Below, piece after piece: positions 1-64,000 of a stretch of 64,000 nucleotides of DNA. The position numbers and the translations under genes were made by a program. Every line of letters starts with the position of its first letter. The first letter of the stretch is position 1. Source of the DNA: an uncultured Paraprevotella sp. (lineage in GTDB: Bacteria > Bacteroidota > Bacteroidia > Bacteroidales > Bacteroidaceae); assembly GCA_944321525.1 (NCBI GenBank), contig CALULQ010000015.1, positions 5,927 through 69,926 of the forward strand, in the 5' to 3' direction. The notes under the pieces were generated by a model, which was not told the origin of the DNA, did no database searches, and saw only the letters and a program-made list of their open reading frames with translations.

Positions 1-1065
1 TTCAACGTCACGCGCGACAAAATCCCCGTATCCACCGTCGACGCAGCCTTCATGGCCGCGCCCGGAGTCGGTCTCATCCGCCTTTCCAGCTTCGGCAGCA
101 CGAGCCACGATGAAATGCAGAAGGCCATCAAAGACCTGCAGGCCAAAGGCATGAAGGACCTTATCCTGGACCTGCAGCAGAACGGCGGAGGATACATGGA
201 CGCTGCCACCAACATCGCCAGCGAGTTCCTGCCCAAGAACGACCTCATCGTCTACACCAAGGGCCTGCGCACGCCATACAAGGAATTCCGCGCGCAGGGA
301 CAAGGATTGTTCCGCGAGGGGCGCATCGTCGTGCTCGTGGACGAATATTCGGCATCGGCATCGGAAATCGTCACCGGCGCCATCCAAGACCAGGACCGCG
401 GCCTCGTGGTGGGGCGCCGCACCTTCGGCAAAGGCTTGGTCCAGAAACCGTTCATCCTCCCCGACGGCTCCATGATCCGCCTCACCGTGGCACGCTACTA
501 CACGCCCAGCGGCCGGTGCATCCAGAAACCCTACACGAAAGGCGACAAGAAGGACTACGACATGGACGTCATCGACCGATACAACCACGGCGAACTGACC
601 AACGCCGACAGCATCCATTTCCCCGACTCGCTCAAGTTCAAGACCCTGCGCAAGGGCCGCACCGTCTACGGCGGAGGCGGCATCATGCCGGACTATTTCA
701 TCCCGCTCGACACCACACGCTACACCCGCCTCCACCGCGAACTGACCGCAAAGGGAGCCATCGTCAACGCCGACTTGAAGTTCATCGAGAAGAACCGCAA
801 GAAGTTCCAACGCGAATATCCCACCTTCGAGCAGTTCAAGGCGGACTTCGACACGCCTCAGGAACTCATCGACCTCGTGCTCGCGGAAGGCGAAAAAGCC
901 GGAGTGAAGCCCAAGGACGACGAGGAACTGCAACAAACGCTGCCCGAACTGAGGCTACAAATGAAGGCCCTCATCGCGCGCGACATCTGGGACATGTCGG
1001 AATATTTTGCCGTCATCTACGAAAACAATCCCTGCGTGCGCAAAGCCCTGGAACTGCTGAAATAG
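1..1065 (+). CDS. C-terminal processing (tail-specific) peptidase, S41 family; 5' end lies outside the window
   Basis: Frame 1 is open from nt 1; the listed ORF 52..1065 is only the first in-window Met. S41-like blocks: DLQQNGGGY, VVLVDEYSASASEIVTGAIQD, GRRTFGKGLVQ, ARYYTPSGRCIQ. Confidence 0.85.
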   Translation, partial: FNVTRDKIPVSTVDAAFMAAPGVGLIRLSSFGSTSHDEMQKAIKDLQAKGMKDLILDLQQNGGGYMDAATNIASEFLPKNDLIVYTKGLRTPYKEFRAQGQGLFREGRIVVLVDEYSASASEIVTGAIQDQDRGLVVGRRTFGKGLVQKPFILPDGSMIRLTVARYYTPSGRCIQKPYTKGDKKDYDMDVIDRYNHGELTNADSIHFPDSLKFKTLRKGRTVYGGGGIMPDYFIPLDTTRYTRLHRELTAKGAIVNADLKFIEKNRKKFQREYPTFEQFKADFDTPQELIDLVLAEGEKAGVKPKDDEELQQTLPELRLQMKALIARDIWDMSEYFAVIYENNPCVRKALELLK

Positions 1066-1082
1066 ATGATACCTCTCCCAAT

Positions 1083-1132
1083 ACAGCGGGAAGGAAGCCC
1101 ACACACGAGGGCCTCCTTCCCGCTGTCTTTTT
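1083..1132 (+). terminator. intrinsic terminator after the S41 peptidase gene
   Basis: 13-bp stem ACAGCGGGAAGGA / TCCTTCCCGCTGT followed by CTTTTT, 18 nt after the stop codon. Confidence 0.7.
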
Positions 1133-1206
1133 AAGCCCCCGCGGAGAGCACAGTTCCTGCCGCCGCGATGAGGAGCACCACGGCACGGCATGCGGAAGGC
1201 GTCAGC

Positions 1207-1246
1207 GTACTCTGCGGCAAGTACTCGAGTACTTGCCGCAGAGTAC
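1207..1246. repeat. GTAC-framed palindromic repeat, copy 1 (two arms, perfect 40-nt palindrome)
   Basis: GTACTCTGCGGCAAGTACTC|GAGTACTTGCCGCAGAGTAC. Intergenic. Same core as the copies at 14457, 29864, 42362, 49919 and 58658. Confidence 0.9.
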
Positions 1247-1528
1247 AATCCCGGACTCCGCAAGGCACCGGCCCGCCTTCGGCAACGGAAGGAGCGGAAA
1301 TGCGGACGGCGCTCCGCCGCACGGGGGATTTCCGCGAACCACTTCCGCCCGGCTACAAATGTGCCCGCCCGTGCTTGCATACCTCAATTTAAAAGGCTAT
1401 TTTTGCACGAAGAAACCGCCCCGGTGCGACCGGCGCCCCGGAACGGTGGAGAAGCGGTTATAGTCGCGGCTAACTGCTTCCTTAATATAATAAGGAATAG
1501 ACAAGAATAACGCAAAAGAACCATAGCA

Positions 1529-2407
1529 ATGATACAATTCCTACAAGCGACAAAAGACAGCGTCAACGTGACGAAAGAAGTGGTCACGGCCATCGAGACC
1601 GGACACACGGAGCAGATCATCGAGAAACTCATAGACTTGTGCATCAGCGCGGGCAAGAACATCCTGATTGCCATCGTCGTCTACTTCGTCGGGCGTTTCC
1701 TCATCTCGCTCCTGCAGCGCCTCATGGCCAACATGCTGGAGCGCCGCAAGGTGGAGGTCAGCATCCAGATTTTCCTGAAAAGCACGGTGAGCATCCTGCT
1801 CAACGTGTTGCTGATCATCTCCGTGGTGGGCGCGCTGGGCATCAACACCACGTCCTTCGCCGCCTTGCTGGCCTCGGCCGGCGTGGCCATCGGCATGGCG
1901 CTCTCGGGCAACCTGCAGAACTTCGCCGGGGGGCTCATCATCCTCTTCTTCAAGCCCTACAAGGTGGACGACTGGATTGAGGCACAGGGCGTCTCGGGCA
2001 GCGTGACGGCCATACAAATCATGCACACAATCGTCACCACGGCAGACAACAAGGTGGTCTACATCCCCAACGGGGCCATGAGCAGCGGCGTCATCACGAA
2101 CTACAGCCGCATGGACACGCGGCGCGTGGAGTGGATCGTGGGCGTGGACTACGGCGAGGACATCGACAAGGTGAAGGGCGTGGCGGAAAGCCTGATCCAG
2201 AACGACAGCCGCATTCTGAAAGACCCCGCGCCCATCGTGGCCCTGCACGCCTTGGACGCCAGCAGCGTCAACGTGACCATCCGCGTGTGGGTGGCCAACA
2301 AGGACTATTGGGACGTGTACTTCGAGATGAACAAGAAAATCTACGAGGAGTTCAACCGCCAAGGCATCAACTTCCCGTTCCCGCAACTCACCATCCACCA
2401 GTCATAA
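1529..2407 (+). CDS. small-conductance mechanosensitive channel (MscS family)
   Basis: N-terminal TM helices, then an MscS beta-domain-like block GGLIILFFKPYKVDDWIEAQGVSGSVTAIQIMHTIVTTADNKVVYIPNGAMSSGVITNYS. Confidence 0.85.
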   Translation: MIQFLQATKDSVNVTKEVVTAIETGHTEQIIEKLIDLCISAGKNILIAIVVYFVGRFLISLLQRLMANMLERRKVEVSIQIFLKSTVSILLNVLLIISVVGALGINTTSFAALLASAGVAIGMALSGNLQNFAGGLIILFFKPYKVDDWIEAQGVSGSVTAIQIMHTIVTTADNKVVYIPNGAMSSGVITNYSRMDTRRVEWIVGVDYGEDIDKVKGVAESLIQNDSRILKDPAPIVALHALDASSVNVTIRVWVANKDYWDVYFEMNKKIYEEFNRQGINFPFPQLTIHQS

Positions 2408-2430
2408 CCAGCCGGCAAAGACATCAGACC

Positions 2431-2844
2431 ATGATACAGCAAACAGAAATCACATTGCGCGAAAGACCGCGCGGATTCCATCTCGTGACGGGGGAAATCA
2501 GCGGCCAGCTGCCCCCGCTCCCGCAGACGGGGCTGCTGAACCTGTTCGTCAGGCACACCAGTTGCGCGCTTTCCATCAACGAAAACGCCGACCCGGACGT
2601 GCGCTCCGACATGGCACGGATTTACGATCGGTTGGTGCGCGAAGGCGAACCCTACTACGACCATGTGCTGGAGGGCGCAGACGACATGCCGGCCCATGCC
2701 AAGTGCAACCTCACGGGAGTGAGCCTCAACATCCCCATCACGCGCGGCCGCCTCGGGCTGGGCACGTGGCAGGGCATCTACCTCTGCGAATTCCGCGACT
2801 ACGGCGGCCCGCGCCGCATCACGGCCACCATCATAGGAGACTGA
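2431..2844 (+). CDS. YjbQ/UPF0047 family protein (secondary thiamine-phosphate synthase family)
   Basis: The translation from ATG 2431 (MIQQTEITLRERPRGFHLVTGE..) carries HTSCALSINENADPDVRSDM and DDMPAHAKCNLTGVSLNIPITRGRLGLGTWQGIYLCEFR. The upstream part of listed ORF 2131..2844 overlaps mscS and is Arg/Gly junk. Confidence 0.85.
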   Translation: MIQQTEITLRERPRGFHLVTGEISGQLPPLPQTGLLNLFVRHTSCALSINENADPDVRSDMARIYDRLVREGEPYYDHVLEGADDMPAHAKCNLTGVSLNIPITRGRLGLGTWQGIYLCEFRDYGGPRRITATIIGD

Positions 2845-2848
2845 GCGG

Positions 2849-4951
2849 ATGATCGACAGAGCTACGGTGGACCGGATATTGGAAGCGGCGCAGATTGTCG
2901 ATGTCGTCTCGGACTTCGTCACGCTGCGCAAGGCTGGCGTCAACTACAAGGGCTTGTGCCCTTTCCACGACGACCGCACGCCCTCGTTCGTGGTATCCCC
3001 CTCCAAAGGCCTGTGCAAATGCTTCGCCTGCGGCAAGGGCGGCAACGCCGTGCACTTCATCATGGAGCACGAACAGCTATCCTACCCCGACGCGCTCCGC
3101 TATCTGGCCCGGAAATACAACATCGAAATCAAGGAACGCGAACTCTCCGACGAAGAAAAACAGGCACAGAACGAACGCGAGAGCATGTTCGTGGTCAACG
3201 AATGGGCCAACCACTTCTTCCAGGAACAACTCAGCAACACCGTGGACGGACGGGCCATCGGCATGGCCTATTTCCGTTCGCGCGGATTCCGCGACGACAT
3301 CATCAAGAAATTCCAACTGGGCTACAGTCCGTCGCAAAAGGACGCGCTCGCCCGCGAGGCCAAGGCACGGGGATACAAGCCGGAATTCCTGCTTTCCACC
3401 GGGCTGTGCCTCCAGCGCGACAACGGGCAGCTGGTGGACCGTTTCCACGGCCGCGTCATCTTCCCCGTACACACGCTGAGCGGGAAAGTGGTGGCCTTCG
3501 GCGGACGGGTGCTCGACGCCGCCACCAAGGGCGTCAGCGTCAAGTACCAGAACTCTCCCGAATCGGCCATCTATTCCAAGAAGAAAGAGCTCTACGGCCT
3601 CTATCTGGGCAAGCAGGCCATCGTCCGCCAAGACCTCTGTTTCCTGGTGGAAGGCTACACCGACGTCATCTCCATGCACCAGATGGGGGTGGAGAACGTG
3701 GTGTCGTCTTCTGGCACGGCGCTCACCACGGAACAAATCCGCATGATCCACCGCTTCACGGAGAACATCACCGTGCTTTACGACGGCGACGCGGCGGGTA
3801 TCAAGGCCTCGGAGCGCGGCATCGACATGCTGCTGGCCGAGGGGATGAACGTGAAACTGCTGCTCCTGCCCGACGGCGACGACCCCGACAGTTTCGCCCG
3901 CAAGCATAACGCCACGGAGTATCAGGCTTACCTGAAAGAACATCAGGTGGACTTCATCAAGTACAAGACCGACCTGCTGCTGCACGAAGCCCAAGGCGAC
4001 CCCATCAAACTCTCGCGCCTCATCAGCAGCATCGTGCACACCATCTCCGTGATTCCCGACGAAATCACTCGCTCCGTCTACACCCGCGAAACGGCCGGTA
4101 TGCTCAACATGGAGGAGCGACTGCTCGTGGCTGCCATTGCCAAAGAGACGGCAAAAGCCAAGGAAGAGCGACAAAAACAACGCGACAACGAACGGAACCG
4201 CAAGGCCACGCAGGCCGCACCCGCCGCTCCCGCCGACGGCACGCCGCCCGACGCACCGCTGCCCGGAACGGCCGACGCATCGGCCGAAGGCGGAATGCCC
4301 GGGCCGCCGCCACCGCCGCCCGAGGAGATTCCCGCCGGAGAGGCGCCAGAAGCGCCCTCCTTGCCCGACTACCTTCCCGCCAAGGGCGCGGAAGAAATGC
4401 TGTTCTACCAGAAAGAACTGTTGCTCGTGCAGGTCATCATCCGCCACGGGGAGAAAACCGTATGCTATGCCGAGGGGGAACAGGGAGAGGACGTGCCGGT
4501 GAGCGCGGCCGAATACATCCACTACGCGCTGCTCGAGGACGGGCTGCTCTTCCGCACTCCCCTGCACAAGCGCATCCTGCAGGAAGCCATCGAACACGTG
4601 CACGACGAAGGCTTCTGCGCCGAACGCTATTTCCTCAACCACCCCGACGCGGCGGTCGGTTCACTGGCCTTCGAACTTTGCGACGACAAATACCAGCTGA
4701 GCAAATACCACTCCAAACAACAAAAGATAACCACCGACGAGGAGCGACTGGCCGAACTCGTGCCCCACCTGATATCCGACTTCAAACTGGCCGTAGTGGA
4801 CGAGGAACTGCAACAAATCCTTCTCAAGCTGCGCCGCCCGGACATCCTGTCCGACAAGGAAGAGTACATGGAAATCATGAAGCGCTACAAGGAAATGAAA
4901 GACATAGAGCGCACCTTGGCGCGGGAACGGGGCGACCGCGTCATCACGTAA
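2849..4951 (+). CDS. dnaG: DNA primase
   Basis: CHC2 zinc finger CPFHDDRTPSFVVSPSKGLCKCFACGKGGN. TOPRIM block VEGYTDVISMHQMGVENVVSSSGTALT .. LYDGDAAGIKA. Confidence 0.95.
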   Translation: MIDRATVDRILEAAQIVDVVSDFVTLRKAGVNYKGLCPFHDDRTPSFVVSPSKGLCKCFACGKGGNAVHFIMEHEQLSYPDALRYLARKYNIEIKERELSDEEKQAQNERESMFVVNEWANHFFQEQLSNTVDGRAIGMAYFRSRGFRDDIIKKFQLGYSPSQKDALAREAKARGYKPEFLLSTGLCLQRDNGQLVDRFHGRVIFPVHTLSGKVVAFGGRVLDAATKGVSVKYQNSPESAIYSKKKELYGLYLGKQAIVRQDLCFLVEGYTDVISMHQMGVENVVSSSGTALTTEQIRMIHRFTENITVLYDGDAAGIKASERGIDMLLAEGMNVKLLLLPDGDDPDSFARKHNATEYQAYLKEHQVDFIKYKTDLLLHEAQGDPIKLSRLISSIVHTISVIPDEITRSVYTRETAGMLNMEERLLVAAIAKETAKAKEERQKQRDNERNRKATQAAPAAPADGTPPDAPLPGTADASAEGGMPGPPPPPPEEIPAGEAPEAPSLPDYLPAKGAEEMLFYQKELLLVQVIIRHGEKTVCYAEGEQGEDVPVSAAEYIHYALLEDGLLFRTPLHKRILQEAIEHVHDEGFCAERYFLNHPDAAVGSLAFELCDDKYQLSKYHSKQQKITTDEERLAELVPHLISDFKLAVVDEELQQILLKLRRPDILSDKEEYMEIMKRYKEMKDIERTLARERGDRVIT

Positions 4952-4999
4952 GAAAAGCCTCCGACCGGAAGCATCCTGACATAAAAAAACAAACTGGAT

Positions 5000-5455
5000 A
5001 TGAAAAAAACGACTCAATACTTATGGCCCGTGGCCCTCTGCCTCATCGTGGGCTACGCCGCGTCCCTCTTCCAACGGGACGCCCTCATCGAATGGTATCC
5101 CATCCTCTTCAAGCCGCAACTCACGCCGCCCAACGCCGCCTTCCCCATCGTCTGGACCATCCTCTACATCCTCATCGGCGTTTCGCTGGGACGCATCTGG
5201 GGCCGGGGCTTCAAGGCGAGCGAACGCGAATGGTGGGTCCAGCTGGCCCTGAACTTCTGCTGGAGCATCGCCTTCTTCTACTTGCGCGAACCGCTGTGGG
5301 GCATGGGCGTCATACTGGTGCTGGACGTCGTGGTGCTGGACTACATCCTCATCACGTTCAAGAAAGACAAGCCGGCAGCCCTTTGCTTCGTCCCCTATCT
5401 CCTGTGGTTGCTCTGGGCCACTTACCTGAACGCCTACATTTACATTTTCAACTAA
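5000..5455 (+). CDS. tspO: TspO/MBR family tryptophan-rich sensory protein
   Basis: 151 aa with 5 predicted TM helices. W-rich motifs: EWYPILFKPQLTPPNAAFPIVWTILY, WSIAFF, LLWLLWATYLN. Confidence 0.85.
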   Translation: MKKTTQYLWPVALCLIVGYAASLFQRDALIEWYPILFKPQLTPPNAAFPIVWTILYILIGVSLGRIWGRGFKASEREWWVQLALNFCWSIAFFYLREPLWGMGVILVLDVVVLDYILITFKKDKPAALCFVPYLLWLLWATYLNAYIYIFN

Positions 5456-5516
5456 GCGGGCCACCGTGCTGCACCCGCGGAAGACGGGAAACGGAACGGG
5501 CGGGAAACGCTCCCGC

Positions 5517-5837
5517 TTATTCCAGTTTCACGGCCGTTCCGCTGCAAGTCACCATCAGCATGCTGCCGTTCGCGCCGATAGTCTCATAGTCCAGGTCAAT
5601 GCCCAAGACGGCATTGGCCCCCAGCCGTTCTGCTTCTTCCGCCATTTCCCTCATGGCCGTGTCCTTGGCCTTGCGCAACACTTCCTCGTAAGACCCTGAG
5701 CGCCCGCCGAAAAAGTCGCGCAGCCCGGCAAAAAGGTCACGTATGGCATTGGCGCCGATGATGGCCTCGCCCGTCACCACGCCATAGTATTCCGTCGCAT
5801 GTTTGCCCTCCACCAGGGCCGTAGTAGTCATCAACAT
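5517..5837 (-). CDS. YbjQ/UPF0145 family protein
   Basis: 106 aa: [35 protein letters not shown] .. [24 protein letters not shown], typical of the family. Confidence 0.85.
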
Positions 5838-5861
5838 ATTCTTTCTCCTTTCTGTGATTGG

Positions 5862-6287
5862 TTATCTTCTTTTCCCACCGAACATCAGGCTGTCCAGCGA
5901 ATACTTCCCGGGGCCGGCCAAGAACATCAGCACAAACACCACAAAATAGATGAGCGCCAGCTCGCCGGCCTTCACGTTCCCGCCATGGACGAGGAAAAAC
6001 GCCACCCCCATCGTGGCCATCATGGGCAAAAGGCTCAAACGGTATAAAAAGCCGAAGATGAATGCCACAGAGCAAAACAACTCGGCAAACACGGCCAGCA
6101 TCAGCGAATAGAGGCTGCCCACGCCCAACGGGTCGGGGAAAGACGCTTCCATCGCGGAGAAGCCCGTCAGCTTGGCAAACCCGTGGGTCACCAACAATGA
6201 ACCGAACAGCAGACGCATCACCAATAAAAAAAGGGAAACATTCGTCTGGTACGCCTTTCGCGGAAACAGCAATGCTTTAATCGTCAT
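5862..6287 (-). CDS. DoxX family membrane protein
   Basis: 141 aa, 4 TM helices. LLVMRLLFGSLLVTHGFAKL .. GKYSLD C-terminus is typical of DoxX. Confidence 0.8.
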   Translation of the reverse strand: MTIKALLFPRKAYQTNVSLFLLVMRLLFGSLLVTHGFAKLTGFSAMEASFPDPLGVGSLYSLMLAVFAELFCSVAFIFGFLYRLSLLPMMATMGVAFFLVHGGNVKAGELALIYFVVFVLMFLAGPGKYSLDSLMFGGKRR

Positions 6288-6442
6288 ATCTCTCTTCTAT
6301 CGTACATTACGGCGGTGCCAGCTCAGCGGCAACCGCCTTGTTTTGCTGCCAAAGATACAAATTTTAACCGCCCCAAAAGCCGCTTTTACATTTAATAACT
6401 TCATATAACTTTGCTTTCCTGCCACATACGCGCAAATTTCCA

Positions 6443-6450
6443 TATCTTTG
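6443..6450 (+). promoter_or_regulatory. putative Bacteroidetes -7 promoter box (TAnnTTTG) for cysK
   Basis: TATCTTTG lies 44 nt upstream of the cysK ATG. A second box, TAACTTTG, is at 6406-6413. Confidence 0.4.
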
Positions 6451-6493
6451 CCCGGATTGAAACAACAAACCATTTGAAACAAACATCTGCATT

Positions 6494-7441
6494 ATGGAAA
6501 AAATCTATCATTCGTTGGCAGAACTGATCGGCCACACTCCATTACTGGAAATCAGCCATATAGAGAAAGAAGAACAGCTTAAGGCGCGCGTCTTGGTGAA
6601 GCTGGAAAGCTTCAACCCCGGCGGGAGCGTGAAAGACAGGGCCGCCCTCAGCCTGATTGAAACCGCCGAGCGCGACGGACGGCTCCGCCCCGGCGGCATC
6701 ATCATTGAGCCCACCAGCGGCAACACGGGCATCGGACTGGCTTGGATTGCCGCAGTGAAAGGCTACCGGCTCGTGCTCACCATGCCCGAAACCATGAGCA
6801 TCGAGCGCCGCAAACTGCTGAAAGCGCTCGGGGCAGACATCGTGCTCACCCCGGGAAGCGAAGGCATGGGGGGCGCCATCCGCAAGGCACAGGAACTGCA
6901 GGCCGCCCACCCCGGCTCGTTCATCCCCCAACAGTTTGAGAACCCGGCCAACCCGGAAGCGCACGTGCGCACCACGGCTGAAGAGATCTGGGACGACACG
7001 GACGGAAAAGTGGACATCTTCGTGGCCTCCGTAGGCACGGGCGGCACCCTCAGCGGAACGGCGCGCGGACTGAAAGCCCACCGGCCGGACCTGAAAGCCG
7101 TGGCCGTGGAACCGGACGCATCGCCCGTGCTCTCGGGCGGGAAAGCCGGGCCACACAAAATACAGGGCATCGGCGCGGGCTTCGTCCCGGGCAACTTCGA
7201 CCGTTCGCTCGTGGACGAAATCATCCGCGTGACGGACGACGACGCCATCCGCGCGTCACGCCGCCTGGCCCAGAGCGAAGGCGTGCTGGCCGGCATCTCG
7301 TCCGGCGCCGCGCTGCATGCGGCACTGGAAATCGCCCGCCGTCCGGAAAACGAAGGCAAGACCATCGTGGCCGTGCTCCCCGACACGGGCGAGCGCTACC
7401 TCTCCACCGTGCTCTATGCCTTCGAGGACTATCCGCTCTGA
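6494..7441 (+). CDS. cysK: cysteine synthase A (O-acetylserine sulfhydrylase)
   Basis: PLP-lysine block [15 protein letters not shown], plus [10 protein letters not shown] and GTGGTLSG motifs. 315 aa. Confidence 0.93.
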
Positions 7442-7456
7442 GGCACCCACACAAAA

Positions 7457-7500
7457 GCCCTCAAAGAAAGGCGCAAAACATCGCGCCTTTCTTTGAGGGC
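7457..7500 (+). terminator. hairpin terminator after cysK
   Basis: Perfect 18-bp stem GCCCTCAAAGAAAGGCGC / GCGCCTTTCTTTGAGGGC starts 16 nt after the stop. The trailing T-run is weak (TTG). Confidence 0.6.
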
Positions 7501-7843
7501 TTGACAAAATGCACTATCTTTGCTCTCGGAAAGCCGGGCTTCGGCTTCAATGTATCAAACTTTAAAGAAGACAGAAAATGACATAGAGATAAAGGAAACA
7601 TATTATTCATTGCGTTTGCTATTATTCGATATACTCTGAAAATTTGGCGATTAGATTAGTATAGACACGGATAAGTTCGGTAGACGCCTGCGCCATGCGC
7701 GGGTGGAACTTATGTCTATACGGGTTACGCCAAATACCTCAGAGTGTGATAAGTGAAGCCTGCGCTTCTTTTGTATCCCGCCCTGAGGTGTTTGTGTAAT
7801 GGCCCGTATCATCGAGGATAGTCCGCGCACAAACCAAGCGTAG

Positions 7844-8640
7844 ATGACAAGACATTCTTTGCCGAAAGGAAGCATATCCGCGATATGCTTCCTGACAGGG
7901 TGTTTTGTGCCCGTATGCGCACAAAGCACCATGACGGACAGCCTCTCGCTGCCGCCACGATCCGAGGCCTTCACCGACCACACCCACCACTTCAAGCTCA
8001 AGGAAATGCTGATTCCGGCCGCCGCATTCGGAGCATCCGCCGCGTTCGTGGGCAACGGATGGGGCTCAAACAACGGGAAAACATTCAAGACGTGCTTTCC
8101 GCCAACGGAAGACACAAGTTCAAATGGGACGACTACATGCAATACTCCCCCATGGTGGCCGCGTACGTCCTGGACCTGACCCGGCTGGAAGGCCAGCATG
8201 GCTTCAAGGACAAGACCATCATCCTGGCCATGTCATACGCCACAATGGGCATCTTGGTCAACGCCATGAAGTTCTCCGTCAAGGAAAGGCGCCCGGACAG
8301 CCATGCCCGCAACTCCTTCCCCTCGGGGCATACAGCCACGGTATTCATGGGCGCGGAGTTCCTCTACAGAGAGTACAAGGACGTTTCGCCATGGATAGGC
8401 TATGCCGGCTATGCGGTCGCCGCCACAACCGGATACCTGAGAATCTACAACGACCGTCACTATTTCAACGATGTGATTGCCGGTGCCTGCATCGGCATCC
8501 TGAGCACCAGACTGTCCTACTGGCTGTATCCGAAACTCTTCAAGAAATCCCGGTGTCACACCCGCAAGGACATCATGGCTGCCGGTCTGCCCTATTGTTC
8601 TTCGGAGGGAGCGGGAATCAATTGCCGCATTTGGTTTTAG
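7844..8640 (+). pseudogene. PAP2-family phosphatase interrupted by a 1-nt frameshift (or a sequencing error) in a G4 run
   Basis: Frame 2 (7844->) encodes the signal peptide and first helix: MTRHSLPKGSISAICFLTGCFVPVCAQS..MLIPAAAFGASAAFVGNGWG. Frame 1 (from ~8062) encodes the rest with PAP2 motifs: KERRPDS, PSGHTA, RIYNDRHYFNDVIAG. The junction is at GGGG 8061-8064. Confidence 0.55.
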
Positions 8641-8900
8641 CATTATAAAAGAAGGAGGAAAGGGCCATCACCGGACTGTCCGTCCCGAAGGCGAAAAGCT
8701 GCAAGCCCGAATGACAAAAAGGAACCGGCATCGGGAAAACACTGTCAAAAATGACATGCCACAGTGTTTTCCCTGACAGACAGACAATGCGAAACTTGTG
8801 AAACAGGAAGCCAAGCGTTAAAAAATGGGCCGGAGAACTGCCGCATAAGAGCATTTCTCCGGCTTTTCCCGTCATTCTCAACCGCACAAAACGAGATTTC

Positions 8901-8955
8901 TTTGCGGCAAAACGCTTTCTCCTTGCCGCAAGGACGAAAACGTCTTGCCGCAAAG
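8901..8955. repeat. degenerate relative of the palindromic repeat arms, without GTAC frames
   Basis: TTTGCGGCAA .. CCTTGCCGCAAGG .. CTTGCCGCAAAG; the arm cores TTGCGGCAA and TTGCCGCAA appear in both orientations. Confidence 0.4.
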
Positions 8956-9532
8956 CGGAGAAAGCCACCGCTGAAAAGGGGAAAAATCCAAGCTCCGGCC
9001 GACTTTTTTTCTCTATCCGGACCGCCTGCGCATACAGCATCCACCTGACAGATTGCAAGCATATCCCCCTCCGCCGCCGGCACGCCCGACAGCGTCGTGC
9101 GCACGACCTCCCGCGCTTCCGGCCAAAAAGAAAGCGGAATCCCCGCTTTCGCCGTCATCCTGCGTCTCGCCGACCCGCAAAATACGCGCGAATTTCCGGC
9201 CCGCCCGTCCATCGGGGCGGAATACGCGATTCTCGCCCCCTCCGCCCTGACGTTTTGACAGCATGCAACAAGGATGCCCGTGGGCGCTGTTGAAATAAGG
9301 CGTGTCAGCAGGCCGGCCTGCCATCCATATATCCCAACAGATGCACTCCAGGCTCAATGCCCGGCCTTGTCCCTTTTTCCTTTTAGCCCCCTCGTCAGGC
9401 ATGACGCTATGGCAAAACAGGTATAATCTGTGGGATTCTACTCTGGCTGAATAAAGAAAATGTTTTTCTTTAGAGAAGGGGCGACAAAACGGAATCGAAC
9501 ATCCGCCCTATTCCGACTTCGTTTCATCCCCC

Positions 9533-10246
9533 TCAAATCTCAACGACATACGACTGCATCGTGCGCAGGTCGATGGTCCACAAGCGGCCGTCGAGCACGT
9601 CGCCGTAGCCGCACACCAGCTTCAACACCTCGTGGGCCTGAACGCCTCCCACCACGGCTGGCGTCATGCCCACCACGCCTTTCGAGGCCAAAGCCTGGCG
9701 GGCGGCGGCATCTTCTTCCGGATACAGGTCGCGATAGGTGCGACTGCCGGCGGTGCGGCAAAAGACGGCCACCTGCCCGCAAAAGCCCTCGACCGCACCG
9801 TAGACGTAGGGCCGGCCCAAAGCCACGCAGGCGTCGCTCAGCAGGTAGCGCGTGGCATAATTGTCGCACGCATCCACCACGACGTCATAGCGCCCCACCA
9901 ATTCGCGCACGTTTCCGGCCGACAGGCGGCACACGTGCGGCTCCACCTCCACGTCCGGGTTCAGCGCCCGCAAGCGGCGGGCTGCCGCCAAGGCCTTGGG
10001 TTGCCCCACCTCGTCCTCGGCATAGAGCACCTGCCGGTGAAGGTTGCTCCGCCCCACCCGGTCGTCGTCCACCAGTCCGATGCGCCCCACGCCCGCACCG
10101 GCCAGATAAAGCGACACCGGAGAGCCCAGCCCTCCGGCGCCCACAATCAGGACTCGGGCGCGGCGCAGGCGTTCCTGCCCCTCCGGCCCGATTTCCGGTA
10201 ACATTGTCTGGCGGTCGTACCGCCCTTCGTGTCGTTTCTCGTCCAT
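9533..10246 (-). CDS. thiF: ThiF/MoeB-family adenylyltransferase, last gene of the thi operon
   Basis: YDRQTMLPEIGPEGQERLRRARVLIVGAGGLGSPVSLYLAGAGVGRIGLVDDDRVGRSNLHRQ. Sits directly downstream of thiH, thiG and thiS. Confidence 0.8.
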   Translation of the reverse strand: MDEKRHEGRYDRQTMLPEIGPEGQERLRRARVLIVGAGGLGSPVSLYLAGAGVGRIGLVDDDRVGRSNLHRQVLYAEDEVGQPKALAAARRLRALNPDVEVEPHVCRLSAGNVRELVGRYDVVVDACDNYATRYLLSDACVALGRPYVYGAVEGFCGQVAVFCRTAGSRTYRDLYPEEDAAARQALASKGVVGMTPAVVGGVQAHEVLKLVCGYGDVLDGRLWTIDLRTMQSYVVEI

Positions 10247-10261
10247 ACGGCGTGTGCGGGT

Positions 10262-11398
10262 TCAAGCGCGACGAAAAGCCTTCAGGTCGAAACTGGCGTC
10301 CCAATCCTTCCACACGGGTTCGCGTCCGGCCCGTTTCAGCGCCTTCTCCACCTCCACGGCCGTGCGCTCGTCGCTCACGTGGAACTGCTCCAAGGCTTGA
10401 GGATAGGTGAAGTAGCCGCCCGGCTCGGTCTTGCTCTCCGCGCTCATCGTGGTCACGCCCAGCGTGGCCATGTGGTCGCGTATGGCCGCCGGCTCGCGGG
10501 TGGAATAGGAGATGTCCACGTCGTGGTCGAAGATGCGCATGGCAAAGGTGACCTGCGCCAGCTCGCGGTCGGTCATGACCACGTTGGGCTGGAAACCGCC
10601 GTTCTCCGACGGGCGCATGCGGGGGAAGTTCACGCTGTACTTCGTGCGCCAATAATGCTTCTGCAGGTAGCGCAAGTGATGGGCCATCATGGTGATGTCC
10701 GTGCGCCACTCCTTCTCCAGCCCGATAAGCACGCCCATGCCGATGGAATGCACTCCGGCCTGCCCCATGCGGTCGAAACCGTTGAGCCGCCACTCGAACT
10801 TCGACTTCATGCCGCGCGGATGGTAGATGTTGTAGTGCGCCTTGTTATAGGTCTCCTGGAAGCAGATGACGCCGTTCATCCCGTGCTTCATCAGTTCCGC
10901 ATACTCCTCCGCCTTCAGGGGCATCACCTCTATCTTCAGGTTGCTGAAGTAAGGCTTGGCCAGGTCGAGGGCACGCGCCAGATAGGGCACGCCGGCCTTG
11001 GCGGGGTTCTCGCCCGTCACGATGAGCAGGTTTTCAAAGGGGGCCAGCTTCTTGATGGCCTTGTATTCGTTCTCGATTTCCTCCTCCGTCAGGATGGTGC
11101 GGCGCATCGGGTTGCTGATGTGGAAGCCGCAATAGACGCACGAGTTGGTGCAGGAATTGGTGATATACAACGGGATGAACATGGACACCGTCTTGCCGAA
11201 ACGCTCCTCGGTGTACTTCCGGCTCAGGCGGGCCATGGTCTCCAGGTAAGGCTCGGCCGCGGGCGACACCATGGCCATAAAGTCCTCCACGTCGCAATGC
11301 TCTTTCGCCAAGGCGCGGCGCACGTCGGCGTCCGTCTTCGAAAGGATGCGCTCCGTGGTCTCGTCCCACGAGATTTTCTCTAATTCGTCAGAAAACAT
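10262..11398 (-). CDS. thiH: 2-iminoacetate synthase (radical SAM tyrosine lyase)
   Basis: Radical-SAM cluster motif ITNSCTNSCVYCGF. 378 aa. Sits in the thiS-thiG context. Confidence 0.92.
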   Translation of the reverse strand: MFSDELEKISWDETTERILSKTDADVRRALAKEHCDVEDFMAMVSPAAEPYLETMARLSRKYTEERFGKTVSMFIPLYITNSCTNSCVYCGFHISNPMRRTILTEEEIENEYKAIKKLAPFENLLIVTGENPAKAGVPYLARALDLAKPYFSNLKIEVMPLKAEEYAELMKHGMNGVICFQETYNKAHYNIYHPRGMKSKFEWRLNGFDRMGQAGVHSIGMGVLIGLEKEWRTDITMMAHHLRYLQKHYWRTKYSVNFPRMRPSENGGFQPNVVMTDRELAQVTFAMRIFDHDVDISYSTREPAAIRDHMATLGVTTMSAESKTEPGGYFTYPQALEQFHVSDERTAVEVEKALKRAGREPVWKDWDASFDLKAFRRA

Positions 11399-11413
11399 TT
11401 CGCTCCTCCTTCC

Positions 11414-12190
11414 TTATTCGTTCAAAAATGCCGTCAGGGGCGAACTGGCCTCCGCCACGAAACTGTCGGCCTGCAGGCCCAGCCCGGCCTCGTAGGCCAT
11501 GCGGCCGGCCTCGACGGCCTGCCTGAAGGCCCGCGCCATGGCCACGGGGTCGCCCGCCACGGCGATGGCCGTGTTCACCAGACAAGCCGAAGCGCCCATC
11601 TCCATGGCCTCGGCGGCATGGCTGGGCGCGCCGATGCCGGCGTCGACCACCACCGGCACGTTGGCCTGCTCAATGATGATGCGCAGGAAGTCGCGGGTCT
11701 GCAGCCCCTTGTTCGTCCCGATGGGCGCGCCCAACGGCATCACGGTGGCCGCTCCGGCCTCCTCCAGATGCTTGCACAGCGTGGGGTCGGCCTGGCAATA
11801 AGGCAGCACGACGAATCCCATCTTCACCAACTGCTCCGTGGCCTTCAGCGTCTCCGTCGAATCCGGCAACAGATAGCGGGGATCGGGATGGATTTCCAGC
11901 TTCAGCCAGTTCGTGCCGAAGGCCTCGCGGGCCATCTGCGCGGCAAACACGGCCTCCTCGGCGTTTCGCACGCCGGAAGTGTTCGGCAGCAGTTGGATGT
12001 CCGGGCCCGCCACATGCCTGAGCATGTCGTCGTCCTTGTCGTCCAGTTCGATGCGTTTCATGGCCACCGTCACCATCTCCGTGCCGGAAGCCTTGATGGC
12101 CTGCGCCATCAGTTCGTTGGAATTAAACTTTCCAGTACCCAAAAACAAGCGGGACGTGAATTCGCGCCCGGCTATGACTAATTTCTCCAT
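11414..12190 (-). CDS. thiG: thiazole synthase
   Basis: 258 aa: [10 protein letters not shown] .. VTVAMKR .. LLPNTSG .. [14 protein letters not shown] .. [14 protein letters not shown], typical of ThiG. Confidence 0.95.
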
Positions 12191-12245
12191 TGTCTTCTAT
12201 GCTTTATTTTCCGTTTCAAACCCAAATATGCTTTCGCCCCTCCGG

Positions 12246-12443
12246 CTATCCGCCGCACGCCGCCTTGATGATCACGAGGCTCATGCCCTCAGCCAAGGCA
12301 AAGTCCGCCCAACCGGCACGGGGCACCATGCGGTTGTCCACCGCCACGGCCACTCCCTGGGCCGGAAGCGCCAATTCGTCCACCAAAGCAGCAATCGATG
12401 AAGCCGCCGTTTCCACTTCCTTGTTGTTCACCTTAATCTTCAT
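12246..12443 (-). CDS. thiS: sulfur-carrier protein ThiS
   Basis: 65 aa, MKIKVNNKEVE...VIIKAACGG, ending in Gly-Gly. The listed ORF 12246..12527 extends upstream into the riboswitch, so Met at 12443 was chosen. Confidence 0.9.
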   Translation of the reverse strand: MKIKVNNKEVETAASSIAALVDELALPAQGVAVAVDNRMVPRAGWADFALAEGMSLVIIKAACGG

Positions 12444-12519
12444 GTCCGTATCGCATTTGTTATCATAACGAGGCAAAAACAAAGAAGCACCGCCCCTTGC
12501 GGCATAGAGCAGAAAAAAG

Positions 12520-12600
12520 AAATCCAATCCCTACGGCAGTACGAACTGCATCAGGTTCGAGGGTATAATCTCAGCCCCAACCCGGGCACCCCTTTGTCTT
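12520..12600 (-). promoter_or_regulatory. TPP (THI-box) riboswitch leading thiS-thiG-thiH-thiF
   Basis: The minus strand reads GGGGTGCCCGGGTTGGGGCTGAGATTATACCCTCGAACCTGATGCAGTTCGTACTGCCGTAGGGA. The GGGGUGC, CUGAGA and ACCUGAU...GCCGUAGGGA blocks are all present. Confidence 0.9.
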
Positions 12601-12609
12601 CACTGGCCA

Positions 12610-12617
12610 CAAAGATA
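12610..12617 (-). promoter_or_regulatory. putative -7 promoter box (TAnnTTTG) for the thi leader
   Basis: The minus strand reads TATCTTTG about 10 nt upstream of the riboswitch 5' end. Confidence 0.5.
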
Positions 12618-12863
12618 CGGAAAAAAAGGAAAGGGTGTCACTCCGCGCCCCACATTTTTATCCCTCCGCGGAAACTTTCCGCCCCGCAGTCCCCCCAAGC
12701 TCCCGCCCGGACACCGGCCGTCCGGACTGTCCGCCACAGGATAGCAAGAGGGTAATCGTTCTGGCGGGTTTAAGAACCTGCAACCATCAAACACAAGAGG
12801 TTCACCCTTATCAAATATTCAGTTGGGTGATTTTCTACATGCCACCAACAGGAATGAGCCTTT

Positions 12864-13964
12864 TTAGAAATCCTGACCTTCAGTAACCTCCGGCTTTAAA
12901 CCAGAGGAAACGGATGACATGTTCCATATCCTCTCATACTTTTTTAAACGCTGATTTAACCTGCCCGGTATATCTTCCATATCCTGATTGTCTGCGACAT
13001 GAAGAAGATTCAGCGCTCTTTTGAAGAGACCGTCCTGATTAAATTCCAATATCATGTAGTCCGCGTAGGGATATAATCCAATGTTAGGAGTAAGGCAACT
13101 CTTGACAGCGAAAAAGAAATAGCGTGTTCCCGACACAATATAGCTGCACGGTGTCCACATTATATTCTTTGGCATGCAATCGCAATCAAGGGTGTCCGGG
13201 ATAAAGTCGAAGCTGGCTGGAATCGGCAGTTCGGCATCCTGCCGTCGGATGAACAGAGAATCATTGGCATAGGGTTTGTTCCACTTTTCAAAACATGACA
13301 GGAACTGTTCAAATGTGATATGGTCGTCGCTTTCCTTTGCCCGTTTGAACTCCTTTTGAGGCGCACCGATTGGCTTATCTTCAATACTCCCTTCTGAGTC
13401 TATGATGAATTCATGGCTCCGGACGGTATAAGCAAGGTCTTTCTTGTACTGCAACAACAGACTACAATCATCCAACGAACCTTGTTCAGCCAAGAATCCC
13501 AGTGGGCGTTGAGTGGGCCGGATGCGGGTAAAGTATGCTTCGCCCCTATGCCCTATTACTTTGTGGTCCAAAACTTTCCCTTGAAGGGAATAGGTGATGA
13601 GCATATAGTCCGTCACAAGGTTTTCCATCAGCCACCGACTATTACCGTCCTGGTAATCCGGGCAATGCCTTTGCAACATAACAATCACAAAGTCCTCGCA
13701 TTTCATGTAACCTCCTTGTTGCCAAAAGATGTCTGCTGGCTTACATAAACAGTCACTTGCATCTGAAGGCAGAAATTTCTCATACATATCCCCGTCGAGT
13801 GTCGAGGATATGGCACTATCCCCAAAAGACGCAAGTTCAATCCGGGCGCACATTTTGAACTCGGACAAGAAAGTTGAGAAAAGAACCGGTTGAGCTGTCA
13901 CCTCAGCCAATGACAATAAGAAAAAGCAAAGAAATAAGCTACGTAAAAGCATAATGACTCCCAA
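12864..13964 (-). CDS. hypothetical secreted protein with an internally duplicated ~170-aa module; low-GC gene
   Basis: Signal peptide MLLRSLFLCFFLLSLAEVTAQ. The two halves share F..FLS.F, F.P....C.C.P..I.W and DYM(L/I).. blocks. Visibly AT-richer than its neighbours. No family recognised. Confidence 0.7.
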   Translation of the reverse strand: MGVIMLLRSLFLCFFLLSLAEVTAQPVLFSTFLSEFKMCARIELASFGDSAISSTLDGDMYEKFLPSDASDCLCKPADIFWQQGGYMKCEDFVIVMLQRHCPDYQDGNSRWLMENLVTDYMLITYSLQGKVLDHKVIGHRGEAYFTRIRPTQRPLGFLAEQGSLDDCSLLLQYKKDLAYTVRSHEFIIDSEGSIEDKPIGAPQKEFKRAKESDDHITFEQFLSCFEKWNKPYANDSLFIRRQDAELPIPASFDFIPDTLDCDCMPKNIMWTPCSYIVSGTRYFFFAVKSCLTPNIGLYPYADYMILEFNQDGLFKRALNLLHVADNQDMEDIPGRLNQRLKKYERIWNMSSVSSGLKPEVTEGQDF

Positions 13965-14456
13965 TTTGTTTTTTATCTAACAGAAGATCGGTTCTGTTAA
14001 ATCCACATCCGGTCCTCTGATAAAACATATTTATATTATCAAGTCCCCCTTCCGGCGGATTTACCCACCCCATCACAACCAGATACAAAGGCGTTCAAAC
14101 CACTTAATCCTCTTGTTTTGTACTCATATTGTTCCCTTAACCAATAAGGGCGAACCACCATCTATCAATTAAAACATTCACATTCAGAAAAAACCGTTTC
14201 AAACCAAATGAAACAGAAAACGCCCTTTTATCAAATAAACCTCCCGCTAACCCGCTTTGGGCCAACTGGATGTTGCAAAATTAAAAAAATATTTATTCGG
14301 AAGGTATAAAAGGCAAAGGCATTAACTTAAATTAATATAAAAAGAATGAGGAGCATGTCAGGCCGGAAACAGGACCCGAATGACAAGGACGGAGCACGCG
14401 GAAGAAGGGAAAGGGTGGAGCGCACGGGCGCATCCGGACAAGCGCACCGCCGGATT

Positions 14457-14496
14457 GTACTCTGCGGAGAGTACTCGAGTACTTGCCGCAAGGTAC
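14457..14496. repeat. GTAC-framed palindromic repeat, copy 2 (two arms)
   Basis: GTACTCTGCGGAGAGTACTCGAGTACTTGCCGCAAGGTAC, about 120 nt downstream of the ferritin gene. Confidence 0.9.
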
Positions 14497-14613
14497 GCTG
14501 GCGGAGACCGCAGGAAGGCGACGGGACAAAGGGACGGACGGAAACCGACGGGCACGAAAAAAGGCACGCCCCGCAGGACGCACCTCTATGTTTCTTTGGC
14601 CGAAGGACGGCGG

Positions 14614-15096
14614 TCAGGCGCGCTGGCCCAACTTGTCGTCGATGAACAGGAGGGCGGACTTGCCGGCCTTGCGGATTTTCTCCACGATGCCTTGGGCCGT
14701 GGCCTCTTCCTCCACCTGCTCGCGCACGTAGTTCCACAGGAAGTCCTGCGAAGCCATGTCCTTGTCTTCCGAAGCCACCTTGACGAGGCTCTCGATGAGC
14801 TTGGACACGTTGCACTCGTGCTCGTAGACGTTTTCAAACACTTCCAACACTCCGTCCCACTGCTGGGGCACGACGTCTATCTTGTCTACCTTGGCCACTC
14901 CGCCGCGCTTGATGAGGTAGGCGGCCATGTCGTAGGCATGGGCCAGTTCCTCTTGCGACTGCTTCTTCAACCAATTGGCGCAACCGTCGTAGCCTTCTTT
15001 CTGCAAGAAGAATGACATGGAGAGATACAAGTTGGCCGACCACATTTCTGCCGTGATCTGGTCGTTGATGGCTTTTTGCAATTTGTCTGAGATCAT
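14614..15096 (-). CDS. ftnA: non-haem ferritin
   Basis: 160 aa: INDQITAEMWSANLYLSMSFF .. QSQEELAHAYDMAAYL .. ENVYEHECNVS, ferroxidase-centre Glu/His pattern. Confidence 0.9.
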   Translation of the reverse strand: MISDKLQKAINDQITAEMWSANLYLSMSFFLQKEGYDGCANWLKKQSQEELAHAYDMAAYLIKRGGVAKVDKIDVVPQQWDGVLEVFENVYEHECNVSKLIESLVKVASEDKDMASQDFLWNYVREQVEEEATAQGIVEKIRKAGKSALLFIDDKLGQRA

Positions 15097-15206
15097 TTTC
15101 GTATGAATTAAAAAGTTAAACTCCTATTGGGTATTCAACAACAACGATGCCAGAACGTGCGTTCCGGGCGGCCTTGTCAGCTATTAAATCTTAAAAAAGC
15201 GGTTTG

Positions 15207-15793
<587 letters not shown>

Positions 15794-15794
<1 letters not shown>

Positions 15795-16321
15795 CAGTAA
15801 GGTATGAGTATGACAGATTTCACGATCAGGGCTTCGTCGAACTGCTTTGTGGCGCGCATTTCATGCAATGCCTGGTTGGCCTCCTCGTAGGTGCGGAAAT
15901 CGCCCACGCGGCAAATCCACCGCGGGCTCTGGAAGTGCGTGTAGGTGGGCATGTCGCCGAAGTAGTCCTTCACTTTCTCTGCCATCCGCTGTGCCTCCTG
16001 CCGTGCCGTGCGCGAATTGCCTCCGGCATAGACTTGTATGCGGTAGCCCACGGCCTTCATCTTGCGTGGGGGCTTGACGGCGGTGAAGGGCGCCTCGGCG
16101 TCGGCCGCACTGTCCTTGGCTCCGGCCGCCTGTGTTCCCTTCGCGGCGGAGGTGGCGGCCTTGGTGCCGTTGACCAGGCGAGTGATTTCGGCGTCCTGAA
16201 TCAGACGCACCTTTCCCTGCCCTTCCTCCGGCTTCACCAACTGGTCCACGAACTTCTGCTGGGCCCATGCTCCGGCGAAAGGCATAGCACATAAGCATAA
16301 TGACAAGAGCAACTGTTTCAT
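15794..16321 (-). CDS. SPOR domain-containing protein
   Basis: Signal peptide, an Ala-rich linker, then a C-terminal SPOR-like block [44 protein letters not shown]. Its stop overlaps the folE start by 1 nt. Confidence 0.8.
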
Positions 16322-16345
16322 CGTTCTATCTTTTGAAAATCCATA

Positions 16346-16390
16346 AAAAAGAAGCCATTCCGGCCGGCGCGGGGCAAGCCGGAACGACTT
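16346..16390 (-). terminator. probable intrinsic terminator after tpiA
   Basis: The minus strand has a TTCCGGC..GCCGGAA stem followed by TGGCTTCTTTTTT. Confidence 0.5.
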
Positions 16391-16405
16391 TTCATATCCG
16401 TAAGG

Positions 16406-17167
16406 TCAAGCTTTCCAGGCGTCGATGATGCCCTTGAAGTCGGCACACTTCAGGGCAGCGCCGCCAATCAGTCCGCCGTCCACGTCGGGCTTGGCGAAGA
16501 TTTCCTTGGCGTTGGTCGGCTTGCAGCTGCCGCCATAGAGGATGGACACGTTCTCGGCAGCCTCGGCACCGAACTTCTCGGCGATGGTGGCGCGGATGAA
16601 GGCGTGCATTTCCTCGGCTTGCTCGGCCGTGGCCGTCTTGCCCGTACCGATGGCCCATACCGGCTCGTATGCCAGGATGATGTTAGAGAACTGCTCTGCG
16701 GTCAGGTCGAAGAGCGATCCGGCCAGTTGAGCCTTCACCACTTCGTTCTGCTTGTTGGCCTCGCGCTCTTCCAGCACCTCGCCGATGCAGAAGATGACCT
16801 TCAGGCCGTTGGCCAAAGCCAGATTGACTTTCTCCTTCAGGATTTCGGCCGTCTCGCCATAATAGGCGCGGCGCTCGGAGTGGCCCAGGATGACGTACTG
16901 CGCGCCCGTGGACTTCACCATGGCGGCGGAAACCTCGCCCGTGTAGGCGCCTTTCTCCTTGTCGGCGCAGTTCTCGGCACCCAAGCCGATGACGCTTCCG
17001 TCCAAAACTGCGGCCACGGAAGCCAGGTGGATGAACGGCGTGCAGATCACCACATCGCAATTCGGCGCGTCGGCCGCCAAAGCATTCTTCAACTCAGTAG
17101 CCAAAGCTACACCTTCCTGCAGGTTCAGGTTCATTTTCCAGTTGCCTGCTACAATTTTCTTTCTCAT
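16406..17167 (-). CDS. tpiA: triosephosphate isomerase module; can start at internal Met 17167
   Basis: [13 protein letters not shown] .. ILGHSERR .. [11 protein letters not shown] .. ILYGGS .. [10 protein letters not shown]. 253 codons from ATG 17167, in frame with the upstream ORF. Confidence 0.93.
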
Positions 17168-18469
17168 TTCTCTTCGTTTTAAAAGGTTTATGATTCGGTT
17201 CTTATGCTTCATCTTCTTATACATTTTGCTGCCCACCCATATCCGGTCGGCCGAGACCAGGACAAACAGCGGGACGAGGAACCACAGGAGCACCCGCAGC
17301 GTGGTCATCATCCGCGAAGCCGACTGCAGCCGGCCCAATTCGCTCTCTTCGAGCGGCGCCTCCAGGTCGCTCTCTTCGGGCAGTTCATTGCATCCCCACT
17401 TGTTGTACACCGTGCCGCCCTTGAGCAACACCAGCCCGGGATTGGAGCGCACGACCGTCTTCAGGGTGATTTCGTCGGTCAGTCCGAAGGGATATTCGGC
17501 GCCCGTCAGGTCTTGCCAGCGGGCAATCTCGCCGTCGCCCGAAGCCGTCAGGCAATAGAAGGCATACCCGTGTTGCTGGCAAAAGTCGTAAAGCTCGTTG
17601 ATGCGGTCGATATTGCTGTCGTCGGCCTGCTCCAGATAGGGCGCGACGAGCAGAAACGTGTACCCCGTGTCGGCCAACACCTGCTCCGTGACGTCCTCGC
17701 CCTCGGGCCACGTGGCGATGGAGAAGTCGTGCACCGGAGGCACGTAGCCTTCCTTGACGAGCACGGTCTTGCTGTCCACGAAGTGCCACGCCGTGTCTTC
17801 GGGATAGTCCTCCAACGAAAATTCACGCTCCACCCCGTCCTTCTCCAAGACAAAGGTAGTGGCATACTCCGGCTCTTCTTCCCCGGCAGGCACCACCATC
17901 CCTTGCGGCAGGTTGGCGCCGATGTGGTAAGGGCGGAAATCGAACACGGGAAGATAGTAGAGGCAAAAGCCCGACAACACGAAAGCAAAAACGATGGAAT
18001 AAAGGGAGATGGTCCATTGGTTGCGCTCCGACACGAGACGGTTCATCAGCCGATGATAGCGGAACACAATGACCGACATGGCCAGCAACACGACATTCTT
18101 GCCGAATGTTTCCCAATTCGTCAAGGTCACCGCGTCGCCGAAACACCCGCAGTCCGAAACGGGGTCGGTCAGCGCCAGGTAAAGGGTCAGGGGCGTCATC
18201 GCCGACATGAACAGCAAGAAAAGCCACGAAGTCGTGCGCCGGCGGATGCCGAAAAACATGTAGATGCCAATGCAAAACTCGAACACGGCCAGCAGGACCG
18301 CCAGCCACAAGGGCAGGAAACCGGGCACCCAAGCCGACCAACCGAAGGCTTGGAAATAGTCTTCCAGCTTGTATTGGGTGCCATGCGGGTCCACGACTTT
18401 CACCAACCCGGAAAAGACGAACGTGAAAGCCAGCACCAACCGGCTGAAATTCACCAAAGCCCAACGCAT
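16406..18469 (-). CDS. continuous ORF: BT_3928-family (DoxX/MauE-like TM + thioredoxin-like + C-terminal TM) protein fused in frame to TpiA
   Basis: No stop codon between ..[26 protein letters not shown] and [13 protein letters not shown]; I re-translated the junction at 17160-17280. Met 18469 is the preferred start; the listed ORF starts at 18493 and overlaps the DUF1599 gene. Confidence 0.7.
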
Positions 18470-18482
18470 CTTCTGTCCCGCC

Positions 18483-19052
18483 CTACTCACCAAACGTCAA
18501 TTTTATCAGTCCGAACACAGCATAATTCAACATGTCCATATAGTTGGCATCCACGCCCTCCGACACCAATGTCCGGCCCGACAGGGCCTCAATCTGCTTG
18601 GTGCGGTAGAGTTTCATCAGTATCAAGTCGGTATAGGAACTGACACGCATGCCGCGCCATGCTTCGTCGTAATCATGGTTTTTCTTCAACATCAGCTCCA
18701 GCGACCGCGTCGCGTGCTTGTCATACAGCGCCAAGGCGCGCTCCGCATCCATGTCCTCCGCATCGGCATAACCCTGCTCCAGTTGGATCAGTCCCACGAT
18801 GCTGTAATTCACGATGGCGATGAACTCCGGCCTTATGCCTTCGCCCACCAGCGACACGCCCTTGGTCTCCAGGCTGCGGATGCGGTTGGCTTTGATGAAA
18901 ATCTGGTCGGTCACGGAAGAAGGCCGCAGGATGCGCCATGCCGCACCATAGTCGTGCAACTTCTTGGCAAAAAGTTCGCGACACTCTTTCATTATCTGCT
19001 CAAATTGTTCCTGCGTATCCATCTTTCCTCTGCTTGATGCCCTGCATGCCAT
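18483..19052 (-). CDS. DUF1599 domain-containing protein
   Basis: [35 protein letters not shown] plus a second similar half, [34 protein letters not shown] more likely start is Met 19022 (MDTQEQ..). Confidence 0.8.
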
Positions 19053-19133
19053 GCAGGATTATCACTCTTCTTCGAACATTATAAAGAAGAGTTTGCCATT
19101 CGCATGACAAACTCTTCTCTTAAAAACTAATGC

Positions 19134-20027
19134 TTATGAATATTTAAGAATTTGCCCTGGACGAAGTATCGTCTTACGCGTAATTCCATTTAACTTGCAC
19201 AAATTGCTTATCGTCGTGCCACACTTCTTCGCGATGACAGACAAGCTTTCGCCCGACTTCACGCGATGCACTTTCGTGCGCGGCTTGGCCGTAGGCTTCG
19301 GGCGCGTGGTGGAGCTCTTGGCCACCTCCGCCGCCTTGCTCTTGCCGGAACGGAAGATGTAATAATCGCCCGTCACGTCCTGCGCCACGAAGTCGAACAT
19401 CTCGGCGGGATTGATGGCCTGCCCCAGGAAGCGCGTCTCGAAATGCAGGTGTGACCCCGTGGAGCGCCCCGTGTTGCCACCCAAACCAATAGGTTCACCG
19501 GCATGCACAATCTGGTTCTCTTTCACCAAATGTTTCGACAAATGGCCATAGATGGTCTCCAAACCATTGGGATGGCGGATTACCACATACTTGCCGTAGC
19601 CCTTCCTCTCGTAGTCTACGATACGCACTTTACCACTAAACGCCGAACGAATGGTATCCCCGATGTACACCTTGATGTCCAACCCTTTGTGCTGACGACG
19701 GAAACTGGCACGATAACCATAATTAGAGGTAATCCTCGTGCTCGGCGTCGGCATGCAGAAATGCCGCAAGTCTATCTTATATTCTTCCGGCAACTCTACA
19801 TCGTACTTGTGGGCATACTGGTTGTTCCAATCGGGATAAAGACCAAACGCGGGGTTTTCAAGCTGCTCGTCACCCACCAAACGCTGCAGGGCGACAGAGT
19901 CCACGGCTCTCATTTTCTTGTCCAGCGGGGCTTGGCGGGCCAACAAGTCTTGTCCGGCAACCGGCAAGCTGAAAAGCGCCAACGCCACCACGGCTCCTGT
20001 CTTAAGTCTTTTGAAATTGGAAAACAT
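19134..20027 (-). CDS. M23 family peptidoglycan metalloendopeptidase with C-terminal LysM domain
   Basis: HKGLDIKV .. HPNGLETIYGHL .. GNTGRSTGSHLHFE. LysM block HRVKSGESLSVIAKKCGTTISNLCKLNGI. Confidence 0.88.
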   Translation of the reverse strand: MFSNFKRLKTGAVVALALFSLPVAGQDLLARQAPLDKKMRAVDSVALQRLVGDEQLENPAFGLYPDWNNQYAHKYDVELPEEYKIDLRHFCMPTPSTRITSNYGYRASFRRQHKGLDIKVYIGDTIRSAFSGKVRIVDYERKGYGKYVVIRHPNGLETIYGHLSKHLVKENQIVHAGEPIGLGGNTGRSTGSHLHFETRFLGQAINPAEMFDFVAQDVTGDYYIFRSGKSKAAEVAKSSTTRPKPTAKPRTKVHRVKSGESLSVIAKKCGTTISNLCKLNGITRKTILRPGQILKYS

Positions 20028-20066
20028 TTACTTTTAATTATTGATTTAATAAGTTCTCGTTCTCTT

Positions 20067-20528
20067 TCAACGCTCGCCTGACGAGTATTTGAAACTCAGG
20101 GTAGCCGGTTCGTAACCGAAAATTTCTTCGCGCTTGAAGAAACGCGCCAACTCTATCGCGGCATTCTCCGGAGAGTCCGACGCATGGACGATGTTGTGCT
20201 GGTTACTCATGCAATAGTCTCCACGAATGGTTCCCGGAGCCGCGGCACGGCCATTGGTCGCCCCCGTCATGGCGCGCACCACCTGAACGGCCTCCACGCC
20301 TTCCAAGCAGCAGGCAATGACCGGAGTGGCCATCATGGAGTCCTTCAATTCCCTAAAAAATGATTTCTCGCGCAGATGGGCATAGTGCTCATCCAAAATC
20401 TCATCAGTGAGTTGCATCATCTTCATGCCAGCCAGCCTCAGTCCTTTTTTCTCAAAACGATTGATTATTTCTCCTACAATCCCCCTCTGCAAGGCAGAAG
20501 GTTTCAATAAGACCAAGGTTTGCTCCAT
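20067..20528 (-). CDS. ndk: nucleoside-diphosphate kinase
   Basis: TLVLLKPSALQRGIVGEIINRFEKKGL .. GTIRGDY .. NIVHASDS (active-site His). Confidence 0.95.
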   Translation of the reverse strand: MEQTLVLLKPSALQRGIVGEIINRFEKKGLRLAGMKMMQLTDEILDEHYAHLREKSFFRELKDSMMATPVIACCLEGVEAVQVVRAMTGATNGRAAAPGTIRGDYCMSNQHNIVHASDSPENAAIELARFFKREEIFGYEPATLSFKYSSGER

Positions 20529-20657
20529 GTGACTTTGCTTTTTTTAGATTCAACTTACTTATGGTGTCCATTAAACACTTACGAGCGCAAAGATAACCTT
20601 TTCGTCACAAAAGGCCAAGCAAATTAACAAAAATATGTATTATTTTCTCTATTCAGG

Positions 20658-22754
20658 TTAAGATATCGCACTCCAATCCACTATCGTCTTCCGCAATTTG
20701 GCCAATTGCTTCCAGAGAATCTCGTTCTTCTCGGCCGCACAATTGGGGTCCGCGTCGAGCACCGATTCCGCCATGTTCCGGGCCAACTGCACAATCTGTC
20801 CGTCGCGCGCCAAGTCGGCCAAGCGCAGAGAGAAGGCGACCCCGCTTTGCTGCGTCCCCTCCAAATCGCCGGGTCCGCGCAATTTCAGGTCTGCTTCTGC
20901 TATTTCAAACCCATCGTTGGTCTCCGTCATGATCTGGATGCGTTTGCGCGTGTCGGCCGACAACTGGAACTTCGTAACCAGAATGCAATACGACTGGTCG
21001 GCACCGCGCCCCACCCTGCCGCGCAACTGGTGCAACTGCGCCAAGCCGAAACGCTCCGCGTTCTCGATGACCATCACCGACGCGTTGGGCACGTTCACGC
21101 CCACTTCTATCACCGTCGTGGCCACCAGAATCTGGGTTTTCCCCGAAATGAAATCCTGCATTTCGGCCTCCTTCTCGGCCGCCTTCATCTTGCCGTGCAC
21201 CCTGCTGATTTTGTATTCGGGCAAGTCGTGGCACAATTGCTCGTAGCCCTCCTCCAAGTTTTTGATGTCCATTTTCTCGCTCTCCTTGATGAGCGGGTAC
21301 ACCACATAGGCCTGCCGTCCTTGGTTCAGCTGGGCGCGAAGCCCGCGATAAAGGCTCTCACGGCGATTGTCAAACTGATGGATGGTCTGGATGGGCTTGC
21401 GGCCGGGCGGAAGTTCGTCTATCACCGAAACATCCAGGTCGCCATACAGCGTCATGGCCAACGTGCGCGGAATGGGAGTGGCTGTCATGACCAGCACGTG
21501 CGGCGGACGGACGTTCTTCGTCCACAACCGTGCGCGCTGCGCCACGCCGAACCGATGCTGCTCGTCTATCACCACCATTCCCAACGACTTGAACCGCACT
21601 GTGTCTTCTAACACAGCATGGGTTCCCACAAGAATCTGCACGTCGCCTTGTTCCAGGCCCTCCAATATACCCTGCCGACGCTTCCCCTTCACGGTGCCCG
21701 TCAACAATTCCACTCGCACCGGAAGTCCGGAGAGCATTTGACAGAAAGTGGCATAATGCTGTTCCGCAAGTATCTCCGTCGGCGCCATGATACAGGCTTG
21801 GAACCCGTTGTCGAGCGCAATCAGCATGCTCATGAGTGCCACGAGTGTTTTCCCGCTTCCCACGTCGCCCTGCAACAGCCTGTTCATTTGCCGGCCGCTC
21901 CCCATGTCACGGCGTATCTCGCGAATCACACGCTTTTGAGCACCGGTGAGCTCAAAGGGCAGCTTTTCCTCATAAAAGCCATGGAATAACGCCCCCACAC
22001 GGGTAAACACATTGCCCCGATAGCGGTTGCGCCTGTCCCGCGTATACCTTAATATATTAAGTTGGATGTAGAAAAGTTCCTCGAACTTCAACCGGAAGCT
22101 GGCCTTGCGCAAGTCTTCCGCACAAGTGGGATAATGGATGTGGCGGAGCGCCTCGTCCAGAGAAACCATCTGGAGCGACTTCACCAAATAGGCCGGCAAA
22201 GTCTCGGGAATTTCAGACTTCAAGCTCTCGAAAAGCGTTGCCGTGAAATGCTCGATGGAGCGCGAATTCAGTCCCGCACGCTTCATCTTGTCGGTTGTGT
22301 TGTAATAAGGTTGCATCCCCATGGCATTCAGCCGCAGGCTGTCCGCCGGCTCCACGTCCGGGTGGGCGATGTTGATTCTCCCGTTGAAAGCGTTGGGACG
22401 CCCGAATACAATGTAATCCGTCCGCGTCTTATAAGCCGACGTCACATACTTTATCCCATTGAACCACACCAAATCCACGATTCCCTGCCCGTCCGTGAAG
22501 TGGGCAACCAAGCGGCGCTTCCTTCCCTCGCCTTCCACGTCGAAGCTCAGAATCTGCCCCCGAATCTGCACGTAAGGCATATCTGCCGTCAATTCATGCA
22601 CGTAATAGAGCCGCGTGCGGTCAATATGCTTGTAGGGAAAGTAGTAAAGCAAGTCATGCAATGTGCAGACATGCAACTCATCCGCCAGGAGTTTGGCCCG
22701 TTTCGGTCCTACGCCCGGCAAGTATTTCACGTCCTGGTGTTCAAGGTCCATCAT
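20658..22754 (-). CDS. recG: ATP-dependent DNA helicase RecG
   Basis: 698 aa. Wedge domain, then helicase motifs LLQGDVGSGKT, VIDEQHRFG, MTATPIPRT and QLRGRVGRG. Confidence 0.95.
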   Translation of the reverse strand: MMDLEHQDVKYLPGVGPKRAKLLADELHVCTLHDLLYYFPYKHIDRTRLYYVHELTADMPYVQIRGQILSFDVEGEGRKRRLVAHFTDGQGIVDLVWFNGIKYVTSAYKTRTDYIVFGRPNAFNGRINIAHPDVEPADSLRLNAMGMQPYYNTTDKMKRAGLNSRSIEHFTATLFESLKSEIPETLPAYLVKSLQMVSLDEALRHIHYPTCAEDLRKASFRLKFEELFYIQLNILRYTRDRRNRYRGNVFTRVGALFHGFYEEKLPFELTGAQKRVIREIRRDMGSGRQMNRLLQGDVGSGKTLVALMSMLIALDNGFQACIMAPTEILAEQHYATFCQMLSGLPVRVELLTGTVKGKRRQGILEGLEQGDVQILVGTHAVLEDTVRFKSLGMVVIDEQHRFGVAQRARLWTKNVRPPHVLVMTATPIPRTLAMTLYGDLDVSVIDELPPGRKPIQTIHQFDNRRESLYRGLRAQLNQGRQAYVVYPLIKESEKMDIKNLEEGYEQLCHDLPEYKISRVHGKMKAAEKEAEMQDFISGKTQILVATTVIEVGVNVPNASVMVIENAERFGLAQLHQLRGRVGRGADQSYCILVTKFQLSADTRKRIQIMTETNDGFEIAEADLKLRGPGDLEGTQQSGVAFSLRLADLARDGQIVQLARNMAESVLDADPNCAAEKNEILWKQLAKLRKTIVDWSAIS

Positions 22755-22759
22755 CTCTC

Positions 22760-23443
22760 TCAGTCGGATAAGAGCGCTTCGGCCACCTTTAAATCAAACG
22801 GAGTGGTGATTTTGATGTTCTCGCGATTGCCACGCACCAATTCCACCTCCACCCCCATGGCTTCCACCACCGAAGCGTCGTCGGTAAAAGCCGGAGAATA
22901 CTCCTGTCCGTAGGCCTGCTTGAGCAACCGGGCTTGAAACACCTGCGGTGTCTGCACCAACCGATAGCATGCACGGTCCACAGTATGGCTTCCATTTGCC
23001 CCGTCGGGCTCCACGCAGCGCAGCGTGTCCACCACGTCCGCCACAGGAATGGCTGCCCCGCATCGCGAAGCCGCCTCATAACATGCCGCAATGACCTCCG
23101 CCGCCACAAAGGGGCGCACCCCGTCATGGACAGCCACTAAAGCTTCTTCCTCGCCTTCCGGCACCAAAGCCAATCCCTTTGCCACAGAGTGGAAACGGGT
23201 TTCTCCACCTTCCGCCAGACGGTGAGGCACAGCGAAGCCGTATTCCTTGCACAGCGCATGCCAATAGTCTTGCTGCGATGCCGGCAACACCAATATAATG
23301 TCCGTTGCCTTGTCGCAGCAATAAAAAGCCTCCAAGGTACGCATCAGCACGGGCCGGCCCTTTACGGGAATGAACTGCTTCGGGATTTCGCCTCCCATGC
23401 GCAGCCCCTTCCCGCCGGCCACAATGACCGCATATTTCCTCAT
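22760..23443 (-). CDS. ispD: 2-C-methyl-D-erythritol 4-phosphate cytidylyltransferase
   Basis: [20 protein letters not shown] .. VHDGVRPF .. QTPQVF, 227 aa. Confidence 0.92.
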
Positions 23444-24000
23444 CGGCCCACTTCGTTGTACAACATACCGTTTCTCACGGCATCCGCCTTGTCCTTCCCC
23501 ACCAGTCTTTCCGCGATGGCATAACCGAATTCAAACACGGCTGCCGGTCCTTTACCGGTGATGAACTGGCCGTCCTTCTCCACCAACGCTCCGGTGTAGG
23601 TTGCGCCCTTGAGGTTATCTTCGAATCCGGGATAGCACGTGGCCTTCAGGCCCTTCAACAACCCCATCCGGCCATAGACCAATGGTGCGGCACAAATGGC
23701 TGCCAACGGCTTCCCTGCTTCATACTGCTGCATGATGCCCTTGGCCAGTCCCTTGTGCTCCGCCAAGTTATAAGCCCCGGGCAGTCCGCCGGGCAACACC
23801 AGCATGGCCGCTTTGGAATAGTCCACGTCATCGGCCAACATGTCCGCCTCCACGCGGATGCCATGAGCACCCGTAACCCACTTCTCGTCTGTGGCTGAAA
23901 CTATACGCACCTCCACGCCGGCACGGCGCAAGATGTCGACCACCGCCAAAGCTTCCACTTCTTCAGTCCCTTCGGCAAAAAACAAATACACAGTTTCCAT
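23440..24000 (-). CDS. DJ-1/PfpI family protein
   Basis: 186 aa: [16 protein letters not shown] .. LVLPGG .. AAICAAP nucleophile-elbow Cys. Overlaps the ispD start by 4 nt. Confidence 0.85.
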
Positions 24001-24008
24001 AATCTTCC

Positions 24009-25295
24009 TTATTTATAAGAGTCTTTCAAATCATTTCCTACCGCCCTTTGCACGTCCACTCCCGACGGGGACTGGAACACGCGCAGGCCAAACTCCGGTA
24101 TCACCGCCAACACATGGTCGAACACATCGGCTTGTATGGCCTCATAGGGCACCCATTCCTTCACGGTGGAGAAGAAATACAGCTCCACGGGGATGCCCTT
24201 GTCCGTAGGTTGCAGGTGGCGCACCATGCAATGCAGTTCCGTATTCGTATAGGGCAGACTGTGCAGGTAAGCCGTCAGGTAGGCCCTGAACACTCCCAAG
24301 TTTGTCTGCCGCCTTCCGTTGACCTTCACGCTGTCGTCTATCCCCTTTTCCGCATTGTACTCCTGCAGCTCCTTTTCCTTTCCGTCAATATAGTCCTTCA
24401 GCAGGCTGATTTTGCGGAAACGGTCCAGCATTTCCGGCGTACAGAAACGCACACTGGTCATGTCGATGCATACCGACCGTTTGACACGTCGCCCTCCGCT
24501 TTCCCTCATGGCGTTCCAATTCTGGAAGGAGTCACTCACAAGGGCGTATGGCGGAATAGTGGTCACAGTGTTGTCCCAGTTGCGGACCTTCACGGTGTTG
24601 AGCGTCACTTCGGTCACGATGCCGTCGGCATCATATTTGGGCATCTTGATCCAATCGCCCACTTTCAGCATCTCATTGGCCGACAATTGTATGCCGCTGA
24701 CGAAACCCATTATACTGTCCTTGAACACCAGCATCAACACCGCGGCCGACGCACCCAGCCCCGCCAGGAGCGACACGGGATCCTTATCTATCACCTCGCT
24801 CAAGATGACGATGCCGCCCACGAACCATATTACGACTTGGAGCGTCTGCAACATACTTTTCAGCGGGCGGTTGCGGAAGCTCTCCTTGTCGCTGTAGATG
24901 CTATAGACCGCATTAAGAAAGGCATGGGCGAAGGACAGGAACGCCAAGACTATGAACACAAAGCAGATGCGCTGCACGAAGTCCACCGCCCACAGCGTGG
25001 AGTCGGCAAACACCGAAGGAATGAACACGTAGATGACCACGGGCATCACCATGTGGCTGAGCCGCACCATCACCTTGTGGTCGAACACCACATCGTCCCA
25101 CTTGGCTTTCGTGTGCCGCACCACTTTGGCCACGGCCTTCAGGACGATATGGCGACAAACCACATCGGCCACGCAAGCCACGGCCACCAAGATGAGCAAA
25201 GCCAGCAAATGGGCCACGACCGAGGCCAAAGCCGTCCCCGCTCCCCACGACAGCAAAGCGCCCGTTATCTGTTCCAGCAAATTCCAATCCTCCAT
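24009..25295 (-). CDS. mechanosensitive ion channel family protein (MscS-like, large)
   Basis: Several TM helices, then VFKDSIMGFVSGIQLSANEMLKVGDWIKMPKYDADGIVTEVTLNTVKVRNWDNTVTTIPPYALVSDSFQNW. Confidence 0.85.
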   Translation of the reverse strand: MEDWNLLEQITGALLSWGAGTALASVVAHLLALLILVAVACVADVVCRHIVLKAVAKVVRHTKAKWDDVVFDHKVMVRLSHMVMPVVIYVFIPSVFADSTLWAVDFVQRICFVFIVLAFLSFAHAFLNAVYSIYSDKESFRNRPLKSMLQTLQVVIWFVGGIVILSEVIDKDPVSLLAGLGASAAVLMLVFKDSIMGFVSGIQLSANEMLKVGDWIKMPKYDADGIVTEVTLNTVKVRNWDNTVTTIPPYALVSDSFQNWNAMRESGGRRVKRSVCIDMTSVRFCTPEMLDRFRKISLLKDYIDGKEKELQEYNAEKGIDDSVKVNGRRQTNLGVFRAYLTAYLHSLPYTNTELHCMVRHLQPTDKGIPVELYFFSTVKEWVPYEAIQADVFDHVLAVIPEFGLRVFQSPSGVDVQRAVGNDLKDSYK

Positions 25296-25321
25296 GTTCT
25301 CACCTCACTTGCATTCCCCGG

Positions 25322-26035
25322 TCAGGTCAAGCATTCCAGATAGCGTCGTATCGTCTCTTCCAATCCCAGGTACAAGGCATCGCAAATCAGCGCGTGCCCG
25401 ATGCTCACCTCGTCCAGTCCACCGATTTGGGCGTGCATGTATTTCAGGTTCTCCAAGCTCAGGTCGTGCCCGGCATTGACTCCCAGCCCCAAGCTCTTGG
25501 CCACGCGGGCCGCCTCCACGAAGGGGGCGATGGCCGCTTCCGGTCCGGCGGCATAAGCCGAAGCATACGGCTCCGTATAAAGTTCCACACGGTCGGCCCC
25601 GGCCTTGGCGGCATACTCCACCATCTCCGGGTCGGCATTCACAAAGATGGACGTGCGGATACCCTTGTCGCGGAATTCGCCCACTACTTCAGTGAGGAAA
25701 GCCAGATTCTTCTTCGTGTCCCATCCCGCATTGGACGTAATCTGGTCGGGAGCGTCCGGCACCAAGGTCACTTGTGTGGGTTTCACTTTCAGAACCAAAT
25801 CGTTGAACTTGTCGATGGGATTACCTTCAATGTTGAACTCCGTGCGCAACACCGGCTTCAGGTCATACACGTCCTGATAGCGGATATGCCTCTCGTCGGG
25901 CCGGGGATGCACGGTGATGCCCTGTGCTCCGAACTTTTCACAATCCAGCGCCACTTTCACCACGTCGGGGTTGTTCCCTCCGCGCGCATTGCGTATCGTG
26001 GCCACTTTGTTGATGTTCACACTTAACTTCGTCAT
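25322..26035 (-). CDS. pdxJ: pyridoxine 5'-phosphate synthase
   Basis: [17 protein letters not shown] .. [12 protein letters not shown] .. ELYTEPYA .. NAGHDL, 237 aa. Confidence 0.95.
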
Positions 26036-26144
26036 CTCTTTATATTCTCCTTATTTATTCTTTCTGCAATAGGACAAAGTTAGAAAAAAATACTATATTT
26101 GTGAGCGCTTTGCGCCACAGAAAGTCTTAATTAATCTTAGTTGA

Positions 26145-27038
26145 ATGGAAGAAACGCTCAAATTCGCCCTTTTCGGCAATGTGTACCAAGCCAAAAAGTC
26201 GGCTTCGGTCAAGCAACTTATCTCCCTGCTGACGGCACGCGGGGCCGAATTATATGTGGAGTCGGGATTCTATGATTACCTTACCCGCAGACTGGGCATC
26301 AAGTTTCACCCCAACGGCATCATCACCGGCCGCGACTTCTATGCCGACATCGCCGTGAGCATGGGCGGCGACGGCACGTTTCTGGCCGCAGCCAGCCAGG
26401 TGGGCGACAAGCGCATCCCCATCTTGGGCATCAACATGGGGCGGCTGGGATTCCTGGCCGACGTCTCGCCCGAAGAAATCGAGGGGTGCATCGACGACAT
26501 CTACAACAAGACCTATAAGATAGAAGAACGGAGCGTCATCGAAGTGCAGTACGAAGGGCCGAGGCTCTCGGGCTACCCTTTCGCCCTCAACGAGGTGGCC
26601 GTGCTCAAGCGCGACAACTCTTCCATGATTTCCATCCGCGTGGAAGTCGACGGGGAATTCCTGGCCACCTACCAGGCCGACGGCCTCATCATCAACACGC
26701 CCACCGGCTCCACCGGCTACGCGCTGAGCGTAGGGGGCCCCATCATCGTGCCCCAGTCCGGCACGTTCTGCATCACGCCCGTAGCTTCCCACAGCCTCAA
26801 CGCACGCCCCATCACCTTGCGCGACCAGGCGCGGCTCACGCTGTCGGTGGAGTCGCGCAACCACAATTTTCTCGTGGCCATCGACGGGCGCAGCGAAGCC
26901 TGCACAGAGCACACCCGGCTCCACCTGAACCGCGCACCTTATAATATAAAGGTATTGCAACGCAAGAACCATTCGTTCTACTCCACCCTGCGCGAGAAAC
27001 TCATGTGGGGCACCGACCCCAGGGAAGAGTCATGCTGA
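26145..27038 (+). CDS. nadK: NAD kinase
   Basis: VSMGGDGTFL .. GINMGRLGFL .. GLIINTPTGSTGYALSVGGPI. A TATATTTG -7 box lies at 26094-26101. Confidence 0.92.
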   Translation: MEETLKFALFGNVYQAKKSASVKQLISLLTARGAELYVESGFYDYLTRRLGIKFHPNGIITGRDFYADIAVSMGGDGTFLAAASQVGDKRIPILGINMGRLGFLADVSPEEIEGCIDDIYNKTYKIEERSVIEVQYEGPRLSGYPFALNEVAVLKRDNSSMISIRVEVDGEFLATYQADGLIINTPTGSTGYALSVGGPIIVPQSGTFCITPVASHSLNARPITLRDQARLTLSVESRNHNFLVAIDGRSEACTEHTRLHLNRAPYNIKVLQRKNHSFYSTLREKLMWGTDPREESC

Positions 27039-28696
27039 AGCCCTTCTCCGACACCCCGTCCCGCTACTCCACCGCCCGCCTGCTCAAATGGCTGTGGGGC
27101 ATCCTGCGCCACCACCGGCTGCAGGCCGGACTGAACACCCTGCTGGGCTGCCTGACGGTATGCCTGGACTTCGCTTTCATCTGGGCCACAAAGCTGACCA
27201 TCGACATTGCCACGCACCAGACCACAGGGCAGCTGGCCGCAGCCGCGGCCTTGCTCACCGGCATCCTGCTCAGCCAACTGGCCATCAGTTTCTCCTCCCG
27301 CTGGGTCAGGGCCATCCTGGGGGTCAAGGCACAGAACCACATGCAGCTGCTCTACTTCGACCGCCTGCTGCACAGCGAATGGAACGGCCCCAACCGCCGG
27401 CACAGCGGCGACATCCTCAACCGCCTTGAACGCGACGTGACGGACGTGGTCAACACCGTCACCGAAACCTTCCCCTCCATGATAGCCGTGCTCATCCGGC
27501 TCTGCGGCGCATTCCTTTTCCTCTATTCCATGGATGCCTCGCTGGCCTGCATGACCGTTGCCATCATTCCCCTCTTCATCCTCCTGAGCAAACTCTACAT
27601 GAAAAAGATGCGGCGACTGACACGCGAAGTGCGCGACACGGACAGCCGCATCCAAAGCATCCTGCAGGAAACCATACAGCACCAAATGGTGGTGCAGACC
27701 TTGGAACAGCAACCGGCCATGGTGAGGCGCCTCGACCAGGCCCAAAGCCACTTGCGCGGACAGGTAAAGACGCGCACGCGCTTCTCCTCCGCCTCTGCCG
27801 CCCTGCTCAGCGCCGGCTTCATGGCCTGCTATCTCGTGGCTTTCCTGTGGGGCGCCAACCGCCTCTACGACGGCACCATCACCTATGGCATGATGATTGC
27901 CTTCATCCAACTGGTGGGACAAATCCAAGGCCCTTTCAGGGACATGACCCGCTTCATTCCCATCTTTGTCAACGCCTTTACCGCCGGCGAGCGCCTACTT
28001 CAACTGGAGGAAATCCCGCTCGAGGAGAAGCGGGCAAGCGTCACCTTCCCTTCCATCCCGGGCGTCCGTTTCAGCCACGTTTCCTTCTCTTATTCGCAGG
28101 AAGGGCGCATCATATTGCAAGATTTCTCACACGACTTCCCACCGGGCAGCCACACAGCCGTCGTGGGCGAGACCGGGGCGGGAAAAACCACGCTGATACG
28201 CCTGATGCTCGCCCTGCTCCATCCCACGGTCGGGGAAGTCTGCCTCTACGGCAACGGGACGCAGGTAGCCTGCAGCGCCGCAACGCGGTCGCACTTCACT
28301 TATGTGCCGCAAGGCAACACGCTCTTCAGCGGCACCATCCGCGACAACCTGTTGCTCGGCAACCCGCATGCCTCGGAAGAAGACATGCGGGAGGCCCTCA
28401 ACGATGCCTGCGCCGCCTTTGTATTCCAGCTGCCGCACGGCCTGGACACCCGCTGCGGCGAACAGGGCGTGGGGCTGAGCGAAGGGCAGGCGCAACGCAT
28501 CGCCATCGCCCGCGCCCTCCTGCGCCCCGGCGGCATCCTGCTTTTCGACGAGGCTACCTCGGCCCTCGACGCCCAGACCGAAAAAGCCCTCTGGCAGAAC
28601 ATCTGCCGCCGCTGCACCGGCAAGACGTTCATCTTCGTCACCCACCGCACGGAAGCCATCGCCCCCGGCACCCGCGTGCTGCGCATCGAAAAATAA
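27032..28696 (+). CDS. ABC transporter, fused permease/ATP-binding protein (MsbA-like half transporter)
   Basis: 6-TM domain, then Walker A GETGAGKTT, signature LSEGQAQR and Walker B ILLFDEATSALD. Start ATG 27032 overlaps the nadK stop; the listed Met 27005 is less likely. Confidence 0.88.
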   Translation: MLKPFSDTPSRYSTARLLKWLWGILRHHRLQAGLNTLLGCLTVCLDFAFIWATKLTIDIATHQTTGQLAAAAALLTGILLSQLAISFSSRWVRAILGVKAQNHMQLLYFDRLLHSEWNGPNRRHSGDILNRLERDVTDVVNTVTETFPSMIAVLIRLCGAFLFLYSMDASLACMTVAIIPLFILLSKLYMKKMRRLTREVRDTDSRIQSILQETIQHQMVVQTLEQQPAMVRRLDQAQSHLRGQVKTRTRFSSASAALLSAGFMACYLVAFLWGANRLYDGTITYGMMIAFIQLVGQIQGPFRDMTRFIPIFVNAFTAGERLLQLEEIPLEEKRASVTFPSIPGVRFSHVSFSYSQEGRIILQDFSHDFPPGSHTAVVGETGAGKTTLIRLMLALLHPTVGEVCLYGNGTQVACSAATRSHFTYVPQGNTLFSGTIRDNLLLGNPHASEEDMREALNDACAAFVFQLPHGLDTRCGEQGVGLSEGQAQRIAIARALLRPGGILLFDEATSALDAQTEKALWQNICRRCTGKTFIFVTHRTEAIAPGTRVLRIEK

Positions 28697-28708
28697 ACGG
28701 CCAAAACC

Positions 28709-28739
28709 TTGCCCATGCGGCAAAGAAGCGCTACCTTTG
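28709..28739 (+). promoter_or_regulatory. putative Bacteroidetes promoter (-33 TTG / -7 TACCTTTG) driving the cobalamin riboswitch
   Basis: TACCTTTG (28732-28739) matches TAnnTTTG exactly. CTTG lies about 20 nt upstream, and the box ends about 6-10 nt before the riboswitch P1. Confidence 0.5.
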
Positions 28740-28744
28740 TCCCT

Positions 28745-28925
28745 CGTCACAGGTGTCCTGCCTGCCGACCGGCATCCAGGATGAAAAGGGAATCGGGTGA
28801 AAGTCCCGGACAGTCCCGCTGCTGTAATTTCCAAAACGCACCAAAAGGCATACCCATGCCACTGCCCCGCACCGCGCGGGACGGGAAGGCTCTTTTGGCG
28901 CGGGAATAAGTCAGAAAACCTGCCT
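28745..28925 (+). promoter_or_regulatory. cobalamin (B12) riboswitch aptamer with no downstream ORF
   Basis: AAAAGGGAATCGGGTGAAAGTCCCGGACAGTCCCGCTGCTGTAA, B12 box ATGCCACTGCCCC..GGGAAGGC, and a closing AGTCAGAAAACCTGCC that pairs with ACAGGT at 28749-28754. Confidence 0.88.
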
Positions 28926-29224
28926 GTGCAAACTGTGGTTTCCCGCTTCGAGGGTTAGGCGGGGATTCCTCAAAGGATTCTGTCATGGTCTCTTCCATAT
29001 CGGCCGCCTCCACTTTCCGCCCGTAGCGGGAAGCGATGGCTTCGCGGCTTGGAAGAAAGACATGCGGAACAGGTCCGCCCCAGCACACGGTTGTCCGCAC
29101 ACGAAAGGCCGAAGCGATTCGCCCCGCGCCCGCCACACTTCATCTATCTGCTATCAATCAAACCCGGCAGGCGCAAGGACAAACGCACAGCGAAGGACAG
29201 GACACAGGAACCACTTTCAAGAGA

Positions 29225-29265
29225 AGCGGCATCCGGGACAAGACTCCTCCGGATGCCGCTTTTTC
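29225..29265 (+). terminator. strong intrinsic terminator about 300 nt downstream of the riboswitch
   Basis: Perfect 12-bp stem AGCGGCATCCGG / CCGGATGCCGCT with a 12-nt loop, followed by TTTT. Confidence 0.75.
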
Positions 29266-29863
29266 GCGAGAAAGAACCGGGACTACGCGAAAAAAGGCCA
29301 CTGCATGGCGGATTTTCGCCCACGTTCCCTTCCCTCTCCGGATAAGATATCCTGCTCAGTGACAGGGGAGCGCCCGCCCCATGAACTAAGGAATTTCAGA
29401 TGGCGTGTCATGCCAGCAAAAGCATAACGTCATTCAATTAATTCATCCATATCCTGCAGGTGTTTTTAATCAAATCATTCATATATCAACGCTTTTGTTG
29501 CATCCACGTTCTTTTTCAGGTATGGATTCCTTATTGATTGTTCTTCCAACCAAACAGGCTCACGTGTAATGCACATATAATCAAATTCTGATAAAACCCA
29601 CCCCACCTGCCCCCTATCTTTTTATTCATCGCCCATAACCGCTTCCGCTTATCGGATTCCCTTGCTTCCGTCCCTTTCATCCGAGCCACAGGACTACGTC
29701 ACGAGCCGGGAATCGTCTTTATTTACAGGACGAACAGGCCATCGGGCCATCAGAAGGAGGGTTGAAAGGGGGAAACTGGTACATGGCCCAGCTGCATCCC
29801 TCATACGCCGGACGGGGCAAACTGGCGGGCAGGACGGACAGACGCCTTGCGGAATGCAGAATT

Positions 29864-29903
29864 GTACTTTGCGGAGAGTACTCGAGTACTTGCCGCAAAG
29901 TAC
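29864..29903. repeat. GTAC-framed palindromic repeat, copy 3 (two arms)
   Basis: GTACTTTGCGGAGAGTACTCGAGTACTTGCCGCAAAGTAC, flanked by the outer complementary arms CCTTGCGGA and TCCGCAAGG. Confidence 0.9.
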
Positions 29904-30213
29904 GCTGACGCACTCCGCAAGGCGCCGCAGGGCATCGGGCAAGGACCGGCACGTCCGTGCGCCCCGCCGTCCGGGCACCGGCCGACAAGGAGTCTGGGAA
30001 ATGCCGATGGCAGAGCAGAACAAAGATTATTGGCATAAGTTTTTACAAAATGAAGATTCCCCGGCCAACATGCCGTTACCTGCCTGAACGGCAACGCAAC
30101 GGCGGGACCGGACCGAAGGGAAGCTATCCGGCCAACCACCCACGCGAAAGACTTTATCGGGCAATAATGATTTTTTTGCAGCCGTCCCACAAGGCCGCAT
30201 GAAATAAAAATTT

Positions 30214-30221
30214 TATATTTG
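30214..30221 (+). promoter_or_regulatory. putative -7 promoter box for the PfkB kinase gene
   Basis: TATATTTG lies 52 nt upstream of ATG 30273. Confidence 0.4.
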
Positions 30222-30272
30222 TACCGATTTTACCGCAAAACGAAAAAGAAACACATCTAAAACCGGAATATC

Positions 30273-31160
30273 ATGGACCGTCAATTTGTAGTAGGCCTCG
30301 GGGAAGTCCTGTGGGACATGCTGCCCGAAGGCAAGAAAATGGGAGGCGCACCGGCCAACTTCGCCTACCACGTGTCGCAGTTCGGACTGGAAAGCCGGGT
30401 GGCCAGCGCCATCGGGCGCGACGCCTCGGGCGACGAACTGCTGGACCACCTGCGGCAAAAGTCATTGCAAGGCGTGGTGGAACGCGTGGACTACCCCACC
30501 GGCTCCGTCGGCGTGGAAGTGGACGAGAAGGGCGTGCCGCGCTACGACATCCGCGAAGACGTGGCCTGGGACCACATCCCCTTCACGCCCCGGCTGGAGG
30601 AACTGGCGCGCCACACGCAGGCCGTCTGCTTCGGTTCGCTGGCCCAGCGCCACAGCGCGTCGCGCTCCACCATCCAGCAATTCCTCGACACCATGCCGGA
30701 GGAAGAGGGACGGTATAAAATCTTCGACATCAACCTGCGGCAGAACTTCTACACGCCGGAAATCCTGCTCAGCAGCCTGCAACGCTGCAACATTCTGAAA
30801 ATAAACGACGAGGAGCTGGACGTCATCAGCCGGATATTCGGACTGCCGGACACGGGCGTGCAGAAGAAATGCCACGGCATGCTGGAGAAATACGACCTGA
30901 AGGCCTTGATTCTCACCTGCGGCACGCAGGGCAGCTTCGTGTTCACGCCCGACGACACATCGTTCCAGAACACGCCCAAGGTGGAAGTGGCCGACACAGT
31001 GGGGGCCGGCGACTCCTTCACCGCCGCCTTCACCGCCGCCCTCCTGACTGGCCGCGACCTGCATGAGGCCCATCGGCTGGCCGTGGAAGTGTCGGCCTAC
31101 GTCTGCACGCAATCCGGCGCCATGCCCGTGCTGCCGCAGCGGCTGACGGAAAGGGCATAG
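30273..31160 (+). CDS. PfkB-family carbohydrate kinase (fructokinase-like)
   Basis: LGEVLWDMLPEGKKMGGAPANFA N-terminus and C-terminal DTVGAGDSFTAAF anion-hole motif. 295 aa. Confidence 0.85.
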   Translation: MDRQFVVGLGEVLWDMLPEGKKMGGAPANFAYHVSQFGLESRVASAIGRDASGDELLDHLRQKSLQGVVERVDYPTGSVGVEVDEKGVPRYDIREDVAWDHIPFTPRLEELARHTQAVCFGSLAQRHSASRSTIQQFLDTMPEEEGRYKIFDINLRQNFYTPEILLSSLQRCNILKINDEELDVISRIFGLPDTGVQKKCHGMLEKYDLKALILTCGTQGSFVFTPDDTSFQNTPKVEVADTVGAGDSFTAAFTAALLTGRDLHEAHRLAVEVSAYVCTQSGAMPVLPQRLTERA

Positions 31161-31263
31161 CCTCCGCCGCCCCTTCAAAGCAAGGCATAAACCCTGATAA
31201 AAAGGGATGCGCCCCGACGGACGCATCCCTTTCATTTTATACCGATTCCACAAAAAAGCTTCG

Positions 31264-33666
31264 CTACTTCACTTCCCACTCAAACACACCGGCCGAGTTG
31301 TCGGCGGGAAGCTCCACTTCCAGTTTCATGGCCGAGGTCTTCACGGGTTCGAAATCCACGATGTTGGGCAGGCCCTTCTCGCACCCGTAGTCCCCCTTCG
31401 CCTTCACCGGCGTCCAGTTGCCTTGGCTGTCCTTATAATAAAGCTTCCAGGCTTTGGGCACGCGGCAACCGCCCCACGGGCCGTCGTCGAACCAGTAAAC
31501 GGTGGAGGAAGAGACGGTGGCGGGCTGGGCGAAATCGTAGGTGAGCCACTCCGTGCCGCCCTTCTTGGGCCACCAATGGTAATAAGGCATGGAGCGGTCG
31601 TCGCCATCGGCCGGCACGAGGCGGTCGTTGATGGACGACAAGGCCGTGGTCTTCGTCGAAGCGTCCACGCGGCTCTCCGAGGCCAGCGTGGCCGGCAGGG
31701 CGGGCGTCGTGGCACTCAGTTCTTGCGGCAGCCACACCATCATGTTGCCCGCGCCGCGGTGTGCCCAGGCATAATAAGGAATCAGCGTCAGAGCCACGTC
31801 CTGCGGCCTCAGCATGCCTTGCGCGTCGTAGCCCAGCACCTGTGCCTGGGTCTGGATTTCCGTCAGTCCGTAGAGCAGGTCGGGCTTCTCCACCACCTTG
31901 AACTGCGGCTCGCGGGCCATCAGCAGGTTGCGGATGTTGAAGTCGTTGTCCGGCCACTCCGCGCAATAGACCACCGGGCCGCGCTCCACGGCCACACGCC
32001 CGCGGTCGGCCTCCACTTTGGAATTGGCCACCACCACGCGCGGCTCCATGTCGAAGTGCACCTCCACGCGGTCGCCCTTCTTCCACTTGCGCTCTATGGT
32101 GAAGTAGCCGTCCTGCAATTCGCTCTCCACCGGTTCGCCGTTCAGCTTGACGGAATAAGAGAGGCGCTTCCCGTCGTTATACCGGTAAAGGTCGCTCGGC
32201 ACCACCTGCCCGCGCACCCATCCGGGAATGCGTATTTTCATGGCAAACGTGCCGGCCTTGTTCTTCTTCACCGCCACCGCGATGTCGCCGTTCCAGGGAT
32301 AGCGGGTCTGCTGCTCCAGCACCACGTCTTTCTTGCCCACCTCCAGATTGGCTTCGTTGGACATGAAGAGGTTGACGTAGACGTCCTTGTCCTTCACCGC
32401 ATAGACGTAGCCCGGCAACGAAGGGATGAATCGGCAGATGTTCGACGGGCAGCAGGCACAGCCGAACCACGGTTGGCGCTGGTGCTGCCCCATGCTCTCC
32501 AGCGGGTTGGGATAGAAGAATCCGCCGCCGTCCAGCGACACGCCGGAAATCAGTCCGTTGTAGAGCGTGCGCTCCAACACGTCGTAGTATTTGGATTCCC
32601 CGTGCAGGAGGAAGAGCCGGTAGTTCACGTAGACATTGCCGATGGCCGCGCACGTTTCGCAGTAGGCCGACATGTTGGGCAACTCGTAATTCTTCCCGAA
32701 TGCCTCGCCGCTGGCCGTGGCGCCAATGCCGCCCGTGATATAGAGCTTCTTCCCGACGATGTTTTCCCATATCCGGTCGATGGCGTGGATATAGGCCGTG
32801 TCGCCGGTGAGCGCAGCCACGTCGGCCATGCCCGCGTACATGTAAGTGGCGCGCACGGCGTGGCCCACAGCCTCGTCCTGCTCCACCACAGGCTTGTGCG
32901 CCTGGCTGTATTCGTCGCGGCGCGAGGTGTGCCCGCGCTGGTCGAGGAAGAACTTGGCCTCGTCGAGATACTTCTTCTCGCCCGTCACGAGATAGAGCTT
33001 GGCCAGCGCCATCTCCGCAATCTGATGGCCCGGCACGCGGACCAGCTGCCCTTCGCCCGGCCCAATCTCGCGGCATACGCAGTCGGCATAGCGGATGGCG
33101 ATGTCGAGGAAGTTGCGCTTGCCCGTGGCCTGGTAGTGGGCAATGGCGCCCTCCACCATGTGGCCCAGGTTGTAGAACTCATGGCTCAGGTCCTCCACCT
33201 TCTCCCAACGCTTGCTTCCCGCCCACTCGTGCGGGTGCTTGGGGTTCATGGTGCGGGCAGTGTAGAGGTATCCGTCGGGCTCCTGCGCGGGAGCGACTAT
33301 CTCCAGCACGCTGTCGATGTAGGCTTCCAGTTTCTCGTCGGGATAGGTCTGCAACAGGTAGCTCGCGCCTTCGATGGTCTTGTACACGTCCGTGTCGTCG
33401 AACGAGAAGCCGCCCACCTTGTATTCCTCGCTTGGATGGGCCGCCTTGACAAAGTTCTCATAACGCCCCGTCTCCTCGCACTTGCTGAATGCCAAGGGAA
33501 TCGTCACTTCGCGGCTCGCCTTCAGGCGCTGCCCCCAGAAGCTGTCGGTCACCTTCACGGACGTGAACGGCACGGGCGAGAACGGATAACCATGGGTCAG
33601 GTCCTTGGCCTGCGCGCCGCACACGGCGGAGAAGATGCAGACAGCCGTAAACAGTTCTTTCTTCAT
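31264..33666 (-). CDS. glycoside hydrolase family 127 (beta-L-arabinofuranosidase-like) with C-terminal discoidin/F5-8 type C-like domain
   Basis: Signal peptide. DUF1680/GH127 blocks FDDTDVYKTIEGASY, EFYNLGHMVEGAIAHY, GHAVRATYMY, YCETCA and WFGCACCPSN. The C-terminal ~150 aa is a beta-sandwich ending NSAGVFEWEV. Confidence 0.9.
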   Translation of the reverse strand: MKKELFTAVCIFSAVCGAQAKDLTHGYPFSPVPFTSVKVTDSFWGQRLKASREVTIPLAFSKCEETGRYENFVKAAHPSEEYKVGGFSFDDTDVYKTIEGASYLLQTYPDEKLEAYIDSVLEIVAPAQEPDGYLYTARTMNPKHPHEWAGSKRWEKVEDLSHEFYNLGHMVEGAIAHYQATGKRNFLDIAIRYADCVCREIGPGEGQLVRVPGHQIAEMALAKLYLVTGEKKYLDEAKFFLDQRGHTSRRDEYSQAHKPVVEQDEAVGHAVRATYMYAGMADVAALTGDTAYIHAIDRIWENIVGKKLYITGGIGATASGEAFGKNYELPNMSAYCETCAAIGNVYVNYRLFLLHGESKYYDVLERTLYNGLISGVSLDGGGFFYPNPLESMGQHQRQPWFGCACCPSNICRFIPSLPGYVYAVKDKDVYVNLFMSNEANLEVGKKDVVLEQQTRYPWNGDIAVAVKKNKAGTFAMKIRIPGWVRGQVVPSDLYRYNDGKRLSYSVKLNGEPVESELQDGYFTIERKWKKGDRVEVHFDMEPRVVVANSKVEADRGRVAVERGPVVYCAEWPDNDFNIRNLLMAREPQFKVVEKPDLLYGLTEIQTQAQVLGYDAQGMLRPQDVALTLIPYYAWAHRGAGNMMVWLPQELSATTPALPATLASESRVDASTKTTALSSINDRLVPADGDDRSMPYYHWWPKKGGTEWLTYDFAQPATVSSSTVYWFDDGPWGGCRVPKAWKLYYKDSQGNWTPVKAKGDYGCEKGLPNIVDFEPVKTSAMKLEVELPADNSAGVFEWEVK

Positions 33667-33755
33667 GATGATTTGTGATAATAGTTTTTATTAGGTTAAA
33701 GGAAAAGGAGGCACGCGCGGTTTCCCGCCCGGCATGCCTCCCGTAAACTTGCATG

Positions 33756-35144
33756 CTATTCCGTCAAGGCACGGTAGACCTCCCGCGCCATGATGCGCGC
33801 GCCGGCCTCGTTCGGGTGTATCTTGTCCGGGAAGAGGCCGGGCTTGTTGTCCAAAGCCGAATGGAGGTCTATGACGGGCAGCCCGTTCTTCCGGGCCACC
33901 TTCTCTATCTTGGGGATAATTTCGCCTGCGATGATGTCGTCGTTGATGTGGTCGCCGGCCAGATAGGCCTTCGAAGGATAGCACAGGTAAATGTCCGGAT
34001 GCGAAGGCAGCGCCTCGAAAGCGTCCACCATGGCCTGCAGGTCTTTCTCGAAGTCTTTCTTGTGCTTCCAGTTGAACGACTTGCTGTCGTTCGTCCCCAG
34101 TTTGATGACCACGATGTCGGGGTTGAAGGCCAAAGCGTCGCGATAGGCCTGTTCGTTCATATAAGGCCAGTCGCCCTTGTTCATCAACGTCCGGGCGCTC
34201 ACGCCGAAATTCTTCACCCAATAGCCCTCGCCCAGCATGCGTCCCAACACGGCGGGGTAACTGTCGCGCCCGGGATTCCTCAACCCGAAGCCATACGTGA
34301 TGCTGTTGCCCACGCAGGCCACGCGGATGGCATCCTTGCGCGGCACCTTAAAGCTGGCGAGCCAGGACGTGAGTTCGTCGAGCATCTCGTCCTTGTACAG
34401 AAAACTTTCGCGGATTCCCCAGCCGTGGCCGCCCGACGGATAGACATGGAGCACGGCGGGAACACCTTGGCGGTTCAGGGCCAGGTAATAGTTCACCGCG
34501 TTGGCGGGCACGACCACGTCATCGTCGTCGCTACACACGATGAAGGCACGCGGCGTGTCTTTCGTCACTTGCCTTTCATTGGAATAGGCCGCCTCGTCTT
34601 CGGCAGAAGCATCCTTGCCCAGGAAGTTGTCGTGCGACCCGATATGGGTGTAGGACTTGTCCATCGTGATGACCGGATAAACGAGAATCTGGAAGTCCGG
34701 ACGGCTTTCCCCGCGGGCGTGGGTCGCCACGGTGGATGCCAGATGGCCGCCGGCCGAAGATCCCATGATGCCGATGTCCCTCGGATTAAGCCCCCAAACG
34801 TCGGCACTGTCGCGCGCCATCTTCACCGCCGCTTCGGCATCCGAAACGGGCAGCGACCGGTCGCCGTTCGGCATCCGGTATCTGAGCACTATCGCCGCTA
34901 TGCCTTGCTTGTTGAAGTAAGGCGCCCAGTCGTAACCCTCATGGTCGACGGCCAAATGGGAATAACCGCCACCCGGACAGATGACGACAGCACGCCCCGT
35001 GGCCAAATCGGGATCGGGAAGGAACACTCGGAGCGAAGGCTGCTCCACCTCGAAAGGAGCCGGCACTCCGGCGGCAGCCGCACGGCCCGCCGCCAGGCAC
35101 CACATCCCCACAAGAAAAAGGGAGTAAAGAAGTTTGTTTCTCAT
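33756..35144 (-). CDS. bifunctional esterase: alpha/beta-hydrolase domain + SGNH/GDSL hydrolase domain
   Basis: Signal peptide from Met 35144. CPGGGY..GSSAGGHLA..GGHGW (alpha/beta fold), then CVGNSITYG..GTNDS..DKIHPNEAG (SGNH blocks I, III and V). Confidence 0.85.
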   Translation of the reverse strand: MRNKLLYSLFLVGMWCLAAGRAAAAGVPAPFEVEQPSLRVFLPDPDLATGRAVVICPGGGYSHLAVDHEGYDWAPYFNKQGIAAIVLRYRMPNGDRSLPVSDAEAAVKMARDSADVWGLNPRDIGIMGSSAGGHLASTVATHARGESRPDFQILVYPVITMDKSYTHIGSHDNFLGKDASAEDEAAYSNERQVTKDTPRAFIVCSDDDDVVVPANAVNYYLALNRQGVPAVLHVYPSGGHGWGIRESFLYKDEMLDELTSWLASFKVPRKDAIRVACVGNSITYGFGLRNPGRDSYPAVLGRMLGEGYWVKNFGVSARTLMNKGDWPYMNEQAYRDALAFNPDIVVIKLGTNDSKSFNWKHKKDFEKDLQAMVDAFEALPSHPDIYLCYPSKAYLAGDHINDDIIAGEIIPKIEKVARKNGLPVIDLHSALDNKPGLFPDKIHPNEAGARIMAREVYRALTE

Positions 35145-35256
35145 GTTTGATTCATCCATTAATCGTTCTATCCACAAAGATAAGGATTTTGCACTTTTTC
35201 CTCTTCCTGCCGGATAAAAAAACGCCCTTATCATAGACTTATTTAACAAAACAGAT

Positions 35257-35264
35257 TATCTTTG
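35257..35264 (+). promoter_or_regulatory. putative -7 promoter box for the second GH127 gene
   Basis: TATCTTTG lies 29 nt upstream of ATG 35293. Confidence 0.45.
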
Positions 35265-35292
35265 TACGGACAAACCCTAACGACATAAACCA

Positions 35293-37740
35293 ATGAAGAA
35301 CAAAAGCTTTTTCAGCAGGCTCTCCGCATGGGCGCTTTCCGCACTGGCTTTCCCCCTCACGGGGCACAGCCAGACCGACGTTCCCATCTTGGAAGTCCCT
35401 TTCACCCAAGTACGGTTCCAAGACGACTTCTGGTCGCCACGCATGGAGACGAACCGGACGGTTTCCATTCCCTCGGCCTTCAAGGAGTGCGAGAAGAACG
35501 GCCGCTTCGACAACTTCGCCATCGCCGGCGGACTAAAGGAAGGAGAACACCGGGGCGACTTCTCGTTCGACGACACCGACCCGTATAAAATCATTGAAGG
35601 GGCGTCTTACTCGCTCGCCGTGAAATACGACGCACAGCTGGATGCCTATCTGGACAGCGTCATCACCCTCATCGCAGCGGCGCAGGAACCGGACGGCTAC
35701 CTGACCACGTGCGTGACCAACAAATGCACGCGGCTCTCCGGCTGGTGGGGCACGCACCGATGGGAAAAAATCAACAGCCACGAACTCTACAACTCCGGCC
35801 ACCTCTACGAGGCCGCCGTGGCCCACTACCGCGCCACGGGGAAACGCTCGTTGCTGGACGTTGCCATCAAGAACGCCGACCTGGTGTGCCAAGTGTTCGG
35901 ACCGGAGGAAGGACAGAAACACGTGCCCTCGGGCCATCCCATCGTGGAGATGGCGCTGGCCAAACTCTATAAGGTCACAGGGAACGAGCAATATCTCCGC
36001 ACCGCGAAATATTTTGTGGAGGAGACGGGGCGCTGCACCGACGGACACGCGCCCAGCGAATACAGCCAAGACCACAAGCCTATCCTGCAACAGGAGGAAA
36101 TCGTGGGCCATGCCGTGCGCGCGGGCTACCTCTATTCGGGAGTGGCCGACGTGGCCGCGCTCACCGGCGACACGGCTTACTTCCACGCCCTCTCGCGCAT
36201 CTGGGAGAACATGGCCGGGCGCAAGCTCTACATCACCGGCGGCATCGGCTCGCGGGCGCAAGGCGAAGGCTTCGGCCCCGACTACGAGCTCAACAACCAC
36301 ACGGCGTATTGCGAAACCTGCGCGGCCATCGCCAACGTCTACTGGAACCACCGCATGTTCCTCGCCACTGGGGACTCCAAGTATGAAGACGTGCTGGAGC
36401 GCGCGCTCTACAACGGCGTCATCTCGGGCGTGTCGCTGAGCGGCGACCGCTTCTTCTACGACAACCCGCTCGAGAGCATGGGACAGCACGCCCGCCAGGC
36501 ATGGTTCGGCTGCGCCTGCTGTCCGGGAAACGTCACCCGCTTCATGGCTTCCGTGCCCCACTACATGTACGCCACGCAAAAAAACGACGTGTTCGTCAAC
36601 CTCTACGTGCAAAGCACGGCCGAAATCGAAACGCAGAAGAACCAACTGGAAATACGGCAAGAGACGGATTACCCGTGGGATGGGAAAATCAGCCTCACCA
36701 TCGAACCTAAGAAGAAACAGACGTTCGCCCTGCGCCTCCGCATCCCGGGATGGGCGCAGAACCGCCCTGTGCCGACCGACCTCTATCACTACGTCGGCGA
36801 GGGAAAAGGCTTCACGCTGACGGTCAACGGGCAGGAAACGGACTACCGGATGGAGAACGGTTATGCCGTTGTGCGCCGGAAATGGAACAAAGGCGACCGC
36901 GTGGAACTGAACCTCCCCATGGAAGTGCGCCAGGTGGAAGCCAACCCGCAGGTGTTGGACGACCGCGGGAAGGCCGCCATCGAACGGGGCCCCATCGTGT
37001 ACTGCATCGAAGACAAGGACCAACCGGACAGCACGGTGTTCAACAAATTCATTCCCATCGGAACCCCAATGGCCTCCGTCTGCAAACCGGAAACGCTCAA
37101 TGGCATCGTCGGCCTGACCGGCATGGCCAAAGCCCTGTCCCGCAACGGCGACGTCACCGACGTGCCGTTCCACGCCATCCCTTATTCCGTGTGGAACAAC
37201 CGCGGCAACAGCCAGATGGCCGTGTGGATTCCCACCGCCCCGTCGTATGCGCGCCCCGAGCCGCTCCCGACCATCGCCAGCAAGGCCCGCACGCTGATGA
37301 TACAGGCTCCCATCCAGAAAGACGCCCCCGAGTCGGCCGCCACGGAAGCCTGGGCCTGGGGCGTGAACGACCAGTGGGAACCGAAACGCTCTTCGGACAC
37401 GTCCAAGCCCTACCACTACTGGTGGCTTAGAAACGGAACGGAAGAAACGCTCGCCTATGAGTTCGACCAACCTTACGCCGTTTCGGGCGTCGAGGTCTAT
37501 TGGCTCGACTTCGACCACTACGACGGCAACTTCCGTGTCCCGGCATCGTGGAAACTCTTCTACAAAGACGGGGACAGCTGGAAAGAAGTGGAAGCCACTA
37601 CGCCCTACACCGTGGACAAAGACCGATACAACCGGCTCGACTTCAAGCCGGTGACCACCACCGGACTGAAAATCGCCGCACAACTGCAACGCGGGGAGTC
37701 GGGCGGAGTCATCGAATGGAAAGTCATCCCGGCAAAATAA
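35293..37740 (+). CDS. glycoside hydrolase family 127 paralog with C-terminal discoidin-like domain
   Basis: Same blocks as 31264..33666: FDDTDPYKIIEGASY, ELYNSGHLYEAAVAHY, GHAVRAGYLY, YCETCA, WFGCACCPGN. Ends ESGGVIEWKV. Confidence 0.9.
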   Translation: MKNKSFFSRLSAWALSALAFPLTGHSQTDVPILEVPFTQVRFQDDFWSPRMETNRTVSIPSAFKECEKNGRFDNFAIAGGLKEGEHRGDFSFDDTDPYKIIEGASYSLAVKYDAQLDAYLDSVITLIAAAQEPDGYLTTCVTNKCTRLSGWWGTHRWEKINSHELYNSGHLYEAAVAHYRATGKRSLLDVAIKNADLVCQVFGPEEGQKHVPSGHPIVEMALAKLYKVTGNEQYLRTAKYFVEETGRCTDGHAPSEYSQDHKPILQQEEIVGHAVRAGYLYSGVADVAALTGDTAYFHALSRIWENMAGRKLYITGGIGSRAQGEGFGPDYELNNHTAYCETCAAIANVYWNHRMFLATGDSKYEDVLERALYNGVISGVSLSGDRFFYDNPLESMGQHARQAWFGCACCPGNVTRFMASVPHYMYATQKNDVFVNLYVQSTAEIETQKNQLEIRQETDYPWDGKISLTIEPKKKQTFALRLRIPGWAQNRPVPTDLYHYVGEGKGFTLTVNGQETDYRMENGYAVVRRKWNKGDRVELNLPMEVRQVEANPQVLDDRGKAAIERGPIVYCIEDKDQPDSTVFNKFIPIGTPMASVCKPETLNGIVGLTGMAKALSRNGDVTDVPFHAIPYSVWNNRGNSQMAVWIPTAPSYARPEPLPTIASKARTLMIQAPIQKDAPESAATEAWAWGVNDQWEPKRSSDTSKPYHYWWLRNGTEETLAYEFDQPYAVSGVEVYWLDFDHYDGNFRVPASWKLFYKDGDSWKEVEATTPYTVDKDRYNRLDFKPVTTTGLKIAAQLQRGESGGVIEWKVIPAK

Positions 37741-37822
37741 CGGACGGCACCGGCCGCCTGCCCCGTCTGCCCCAAACGCGGACGGGGATATTTTTTAACC
37801 CACAAAAGCAAATTCAAGCACA

Positions 37823-38575
37823 ATGAAATTCATCTCATGGAACGTCAACGGCCTGAGGGCTTGTTGCGACAAAGGATTCAAAGAGGCTTTCACGGCCTTG
37901 GACGCAGACTTCTTCTGCCTGCAGGAAACGAAGATGCAGGCGGGACAGCTCGACCTGGAATTTGAAGGCTACCGCTCTTATTGGAACTACGCCGAGAAGA
38001 AAGGATACTCCGGCACGGCCATTTTCAGCCGCCACGAACCGCTCAACGTCTCCTACGGACTGGGAATGGAGGAGCACGACAAGGAGGGGCGTGTCATCAC
38101 GCTCGAGATGGCGGACTTCTTCCTCGTCACCGTCTACACCCCCAACTCGCAGGACGAATTGCGGCGGCTGGACTACCGGATGCAATGGGAAGACGACTTC
38201 CGCGACTACCTGCTCCGTCTGGACGCGCAGAAGCCGGTCGTCGTCTGCGGCGACCTGAACGTGGCGCACAAAGAGATTGACCTGAAAAACCCGAAGTCGA
38301 ACCGCAAGAACGCGGGCTTCACCGACGAAGAGCGCGCAAAATTCGGCGCCCTGCTGGAGAGCGGCTTCACCGACACTTTCCGCTTCTTCTACCCCGAGCA
38401 GGAGGGCATCTACTCCTGGTGGTCCTACCGCTTCCGCGCCCGCGAGAAGAACGCAGGCTGGCGCATCGACTATTTCCTCGTGTCGCGCAGGCTGGAAAGC
38501 CAGCTCAAGGGCGCGGCCATCCACACGGAAATCTTCGGCTCGGACCATTGCCCGGTGGAAGTGGACTTGTTCTGA
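37823..38575 (+). CDS. xth: exodeoxyribonuclease III
   Basis: [13 protein letters not shown] .. FCLQETK .. CGDLNVAH .. GSDHCPV, 250 aa. Confidence 0.95.
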
Positions 38576-38596
38576 CCCGCCGGACAACCGGCCACA

Positions 38597-38651
38597 CTAC
38601 GGAAGAAGCCGCCCTGCATGCATTCCTGCTGCAAGGCGGCTTCTTCCGTAG
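38597..38651. terminator. bidirectional hairpin between the convergent xth and NlpC/P60 genes
   Basis: Perfect 17-bp stem CTACGGAAGAAGCCGCC / GGCGGCTTCTTCCGTAG. Confidence 0.65.
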
Positions 38652-38663
38652 TGCGTATTTCCT

Positions 38664-39158
38664 TTAGCCCAAAATCCGGCAGGCGCCCACGTAGCGGCGG
38701 TCGTAGTAACCGTCGGAAGAGGAATTGATGCAGATGCCCCCGCGGCCGGCATGGATGAACTCGAACTCACCCGTTTCGGCATCGACGCCCGTCACGATGC
38801 CCACGTGCCCGATGGTCTTCTTCGACCGCGTGCCGGTGAAGAACACGAGGTCGCCTTCCTGCAAGTCGCGCCGGTCGCTGATGCGCACCCCGTCCTTGAT
38901 TTGCGTGCGCGAGGAGCGCGTCAACTGAATGTCGAGCGACTTGTAGACGTAGGTGGTGAAGCCGGAACAGTCGAAACCCTTCTTGGGATTCATGCACCCG
39001 TAGCGGTAGGGCACGCCGAGAAACTCCTTGGCCTTCTCCACGATGTCGCGGCCCGTCACGGAGTCTTCCACCGCCACACTGTCCGCCACGGACTGGGCAC
39101 ACACAGGAACACTACCGAAAAAGACACACAACAAAAGTAAAGACCAAAGACGTCGCAT
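38664..39158 (-). CDS. C40 (NlpC/P60) family peptidase
   Basis: Signal peptide. GVPYRYGCMNPKKGFDCSGFTTYVY (catalytic Cys) .. GHVGIV .. FIHA. Confidence 0.85.
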   Translation of the reverse strand: MRRLWSLLLLCVFFGSVPVCAQSVADSVAVEDSVTGRDIVEKAKEFLGVPYRYGCMNPKKGFDCSGFTTYVYKSLDIQLTRSSRTQIKDGVRISDRRDLQEGDLVFFTGTRSKKTIGHVGIVTGVDAETGEFEFIHAGRGGICINSSSDGYYDRRYVGACRILG

Positions 39159-39181
39159 CCGTATTTTGAGTTTATGATTAA

Positions 39182-39231
39182 GGGTTCTACGTGAATTTGC
39201 CGCCGAAGTTACAAATATTCACGTAGAACCC
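39182..39231 (-). terminator. hairpin downstream of the Smr-domain gene
   Basis: Perfect 15-bp stem GGGTTCTACGTGAAT / ATTCACGTAGAACCC with a 20-nt loop. No clear T-run. Confidence 0.45.
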
Positions 39232-39274
39232 CAATTTTATATACAACTTTTAAGAGCCTTTAAGACAGCGCAGG

Positions 39275-40363
39275 TCAGTGGACGGTCACCATCGTGGCCC
39301 CGAAGCCGTATTCGCGGAACGAGGCGTCCTGATAGGTGCACTGCTTGTAAGCGTGTTTCAGTTCCTTGATGATTTCGCTGCGGAGCACGCCCTCGCCCTT
39401 CCCGTGGATGAAGACGATTTTCTGCCCCTTGTTCTTCAGGTTCTCGTCCATCACGCGGCGGAACTCCTTCATCTGCACGCCCAGCATCTCCTTGTGCGAC
39501 AATCCGTTGGTGTTGTCCAGCAGTTCCGTCAGGTGCAGGTCCACCTCGATGATGCCGTTCTTCTGCGCTTCCGGTTTGCGGGCGGGCTGCCGCGCGGGCC
39601 GCTCGTCGGCCGACTTCTTCAGCAGGGCGTCCTTCAGCTGTTCGGCATTGACAAACACCGTGCGCGCCGGCACGTCATCCTTCACCACGTCATAGATGAG
39701 CGCGTTTTCCTCAAAGAAGTCCGAGGGCTGGAACGTGTGGAGCTTGTAGAACTTCACCGTGTCGATGCGCAGTTCCACCTGCACGGCGGGTTTCAGCAGG
39801 AACGTCTTATCCTGCTTGTAGGCCATGCACTGCACGCAGACGCGCTCCATGCCATTGAGCGCCTCGCGGTCGAACTCCTCCATGAAGAGCTTGGTGTTGG
39901 GCTCCACCGTGCCGTGGAAGCGGACGCGCCATCCCGTACCCTCCACGCTCATGTAGAGGAAGTCCACGAAGTAGTTACTGTCGTTCACTAGGTAGGCTTC
40001 AAACGCCGTGGTGGTCATCTCCTTGGGGTTCATCGGCACGTAGGCCAGACAGACGTTCAGCTTTTCGCCCTCGCGGCGCTCCAGCGGTTTGGGGGTGAAC
40101 GTCACGGGGCGGTCGTCGTCCTCGTCGTCGTCCCGGTAGCGTGCCGTGCCTTGCGGCTTTTCCAGTTTCTTCTTGTCGTGCGTGCCGGTGTTCACCTTGG
40201 CAATGTTGTAGTCGTCGGTGTCAATCACCACGCATTCGCGGATGGGCATGGGAATGTCGAACCCGTCCTCGTCGCGCACCAGCGCCGTGTCCTTGTCCTG
40301 GAAGCCGGAGACGATGCCGCCTCCCACTTCGCTCAGGAACCTTACTTTATCTCCTATCTTCAT
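39275..40363 (-). CDS. Smr/MutS2-type small-MutS-related domain protein (DUF2027-like N-terminus)
   Basis: C-terminal Smr block [11 protein letters not shown] .. [21 protein letters not shown]. Start Met 40363 (MKIGDKVRF..) preferred over the listed 40399. Confidence 0.8.
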
Positions 40364-40511
40364 GTCTCTGCTTTTTTTAACCTTGCAAATATACACCAAT
40401 CCGCGAGTTGTACAAAATCCGGCACGGTGGCTTTAGGCTTTTTTATCCCTCCATGCCGCCCGCGGCTCGGCAAATATGCCTAACTTTGCGCATTGCAAAC
40501 GGAAAAAAGAA

Positions 40512-41771
40512 ATGGAAGATACCAAACATATCCAGATTAAGGACTTCAACTACGAGCTGCCGGACGAGCGCATCGCCAAGTTCCCCCTGCCCGAGCGCGA
40601 CCACTCCAAACTGCTGGTCTACCGCCACGGCAAGGTGAGCGAGGACGTTTTCACCTCGCTCCCGGAATATCTGCCCCAAGGGGCACTGATGGTGTTCAAC
40701 AACACGAAGGTCATCCAGGCGCGGCTCCACTTCCGCAAGGAGACGGGCGCGCTCATCGAGGTGTTCTGCCTGGAGCCCGTCAGCCCGCACGACTACGCCC
40801 TGATGTTCCAACAGACGGGCCGCTGCAGCTGGCTGTGCCTCGTGGGCAACCTGAAGAAATGGAAGGCCGGCACCCTGAGCCGGCAGGTGGAAATCGGCGG
40901 GCGCACCGTCACCCTGACGGCCACACGGGGCGAGAACCGCGGGACGAGCCACCTGGTGGACTTCGAGTGGGACGCCGACGACGTGACGTGGGCCGACATG
41001 CTGGAGGCCGTGGGCGAACTGCCCATCCCCCCCTACCTGAACCGCGAGACGCAGGAGAGCGACAAGACCACCTACCAGACGGTGTACTCCAAGGTGAAAG
41101 GCAGCGTGGCCGCCCCCACGGCCGGACTGCATTTCACGGAACGCGTGCTGGCCGACCTGGACGCGCACGGCATCGACCGCGAGGAAGTGACGCTGCACGT
41201 GGGAGCCGGCACCTTCAAACCCGTCAAGAGCGAGGAAATCGCAGGGCACGAGATGCACACGGAATACATCTGCGTGCACCGCAGCACGATAGAGAAACTC
41301 CTGGCCCACGAAGGACGGTGCATCGCCGTGGGCACCACATCGGTGCGCACCCTGGAGAGCCTCTACTACATAGGCGTGGCGCTGAGCCGCAACCCCGACG
41401 CATCGGAAGAGGAACTGCACGTGCCGCAATGGATGCCCTACGACTACGCCGCGCAGACCCGCCCCGCCGGAAGTCCCGACGACGGACGCCCGGAGGCGCT
41501 CACCACCATGGAGGCCCTGCGCCACATCCTGGCCTACCTGGACCGCCACGACCTGCCGGCCCTGCACACCAGCACACAAATCATCATCGCACCGGGATAC
41601 GCCTACCACATCGTGCGGATGATGGTCACCAACTTCCACCAGCCGCAAAGCACGCTGCTGCTCCTCGTGTCGGCCTTCGTGAACGGCGACTGGCGCACCA
41701 TCTACGACTATGCCCTCGCCCACGGCTTCCGCTTCCTCAGCTACGGCGACAGCTCGCTGCTCATCCCCTGA
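40512..41771 (+). CDS. queA: S-adenosylmethionine:tRNA ribosyltransferase-isomerase
   Basis: FNYELPDERIAKFPLPERDHSKLLV .. PIPPYL .. YQTVYS .. GSVAAPTAGLHFT .. VTLHVGAGTF .. VGTTSVRTLES .. MVTNFHQPQSTLL. Confidence 0.93.
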   Translation: MEDTKHIQIKDFNYELPDERIAKFPLPERDHSKLLVYRHGKVSEDVFTSLPEYLPQGALMVFNNTKVIQARLHFRKETGALIEVFCLEPVSPHDYALMFQQTGRCSWLCLVGNLKKWKAGTLSRQVEIGGRTVTLTATRGENRGTSHLVDFEWDADDVTWADMLEAVGELPIPPYLNRETQESDKTTYQTVYSKVKGSVAAPTAGLHFTERVLADLDAHGIDREEVTLHVGAGTFKPVKSEEIAGHEMHTEYICVHRSTIEKLLAHEGRCIAVGTTSVRTLESLYYIGVALSRNPDASEEELHVPQWMPYDYAAQTRPAGSPDDGRPEALTTMEALRHILAYLDRHDLPALHTSTQIIIAPGYAYHIVRMMVTNFHQPQSTLLLLVSAFVNGDWRTIYDYALAHGFRFLSYGDSSLLIP

Positions 41772-41789
41772 ACCCCTCATCCGACAGAC

Positions 41790-42308
41790 ATGATAGCCAC
41801 TCAAAAGGACAATGAAAAAGAGATGTTCCCCCTCGTGGACGAGGACGGCAACATCATCGGAGCCGCCACGCGCGGCGAATGCCACGACGGGAGCAAGCGA
41901 CTGCATCCGGTGGTGCACCTCCACGTGTTCAACAGCCGGGGCGACATCTACCTGCAGAAACGCCCGGCGTGGAAAGACATACAGCCGGGCAAATGGGACA
42001 CGGCCGTGGGCGGGCACGTGGACCTGGGGGAAAGCGTGGAGATGGCCTTGCGCCGAGAAGCCGCCGAAGAACTGGGACTGACGGACATCGCCCCCGAACG
42101 CCTGCCGCACTATGTGTTCGAATCGGCCCGCGAACGGGAACTCGTATTCCCCCACCGCTGCACCTTCGACGGCGACATCCGCCCCAGCGCGGAAACCGAC
42201 GGCGGACGCTTCTGGAGCATTGACGAGCTCCGCGAAAACATCGGACAAGGCGTCTTCACGCCCAACTTCGAGAGCGAGTTCCGCCGACTGTTCGGGCAGC
42301 TGTTGTAA
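41790..42308 (+). CDS. NUDIX hydrolase
   Basis: Nudix box GGHVDLGESVEMALRREAAEELGL. 172 aa. Confidence 0.85.
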   Translation: MIATQKDNEKEMFPLVDEDGNIIGAATRGECHDGSKRLHPVVHLHVFNSRGDIYLQKRPAWKDIQPGKWDTAVGGHVDLGESVEMALRREAAEELGLTDIAPERLPHYVFESARERELVFPHRCTFDGDIRPSAETDGGRFWSIDELRENIGQGVFTPNFESEFRRLFGQLL

Positions 42309-42361
42309 AACGCCGAAGCCTGCTGCGGCGCAGGAAGCCTCATCCTCCGACGTCGCGAATC

Positions 42362-42423
42362 GTACTTGCCGCAAAGCACTCAAGTACTCTGCGGCAAGTA
42401 CTCGAGTACTCCGCGGAGAGTAC
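42362..42423. repeat. GTAC-framed palindromic repeat, copy 4 (three arms)
   Basis: GTACTTGCCGCAAAGCAC-TCAA-GTACTCTGCGGCAAGTAC-TCGA-GTACTCCGCGGAGAGTAC, 54 nt after the Nudix stop. Confidence 0.9.
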
Positions 42424-42568
42424 AAATCCGCGTTGCGCACGACTCTCCCCGCCTTTCCCGCCCCCGGAATCCCGTTCGGGGCGGGGAAATGTCCTGAATG
42501 CCTCCCGCATTTTCATCCTTTCCGGAGGACCTGTCCGGCACGTTCAAAGAAAAAATAATCCGACAAAC

Positions 42569-42623
42569 GGGCGAAGCCATTCCCTGCGCACCTTTTCTTG
42601 ATGCGCAGGGAATGGCTTCGCCC
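42569..42623. terminator. bidirectional hairpin between the convergent Nudix and MFS genes
   Basis: Perfect 22-bp stem GGGCGAAGCCATTCCCTGCGCA / TGCGCAGGGAATGGCTTCGCCC with an 11-nt loop. Confidence 0.7.
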
Positions 42624-42655
42624 GCCAATAAGCTATGTTGTTTTCCTCCGTGTTC

Positions 42656-43816
42656 CTACACCGCCGCGTTCTCTTTCCGGTACATCCGACAGAAAATGGT
42701 GGTGGAGGTGATGCCGACGACCACAAAGCCCACGCCAACCAAGGCCGGATAGTTGTAGCTCAGGCCGTAGGTGATGGGCAGCCCGCCGCAGTAGGCCCCG
42801 ACGGCGTTGCCCAGGTTGAAGGCCACCTGCACCAAGGCGGCCCCCATCATCTCGCCCCCTTTGGAGAAACGGAGCAACAAGAGCTGCTGCGGGGCCGACA
42901 CGCCGAAGAGGCAGGCCGTGCAGAGGCACATCATCAGCACGGCCACGCCGGGATAGCGGGCGAAGAAGAACGTGGTGAGCAACCCGACCATCATGCAAAG
43001 TTGCACGCCCTGGATGGTGCGGCCCGGCGTGTAGCGGTCGGAAAGCCGGCCGCCCAGCAAGTTGCCCACGCACATGCTGCCTCCGGCCAGCACCATGAGC
43101 ATCGTGATTTCCGACGGGCTGAAGCCGGCAATCTGGTTCATCAGCGGACTGATGTAGCTGTACCAGCAGAAAATGCCGCCGTTACCGAACATCGTGGTGG
43201 CGATAAGCAGCCACGGGGCCGCGCTCCGCAGGAAGCTGAACTGCCCCTTGAGCCCCGTGTTGGGAAGAGGCGCCATGCGGGGTACCAAGCGGTAGAGCAA
43301 GACGAAGGTGAGCACGCCCCAAGCGGCGTTGAACAGGAATATGGCCCGCCACGAGACGAGGTCGCTCAACCACGTCCCCGTGGGGATGCCAATGAGGTTG
43401 GCCACCGTCATGCCCGAACTCATGATGGCGATGGCCAGCGAACTCTTGCCACGGGGAGCCAACCGGTCGGCCACGATGGAACCCACGCCGAAGTAGGCAC
43501 CATGGGGCAACCCGGAAACGAACCGGAAAAGCACTCCCAGATGCAGGTCGGTGCACGAAGCCATCAAAGCATTTCCGACAAGGTAGATGAGGATGAGCCC
43601 CAACAGGATTTGATGGAGCGGGCGCTTGCGGGCTATCAGGACTACCGACGGGGCGCCCACGCAGACTCCGAGGGCATAGGCCGAAATGAGGTGGCCGGCT
43701 TCGGGGATGGTGCAGCGCAGCGACTGGGCCACGTATGGCAGGATGCTCATCATGGCGAACTCTGCCATGCCCAAGGCGAACGTACCGAACGCCAGGGCTA
43801 TCAAACTCTTTTTCAT
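42656..43816 (-). CDS. MFS transporter (DHA1/AraJ-like)
   Basis: 386 aa, about 12 TM helices. GGRLSDRYTPGRT-type loop motif between TM2 and TM3 of the second half. Confidence 0.85.
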   Translation of the reverse strand: MKKSLIALAFGTFALGMAEFAMMSILPYVAQSLRCTIPEAGHLISAYALGVCVGAPSVVLIARKRPLHQILLGLILIYLVGNALMASCTDLHLGVLFRFVSGLPHGAYFGVGSIVADRLAPRGKSSLAIAIMSSGMTVANLIGIPTGTWLSDLVSWRAIFLFNAAWGVLTFVLLYRLVPRMAPLPNTGLKGQFSFLRSAAPWLLIATTMFGNGGIFCWYSYISPLMNQIAGFSPSEITMLMVLAGGSMCVGNLLGGRLSDRYTPGRTIQGVQLCMMVGLLTTFFFARYPGVAVLMMCLCTACLFGVSAPQQLLLLRFSKGGEMMGAALVQVAFNLGNAVGAYCGGLPITYGLSYNYPALVGVGFVVVGITSTTIFCRMYRKENAAV

Positions 43817-43860
43817 TGTGTACTGAATCTTTTTACCTTATTATAATATATGCGTAATGT

Positions 43861-44502
43861 CTACGGCAAACTGTTGCGATAGCGGACGAAGGCGTCGCTG
43901 ATGCTGCGCGCCAGCCGTTTTTGCCCTTTCCGCGACTTCATGAAGCGCTCTTCGCGGCGGTTGGAGATGAAGCCCAGTTCTGTGAGCACGGCCGGCATCC
44001 GCGTGCCACGCAGCACGGCGAAGTTGGCCGTCTTCACCCCGCGGCTCTTCCGCCCGTGCTTCACGTACTCCTGCTCGATGAGCCGGGCCATCCGCTCGCT
44101 GCGACTCCCGCGCGCCGAGGGATGGATGAAAGTCTCCGTGCCTTCGGCCCAGCCCCGGGCCGAGTTGGAATGGATGGAGATGAACAGGTCCGCTCCGAAG
44201 AAGTTGGCCATGCCGGCCCGGTCATCGAGCGTGACAAACTCGTCGTCGGGACGGGTCTGTATGACTTCCACTCCCTTGCATTTCTTTCGGATGCGCTTGC
44301 ACACGCGCCGCGCCACTTTCAGGTTGATGTCCTTTTCCAGCGAGCGACGGCCTGCCGCTCCTTGGTCGTTCCCACCATGGCCGGCGTCGACGACCAGGAC
44401 AAAAGGCTCCCGCCCGACAGAGCGCGACGACCGACAGCCCGTCGCCAGGCACAGCACGGCAAGGAGCAACAACGGCCAGCAGAATAAATGAGACTTTCGC
44501 AT
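43861..44502 (-). CDS. N-acetylmuramoyl-L-alanine amidase (Amidase_3 family)
   Basis: Lipoprotein-like signal (LATGC). VVDAGHGGNDQGA .. ISIHSNS .. LTELGFISN. Confidence 0.88.
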   Translation of the reverse strand: MRKSHLFCWPLLLLAVLCLATGCRSSRSVGREPFVLVVDAGHGGNDQGAAGRRSLEKDINLKVARRVCKRIRKKCKGVEVIQTRPDDEFVTLDDRAGMANFFGADLFISIHSNSARGWAEGTETFIHPSARGSRSERMARLIEQEYVKHGRKSRGVKTANFAVLRGTRMPAVLTELGFISNRREERFMKSRKGQKRLARSISDAFVRYRNSLP

Positions 44503-44508
44503 GCCTGT

Positions 44509-47301
44509 CTACGGATTGTGGTGTTGGTTTTCCCCGGCCGCCAGCTTCTGTAGGCCCAGTTCGTGGGCGTCCAGCCGCGCCTGGCATCCGGCTATCTGCA
44601 CTTGGATGCGCTCCCGTTCGCTCTCCAGCCGTGCTATTTCGGTGTTCAGCGCGGTAGTGCGGTCTTCCTTGTCCTGCCCCTGCGAGAGGGCATTCACTTG
44701 GTGCGCGGCCAGCGCCACCCGCGCTTCTTCGGCCCTCGCCTCGGCCAACATGTTTTGCAGCGTCAGGTCGCGCGCTTCGCGCCGCAGCGCATTCCAGTCC
44801 ATGGCGCTGCTGAAAGTCTGTTCCAGTTCAGGGAATTGCACGGGCGAGTGATGCGCGTTGTATTTTCTGATCCACACGTCCAGTTTCGAGCGTTCCTCGG
44901 CAATCTGTGCGTCGATGTCCTGTATGGTGTCGGCGGCATGCTGCCCGTAACCTTGCGCGTGGGCGGCCAGCGCGTGGGCCTCTCCGGCCTGCCGGAAAGC
45001 GTCTTCCATCTCCTCTTCTTGTGCGCACAAGGCGGCGAGCAGTTTCTTGTGCGCAGCGTCCACGTCGCCGTCCGGGAAGGCCTTGAGCAGTTGTCCGCGC
45101 GTCATGTCGCGCAATTCCGCCAACTGCTCTATTTTCTCGTTGACGAAATCGCGCTGTTTGGCCAGCGATTTTGCGTGCTGCTGGGTCATTTCCCACTGGG
45201 TCCGCAGCCGTATGATGTTGTTTTTGGTGTCTGCCATTTCGCGCATCAGCTTGAACCACCGCTCCATTTGCTGCTGTATGTAGATGCGCAAGGTCTCCGG
45301 ATTGTCGTTCCACACCTTGTGCCAGTTGGAGAGCGTCATCATCTTGTCTATCTCTTCGAAGAGTTCGCCGTACTGCCCGTTGGTGCGCGACAAGTTCTGT
45401 TGCAGCTCCTCCACCCTGTATGCCACGACCTGGCATCCGGTGTTCACCTCGTTCAGCCTCACGGCAATCTCATCCCTTTCTTGCTCTTTCAGGGCGATTT
45501 TTTCATTGAGGGCATTGATGCTGGCTTGATGTTGGTTAAAGACGTCCAGTTCCTGCCGCGCGCCCTCGGCGTCCTGACCGGTTTTCTCCAGAAGCTGTTG
45601 CAGCATGATGCGCCGCCCTTCGAAGTTGGTGCTGCCGGAACAGTCCTTGAACGAGCGGTCCAGTTCTACGAAGTTTTCCCAATGTTCCACATGGTCCTGC
45701 AGGATTTGCTTGTACGTCTCCAGCACCTTGTGGCCCACTTCGATGTGGCCTTCCTCAACGGCCTGTTCCCTTTTCAGGTCGTCGAGCGCGGCTTGTTTGT
45801 GTTTCAGCTCCGTGGCGGTCTGTTCGAAATCTATTTTTATCTCACCGATGATCTTGCTCTGTTCCAGCAACGTGTCGGAATGGAAGGGATGGTGCGTGGC
45901 GCCGCACACACTGCAACTTACGCCCTCCTGCAAGTCCTTCCGCAGCTGCATGACATCCTGGCTCTTGCTGAGCGTATAAGCGTACTTCAGTTCCTCGCAT
46001 TGGGTCTGCAGCCCGGCCACTTCCGGCTCCAGTTGTGCGATTTGCTCTTTCAGGGCGTCATTGTGGAGCTTCATCCTCATGATTTCCTGGCCTTTCTCGT
46101 CAACGCGCGCATATCCTTCCGAAATCTGTTTCCACAGCGCGATGGCGTTCGCCAGCATTTCCTTTTTGCTTTTCAGGTCCATGGCGCGCTGCTGCAGGTT
46201 GTAGCTGTTCTGGCCCAATATGCTTTTCTGGTGCACTTGCAATTCGCCTTGGAGTGTATTGATCTGCGCGTCGGCCTCCTGCGAAGTGAGGAAGAGCTTA
46301 TTGAGTTTTTCGTCCTGCTCGTGCTGTTTCCTCTGCATGCGTTCCAAGTCGGCCTGCAACTGCTCCCTGTGTTTCTTGAGCATTTGCAGGAATCCCAGCC
46401 TCACCTGTATGACGTCTCCCTTTTCCAGCATTCTTTGCTGCGATTCCATGTTCTGCCTTGTCTGCTGTTGCTGGGCGGCCGCGTCCTCGTTTTTCTTCAG
46501 TTCCTCCCGGGTCTCTTCTCCGCTTTTGCGCGCAGCCTCCAGCGATTTCTCCACCCGGGCCTTATAACGCGACAGTTCTTCCACGTAGCTTTCGTAGAAG
46601 GCCAATGTGGCTTGCGCGCGGTAGGCTTCCGCCAGGGCCTTCCTTGCCTGCTGCGCCTGTTGCAAGGTTTCCTTGTAACGTTTGTTGGCGGCTTCCGCCA
46701 GCTTGCGCTTCTCCTTGTCCTTGTCTTGTGCCGCCGCAAGCTGTTCGGCGTGTTGCGATCGGCCATCGTGCAAGGCGCGCACCACAGCCTCTTTCACCTT
46801 GATGCGCTGGTAGTCGCCCTGCACTTCCTCGAAGGCTTCGAAGCGCTCCAGCTCCTTGATTTCCTTCAGGTGGGCACTGTAGTTTTTGTTGCTGGCAAAG
46901 AAAGCTTGCCGATACTTTTCCAGCGTCCCGTTCAGTTCCTTGAACTTGTGAAGCCAGTTCTTTTGCGACTGCAGCCCTTCCAACGTCTGTGTAATGTTGG
47001 CCAGCTTGGTCCTGTAGAGCCTGATGCTGTCTTGTATGCGTTTCAGCTCGTTGTCGTCGAGCAGGTGTTCGCCCGCCTTTTGCCGTTTGGCTTCGGCTTG
47101 TGCAAACTGTCGGAACATCCGTGCCACCTCGTCAGGCATGTCTGTTCCGAAATGTTCGGAAAACCATTGCCTTGCCGCCTCTTCGGCAGTCAGAGGCCGT
47201 GCCGGCTGGGCCGTCGGAGCCGCGGGAGGCGGAGTTTCCGTGCCGGACGGCTGTGCCGTTTTCTCCGGTGTGGATTTGCGAAAGAGCTTCATACGCGTCA
47301 A
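44509..47301 (-). CDS. large coiled-coil protein with an SbcC/Rad50-type zinc-hook motif and no ABC ATPase head domains
   Basis: 930 aa, E/K/Q/L/A/R-rich heptad-like sequence throughout. Central CSVCGATHHPFH resembles the E. coli SbcC hook CPLCGSTSHP. No Walker A/B or LSGGE seen. Ends 6 nt before the amidase gene. Confidence 0.7.
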   Translation of the reverse strand: MTRMKLFRKSTPEKTAQPSGTETPPPAAPTAQPARPLTAEEAARQWFSEHFGTDMPDEVARMFRQFAQAEAKRQKAGEHLLDDNELKRIQDSIRLYRTKLANITQTLEGLQSQKNWLHKFKELNGTLEKYRQAFFASNKNYSAHLKEIKELERFEAFEEVQGDYQRIKVKEAVVRALHDGRSQHAEQLAAAQDKDKEKRKLAEAANKRYKETLQQAQQARKALAEAYRAQATLAFYESYVEELSRYKARVEKSLEAARKSGEETREELKKNEDAAAQQQQTRQNMESQQRMLEKGDVIQVRLGFLQMLKKHREQLQADLERMQRKQHEQDEKLNKLFLTSQEADAQINTLQGELQVHQKSILGQNSYNLQQRAMDLKSKKEMLANAIALWKQISEGYARVDEKGQEIMRMKLHNDALKEQIAQLEPEVAGLQTQCEELKYAYTLSKSQDVMQLRKDLQEGVSCSVCGATHHPFHSDTLLEQSKIIGEIKIDFEQTATELKHKQAALDDLKREQAVEEGHIEVGHKVLETYKQILQDHVEHWENFVELDRSFKDCSGSTNFEGRRIMLQQLLEKTGQDAEGARQELDVFNQHQASINALNEKIALKEQERDEIAVRLNEVNTGCQVVAYRVEELQQNLSRTNGQYGELFEEIDKMMTLSNWHKVWNDNPETLRIYIQQQMERWFKLMREMADTKNNIIRLRTQWEMTQQHAKSLAKQRDFVNEKIEQLAELRDMTRGQLLKAFPDGDVDAAHKKLLAALCAQEEEMEDAFRQAGEAHALAAHAQGYGQHAADTIQDIDAQIAEERSKLDVWIRKYNAHHSPVQFPELEQTFSSAMDWNALRREARDLTLQNMLAEARAEEARVALAAHQVNALSQGQDKEDRTTALNTEIARLESERERIQVQIAGCQARLDAHELGLQKLAAGENQHHNP

Positions 47302-47401
47302 TGTTTATAATCTCGTGCAAAGTTATGAATAAAAATGTTTCCGGACGATATTCCGCCACATTATCTCCGCCCCGCATGCCCGCTCGTTGGGAAAAAAAGC
47401 G

Positions 47402-47409
47402 TAATTTTG
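47402..47409 (+). promoter_or_regulatory. putative -7 promoter box for hisS
   Basis: TAATTTTG lies 29 nt upstream of ATG 47438. Confidence 0.45.
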
Positions 47410-47437
47410 CGCCGGAATCATCATAAAAACAAGTTAT

Positions 47438-48802
47438 ATGGCTACAAAACCGGGAATTCCCAAAGGGACGCGCGACTTTTCGCCCGTGGAAATGGCGAAG
47501 CGCAATTACATATTCGACACCATTCGGGGCGTGTATGCGCTGTATGGTTTCCAGCAGATTGAGACGCCCGCCATGGAGAACCTCTCCACGCTGATGGGCA
47601 AATACGGCGAAGAGGGCGACAAGTTGCTCTTCAAAATCTTGAATTCAGGCAATTTCCTTGCGGGAGTGCAGGCAGAGGAGTTGGCCGAAGCGAACACCAA
47701 CCACCTGGCGGCACGATTGTGCGAGAAGGGACTGCGCTACGACCTGACCGTCCCGTTCGCCCGCTACGTGGTGCAGCACCGCGACGAGCTGGCCATGCCT
47801 TTCAAGCGCTACCAGATTCAGCCGGTGTGGCGGGCCGACCGGCCGCAGAAGGGGCGCTACCGCGAGTTTTACCAGTGTGACGCCGACGTGGTGGGCAGCG
47901 ACTCCCTGCTCAACGAGGTGGAACTGATGCAGATTGTGGACACCGTGTTCACCAAATTCGGCGTCCGCGTGTGCATCAAGCTGAACAACCGCAAGATTCT
48001 CACCGGCATTGCCGAAATGATCGGGGCGGCCGACAAGATTGTGGACATCACCGTGGCCATCGACAAACTGGACAAGATAGGGCTGGACAACGTGAACGCC
48101 GAACTGGCGGCCCACGGCATCGGCGAAGAGGCCGTGGCCCGGCTGCAACCCATCATACAACTGAGCGGCACGAACAGCGAGAAGCTGGCGGTGATGAAGG
48201 AAGTGCTCGCCGGCAGCGAGACCGGCATGAAGGGCATCGAGGAGTGCGAGTTCGTGCTCGACACGCTGGCCGGATTGGGACTGCACAACCCGATGGAGCT
48301 GGACCTGACCTTGGCCCGCGGCCTGAACTACTACACCGGCTGCATCTTCGAGGTGAAGGCCCTCGACGTGGAAATCGGCAGCATCACCGGAGGCGGGCGC
48401 TACGACAACCTGACCGGCATCTTCGGCATGCCGGGCGTGAGCGGAGTGGGCATCTCCTTCGGAGCCGACCGCATCTTCGACGTGCTGAACCAGCTTGACC
48501 TTTATCCCAAAGAGACGGTCACGGGCACGGAACTGCTCTTCGTGAATTTCGGTCCGGCCGAAGCCGCCTATTGCCTGCCGGTGATGGCCAAAGCCCGCCA
48601 GGCCGGCGTGCGCTGCGAAATCTATCCCGACAGCGCGAAGATGAAGAAACAGATGAGCTATGCCAACGCCAAGGCCGTGCCCTTCGTGGCCATCGTGGGC
48701 GAGGACGAGATGAAGGCGGGCAAAGTGACGCTGAAGAACATGGCCACAGGCGAGCAGCAGCTCGTGACGCCGGAAGAAATGGTAAATATCCTTAAAAAAT
48801 AA
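47438..48802 (+). CDS. hisS: histidine--tRNA ligase
   Basis: PKGTRDF .. class II motifs [27 protein letters not shown] and GGGRYDNL, plus a C-terminal anticodon-binding domain. Confidence 0.96.
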
Positions 48803-48821
48803 GCCTCAAGGATGGGATATT

Positions 48822-48871
48822 GCGGTCTTTGTTGCTACCTTTATAGGGTAGCAGCAGAGGCCGCTTTTTTT
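48822..48871 (+). terminator. intrinsic terminator after hisS
   Basis: About 18-bp stem GCGGTCTTTGTTGCTACC / GGTAGCAGCAGAGGCCGC (the mismatches become G-U pairs in RNA), followed by TTTTTTT. Confidence 0.75.
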
Positions 48872-48891
48872 GTATCACCTTATAAAGATGT

Positions 48892-49350
48892 ATGCCTATG
48901 AAGTCTAAGTTTACCTTTTTGCTTTTCGTGGCCTGGGCGTGCAGTTTCCGGCTCGCGGCGCAGACCGAACTATCCCGGACGGGGACGCTATGGTATGTGG
49001 CGAACGAGGAAGACAACCTCTTCGGGCACAAGGACTATTACACCAGCATGGACGTTTACCGCTTGGGCAGCGACACCGTGATGGACGGAGAGGCGTGGAA
49101 ACTATTGTACTTCAACGGGAAACCGGACGGCACCATCAGGAAGGATGGAGGCGAAGTGTGGTACAACCCCCTGTCGGACGACGGGCCGACAGGCCATAAG
49201 CCCCGGTTGCTCTACGACTTCTCCATGCAGGCGGGCGACCGTTTCTACCAGACGGGCTACTTAGAAGGCGGGAATGTATTACTACCGCTTGGAGCTGAAG
49301 GGATTGGAGAAGACCGTGGCCGGAAGCCTGCTTGTACGATGAATGTGTGA
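48892..49350 (+). CDS. hypothetical secreted protein, possibly 3'-truncated
   Basis: Signal peptide MKSKFTFLLFVAWACSFRLAAQ. No recognisable family. The C-terminal ~25 aa look unnatural. Confidence 0.5.
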   Translation: MPMKSKFTFLLFVAWACSFRLAAQTELSRTGTLWYVANEEDNLFGHKDYYTSMDVYRLGSDTVMDGEAWKLLYFNGKPDGTIRKDGGEVWYNPLSDDGPTGHKPRLLYDFSMQAGDRFYQTGYLEGGNVLLPLGAEGIGEDRGRKPACTMNV

Positions 49351-49371
49351 CCCAAGAGAAAGGAGGAAGAT

Positions 49372-49821
49372 ATGAAGCGCAAGAAGATTTTTTTGTCCGC
49401 AGCGGCCTTTTGGGCCTGCCTGCCGGGATTGTCCGCCCAAGAGGCGCGGACCTTTGATGCCGACAGTTTCAAGGTGGCAGTGACGTATATGATGCCCGTG
49501 TCTTATCCGGCACGCATGCTTTCGTTCGACTTCTCGCTGGAGGTGCGCCACGATTCGGCCTTCGTCTACCTGCCCTACATGGGGCGGGTCTACCAACCGG
49601 TGATGAACTACGACGGACTGGATTTCGCCCTCCCGCTGAAGGACTTCAAGAGCAAGACGGTGGGCAACTCGGCAAAGCGCGTGGAGTTCCGCCTCCAGAA
49701 GCCGCCAGTGTTCTATAAATTTACCATCACGGCATACGACAACGGGAAGGCCGACATCATCCTCATCCCCAGCAACGCGCAGAGCATCACCTACTCGGGC
49801 AACTGGGACTGGGGCGCATAG
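49372..49821 (+). CDS. DUF4251-like secreted protein
   Basis: Signal peptide. SFKVAVTYMMP .. VYLPYMGRVYQP .. ITAYDNGKADIILIPSNAQSITYSG. The family call is from memory, not searched. Confidence 0.65.
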   Translation: MKRKKIFLSAAAFWACLPGLSAQEARTFDADSFKVAVTYMMPVSYPARMLSFDFSLEVRHDSAFVYLPYMGRVYQPVMNYDGLDFALPLKDFKSKTVGNSAKRVEFRLQKPPVFYKFTITAYDNGKADIILIPSNAQSITYSGNWDWGA

Positions 49822-49918
49822 TCCGCATGGCGGGCATACCGCCGGTGCCGCACTGCCGTGCGCCAAAAGCCATCGCCCCCGGTGCTGCCGCGCGCCCCGG
49901 CCTCCGCATCCCCGCGCA

Positions 49919-49980
49919 GTACTCTGCGGAGAGTACTCGAGTACTTGCCGCAGAATACTCGAGTGCTTTGCGGCAAATAC
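49919..49980. repeat. GTAC-framed palindromic repeat, copy 5 (three arms)
   Basis: GTACTCTGCGGAGAGTAC-TCGA-GTACTTGCCGCAGAATAC-TCGA-GTGCTTTGCGGCAAATAC. Confidence 0.9.
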
Positions 49981-50187
49981 TTTTTCGCCGTGCGCATCTC
50001 CCGCCACGTCGCCGGGCAGGCCAGAGGCATGGATTCCACGATGCACGAGTGCGGCGTGTATCCGCCGAAGGCAAGATGGAAGCAGGAAAGCGCAGAGACA
50101 TCCCTGCGCTTTTTTGTTTCGTCCGGACGCGGACGGATAAAGTTTTTGTTTATCTTTGTGCTCGAAAACAGCAACATAAAAGGAACC

Positions 50188-50784
50188 ATGAAGAAAGAGA
50201 TAGAGAAAATGCGCGGACAGGAGTTGTACTGCTTCTCCGACCCCGAGGTCATGGCAAGCCTGAACCATGCCGGAGCACTGTGCCGCAAGTTGCGGGACAT
50301 GGGCACGGAAGACGCAGACTACCGTTCCACCATCGAGGAACTGATTCCCGGCATACCGCCCACATCCACCGTCTGCCCCCCGTTCATGTGCGACCACGGG
50401 CACGGAGTGGTGCTGGGCGAGCACGTGTTCATCAACTACAACTGCACGATGCTCGACGCAGGCCTCATCCGCATTGGCAAACACACGAAAGTGGGCCCCA
50501 ATTGCCAGTTCTACACCCCCCAACACCCGCTGGACTACGAGGAACGGCGCAAGCCACAGGAAACGGCCTATCCCATCACGGTGGGCGACGACTGCTGGCT
50601 GGGCGGCGGCGTGGTGGTCTGCCCCGGAGTGACCATCGGCAACCGCTGCATCATAGCGGCGGGAAGCGTGGTGACCCGCGACATTCCGGACGATTCGTTG
50701 GCGGCAGGATGCCCGGCCGTGGTGAAACGCAAGTTGAACGGCGACGGCGAGAATGCCGTGGCAACTGGCATGGACGGGAAATGA
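50188..50784 (+). CDS. sugar O-acetyltransferase (maltose/galactoside acetyltransferase-like, left-handed beta-helix)
   Basis: MKKEIEKMRGQELY .. hexapeptide repeats IGKHTKVGPNCQF, VGDDCWLGGGVVVCPGVTIGNRCIIAAGSVV. Start ATG 50188 lies inside listed ORF 49858..50784. Confidence 0.88.
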   Translation: MKKEIEKMRGQELYCFSDPEVMASLNHAGALCRKLRDMGTEDADYRSTIEELIPGIPPTSTVCPPFMCDHGHGVVLGEHVFINYNCTMLDAGLIRIGKHTKVGPNCQFYTPQHPLDYEERRKPQETAYPITVGDDCWLGGGVVVCPGVTIGNRCIIAAGSVVTRDIPDDSLAAGCPAVVKRKLNGDGENAVATGMDGK

Positions 50785-51482
50785 CGAACAGTGAAATCAG
50801 GGACTTCTTGGAGGCCCATGCCGATGCCCGCTATGCCGCCTTCTCGGCCTCCCTCGTGCCGGGCGCGCAGCGGCTGCTCGGCGTGCGCCTGCCGGTCCTG
50901 CGCGCGTTGGCACGCGACATTGCGAAGGAAGACTGGCGGACTTACCTGGACGGGGCGGCGGACGACTCGTTCGAGGAAACCATGCTGCAAGGGCTCGTAA
51001 CGGGGGCGGCGCGCATGCCCTTCGCGGAACAGCTGGAGCGCGTGGCAGCCTACGTGCGCAAAATCGACAACTGGTCGCTTTGCGACTCTCCGGCCACGGG
51101 GTTCAAGTTCGTCCGCAAGCACCGCGAAGAGGCATGGCAGTTTCTCCAGCCCTACCTGCACGGAGACGACGAGTTTGCCCAACGCTTCGCCTGGGTGATG
51201 CTGTTGGCCCATTTCGTGACCGACGAGTTCATCGGCCGCGTGCTGGACGCCTGCACGGCAGTGCCCCCTTCGGGCTTCTACGCCATGATGGGCAAGGCAT
51301 GGCTCGTGGCGGTCTGCTTTGCCAAATATCCCGCCCCCACGCGCCTTTTGCTCGCCGGGGGACGGCTGGACGACGAGACGCAAAACCAAGCCATCAGGAA
51401 AATCACGGACTCCTTCCGCGTGACGGAAGAGGACAAACGCTGCGTGCGCACGCTCAAGCGTGCGGCGGCGCGCAATAAATAA
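50781..51482 (+). CDS. DNA alkylation repair protein (AlkD-like HEAT-repeat family)
   Basis: IRDFLEAHADARYAAFSASLVPG .. LGVRLPVLRALAR .. NWSLCDS .. AWL. ATGA start/stop overlap with the acetyltransferase gene. Confidence 0.78.
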   Translation: MTNSEIRDFLEAHADARYAAFSASLVPGAQRLLGVRLPVLRALARDIAKEDWRTYLDGAADDSFEETMLQGLVTGAARMPFAEQLERVAAYVRKIDNWSLCDSPATGFKFVRKHREEAWQFLQPYLHGDDEFAQRFAWVMLLAHFVTDEFIGRVLDACTAVPPSGFYAMMGKAWLVAVCFAKYPAPTRLLLAGGRLDDETQNQAIRKITDSFRVTEEDKRCVRTLKRAAARNK

Positions 51483-51492
51483 GAAATATATA

Positions 51493-52368
51493 ATGGGAAA
51501 GAAAAGAGGAAACATGAACCTGAAAATGCTCATAGGCGGCCTCGCGGCCGCAGCAGTGGTATTGGCCGGAGGATACGACCGCTTCCGGAACTATGTGGAA
51601 CAATGGACGGGCGGAAACTTCCTGCCCCAATCCAACGTGGGGCACGTGCTGGGCAGCAGTCCGACCGCCACGCCGGCGATAGCGGACATGGGGCTGCCGG
51701 AATTCGACGGGGAGAGGCGCAGCCAGATTATCCATCATGTGGGGTACACGGTGTCCTACAACGCGGAAACAAAAATCCCGAACTACGTGGCCTGGACCCT
51801 GACGCCCGAGCGCTTCGAAGAAACGGTGAGCCGCACGGACAAGTTCTTGCCCGACCCCGAAGTGGCCGACCCCGTGACGACGGACGACTACAAACGGTCG
51901 GGCTACGACCGCGGCCACCTGTGCCCCGCGGCGGACAACAAATGGAACGAGCAGGCCATGGAGGAAAGCTTCTACATGACCAACATCTGCCCGCAAAACC
52001 ATAACCTGAACGGCGGGGACTGGAAAGAACTGGAGGAAGCCTGCCGCGACTGGACTATGGAATGGGGGAAGCTCTACGTGGTGGCCGGCCCCATCCTGCA
52101 CGACGGGCAACACAAACGCATCGGCGAAAGCCGGGTCGTGGTGCCCGACGCCTTCTTCAAGGTGGTGCTCTGCCCTGCCCCGCTCAAGGCCGTGGGCTTC
52201 GTCTACAAGAACGCGGCCGGCAGCTGCCCCATGGAAACGTATGCCCGCACGGTGGACGAGGTGGAGCGCATCGCGGGGATGGACTTCTTCACCTCGCTGC
52301 CCGACAGCCTGGAGACCGCGGTCGAAGCCGAGTGCGATTGGGCCGAATGGCAGTTGCCCCGACACTGA
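51493..52368 (+). CDS. DNA/RNA non-specific endonuclease (NucA/EndoG family), membrane-anchored or secreted
   Basis: N-terminal hydrophobic helix. Active-site block YDRGHLCPAADN .. TNICPQNHNLNGGDW. Confidence 0.85.
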   Translation: MGKKRGNMNLKMLIGGLAAAAVVLAGGYDRFRNYVEQWTGGNFLPQSNVGHVLGSSPTATPAIADMGLPEFDGERRSQIIHHVGYTVSYNAETKIPNYVAWTLTPERFEETVSRTDKFLPDPEVADPVTTDDYKRSGYDRGHLCPAADNKWNEQAMEESFYMTNICPQNHNLNGGDWKELEEACRDWTMEWGKLYVVAGPILHDGQHKRIGESRVVVPDAFFKVVLCPAPLKAVGFVYKNAAGSCPMETYARTVDEVERIAGMDFFTSLPDSLETAVEAECDWAEWQLPRH

Positions 52369-52395
52369 GCGACGGCACGCCTTGCCCGCCGCGCG

Positions 52396-53280
52396 TCATG
52401 CCCGGTGGACAGGCGGCTGTGGCTTGGGCCGCCGTTCACGAAGAATCGCCAACAATTGCTGGAACAGGAACAAGGCCCAGAACATGCAGAAGAAACACAC
52501 GCCCGAAATGGCATTGTCCAACCCGAGGGGCGCGAAAGGAATGGCGCAGAAGGAGTAAAGCAGGCAGTAGGTCAGCAGCTTGTGCTCGCGCGAAATGCGC
52601 CAGAGCCTTCTCCGCCTCTTCCGCGACGAGAGGAAATAAATCGTGAGCAGAGTGGCAAAAATGAACACCTTGGTTTCCCAAAGTTGGGCAAACCCGTCGG
52701 CCGTCTGCGTCGACAGCGCCGTCAGGTCGCCCCACGCCGCCGAATTCCAATAAGCCGACTGCAAGAGAGTGAGCGTGGTGCCGATGGCGAACCCTATGAC
52801 CATGGGCCAGCAAGCCAGACGGAACAGCCGGTCGCGCTGCAAGTAGGACAACGTGAGGAAAGCCGCACAGAGCGGTATGGTGATGCTGTCGTGCGTATAG
52901 CTGCAGAAAATGCCCATCAGCAGCATCAGGAAATAGCCGTACTTGAAATTCTTGTTCGAAATGCGCGTGTATTGCGAAATGAAGAACGGCACGATGCACG
53001 TGGACGACAGCTCCACGACGGCCGTTTCGTCGCGGTTGAAAAAGTGGCGGGAGTCGGGACAGAAAAGCAATATGAAAAGCGCCGTGCACAAAATGCCCGT
53101 CACGCTCTGCGTGGAATGGGCGATGCGCCCGGTGAGATAGACCAACAGCGTGAACAGCAGGGCCGACAACGGATTGATGATTTCCGCCTGCCAGATGTAG
53201 CCTCCCGTTTTGGGAAACAGGGCGAGCGCGGAAAGCATGACCGCAAAGATGGCTAAATAAGTGAGGTAGAGTTTCATCAT
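52396..53280 (-). CDS. polytopic integral membrane protein of unknown function
   Basis: 294 aa with about 8-9 hydrophobic helices and an RKRRRRLWR loop. No motif recognised. Confidence 0.6.
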   Translation of the reverse strand: MMKLYLTYLAIFAVMLSALALFPKTGGYIWQAEIINPLSALLFTLLVYLTGRIAHSTQSVTGILCTALFILLFCPDSRHFFNRDETAVVELSSTCIVPFFISQYTRISNKNFKYGYFLMLLMGIFCSYTHDSITIPLCAAFLTLSYLQRDRLFRLACWPMVIGFAIGTTLTLLQSAYWNSAAWGDLTALSTQTADGFAQLWETKVFIFATLLTIYFLSSRKRRRRLWRISREHKLLTYCLLYSFCAIPFAPLGLDNAISGVCFFCMFWALFLFQQLLAILRERRPKPQPPVHRA

Positions 53281-53500
53281 GCCTTATTTTTGCAAAAATA
53301 CACAATAAAATCCATTCCATGCGCTTTTCTGCACGATTTGATGGCAAAAAACGCAAACCGGCGGCTTGGCAGAAAGTCTGCCGTTTTATTTCCTGCGCCT
53401 TCCCAATGTATGCCAAACTGGCAGAGCGCCCCGTTTGGCATGTTATTCGTAGAAATAGTGGTAGAAAACAAAAAACGTATAACCATAAAATATATCTATT

Positions 53501-53773
53501 ATGAACATTAAACCATTGGCAGACCGCGTGCTCATTGAGCCGGCCCCCGCAGAGACAAAGACAGTTGGTGGCATCATCATTCCCGACACAGCGAAGGAGA
53601 AACCCTTGCAGGGTACGATTGTCGCAGTAGGGAAAGGTACGAAGGACGAAGAAATGGTGCTCAAGGAAGGAGACACCGTGCTGTACGGCAAATACGCCGG
53701 AACAGAACTGGAATACGAAGGCAAGAAGTATTTGATTATGCGCCAGAGCGACGTCGTGGCCGTCTTGGCTTGA
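53501..53773 (+). CDS. groES: co-chaperonin GroES
   Basis: [14 protein letters not shown] .. [15 protein letters not shown] .. [13 protein letters not shown]. Confidence 0.97.
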
Positions 53774-53824
53774 CCCCCGTGCGCGAAATGTTATATTATA
53801 AATAGGTAAAGAAAGGAAAAGATC

Positions 53825-55462
53825 ATGGCAAAAGATATCAGATTCAACGTGGAAGCCCGCGAGGCAATGAAAAAAGGCGTGGACCAGCTGGCCAACGCCG
53901 TTAAAGTAACGCTCGGCCCGAAGGGACGCAACGTCATCATCGAAAAGAAATTCGGCGCACCGCAAATCACAAAGGACGGCGTGACCGTGGCCAAGGAAAT
54001 CGAATTGGCCGATGCTTTTGAGAATGCAGGCGCACAACTTGTGAAGAGCGTGGCCAGCAAGACCGGCGACGACGCGGGCGACGGAACGACAACGGCTACC
54101 GTCTTGGCTCAGAGCATCGTGAGCGTGGGCCTGAAGAACGTGGCCGCCGGTGCCAACCCGATGGACTTGAAGCGCGGCATCGACAAAGCCGTGGCCAAAG
54201 TGGTGGAGCACATCAAGTCGCAAGCCGAACAGGTGGGCGATGATTACAGCAAAATCGAGCAAGTGGCCACTGTCAGCGCAAACAACGATCCCGAGATAGG
54301 CAAGCTGCTGGCCGATGCCATGCAGAAAGTCAGCAAAGACGGCGTGATCACCATCGAAGAGGCCAAGGGACGCGACACGACCATCGGAGTCGTGGAAGGC
54401 ATGCAGTTCGACCGTGGTTACCTCTCCGCATACTTCGTGACCGACACGGAGAAGATGGAGTGCGTGATGGAGAACCCGTACATCCTGATCTACGACAAGA
54501 AGATTTCCAACCTGAAGGATTTCTTGCCCATCCTTGAGCCGGCCGTACAGACGGGTCGCCCGTTGCTGGTCATCGCCGAGGACGTGGACAGCGAGGCTTT
54601 GACCACATTGGTGGTTAACCGTCTGCGCAGCCAGTTGAAGATCTGCGCCGTGAAGGCTCCGGGCTTCGGCGACCGCCGCAAGGCCATGCTGGAAGACATT
54701 GCCGTGCTCACCGGTGGCGTTGTCATCAGCGAGGAGAAAGGATTGAAACTGGAACAGGCCACCATCGAAATGTTGGGCTCTTGCGACAAGGTGACCATCA
54801 CGAAGGACAACACGACGATTGTCAACGGACATGGGCAGAGCGAACTCATCAAGGACCGCGTCAACCAGATTAAGAATGAAATCGCCAACACCAAGAGCGA
54901 CTACGACAAGGAGAAGCTCCAGGAGCGTCTGGCCAAGTTGAGCGGCGGCGTGGCAGTTTTGTACGTCGGTGCTCCGAGCGAGGTCGAGATGAAGGAGAAG
55001 AAAGACCGCGTGGACGACGCCTTGTGCGCCACTCGTGCAGCCATCGAGGAAGGTATCATCGCCGGTGGTGGCGTGGCTTACATCCGCGCCACGAAGGTGC
55101 TGGACGACCTCAAGGGCGACAACGCCGACGAGACAACCGGCATCAACATCGTGAAGAGAGCCATCGAAGAGCCGTTGCGCCAGATTGTGGAGAACGCCGG
55201 TCTCGAAGGTTCGGTTGTCGTGGAGAAAGTGCGTCAGGGCGAGGGCGACTTCGGTTACAATGCCCGTGAGGACAAATACGAGAACCTGAAGGCCACCGGC
55301 ATCATCGACCCGGCCAAGGTTACGCGTGTGGCCTTGGAGAACGCCGCTTCCATCGCCGGCATGTTCCTCACCACGGAATGTGTCATCTGCGACAAGAAGG
55401 AAGAAAAGCCCGAAATGGGCATGGGCAACCCCGGCATGGGGGGCATGGGCGGCATGATGTAA
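53825..55462 (+). CDS. groEL: chaperonin GroEL
   Basis: [11 protein letters not shown] .. [10 protein letters not shown] .. [10 protein letters not shown] .. C-terminal GMGGMGGMM tail. Confidence 0.98.
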
Positions 55463-55544
55463 GCCCGTGGGCAAACGAGAATAAGTAGAATCAAAGCTGG
55501 AAGGAGGCTTTCCAAGGCCTTTCCTTCCAGCTTTTTTTATGTCC

Positions 55545-56237
55545 TTACCGCAACCGCACCGGCGGGATGTTGGCAGGCGTTTTGGTGAAAATCCGGATGA
55601 TGGAGAAAGGCGGAAGGCCTTGCAACGATTCGAAATCGGCAGAGGACACCACCTGCATGTCGTAGACGAAATTCTCGTCCACTTTGTAGGACGCGACGTC
55701 GTGCGTAATGAAGTTCCGGTTGATCATGAAGATGTACGGGCCTTTCAGGTCGGGGAAATGCTTCTCCTTCAGTCCTTCCAGCGAAGCCAGGCGGACGTCC
55801 TTGAAGTTTTTAAGTTCGAGCTGCACCACATGGTCGTATTCCACGCCGTTGATGGTGAACGGATGTTCACGCGGGTCTTGGGTGACCACGAGGGAATCGT
55901 GCCGGGCGTTGATGTCGCGGATGACGAAGGGCAGTTTGAGCTCTTTGTAGACCCGGCACACCGAATCGACATTGATGCCGACTTCGTCCTTCACGAAAAC
56001 ATTGCCGTTCAGGAGGATGGCCCCACGTTGGGCGTTGAAGTCCTTGTCGGACACAGGGTCGATGTCCCAGCTGCTGCGGTTGGTGATGCCATTCGGAAAC
56101 GACGGATTTTGCCCGGGCTGTTCTGTCCGTCCGTTTGCATTGTCCGCGTCACCGCGGAGGCTGCCGGCCGGCGTGGCGGCTTGCACCGCGATTTGCGTGG
56201 CGAACACGCAGGCCATCAAAAGGGGCTGTCTTTTCAT
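55545..56237 (-). CDS. hypothetical secreted protein
   Basis: Signal peptide MKRQPLLMACVFATQIAVQA. Natural-looking composition. No family recognised. Confidence 0.6.
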   Translation of the reverse strand: MKRQPLLMACVFATQIAVQAATPAGSLRGDADNANGRTEQPGQNPSFPNGITNRSSWDIDPVSDKDFNAQRGAILLNGNVFVKDEVGINVDSVCRVYKELKLPFVIRDINARHDSLVVTQDPREHPFTINGVEYDHVVQLELKNFKDVRLASLEGLKEKHFPDLKGPYIFMINRNFITHDVASYKVDENFVYDMQVVSSADFESLQGLPPFSIIRIFTKTPANIPPVRLR

Positions 56238-56433
56238 TTTTTCCGTTTTTTAAGGTTAAAGAAATCCGTGGACACCCGTCCGCGTGCAAGGCGTCCGCCT
56301 TGTGTTGCAAATATACACTTTCCCAAAAAGTTTTTCACAGCGTTTTAGGTTAAAATTCCATAAAGAAAAAATCAGATGCTTCTGTAGCGGAAAAACGTGG
56401 TAACTTTGGAGTTGCAAAAATGAAACGGCAATT

Positions 56434-57213
56434 ATGGGATATGGAAAATGGATAGGCGGCTTCATGGGATTCATGACCATGGGGCCTTTGGGAGCGCTGG
56501 CCGGATACTTCATCGGCTCGTGGTTTGACAAGAAAACCGGCGAAATGCAGTACGACGACGGGCCGGACGGCGAAGGGCAGCGCCACGCCCAAGGCCAACG
56601 GAACAGTTTTTTGTTTTCGATGCTCGTCATGGCATCCTACGTGATTCGGGCCGACCGGAGGGTGATGCACAGCGAGATGGAGTTCGTGCGCCGCTTCCTG
56701 CGGGCCAATTTCGGTGAAGAGGCCGTGGCGGAAGGCGAAGACATCCTGCTCAAACTCTTCGAGGAGGCCAAACGGCTCGACCAAGCCTCGCCCACGGCCT
56801 ACCGCGACATGATTTTCGACTGCGGCGGACAGATGGCCGTCCACCTGAACTACGGCGAGCGGTTGCAGCTGTTGGACTTCCTCATCAAGATAGCGCAGAG
56901 CGACGGCTCGGTGTGCGCGGAGGAAATCCGCGCGCTGAAGGACGTGGCGCAGGCCATGCGGCTCAGCGGCAGCGAGGTGGACTCGATGCTGAACCTGAAG
57001 GGCGACTCGCTGGCGGATGCCTACAAGGTGCTCGAGGTGGACCCCTCGGCCACCGACGACGAGGTGCGCGCCGCCTTCCGCAAACTGGCCCTGAAGCACC
57101 ACCCCGACCGCGTGGCCACGCTGGGCGAGGACGTGCGTCGCGCCGCGGAAGAGAAGTTCCAGCAAATCAACAACGCCAAGGAGCGCGTCTACAAGGCGAG
57201 AGGCATGAAATGA
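56434..57213 (+). CDS. DjlA-like co-chaperone: N-terminal TM, TerB-like domain, C-terminal J domain
   Basis: J domain DAYKVLEVDPSATDDEVRAAFRKLALKHHPDR. A TAACTTTG -7 box lies at 56401-56408. Confidence 0.8.
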   Translation: MGYGKWIGGFMGFMTMGPLGALAGYFIGSWFDKKTGEMQYDDGPDGEGQRHAQGQRNSFLFSMLVMASYVIRADRRVMHSEMEFVRRFLRANFGEEAVAEGEDILLKLFEEAKRLDQASPTAYRDMIFDCGGQMAVHLNYGERLQLLDFLIKIAQSDGSVCAEEIRALKDVAQAMRLSGSEVDSMLNLKGDSLADAYKVLEVDPSATDDEVRAAFRKLALKHHPDRVATLGEDVRRAAEEKFQQINNAKERVYKARGMK

Positions 57214-57235
57214 TAACCTAAACAAAATATGTGAC

Positions 57236-58378
57236 ATGACGAAAAAGAGCTTTTTATGGTTGGGCTTGTGGCTGTGCTGCCTGACGGCGGGAGTGAAAGC
57301 GCAGCAGTTGGAACGCATCTCCCCGGGCCAGGAATGGCCGGACAACAAGGGCGAGCACATCAATGCCCACGGCGGAGGGTTGCTGTTCGACGGAGGAAAA
57401 TATTATTGGTATGGCGAGAACCGGCCCGCGCGGGGATTCACCACGGAAGTGGGCGTGGAGGTCTATTCGTCCACCGACTTGATGAACTGGACCGACGAGG
57501 GCGTGGCACTGGCCGTTTCCGAAGAGGCCGGAAGCCCCATTGAGCGCGGGTGCATCATGGAGCGCCCCAAGGTGGTGCGCAATCCCAAGACGGGGAAATA
57601 CGTCATGCTCTTCCACCTGGAGCTGAAGGGCCAGGGCTATGCCGCCGCACGGGTGGGCTTTGCCGAGAGCGACTCTCCCACCGGGCCGTTCCGCTTCATC
57701 CGCTCGTTGCGCCCCAACGCGGGCGTATGGCCGGCCGACTTTTCGCGCAAGGACATACGCGAGGCCAAAGCGCTGAAGGAGGAAGACTACAAGGAATGGT
57801 GGACCCCGGCGTGGCGCGAAGCCGTGACGAAAGGCTTGCTGCTGGCCCGCGACGTGCCGGGCGGACAGATGAGCCGCGACATGACGGTGTTCGTGGACGA
57901 CGACGGCAAGGCTTACCACATCTATTCGGCGGAAGAGAACCTGACGCTGAACCTGGCCGAACTGACCGACGACTACCTGGACTACACCGGAAAGTATGTC
58001 CGCATCGCCCCGGGCGGACAGAACGAGGCGCCCACCATCTTCAAGCGCGACGGCACATACTGGCTCATCACGAGCGGCTGCACGGGATGGGCGCCGAACG
58101 AGGCACGGATGTTCAAGGCCGAATCCCTGTGGGGACCGTGGGAGCAGCTGCCCTCGCCCTTCGTGGGGAAGGACGCGGACAAGTCCTTCCACACGCAAGG
58201 CACCTATATATTTAAGGTGGAAGGCACGGACGACGGCTACGTATTCATGGCCGACCGCTGGAATCCACGCAGCCTGAAAAACTCGCGCCACGTGTGGTTG
58301 CCACTGGAGTTCAAGGCAGACGGCACGCCGGTGCTCCGCTGGGTGGACAGCTGGTCGCCGCGCGAGCTGTTCGATTAA
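57236..58378 (+). CDS. glycoside hydrolase family 43-like (five-bladed beta-propeller)
   Basis: Signal peptide. HINAHGGGLLFDGGKYYWYGE .. VEVYSSTDLMNWT .. ERPKVVRNPKTGKYVM .. APTIFKRDGTYWLITSGCTGW. The subfamily is not determinable by eye. Confidence 0.75.
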   Translation: MTKKSFLWLGLWLCCLTAGVKAQQLERISPGQEWPDNKGEHINAHGGGLLFDGGKYYWYGENRPARGFTTEVGVEVYSSTDLMNWTDEGVALAVSEEAGSPIERGCIMERPKVVRNPKTGKYVMLFHLELKGQGYAAARVGFAESDSPTGPFRFIRSLRPNAGVWPADFSRKDIREAKALKEEDYKEWWTPAWREAVTKGLLLARDVPGGQMSRDMTVFVDDDGKAYHIYSAEENLTLNLAELTDDYLDYTGKYVRIAPGGQNEAPTIFKRDGTYWLITSGCTGWAPNEARMFKAESLWGPWEQLPSPFVGKDADKSFHTQGTYIFKVEGTDDGYVFMADRWNPRSLKNSRHVWLPLEFKADGTPVLRWVDSWSPRELFD

Positions 58379-58657
58379 CCCGGGAAGCACGGCTGGACTT
58401 CAACATCCTGACGCTGGCTGATGGGAACACAGGACGGAGAGTTGTTCCGGGCGCAAGCCCTGGACAGCCCTCCGTCCTGTGTTCCCATTTTTTGTTCCGA
58501 CTCGCCTTTCCCGCCTTCGCCGGGAAGTATCCGGGGAACAACATCCGCACAAATTATTCCTGACACCACCGCGGCGCACGCGACAATGCCCCAGGCGACA
58601 GGCCGAGCGCCCGCGGCCTTGCCCGGAGCCGCGCAGCGCCAGACGGAGGCCGGCACC

Positions 58658-58719
58658 GTACTTTGCGGAGAGTACTTGAGTACTCTGCGGCAAGTACTCG
58701 ACTACTCTCCGCAAAGTAC
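58658..58719. repeat. GTAC-framed palindromic repeat, copy 6 (three arms)
   Basis: GTACTTTGCGGAGAGTAC-TTGA-GTACTCTGCGGCAAGTAC-TCGA-CTACTCTCCGCAAAGTAC. Confidence 0.9.
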
Positions 58720-58765
58720 AATCCGGCACTGCGCACGCCGTTTTCCCGTTTTCCGCCCCAGACTA

Positions 58766-58818
58766 TTTTTAAAGCCGGCCCCGCATTCCCATCAGAGAAG
58801 CGGAGCCGGCTTTAAAAA
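58766..58818. terminator. bidirectional hairpin between the convergent GH43 genes
   Basis: Perfect 14-bp stem TTTTTAAAGCCGGC / GCCGGCTTTAAAAA with built-in A/T tracts. Confidence 0.6.
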
Positions 58819-58851
58819 CGGGTTCGTCGCAAACGGTAAATTTCAGGACAC

Positions 58852-60075
58852 TTATTTGAACTTCTCAACTTTCCGCGTCATGGATTGCAAGGCCTTGACG
58901 TCGGTCGTCGTGTCGAGCACCTGCCGGGCTTCGGCCAGCAGCGCCGGACGCCGCTCCAGCTGTTTCAGCGTCAGGGTCGGCACGGGGCGCGTGCGCAACC
59001 TTTCCACCGCGATGCTGAGGGCCGACCACGCCTCGAGCCGCTCTCGCTCGGCCGCCGATATGTGCATCACCGATCCGTGCCGGGGGGTGAAGTCGCCGTG
59101 CGTCTTGGTGTTCTGCACGAAAGTGAAGTGCTGCAGGTCGTTGCTCTTGCAGAACTGGTAGAAGCCTTGCGCGTAGCAATCGTACATCAGCACATACTCG
59201 TCCGAACCGATGAGGGGGAACACGCTGGAGCCCTCCACCGGATACTGCCCCTCCTTCTGCAGGTGGCGCCATTCGATGCTGTAGGGCCCGGTGAGCCGTT
59301 GGCTGGTGGCGCGCATCACGCCCTGCCGCGTGCGGAAGCCTTTGTTCATGACCGAGCGGCCCTCGTCCTTGAAGAAGAGCACGAACTCGCCGGTCTTCGG
59401 GTTGCGCACGATGTCGCCGTCGATGGCCGCCGTGCCGAAGTCGAAGAGCAGTTTCGGGGTGGTGATGTCGGTGAAGTCCTCATTCACGTAGGAATAAAAC
59501 AGTTTGAAGTGGGGCTGCTTGAAGTTCGGGTCTTCCGTGGGATATTCCCAGTCGTGGCGGCCGATGGAGTAGTAAATCATGTATTTCCCCACCTCGTCGT
59601 CCCAGATGACCTGCGGGGCCCACACGGCGTGCAGGTTCTCCCGGTCGAATCCCGCGAGGTCGGGAAAGCGCGTGGGGAAGTCGATGGCCGTGTGTTGCCA
59701 GTGGATGAGGTCGCTGCTCTTCATCAGGATGAGTCCGTCGTTGCTCTGCCATCCCTCGTCCGACCGCATGTCGGTCATGACCATGTAGAAGGTCTTGCCG
59801 TCCTGACCGCGGGTGATGTAGGGGTCGCGGATACTCTTTTTCAGCGCGACCGTGTCGGAGGCCACCACGGGGCGGCCCTCGTTGAGCGACGTGTAGTTGA
59901 AGCCATCGTCGCTCAGGGCATAGCGGATTTGCTCGCCGTAGGGCGAATTGTTGGAGAAAAAGGCGAAGAGATAGCAACTGTCCGTTGCCGCAGCGCCGCC
60001 TTGCGCAAGGGCCGGGGCGGCCGTGCCGAGCAACAGGGCGGCCATGCTTGCCGCCGTCCATTTTTTCATTTTCAT
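58852..60075 (-). CDS. glycoside hydrolase family 43 (arabinofuranosidase-like)
   Basis: Signal peptide. SIRDPYITRGQDGKTFYMVMTD .. LMKSSDLIHWQ .. VWAPQVIWDDEVGKYMIYYS .. VEGSSVFPL. Confidence 0.82.
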   Translation of the reverse strand: MKMKKWTAASMAALLLGTAAPALAQGGAAATDSCYLFAFFSNNSPYGEQIRYALSDDGFNYTSLNEGRPVVASDTVALKKSIRDPYITRGQDGKTFYMVMTDMRSDEGWQSNDGLILMKSSDLIHWQHTAIDFPTRFPDLAGFDRENLHAVWAPQVIWDDEVGKYMIYYSIGRHDWEYPTEDPNFKQPHFKLFYSYVNEDFTDITTPKLLFDFGTAAIDGDIVRNPKTGEFVLFFKDEGRSVMNKGFRTRQGVMRATSQRLTGPYSIEWRHLQKEGQYPVEGSSVFPLIGSDEYVLMYDCYAQGFYQFCKSNDLQHFTFVQNTKTHGDFTPRHGSVMHISAAERERLEAWSALSIAVERLRTRPVPTLTLKQLERRPALLAEARQVLDTTTDVKALQSMTRKVEKFK

Positions 60076-60291
60076 GATGAGATATGTTTAAAGGTTTCTA
60101 TTCTGTCAGGTGCAAATATAGTCAGAATAAAATTCCCAAAGAAGCCTTGACGCCATTTTGTAAGGCCCGCCAAGGCTTCAGCCGCATTTTTTCAGGTGAC
60201 GCGGCCCCGTGCTCCCCCCGTCGCGGCCGGCCCGTCCTCCCCCGGACCGGCATGCGGGAGAGGACGGGCCGGCAGGAAGCGTCAGCACACG

Positions 60292-62124
60292 TCAGACAAA
60301 GCGCCGGATGACTTCCACGAAATCTTTCCCGTACTTCTGCTTCTTGAAGTCGCCGATGCCGCTCACCATGCCGAACTCTTCCACCGTCGTGGGACAAGCC
60401 TCGCACAGGCTCTGCAGCACACGGTCGGACATGACGATGTAGGGCGGGAAACCTTGCGCGTCGGCCAACTGCTTGCGCAGGGCCCGCAGGGCCTCGAACA
60501 GCGCCTGCCTGCGCGGGGCCTCCGCCGTGGCCGCCGCCCGCTCCCGCTCGGGGAAGCGCAGGACGGGCTCCGCCGGGCGCGCCACCTTCCGCCCCCTCCG
60601 CTGCGGCTGCTTCTCCTCGCGGCGGACGACGGCCAGCTGCACCCTGCGCCCCTCGCGAAGCACCTGCCACCCGGCTTCGGTCAGCTTCAGGTGGTTGCCT
60701 TCCTCGTATGCTATCTCGAACAGCCCGTTCTGCAACATCTGCATCAGATAGTCCTGCCAGTCGCGGCCCGGCACGTCGCGGCCCACGCCGAATGTCTTCA
60801 GCGCCTCGTAGTGCCCCTTCAGCACTTCGGGACTGAAACTGCCGCGCAGGATGTCGACCACCACCCGCAGGCTGGCCTGCTGGCTGGCCCTCGCAATGGC
60901 GCTCAGGGCCTTCTGCGCCAGCACCGTCCCGTCGAAGCGCTGCGGCGGGTTCTTGCACACGTCGCAGTTCCCGCAGTCGCAGTCCGTGTGCTCCCCGAAA
61001 TAGTTCAATAAAATGCGCCGGCGGCACACGTCGGACTCGGCGTATTCCTGCATCCGCCGCAGTTTCTGCATGTTGATTTCCCGCTGGCCGCTCTCCTGCG
61101 CGAATCTGGACAGCTGCACCAAATCGCCCAAGGAATAAAACAAGACCGTCTCGGAGGGAAGCCCGTCGCGCCCGGCCCGGCCGATTTCCTGATAGAAGCT
61201 CTCGATGCTCTTGGGCAGGTTGTAGTGCACGACAAAGCGCACGTTGGACTTGTCGATGCCCATGCCGAAGGCCACCGTGGCACACACCACTTGCACGCGG
61301 TCGTGGATGAAATCGTCCTGCGCCCTTTCGCGCTCCTCGGCCGACAGCCCGGCGTGGTAGGCCACGGCCTGCACGTCGTGGTCGCGCAGCATCTCCGCCA
61401 CGCTCTCCGTCGTCTTCTTGCTCATGCAATAGATGATGCCGCAATCGTCCCGGTGGCGGGCTATCAGGGCCAGAATCGCCCGGTCCTTCTCTTTCTTCTG
61501 ATAGCCCCTCTTCACCTCGAGGCTCAGGTTCGGGCGGTCGAAGGAGGAGATGAACACCGCGGGGTCGGACAATCCCAGCAGCTTCTGTATGTCCTCCCGC
61601 GTCAGGCGGTCGGCCGTAGCGGTCAGGGCCACGATGGGCACTTCGGGAAACGTCTGTCTCAACACGCCCAGCTGGGCATACTCCGGACGGAAGTCGTGCC
61701 CCCACTGCGAGATGCAGTGCGCCTCGTCGACGGCAAAGAGCGACACCTTCATGTCGCGTATTAAATAAGGTATCTCCAACACCAGCCTTTCGGGCGAGAT
61801 GTAGAGGAGCTTCAGTTCGCCCCTCATGCACGCCGCCCTCACCCTCACGTTCTCCGCTTCGTCGTTCAGGCTATTCAGCGCAGCGGCCGGAATGCCGTTG
61901 GCCCGCAGCCCCTCCACCTGGTCCTTCATCAGCGACAAGAGGGGTGAGACCACCACCGCCGTTCCCTCCATCATCAGCGCCGGCACCTGGTAGCACAAAC
62001 TCTTCCCTCCGCCGGTGGGCATGAGCACCACCACGTCGCGCCGTTCCAAGATTTTAGAGATGATTTCCTCCTGCAAAGGACGGAAAGTTGAAAAGCCGAA
62101 ATAGCGTTTTAATACGTTCTGCAT
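60292..62124 (-). CDS. recQ: ATP-dependent DNA helicase RecQ
   Basis: FRPLQEEII .. MPTGGGKSLCYQ .. VDEAHCISQWGHDFRP .. TATA .. zinc-binding CRRRILLNYFGE..CGNCDVC .. C-terminal HRDC domain. Confidence 0.95.
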   Translation of the reverse strand: MQNVLKRYFGFSTFRPLQEEIISKILERRDVVVLMPTGGGKSLCYQVPALMMEGTAVVVSPLLSLMKDQVEGLRANGIPAAALNSLNDEAENVRVRAACMRGELKLLYISPERLVLEIPYLIRDMKVSLFAVDEAHCISQWGHDFRPEYAQLGVLRQTFPEVPIVALTATADRLTREDIQKLLGLSDPAVFISSFDRPNLSLEVKRGYQKKEKDRAILALIARHRDDCGIIYCMSKKTTESVAEMLRDHDVQAVAYHAGLSAEERERAQDDFIHDRVQVVCATVAFGMGIDKSNVRFVVHYNLPKSIESFYQEIGRAGRDGLPSETVLFYSLGDLVQLSRFAQESGQREINMQKLRRMQEYAESDVCRRRILLNYFGEHTDCDCGNCDVCKNPPQRFDGTVLAQKALSAIARASQQASLRVVVDILRGSFSPEVLKGHYEALKTFGVGRDVPGRDWQDYLMQMLQNGLFEIAYEEGNHLKLTEAGWQVLREGRRVQLAVVRREEKQPQRRGRKVARPAEPVLRFPERERAAATAEAPRRQALFEALRALRKQLADAQGFPPYIVMSDRVLQSLCEACPTTVEEFGMVSGIGDFKKQKYGKDFVEVIRRFV

Positions 62125-62312
62125 ATTTATTCACTGTATTTTTCCCGTAAAACGCTGCAAAGATACGCCTTTTTTGCATCTTTTAAATGAATACTCTTGT
62201 ACAAGAAATAAAAAAACACGATTTTTGCAAAGGCAAAGAGAACCAATGAATAATTATATCCGGCGAAGGGGCAACAGACGGGGAGGTTATTCAATAATAA
62301 ACAAACCGAAGT

Positions 62313-62750
62313 ATGGGAAAGTATAATTTAACTGAAAAAAAAGAGAAGAATGCGGCCTACCGCTCGTTAGTAAGAGCAGAACTGGTAGACGAGTTGTATG
62401 AGAAGATCTTAAAAGTTTTCGTTGTAGACAAGAAGTACCGCGACCCCAACTATTCCGCCAAGAAGCTGGCCGAGGAACTGAACACGAACACGCGCTACAT
62501 CAGCGCCGTGGTCAATATCCGGTTCCATCAGAACTACTCCAGCCTGGTGAACGAATACCGCATCAAGGACGCGCAGTACCTCCTGACAGACAAACGGTAC
62601 ATGGACAAGACCATGGAGGAAATCTCCGCCATGGTGGGATTCGCCAACCGGCAGTCTTTCTACGCCGCATTCTATAAGATATTAGGGATTACGCCACGCA
62701 GCTACCGCATGTCTTATCTGGCAAAAGAGAAGGAAGCCGCAAAGGCATAA
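62313..62750 (+). CDS. small AraC-family helix-turn-helix protein
   Basis: 145 aa: SAKKLAEELNTNTRYISAVVN .. ISAMVGFANRQSFYAAFYKILGITPRSYR. Confidence 0.75.
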   Translation: MGKYNLTEKKEKNAAYRSLVRAELVDELYEKILKVFVVDKKYRDPNYSAKKLAEELNTNTRYISAVVNIRFHQNYSSLVNEYRIKDAQYLLTDKRYMDKTMEEISAMVGFANRQSFYAAFYKILGITPRSYRMSYLAKEKEAAKA

Positions 62751-62820
62751 CCTGACATTATCACTAACACAAAGGGATACATCCACGAGATATATCCCTT
62801 TTTTTCTTTCATATACTTGA

Positions 62821-64000
62821 ATGCAGACAGAAACTTTCTCCTATAACGACGAACAATTCGCCGACTTGCAGATGCTGCGCTACCGCGTGGACGGCTTCGA
62901 AAGCCTCAGCCTGGCGCAAAAAAAACTTATCTATTATCTGTCGGAAGCCGCACTGAGCGGACGCGACATCCTCTGGGACCAGAACGGGAAGTACAACCTC
63001 AGGATTCGGAAGACGCTTGAAGCCGTCTACACCCTCTACGACGGACCGCGGGACAGCAGGGACTTCGCGGCCTTCACGACCTACATGAAAAGGGTGTGGT
63101 TCTCCAACGGCATCCACCACCATTACGGGTGCGACAAGTTCCAGCCCGGGTTCAGCGAGGACTTCTTCCGCAAAGCCGTGGGACAGCTGCCGCCCGACAG
63201 CCTGCCGCTCGACGCCGGACAAACGCCCGAAGGCTTGTGCGACATGCTCGTGCCCGTACTCTTCGACCCGGCGGTGATGCCCAAAAGGGTGAACCAGGCC
63301 GACGGGGAGGACTTGCTGCAGACCTCAGCCTGCAACTACTACGGCCCGGACGTGACGCAAGCCGAAGCGGAAAACTTCTATGCCGCAATGAAGAAGGCCG
63401 ACGACCCGCAACCCGTCATGTACGGCATGAACAGCCGACTCGTGAAGCGCGGCGGACGGTTGGAAGAACTGGTATGGAAGGCCGGCGGACTCTACGGGGC
63501 AGCCATCGACCGCATCACCTACTGGCTGGAAAAGGCCGCGGCAACGGCCGAAAACGAAAGGCAGGCCGCCGTGCTGCGCAAGCTCATCGAATTCTACCGC
63601 ACCGGCGACCTCAAGACGTTCGACGAATACACCATCCTCTGGGTGCAGGAAACCGAAGCGCAGGTGGACTTCACCAACGGGTTCACGGAGACATACGGCG
63701 ACCCGCTCGGCCTGAAAGCCAGCTGGGAAGGCTATGCCAACTTCAAAGACCTGGAAGCCACGGCGCGGACAGAGAAACTGAGTGCCAACGCGCAATGGTT
63801 CGAAGACCACTCGCCCGTGGACGCACGTTTCAAGAAGACCGACTGCAAGGGCGTGTCGGCCAAAGTCATCAAGGCGGCCATCCTCGGAGGCGACCTCTAT
63901 CCCGCGTCGGCCATCGGCATCAACCTGCCCAACTCGAACTGGGTGCGCGCCGCATACGGCAGCAAGAGCGTCACCATCGGCAACCTGACCGACGCCTACA
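62821..64000 (+). CDS. peptidase family M49 (dipeptidyl-peptidase III-like); 3' end lies outside the window
   Basis: Not in the ORF track because there is no in-window stop. Frame 1 from ATG 62821 reads MQTETFSYNDEQFADLQMLRYRVDGFESLSLAQKKLIYYLSEAALSGRDILWDQNGKYNLRIRK.. and was still in frame at the two later points I checked (63301 and 63961, running to nt 64000). The family call is from memory of Bacteroides DPP III N-termini. Confidence 0.7.
   Translation, partial: MQTETFSYNDEQFADLQMLRYRVDGFESLSLAQKKLIYYLSEAALSGRDILWDQNGKYNLRIRKTLEAVYTLYDGPRDSRDFAAFTTYMKRVWFSNGIHHHYGCDKFQPGFSEDFFRKAVGQLPPDSLPLDAGQTPEGLCDMLVPVLFDPAVMPKRVNQADGEDLLQTSACNYYGPDVTQAEAENFYAAMKKADDPQPVMYGMNSRLVKRGGRLEELVWKAGGLYGAAIDRITYWLEKAAATAENERQAAVLRKLIEFYRTGDLKTFDEYTILWVQETEAQVDFTNGFTETYGDPLGLKASWEGYANFKDLEATARTEKLSANAQWFEDHSPVDARFKKTDCKGVSAKVIKAAILGGDLYPASAIGINLPNSNWVRAAYGSKSVTIGNLTDAY

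Follow-up and report, generated by a model that had tools for sequence, protein, structure and literature searches.

What does a cobalamin riboswitch control when no gene follows it? This question is raised by a locus on contig CALULQ010000015.1 of an uncultured Paraprevotella sp., lying at positions 28,709 to 29,265 of the 64,000-nucleotide stretch of DNA that was analyzed (hereafter, the window). An earlier note, made from the sequence of the window, had described a promoter, a B12 aptamer, a tail, and a strong terminator without any coding sequence among them, and had read the whole as a self-contained B12-responsive transcript, the alternative being the remnant of a deleted B12 uptake gene. 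Having compared the locus with its relatives, we favor, on balance, the view that it is a gene of its own, specifying a riboswitch-led regulatory RNA of about 520 nt whose conservation appears to extend over part of this genus.

The features at the 5′ end of the unit were examined in the window and in related loci. A predicted Bacteroidetes-type promoter was read from the sequence on the forward strand (28709 to 28739), with a TTG −33 element at 28709 to 28711 and, after a spacing of 20 nt, the −7 box TACCTTTG at 28732 to 28739, where the earlier note had placed it. Transcription is predicted to start at about 28744 to 28746, i.e., at the 5′ edge of the aptamer helix P1. Of nine related loci, eight retain a TAnnTTTG −7 box, and all eight also carry TTG or TTTG about 20 nt upstream. 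The box is missing from locus L018, in which the noncoding RNA (ncRNA) region is hypermutated, about 150 of 200 substitutions being A>G or T>C. Since this hypermutation extends across exactly the region of the unit, L018 was rejected as a source of covariation evidence.

The cobalamin riboswitch aptamer itself, comprising P1 to P6 with an extension, occupies 28742 to 28930 on the forward strand. The comparison with the Rfam Cobalamin model RF00174 that had been proposed as a check returned a forward-strand match at 28734 to 28941 with 99.8 bits (gathering score, 31.5; E = 9e-24), and this match spans the full model, from position 1 to position 189 of 189. The aptamer is as well formed as had been claimed, with the B12 box GCCACTG (GCCACUG in RNA) at 28859 to 28865 and the core AAAAGGGAA...GGGUGAAAGUCCC within the match. 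A covariance model built in this analysis from the orthologous aptamers (R1) gave the window aptamer a score of 215.7 bits. Among eight orthologous sequences, 14 of the 52 predicted pairs of the aptamer show compensatory, two-sided changes; those that separate species fall in P1, P2, and P6, while the single nucleotide polymorphisms found within species in P1 and P4 leave pairing intact. Judged by sequence and structure, the aptamer is in every respect that of a cobalamin riboswitch, and it is predicted to bind a corrinoid. The cis-regulated downstream open reading frame (ORF) that usually identifies a riboswitch leader was not found, as there is no conserved ORF, a terminator closes the unit, and the downstream genes vary.

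That no plausible coding sequence follows the aptamer had been claimed at the outset, and several lines of evidence agree with it. The forward-strand ORFs at 29036, 29049, and 29062 continue across the terminator, and a test of seven ORFs from both strands between 28747 and 30190 gave no match to a Pfam family, on which ground a pseudogene in this interval was also rejected. A small protein translated under riboswitch control could be envisioned from the string GRSDSP...CYLLSI, which stands in one frame in five of eight sequences, and from an ATG common to L013, L015, and L018. However, two conserved blocks of the tail are separated by 13, 14, 17, 18, or 19 nt depending on the species and are thus read in three different relative frames: when the YLLSI frame is held fixed, the first block reads GRSDSP, RPKRFA (in the window and L016), or AEAIRP (in L011). 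Substitutions between L013 and L018 numbered 13, 11, and 10 at codon positions 1, 2, and 3, respectively, with no codon periodicity and no enrichment of the third position. In addition, ten contigs from the same species share an identical layout and show 1-nt indels at 29078 and 30039, which rule out coding constraint at those positions. We conclude from these alignments that the tail encodes no protein, and a riboswitch-controlled peptide appears to us extremely improbable.

At its 3′ end, the unit is closed by a predicted intrinsic terminator at 29225 to 29265 on the forward strand, in which a 12-bp G+C-rich stem (AGCGGCATCCGG/CCGGATGCCGCT) precedes a TTTTT run. A simple terminator scan missed this hairpin because its loop is longer than 8 nt. 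The terminator had already been recognized by the earlier note, and it folds at −29.0 kcal/mol with a z score of −5.6, none of 200 shuffled sequences folding as well. Every species has a hairpin and a T-run at the same relative position, made from a different stem sequence, and five of the eight pairs compared are altered on both sides. Polymorphism within the species changes abruptly at this point, with 2 variable sites in 29101 to 29265 (165 nt) versus 31 in 29269 to 29419 (150 nt); this jump, located right 3′ of the terminator, marks the end of the constrained unit. At the sequence level, a noncoding unit is therefore bounded by a promoter and an intrinsic terminator, as is found for small RNAs (sRNAs) and for RNAs of the EutX type.

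Past the terminator, about 1 kb of gene-free DNA contains a dispersed repeat. The neighborhood of the unit in the window comprises pdxJ, nadK, an ABC exporter gene, a PfkB-family kinase gene, and genes for GH127 enzymes. The proteins encoded on either side assign the window to an uncultured species of Paraprevotella. The PfkB-family gene is the next one on the forward strand, with its start at 30273 behind a TATATTTG box of its own, exactly as first described. A conventional cis-acting riboswitch could in principle govern this gene by read-through of the terminator, as PfkB is encoded on the same strand both in the window and in P. xylaniphila. Such control would nonetheless have to pass a terminator of −29 kcal/mol and a spacer of about 1 kb to reach a gene with its own promoter box, and the product is a sugar kinase with no known link to B12. 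Moreover, the genes past the terminator differ in every species that bears the unit and are often on the opposite strand: a SusC/D-type locus in L011, an H+-pyrophosphatase gene in L019, and another gene in L046 all lie on the opposite strand, while in L013 an unrelated gene for a leucine-rich repeat (LRR) protein lies between the unit and PfkB. Read-through into PfkB is therefore very improbable as an explanation of the riboswitch.

To determine the distribution of the unit, 43 related loci recovered through the upstream ABC gene were searched with R1. The aptamer was located directly 3′ of the ABC gene in the window and in L011, L013 (P. xylaniphila YIT 11841), L015 (P. clara YIT 11840), L016, L018, L019, and L046. 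It is truncated in L012, and the R1 search found it absent from L014, L017, L021 to L025, L051, and all of the more distant Prevotellaceae. Its loss in L014 and its truncation in L012 show that the locus is dispensable in some lineages. Apparent aptamer deletions in L060, L091, and L107 were rejected as assembly chimeras: in L060 and L107 the sequence gives way to Nextera adapter, and the point of divergence in L091 coincides with that in L060. A metagenome scan for the small tail hairpin H1 with the first part of the loop motif behind it (both described below) retrieved 50 contigs, and the aptamer lies upstream at a fixed distance in all 50, a count that includes contigs cut by the contig end. 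The tail was thus encountered only together with the riboswitch.

These comparisons bear directly on the alternative that the earlier note had left beside its preferred reading, namely that the locus is a decaying relic, an orphan leader of a deleted B12-regulated gene of the btuB type or another. No ORF follows the aptamer, the locus has degenerated or disappeared in the two relatives mentioned above, the DNA beyond it is gene-free and carries a repeat, and the P13 kissing-loop platform is typical of translational control of an ORF (a point that rests partly on background knowledge); all of this would fit a relic. The comparison of gene order between nadK-ABC and PfkB that had been proposed to settle the matter was carried out, and no btuB, other B12 transporter, or B12-related gene occupies this position in any relative compared. 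In basal lineages, xth is found directly 3′ of ABC, indicating that the ancestral order was nadK-ABC-xth and that a B12 transporter was never located here. The pattern of conservation also differs from that of a decaying sequence. In nadK and ABC, identity at four-fold degenerate sites is 40 to 71% over all species pairs (40 to 49% between the window and P. xylaniphila), so that synonymous sites are near saturation, versus 75 to 80% for the aptamer with P13, while the two tail blocks of 20 and 16 nt are nearly invariant. This difference indicates purifying selection rather than decay. The promoter, the aptamer, the hairpins of the tail, and the terminator have each been maintained, with compensatory changes, in what amounts to only about seven independent unit-bearing species, and the intergenic ORFs carry no Pfam signal. 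The deleted-gene alternative is thus disfavored and appears quite improbable, and the preference expressed earlier for a self-contained noncoding unit of about 520 nt is borne out as far as sequence comparison can tell.

The most serious rival to a stand-alone gene is that the riboswitch and its tail form a 3′ untranslated region (3′ UTR) or terminator module of the nadK-ABC operon, which would act in cis (for example, through B12-dependent stability of the 3′ end) or be released by processing. The unit always begins about 45 nt past the ABC stop codon, in all eight species and with no terminator in between, and relatives that lack the riboswitch, e.g., L021 and L017, terminate directly after ABC. 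However, the 5′ edge of the aptamer coincides exactly with a conserved and properly spaced −33/−7 promoter, the exporter encoded by the ABC gene is of a generic MsbA-like type without a link to B12, and the nadK-ABC pair occurs throughout the Prevotellaceae without a riboswitch unit. The 45-nt spacer also leaves little room for rearrangement, and lasting linkage would be expected even for an independent gene. Although the primary transcript is probably accompanied by others that read through from ABC, we consider it unlikely that the unit is only a 3′ UTR of this operon.

Conservation of the tail (28925 to 29225) had been named as a point to examine, and the region proved to consist of conserved hairpin modules around a variable linker. 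In the tail alignment, the modules follow the order P13-like hairpin, variable linker, H1, H2, A-rich spacer, and terminator, and the same modules were recovered by independent folding of each species. Taken together, H1, H2, and the terminator have 82.7% of cells paired in a plain MAFFT alignment, versus 29 to 45% with slid partners, and 10 of their pairs are altered on both sides, versus 0 to 5 in slid controls. A search of the tail against Rfam at E values of up to 10 returned only spurious matches of microRNA models to the hairpins and no family.

The first module is a P13-like regulatory hairpin (28937 to 28969, forward strand), identified by the tail alignment and folding directly after P1. 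Its 12-nt loop UUCGAGGGUUAG (TTCGAGGGTTAG in the other notation; 28947 to 28958) is identical in six of eight sequences, carries one substitution in L016, and is altered in the hypermutated L018. The hairpin folds at −14.7 kcal/mol and has 92% of cells paired, versus 31 to 64% in slid controls; it is otherwise mostly invariant, with one compensatory pair, from C-G to U-A, in three sequences. By analogy with known riboswitches, the GGG of this loop could kiss the CCC of L5 (GUCCCGC). We assign the hairpin to P13/L13 by inference, since both its position and its GGG fit the known architecture of cobalamin riboswitches.

A variable linker follows (28970 to 29103, forward strand), delimited by alignment and composition. 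It measures 46 to 142 nt depending on the species, is not alignable between distant species, and includes the site of the 1-nt indel at 29078 seen among same-species contigs. The linker contains more C than G in every species, and this excess weakly suggests a loading site for Rho. The 3′ end of ABC is complementary to the linker over 11 nt, but a match of this kind is expected by chance and falls in a nonconserved region, and it was not retained.

The two hairpins beyond the linker contain the nearly invariant blocks. H1 (29107 to 29124, forward strand; GGCCGAAGCGAUUCGCCC/GGCCGAAGCGATTCGCCC) is a small hairpin with a CGAA/TTCG stem and a GCGA loop that is identical in six of eight sequences; in L019 the loop is GTGA, which is still of the GNRA type. 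All of its cells (100%) are paired. Its helix rests on invariance and not on covariation, because L018, which is hypermutated, supplies the lone two-sided change. P13 (CGCUUCG) and H1 (CGAAGCG) are complementary over 7 bp; this was considered as a possible switch and given little weight, as minimum-free-energy folds retain both hairpins.

H2 (29126 to 29174, forward strand) consists of a stem, GCGCCCGCC/GGCAGGCGC, around a 31-nt loop. This loop holds the 16-mer CUAUCUGCUAUCAAUC (CTATCTGCTATCAATC) at 29144 to 29159, which is invariant across seven species, one of them with a 1-nt insertion, making it a candidate effector site, either a seed or a protein-binding site. As MAFFT alignment of the trimmed H2 hairpins was unusable, the evidence for this hairpin comes from per-species folds, from duplex energies of cognate and noncognate flanks, and from pair counts. 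A comparable stem around the 16-mer was obtained in the minimum-free-energy folds of most of the seven species, L016 being less clear. The stem sequence varies by species while complementarity is kept, with four of seven pairs altered on both sides, and flanks pair at −15.5 kcal/mol when cognate versus −11.2 kcal/mol when noncognate. Between H2 and the terminator lies a spacer (29175 to 29224, forward strand) recognized by its A-rich, U-poor composition, with 28 to 46% A and 6 to 16% U over all species.

How might the aptamer and the tail work together? Cobalamin riboswitches are almost always OFF switches. We tentatively propose that a kissing-loop (P13) platform, rather than a terminator, couples the B12 aptamer to a dedicated effector domain and that the RNA may be the first riboswitch-led trans-acting regulatory RNA found in Bacteroidota, with the invariant loop CUAUCUGCUAUCAAUC controlling B12-related genes or titrating an RNA-binding protein. 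B12 binding would stabilize the L5-L13 kissing loop and lock P13, leaving the 3′ effector domain less abundant or less accessible. The interval from P13 to H1 holds no intrinsic attenuator (hairpin plus U-run) in the window and no conserved one when the species are compared, which points to coupling by Rho-dependent termination, by RNase action in the C-rich linker, or by refolding of the RNA; these are the routes that we consider likely. When B12 is scarce, the full-length RNA would accumulate and its invariant loop would engage a partner in trans, i.e., an mRNA with which it base pairs or a protein that binds RNA, thereby adjusting B12-related expression. A search of the 64-kb window gave no complement of at least 9 nt to the 16-mer, and the 1.38 Mb of loci gave only 10-mers at the level of chance; this is far too little sequence for a test of targets. 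Duplex energies of the loop with neighboring start regions are within background.

Among known systems, the closest in arrangement are EutX of Enterococcus faecalis and Rli55 of Listeria monocytogenes, ncRNAs regulated by a B12 riboswitch that sequester the ANTAR regulator EutV, acting through a terminator and ANTAR decoy sites. As in these RNAs, a 5′ cobalamin riboswitch stands on a noncoding unit with a structured effector domain and a terminator, known in our case from sequence alone, and the implied logic is the same, with B12 status setting the availability of a trans-acting RNA. The likeness that the earlier note had drawn to EutX and Rli55 holds at this level of logic, but the features that define them are absent. 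The Paraprevotella unit lacks the early terminator that is controlled by the riboswitch in EutX and Rli55. It also lacks their dual site of two tandem ANTAR hexaloops with A at position 1 and G at position 4: a scan of 28930 to 29270 for such hexaloops gave a single candidate, H1 read as CGA[AGCGAT]TCG (AxxGxx), and no second one. EutX and Rli55 are associated with eut genes and EutV/W, whereas no eut genes adjoin the Paraprevotella unit, and its tail matches no Rfam family. The two also belong to different phyla, Firmicutes and Bacteroidota. The Paraprevotella unit thus resembles the EutX/Rli55 class in logic and is not a member of it.

Other riboswitch systems share parts of this arrangement. 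Canonical RF00174 riboswitches with a P13/L13 platform, such as the btuB leaders of Gram-negative bacteria, have the same full aptamer and B12 box and a hairpin whose GGG is complementary to the CCC of L5; in the Paraprevotella unit, however, P13 is followed by a noncoding domain and a terminator instead of an ORF or a conserved start codon. AspocR of Listeria is an antisense RNA controlled by a B12 riboswitch, and the Paraprevotella riboswitch would likewise govern a noncoding transcript, but the Paraprevotella unit ends at its terminator before any gene and is antisense to nothing, the downstream genes being variable. SreA and SreB, also from Listeria, are SAM riboswitch transcripts that act in trans, and they share with our proposal the use of a riboswitch-containing RNA as a trans regulator. 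Unlike SreA and SreB, which are terminated leaders of real mRNAs in which the riboswitch itself pairs, the Paraprevotella RNA would have a dedicated, conserved 3′ domain and no mRNA. Bacteroides intergenic sRNAs such as GibS have their own Bacteroidetes-type promoter, an intrinsic terminator, and a conserved, predicted single-stranded region that is a possible seed (PMC7366714). The Paraprevotella unit has the same promoter and terminator arrangement and a highly conserved predicted single-stranded region; it differs from the GibS-type sRNAs in being much longer, in carrying a metabolite-sensing aptamer at its 5′ end, and in showing no homology to them.

To our knowledge, very few riboswitches control ncRNAs rather than mRNAs, and the B12 riboswitch-ncRNA cases that we know of are all in Firmicutes. 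The earlier note knew of no Bacteroidales equivalent, and indeed neither Rfam nor the literature searched yielded an account of a riboswitch-ncRNA from Bacteroidales or Paraprevotella. The features of the locus suggest an RNA regulator under B12 control, a type for which descriptions so far come only from Firmicutes, and the comparisons above support the view that this putative riboswitch-led ncRNA is one from a new phylum with a different platform and a different effector domain. If so, a conserved example from Bacteroidota would mean that fusions between riboswitches and ncRNAs arose more than once. As far as we know, Bacteroidetes have neither Hfq nor ProQ and RNA regulation in these bacteria is a young field, for which the locus, if our reading is right, would provide a ligand-switchable RNA to study. 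Vitamin B12 is central to competition among gut bacteria, and Paraprevotella is a common human gut genus; the RNA could thus reveal how a gut commensal couples B12 availability to gene expression in trans. The question can be tested directly, as the locus is carried by the two named strains P. clara YIT 11840 and P. xylaniphila YIT 11841.

The interval that follows the gene for the MsbA-like ABC exporter (window 28697-37822), which includes the non-coding RNA (ncRNA; 28709-29265, +), was compared with related loci L023-L025 and L017. Of the gene orders seen, nadK-ABC-xth is the ancestral one. In the window, ABC and xth lie ~9 kb apart, and the DNA between them holds the ncRNA, the PfkB kinase gene, two GH127 beta-L-arabinofuranosidase-like genes and one esterase gene, while a GH127 gene alone occupies the same interval in L017. 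The site 3' of ABC is a rearrangement hot spot. In L014, a close relative that lacks the ncRNA, a 22-nt unit (CCCAGTTTCAGAGCCTGAAACA) is repeated in tandem ~4 times after ABC (11636-11720), with valS next in line.

Polymorphism within the species changes sharply at the ncRNA terminator (29225-29265). Ten same-species contigs fall into two divergent haplotypes that differ at 31 sites in 29269-29419, the 150 nt directly 3' of the terminator, and only 2 sites vary in the 165-nt 3' domain of the ncRNA. So abrupt a change points to a hot spot of recombination or to replacement of a segment. Further along, the gene-free DNA between the terminator and PfkB contains an 82-nt palindromic hairpin (29843-29924) whose 41-nt arms are ~80% complementary, with a predicted folding energy of -52.9 kcal/mol (z = -8.7). 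The hairpin is one member of a dispersed family of repeats with TTGTACTTTGCGGAGAGTACTC as their core, and related copies are found in the window near 1227 (-), 14455 (+), 49917 (+), 58656 (+) and 58700 (-). The 64 kb contain 6 family matches, where chance predicts none. The repeat looks like a REP/MITE-like element.

A biased substitution pattern was observed in L018 (MAG contig CAYPMY010000153.1), in which the riboswitch-ncRNA region (2590-3140) reaches ~76% G+C, compared to 52-59% in its flanks. Relative to P. clara and P. xylaniphila, ~150 of 200 substitutions in the ncRNA region are A>G or T>C, the two types being equally numerous. The adjoining ABC gene retains 87% identity and shows only a mild bias. 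Either transition hypermutation has acted locally on this region, or the pattern is an artefact of assembly or sequencing.

Three metagenome contigs seemed to carry internal deletions of the aptamer. Internal deletions in L060 and L107 were rejected, as both are contig-end chimeras that break into Nextera adapter sequence (CTGTCTCTT and CTCGGAGATGTGTATAAGAGACAG, respectively). L091 is probably a chimera of the same kind: its point of divergence matches that of L060, although it showed no adapter sequence.

Within the ncRNA, positions 28947-28953 (CGCUUCG), invariant and in the 5' part of the P13 hairpin and loop that directly follow the aptamer, form a perfect 7-bp complement to 29110-29116 (CGAAGCG), likewise invariant and made up of the 5' strand of the small hairpin H1 together with its loop. 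This match could represent an alternative long-range pairing; however, minimum-free-energy folds retain P13 and H1 as local hairpins. Elsewhere in the window, a TPP riboswitch (RF00059) was detected on the minus strand at 12511-12603; its score of 63.3 bits exceeds the gathering score, 54.3.
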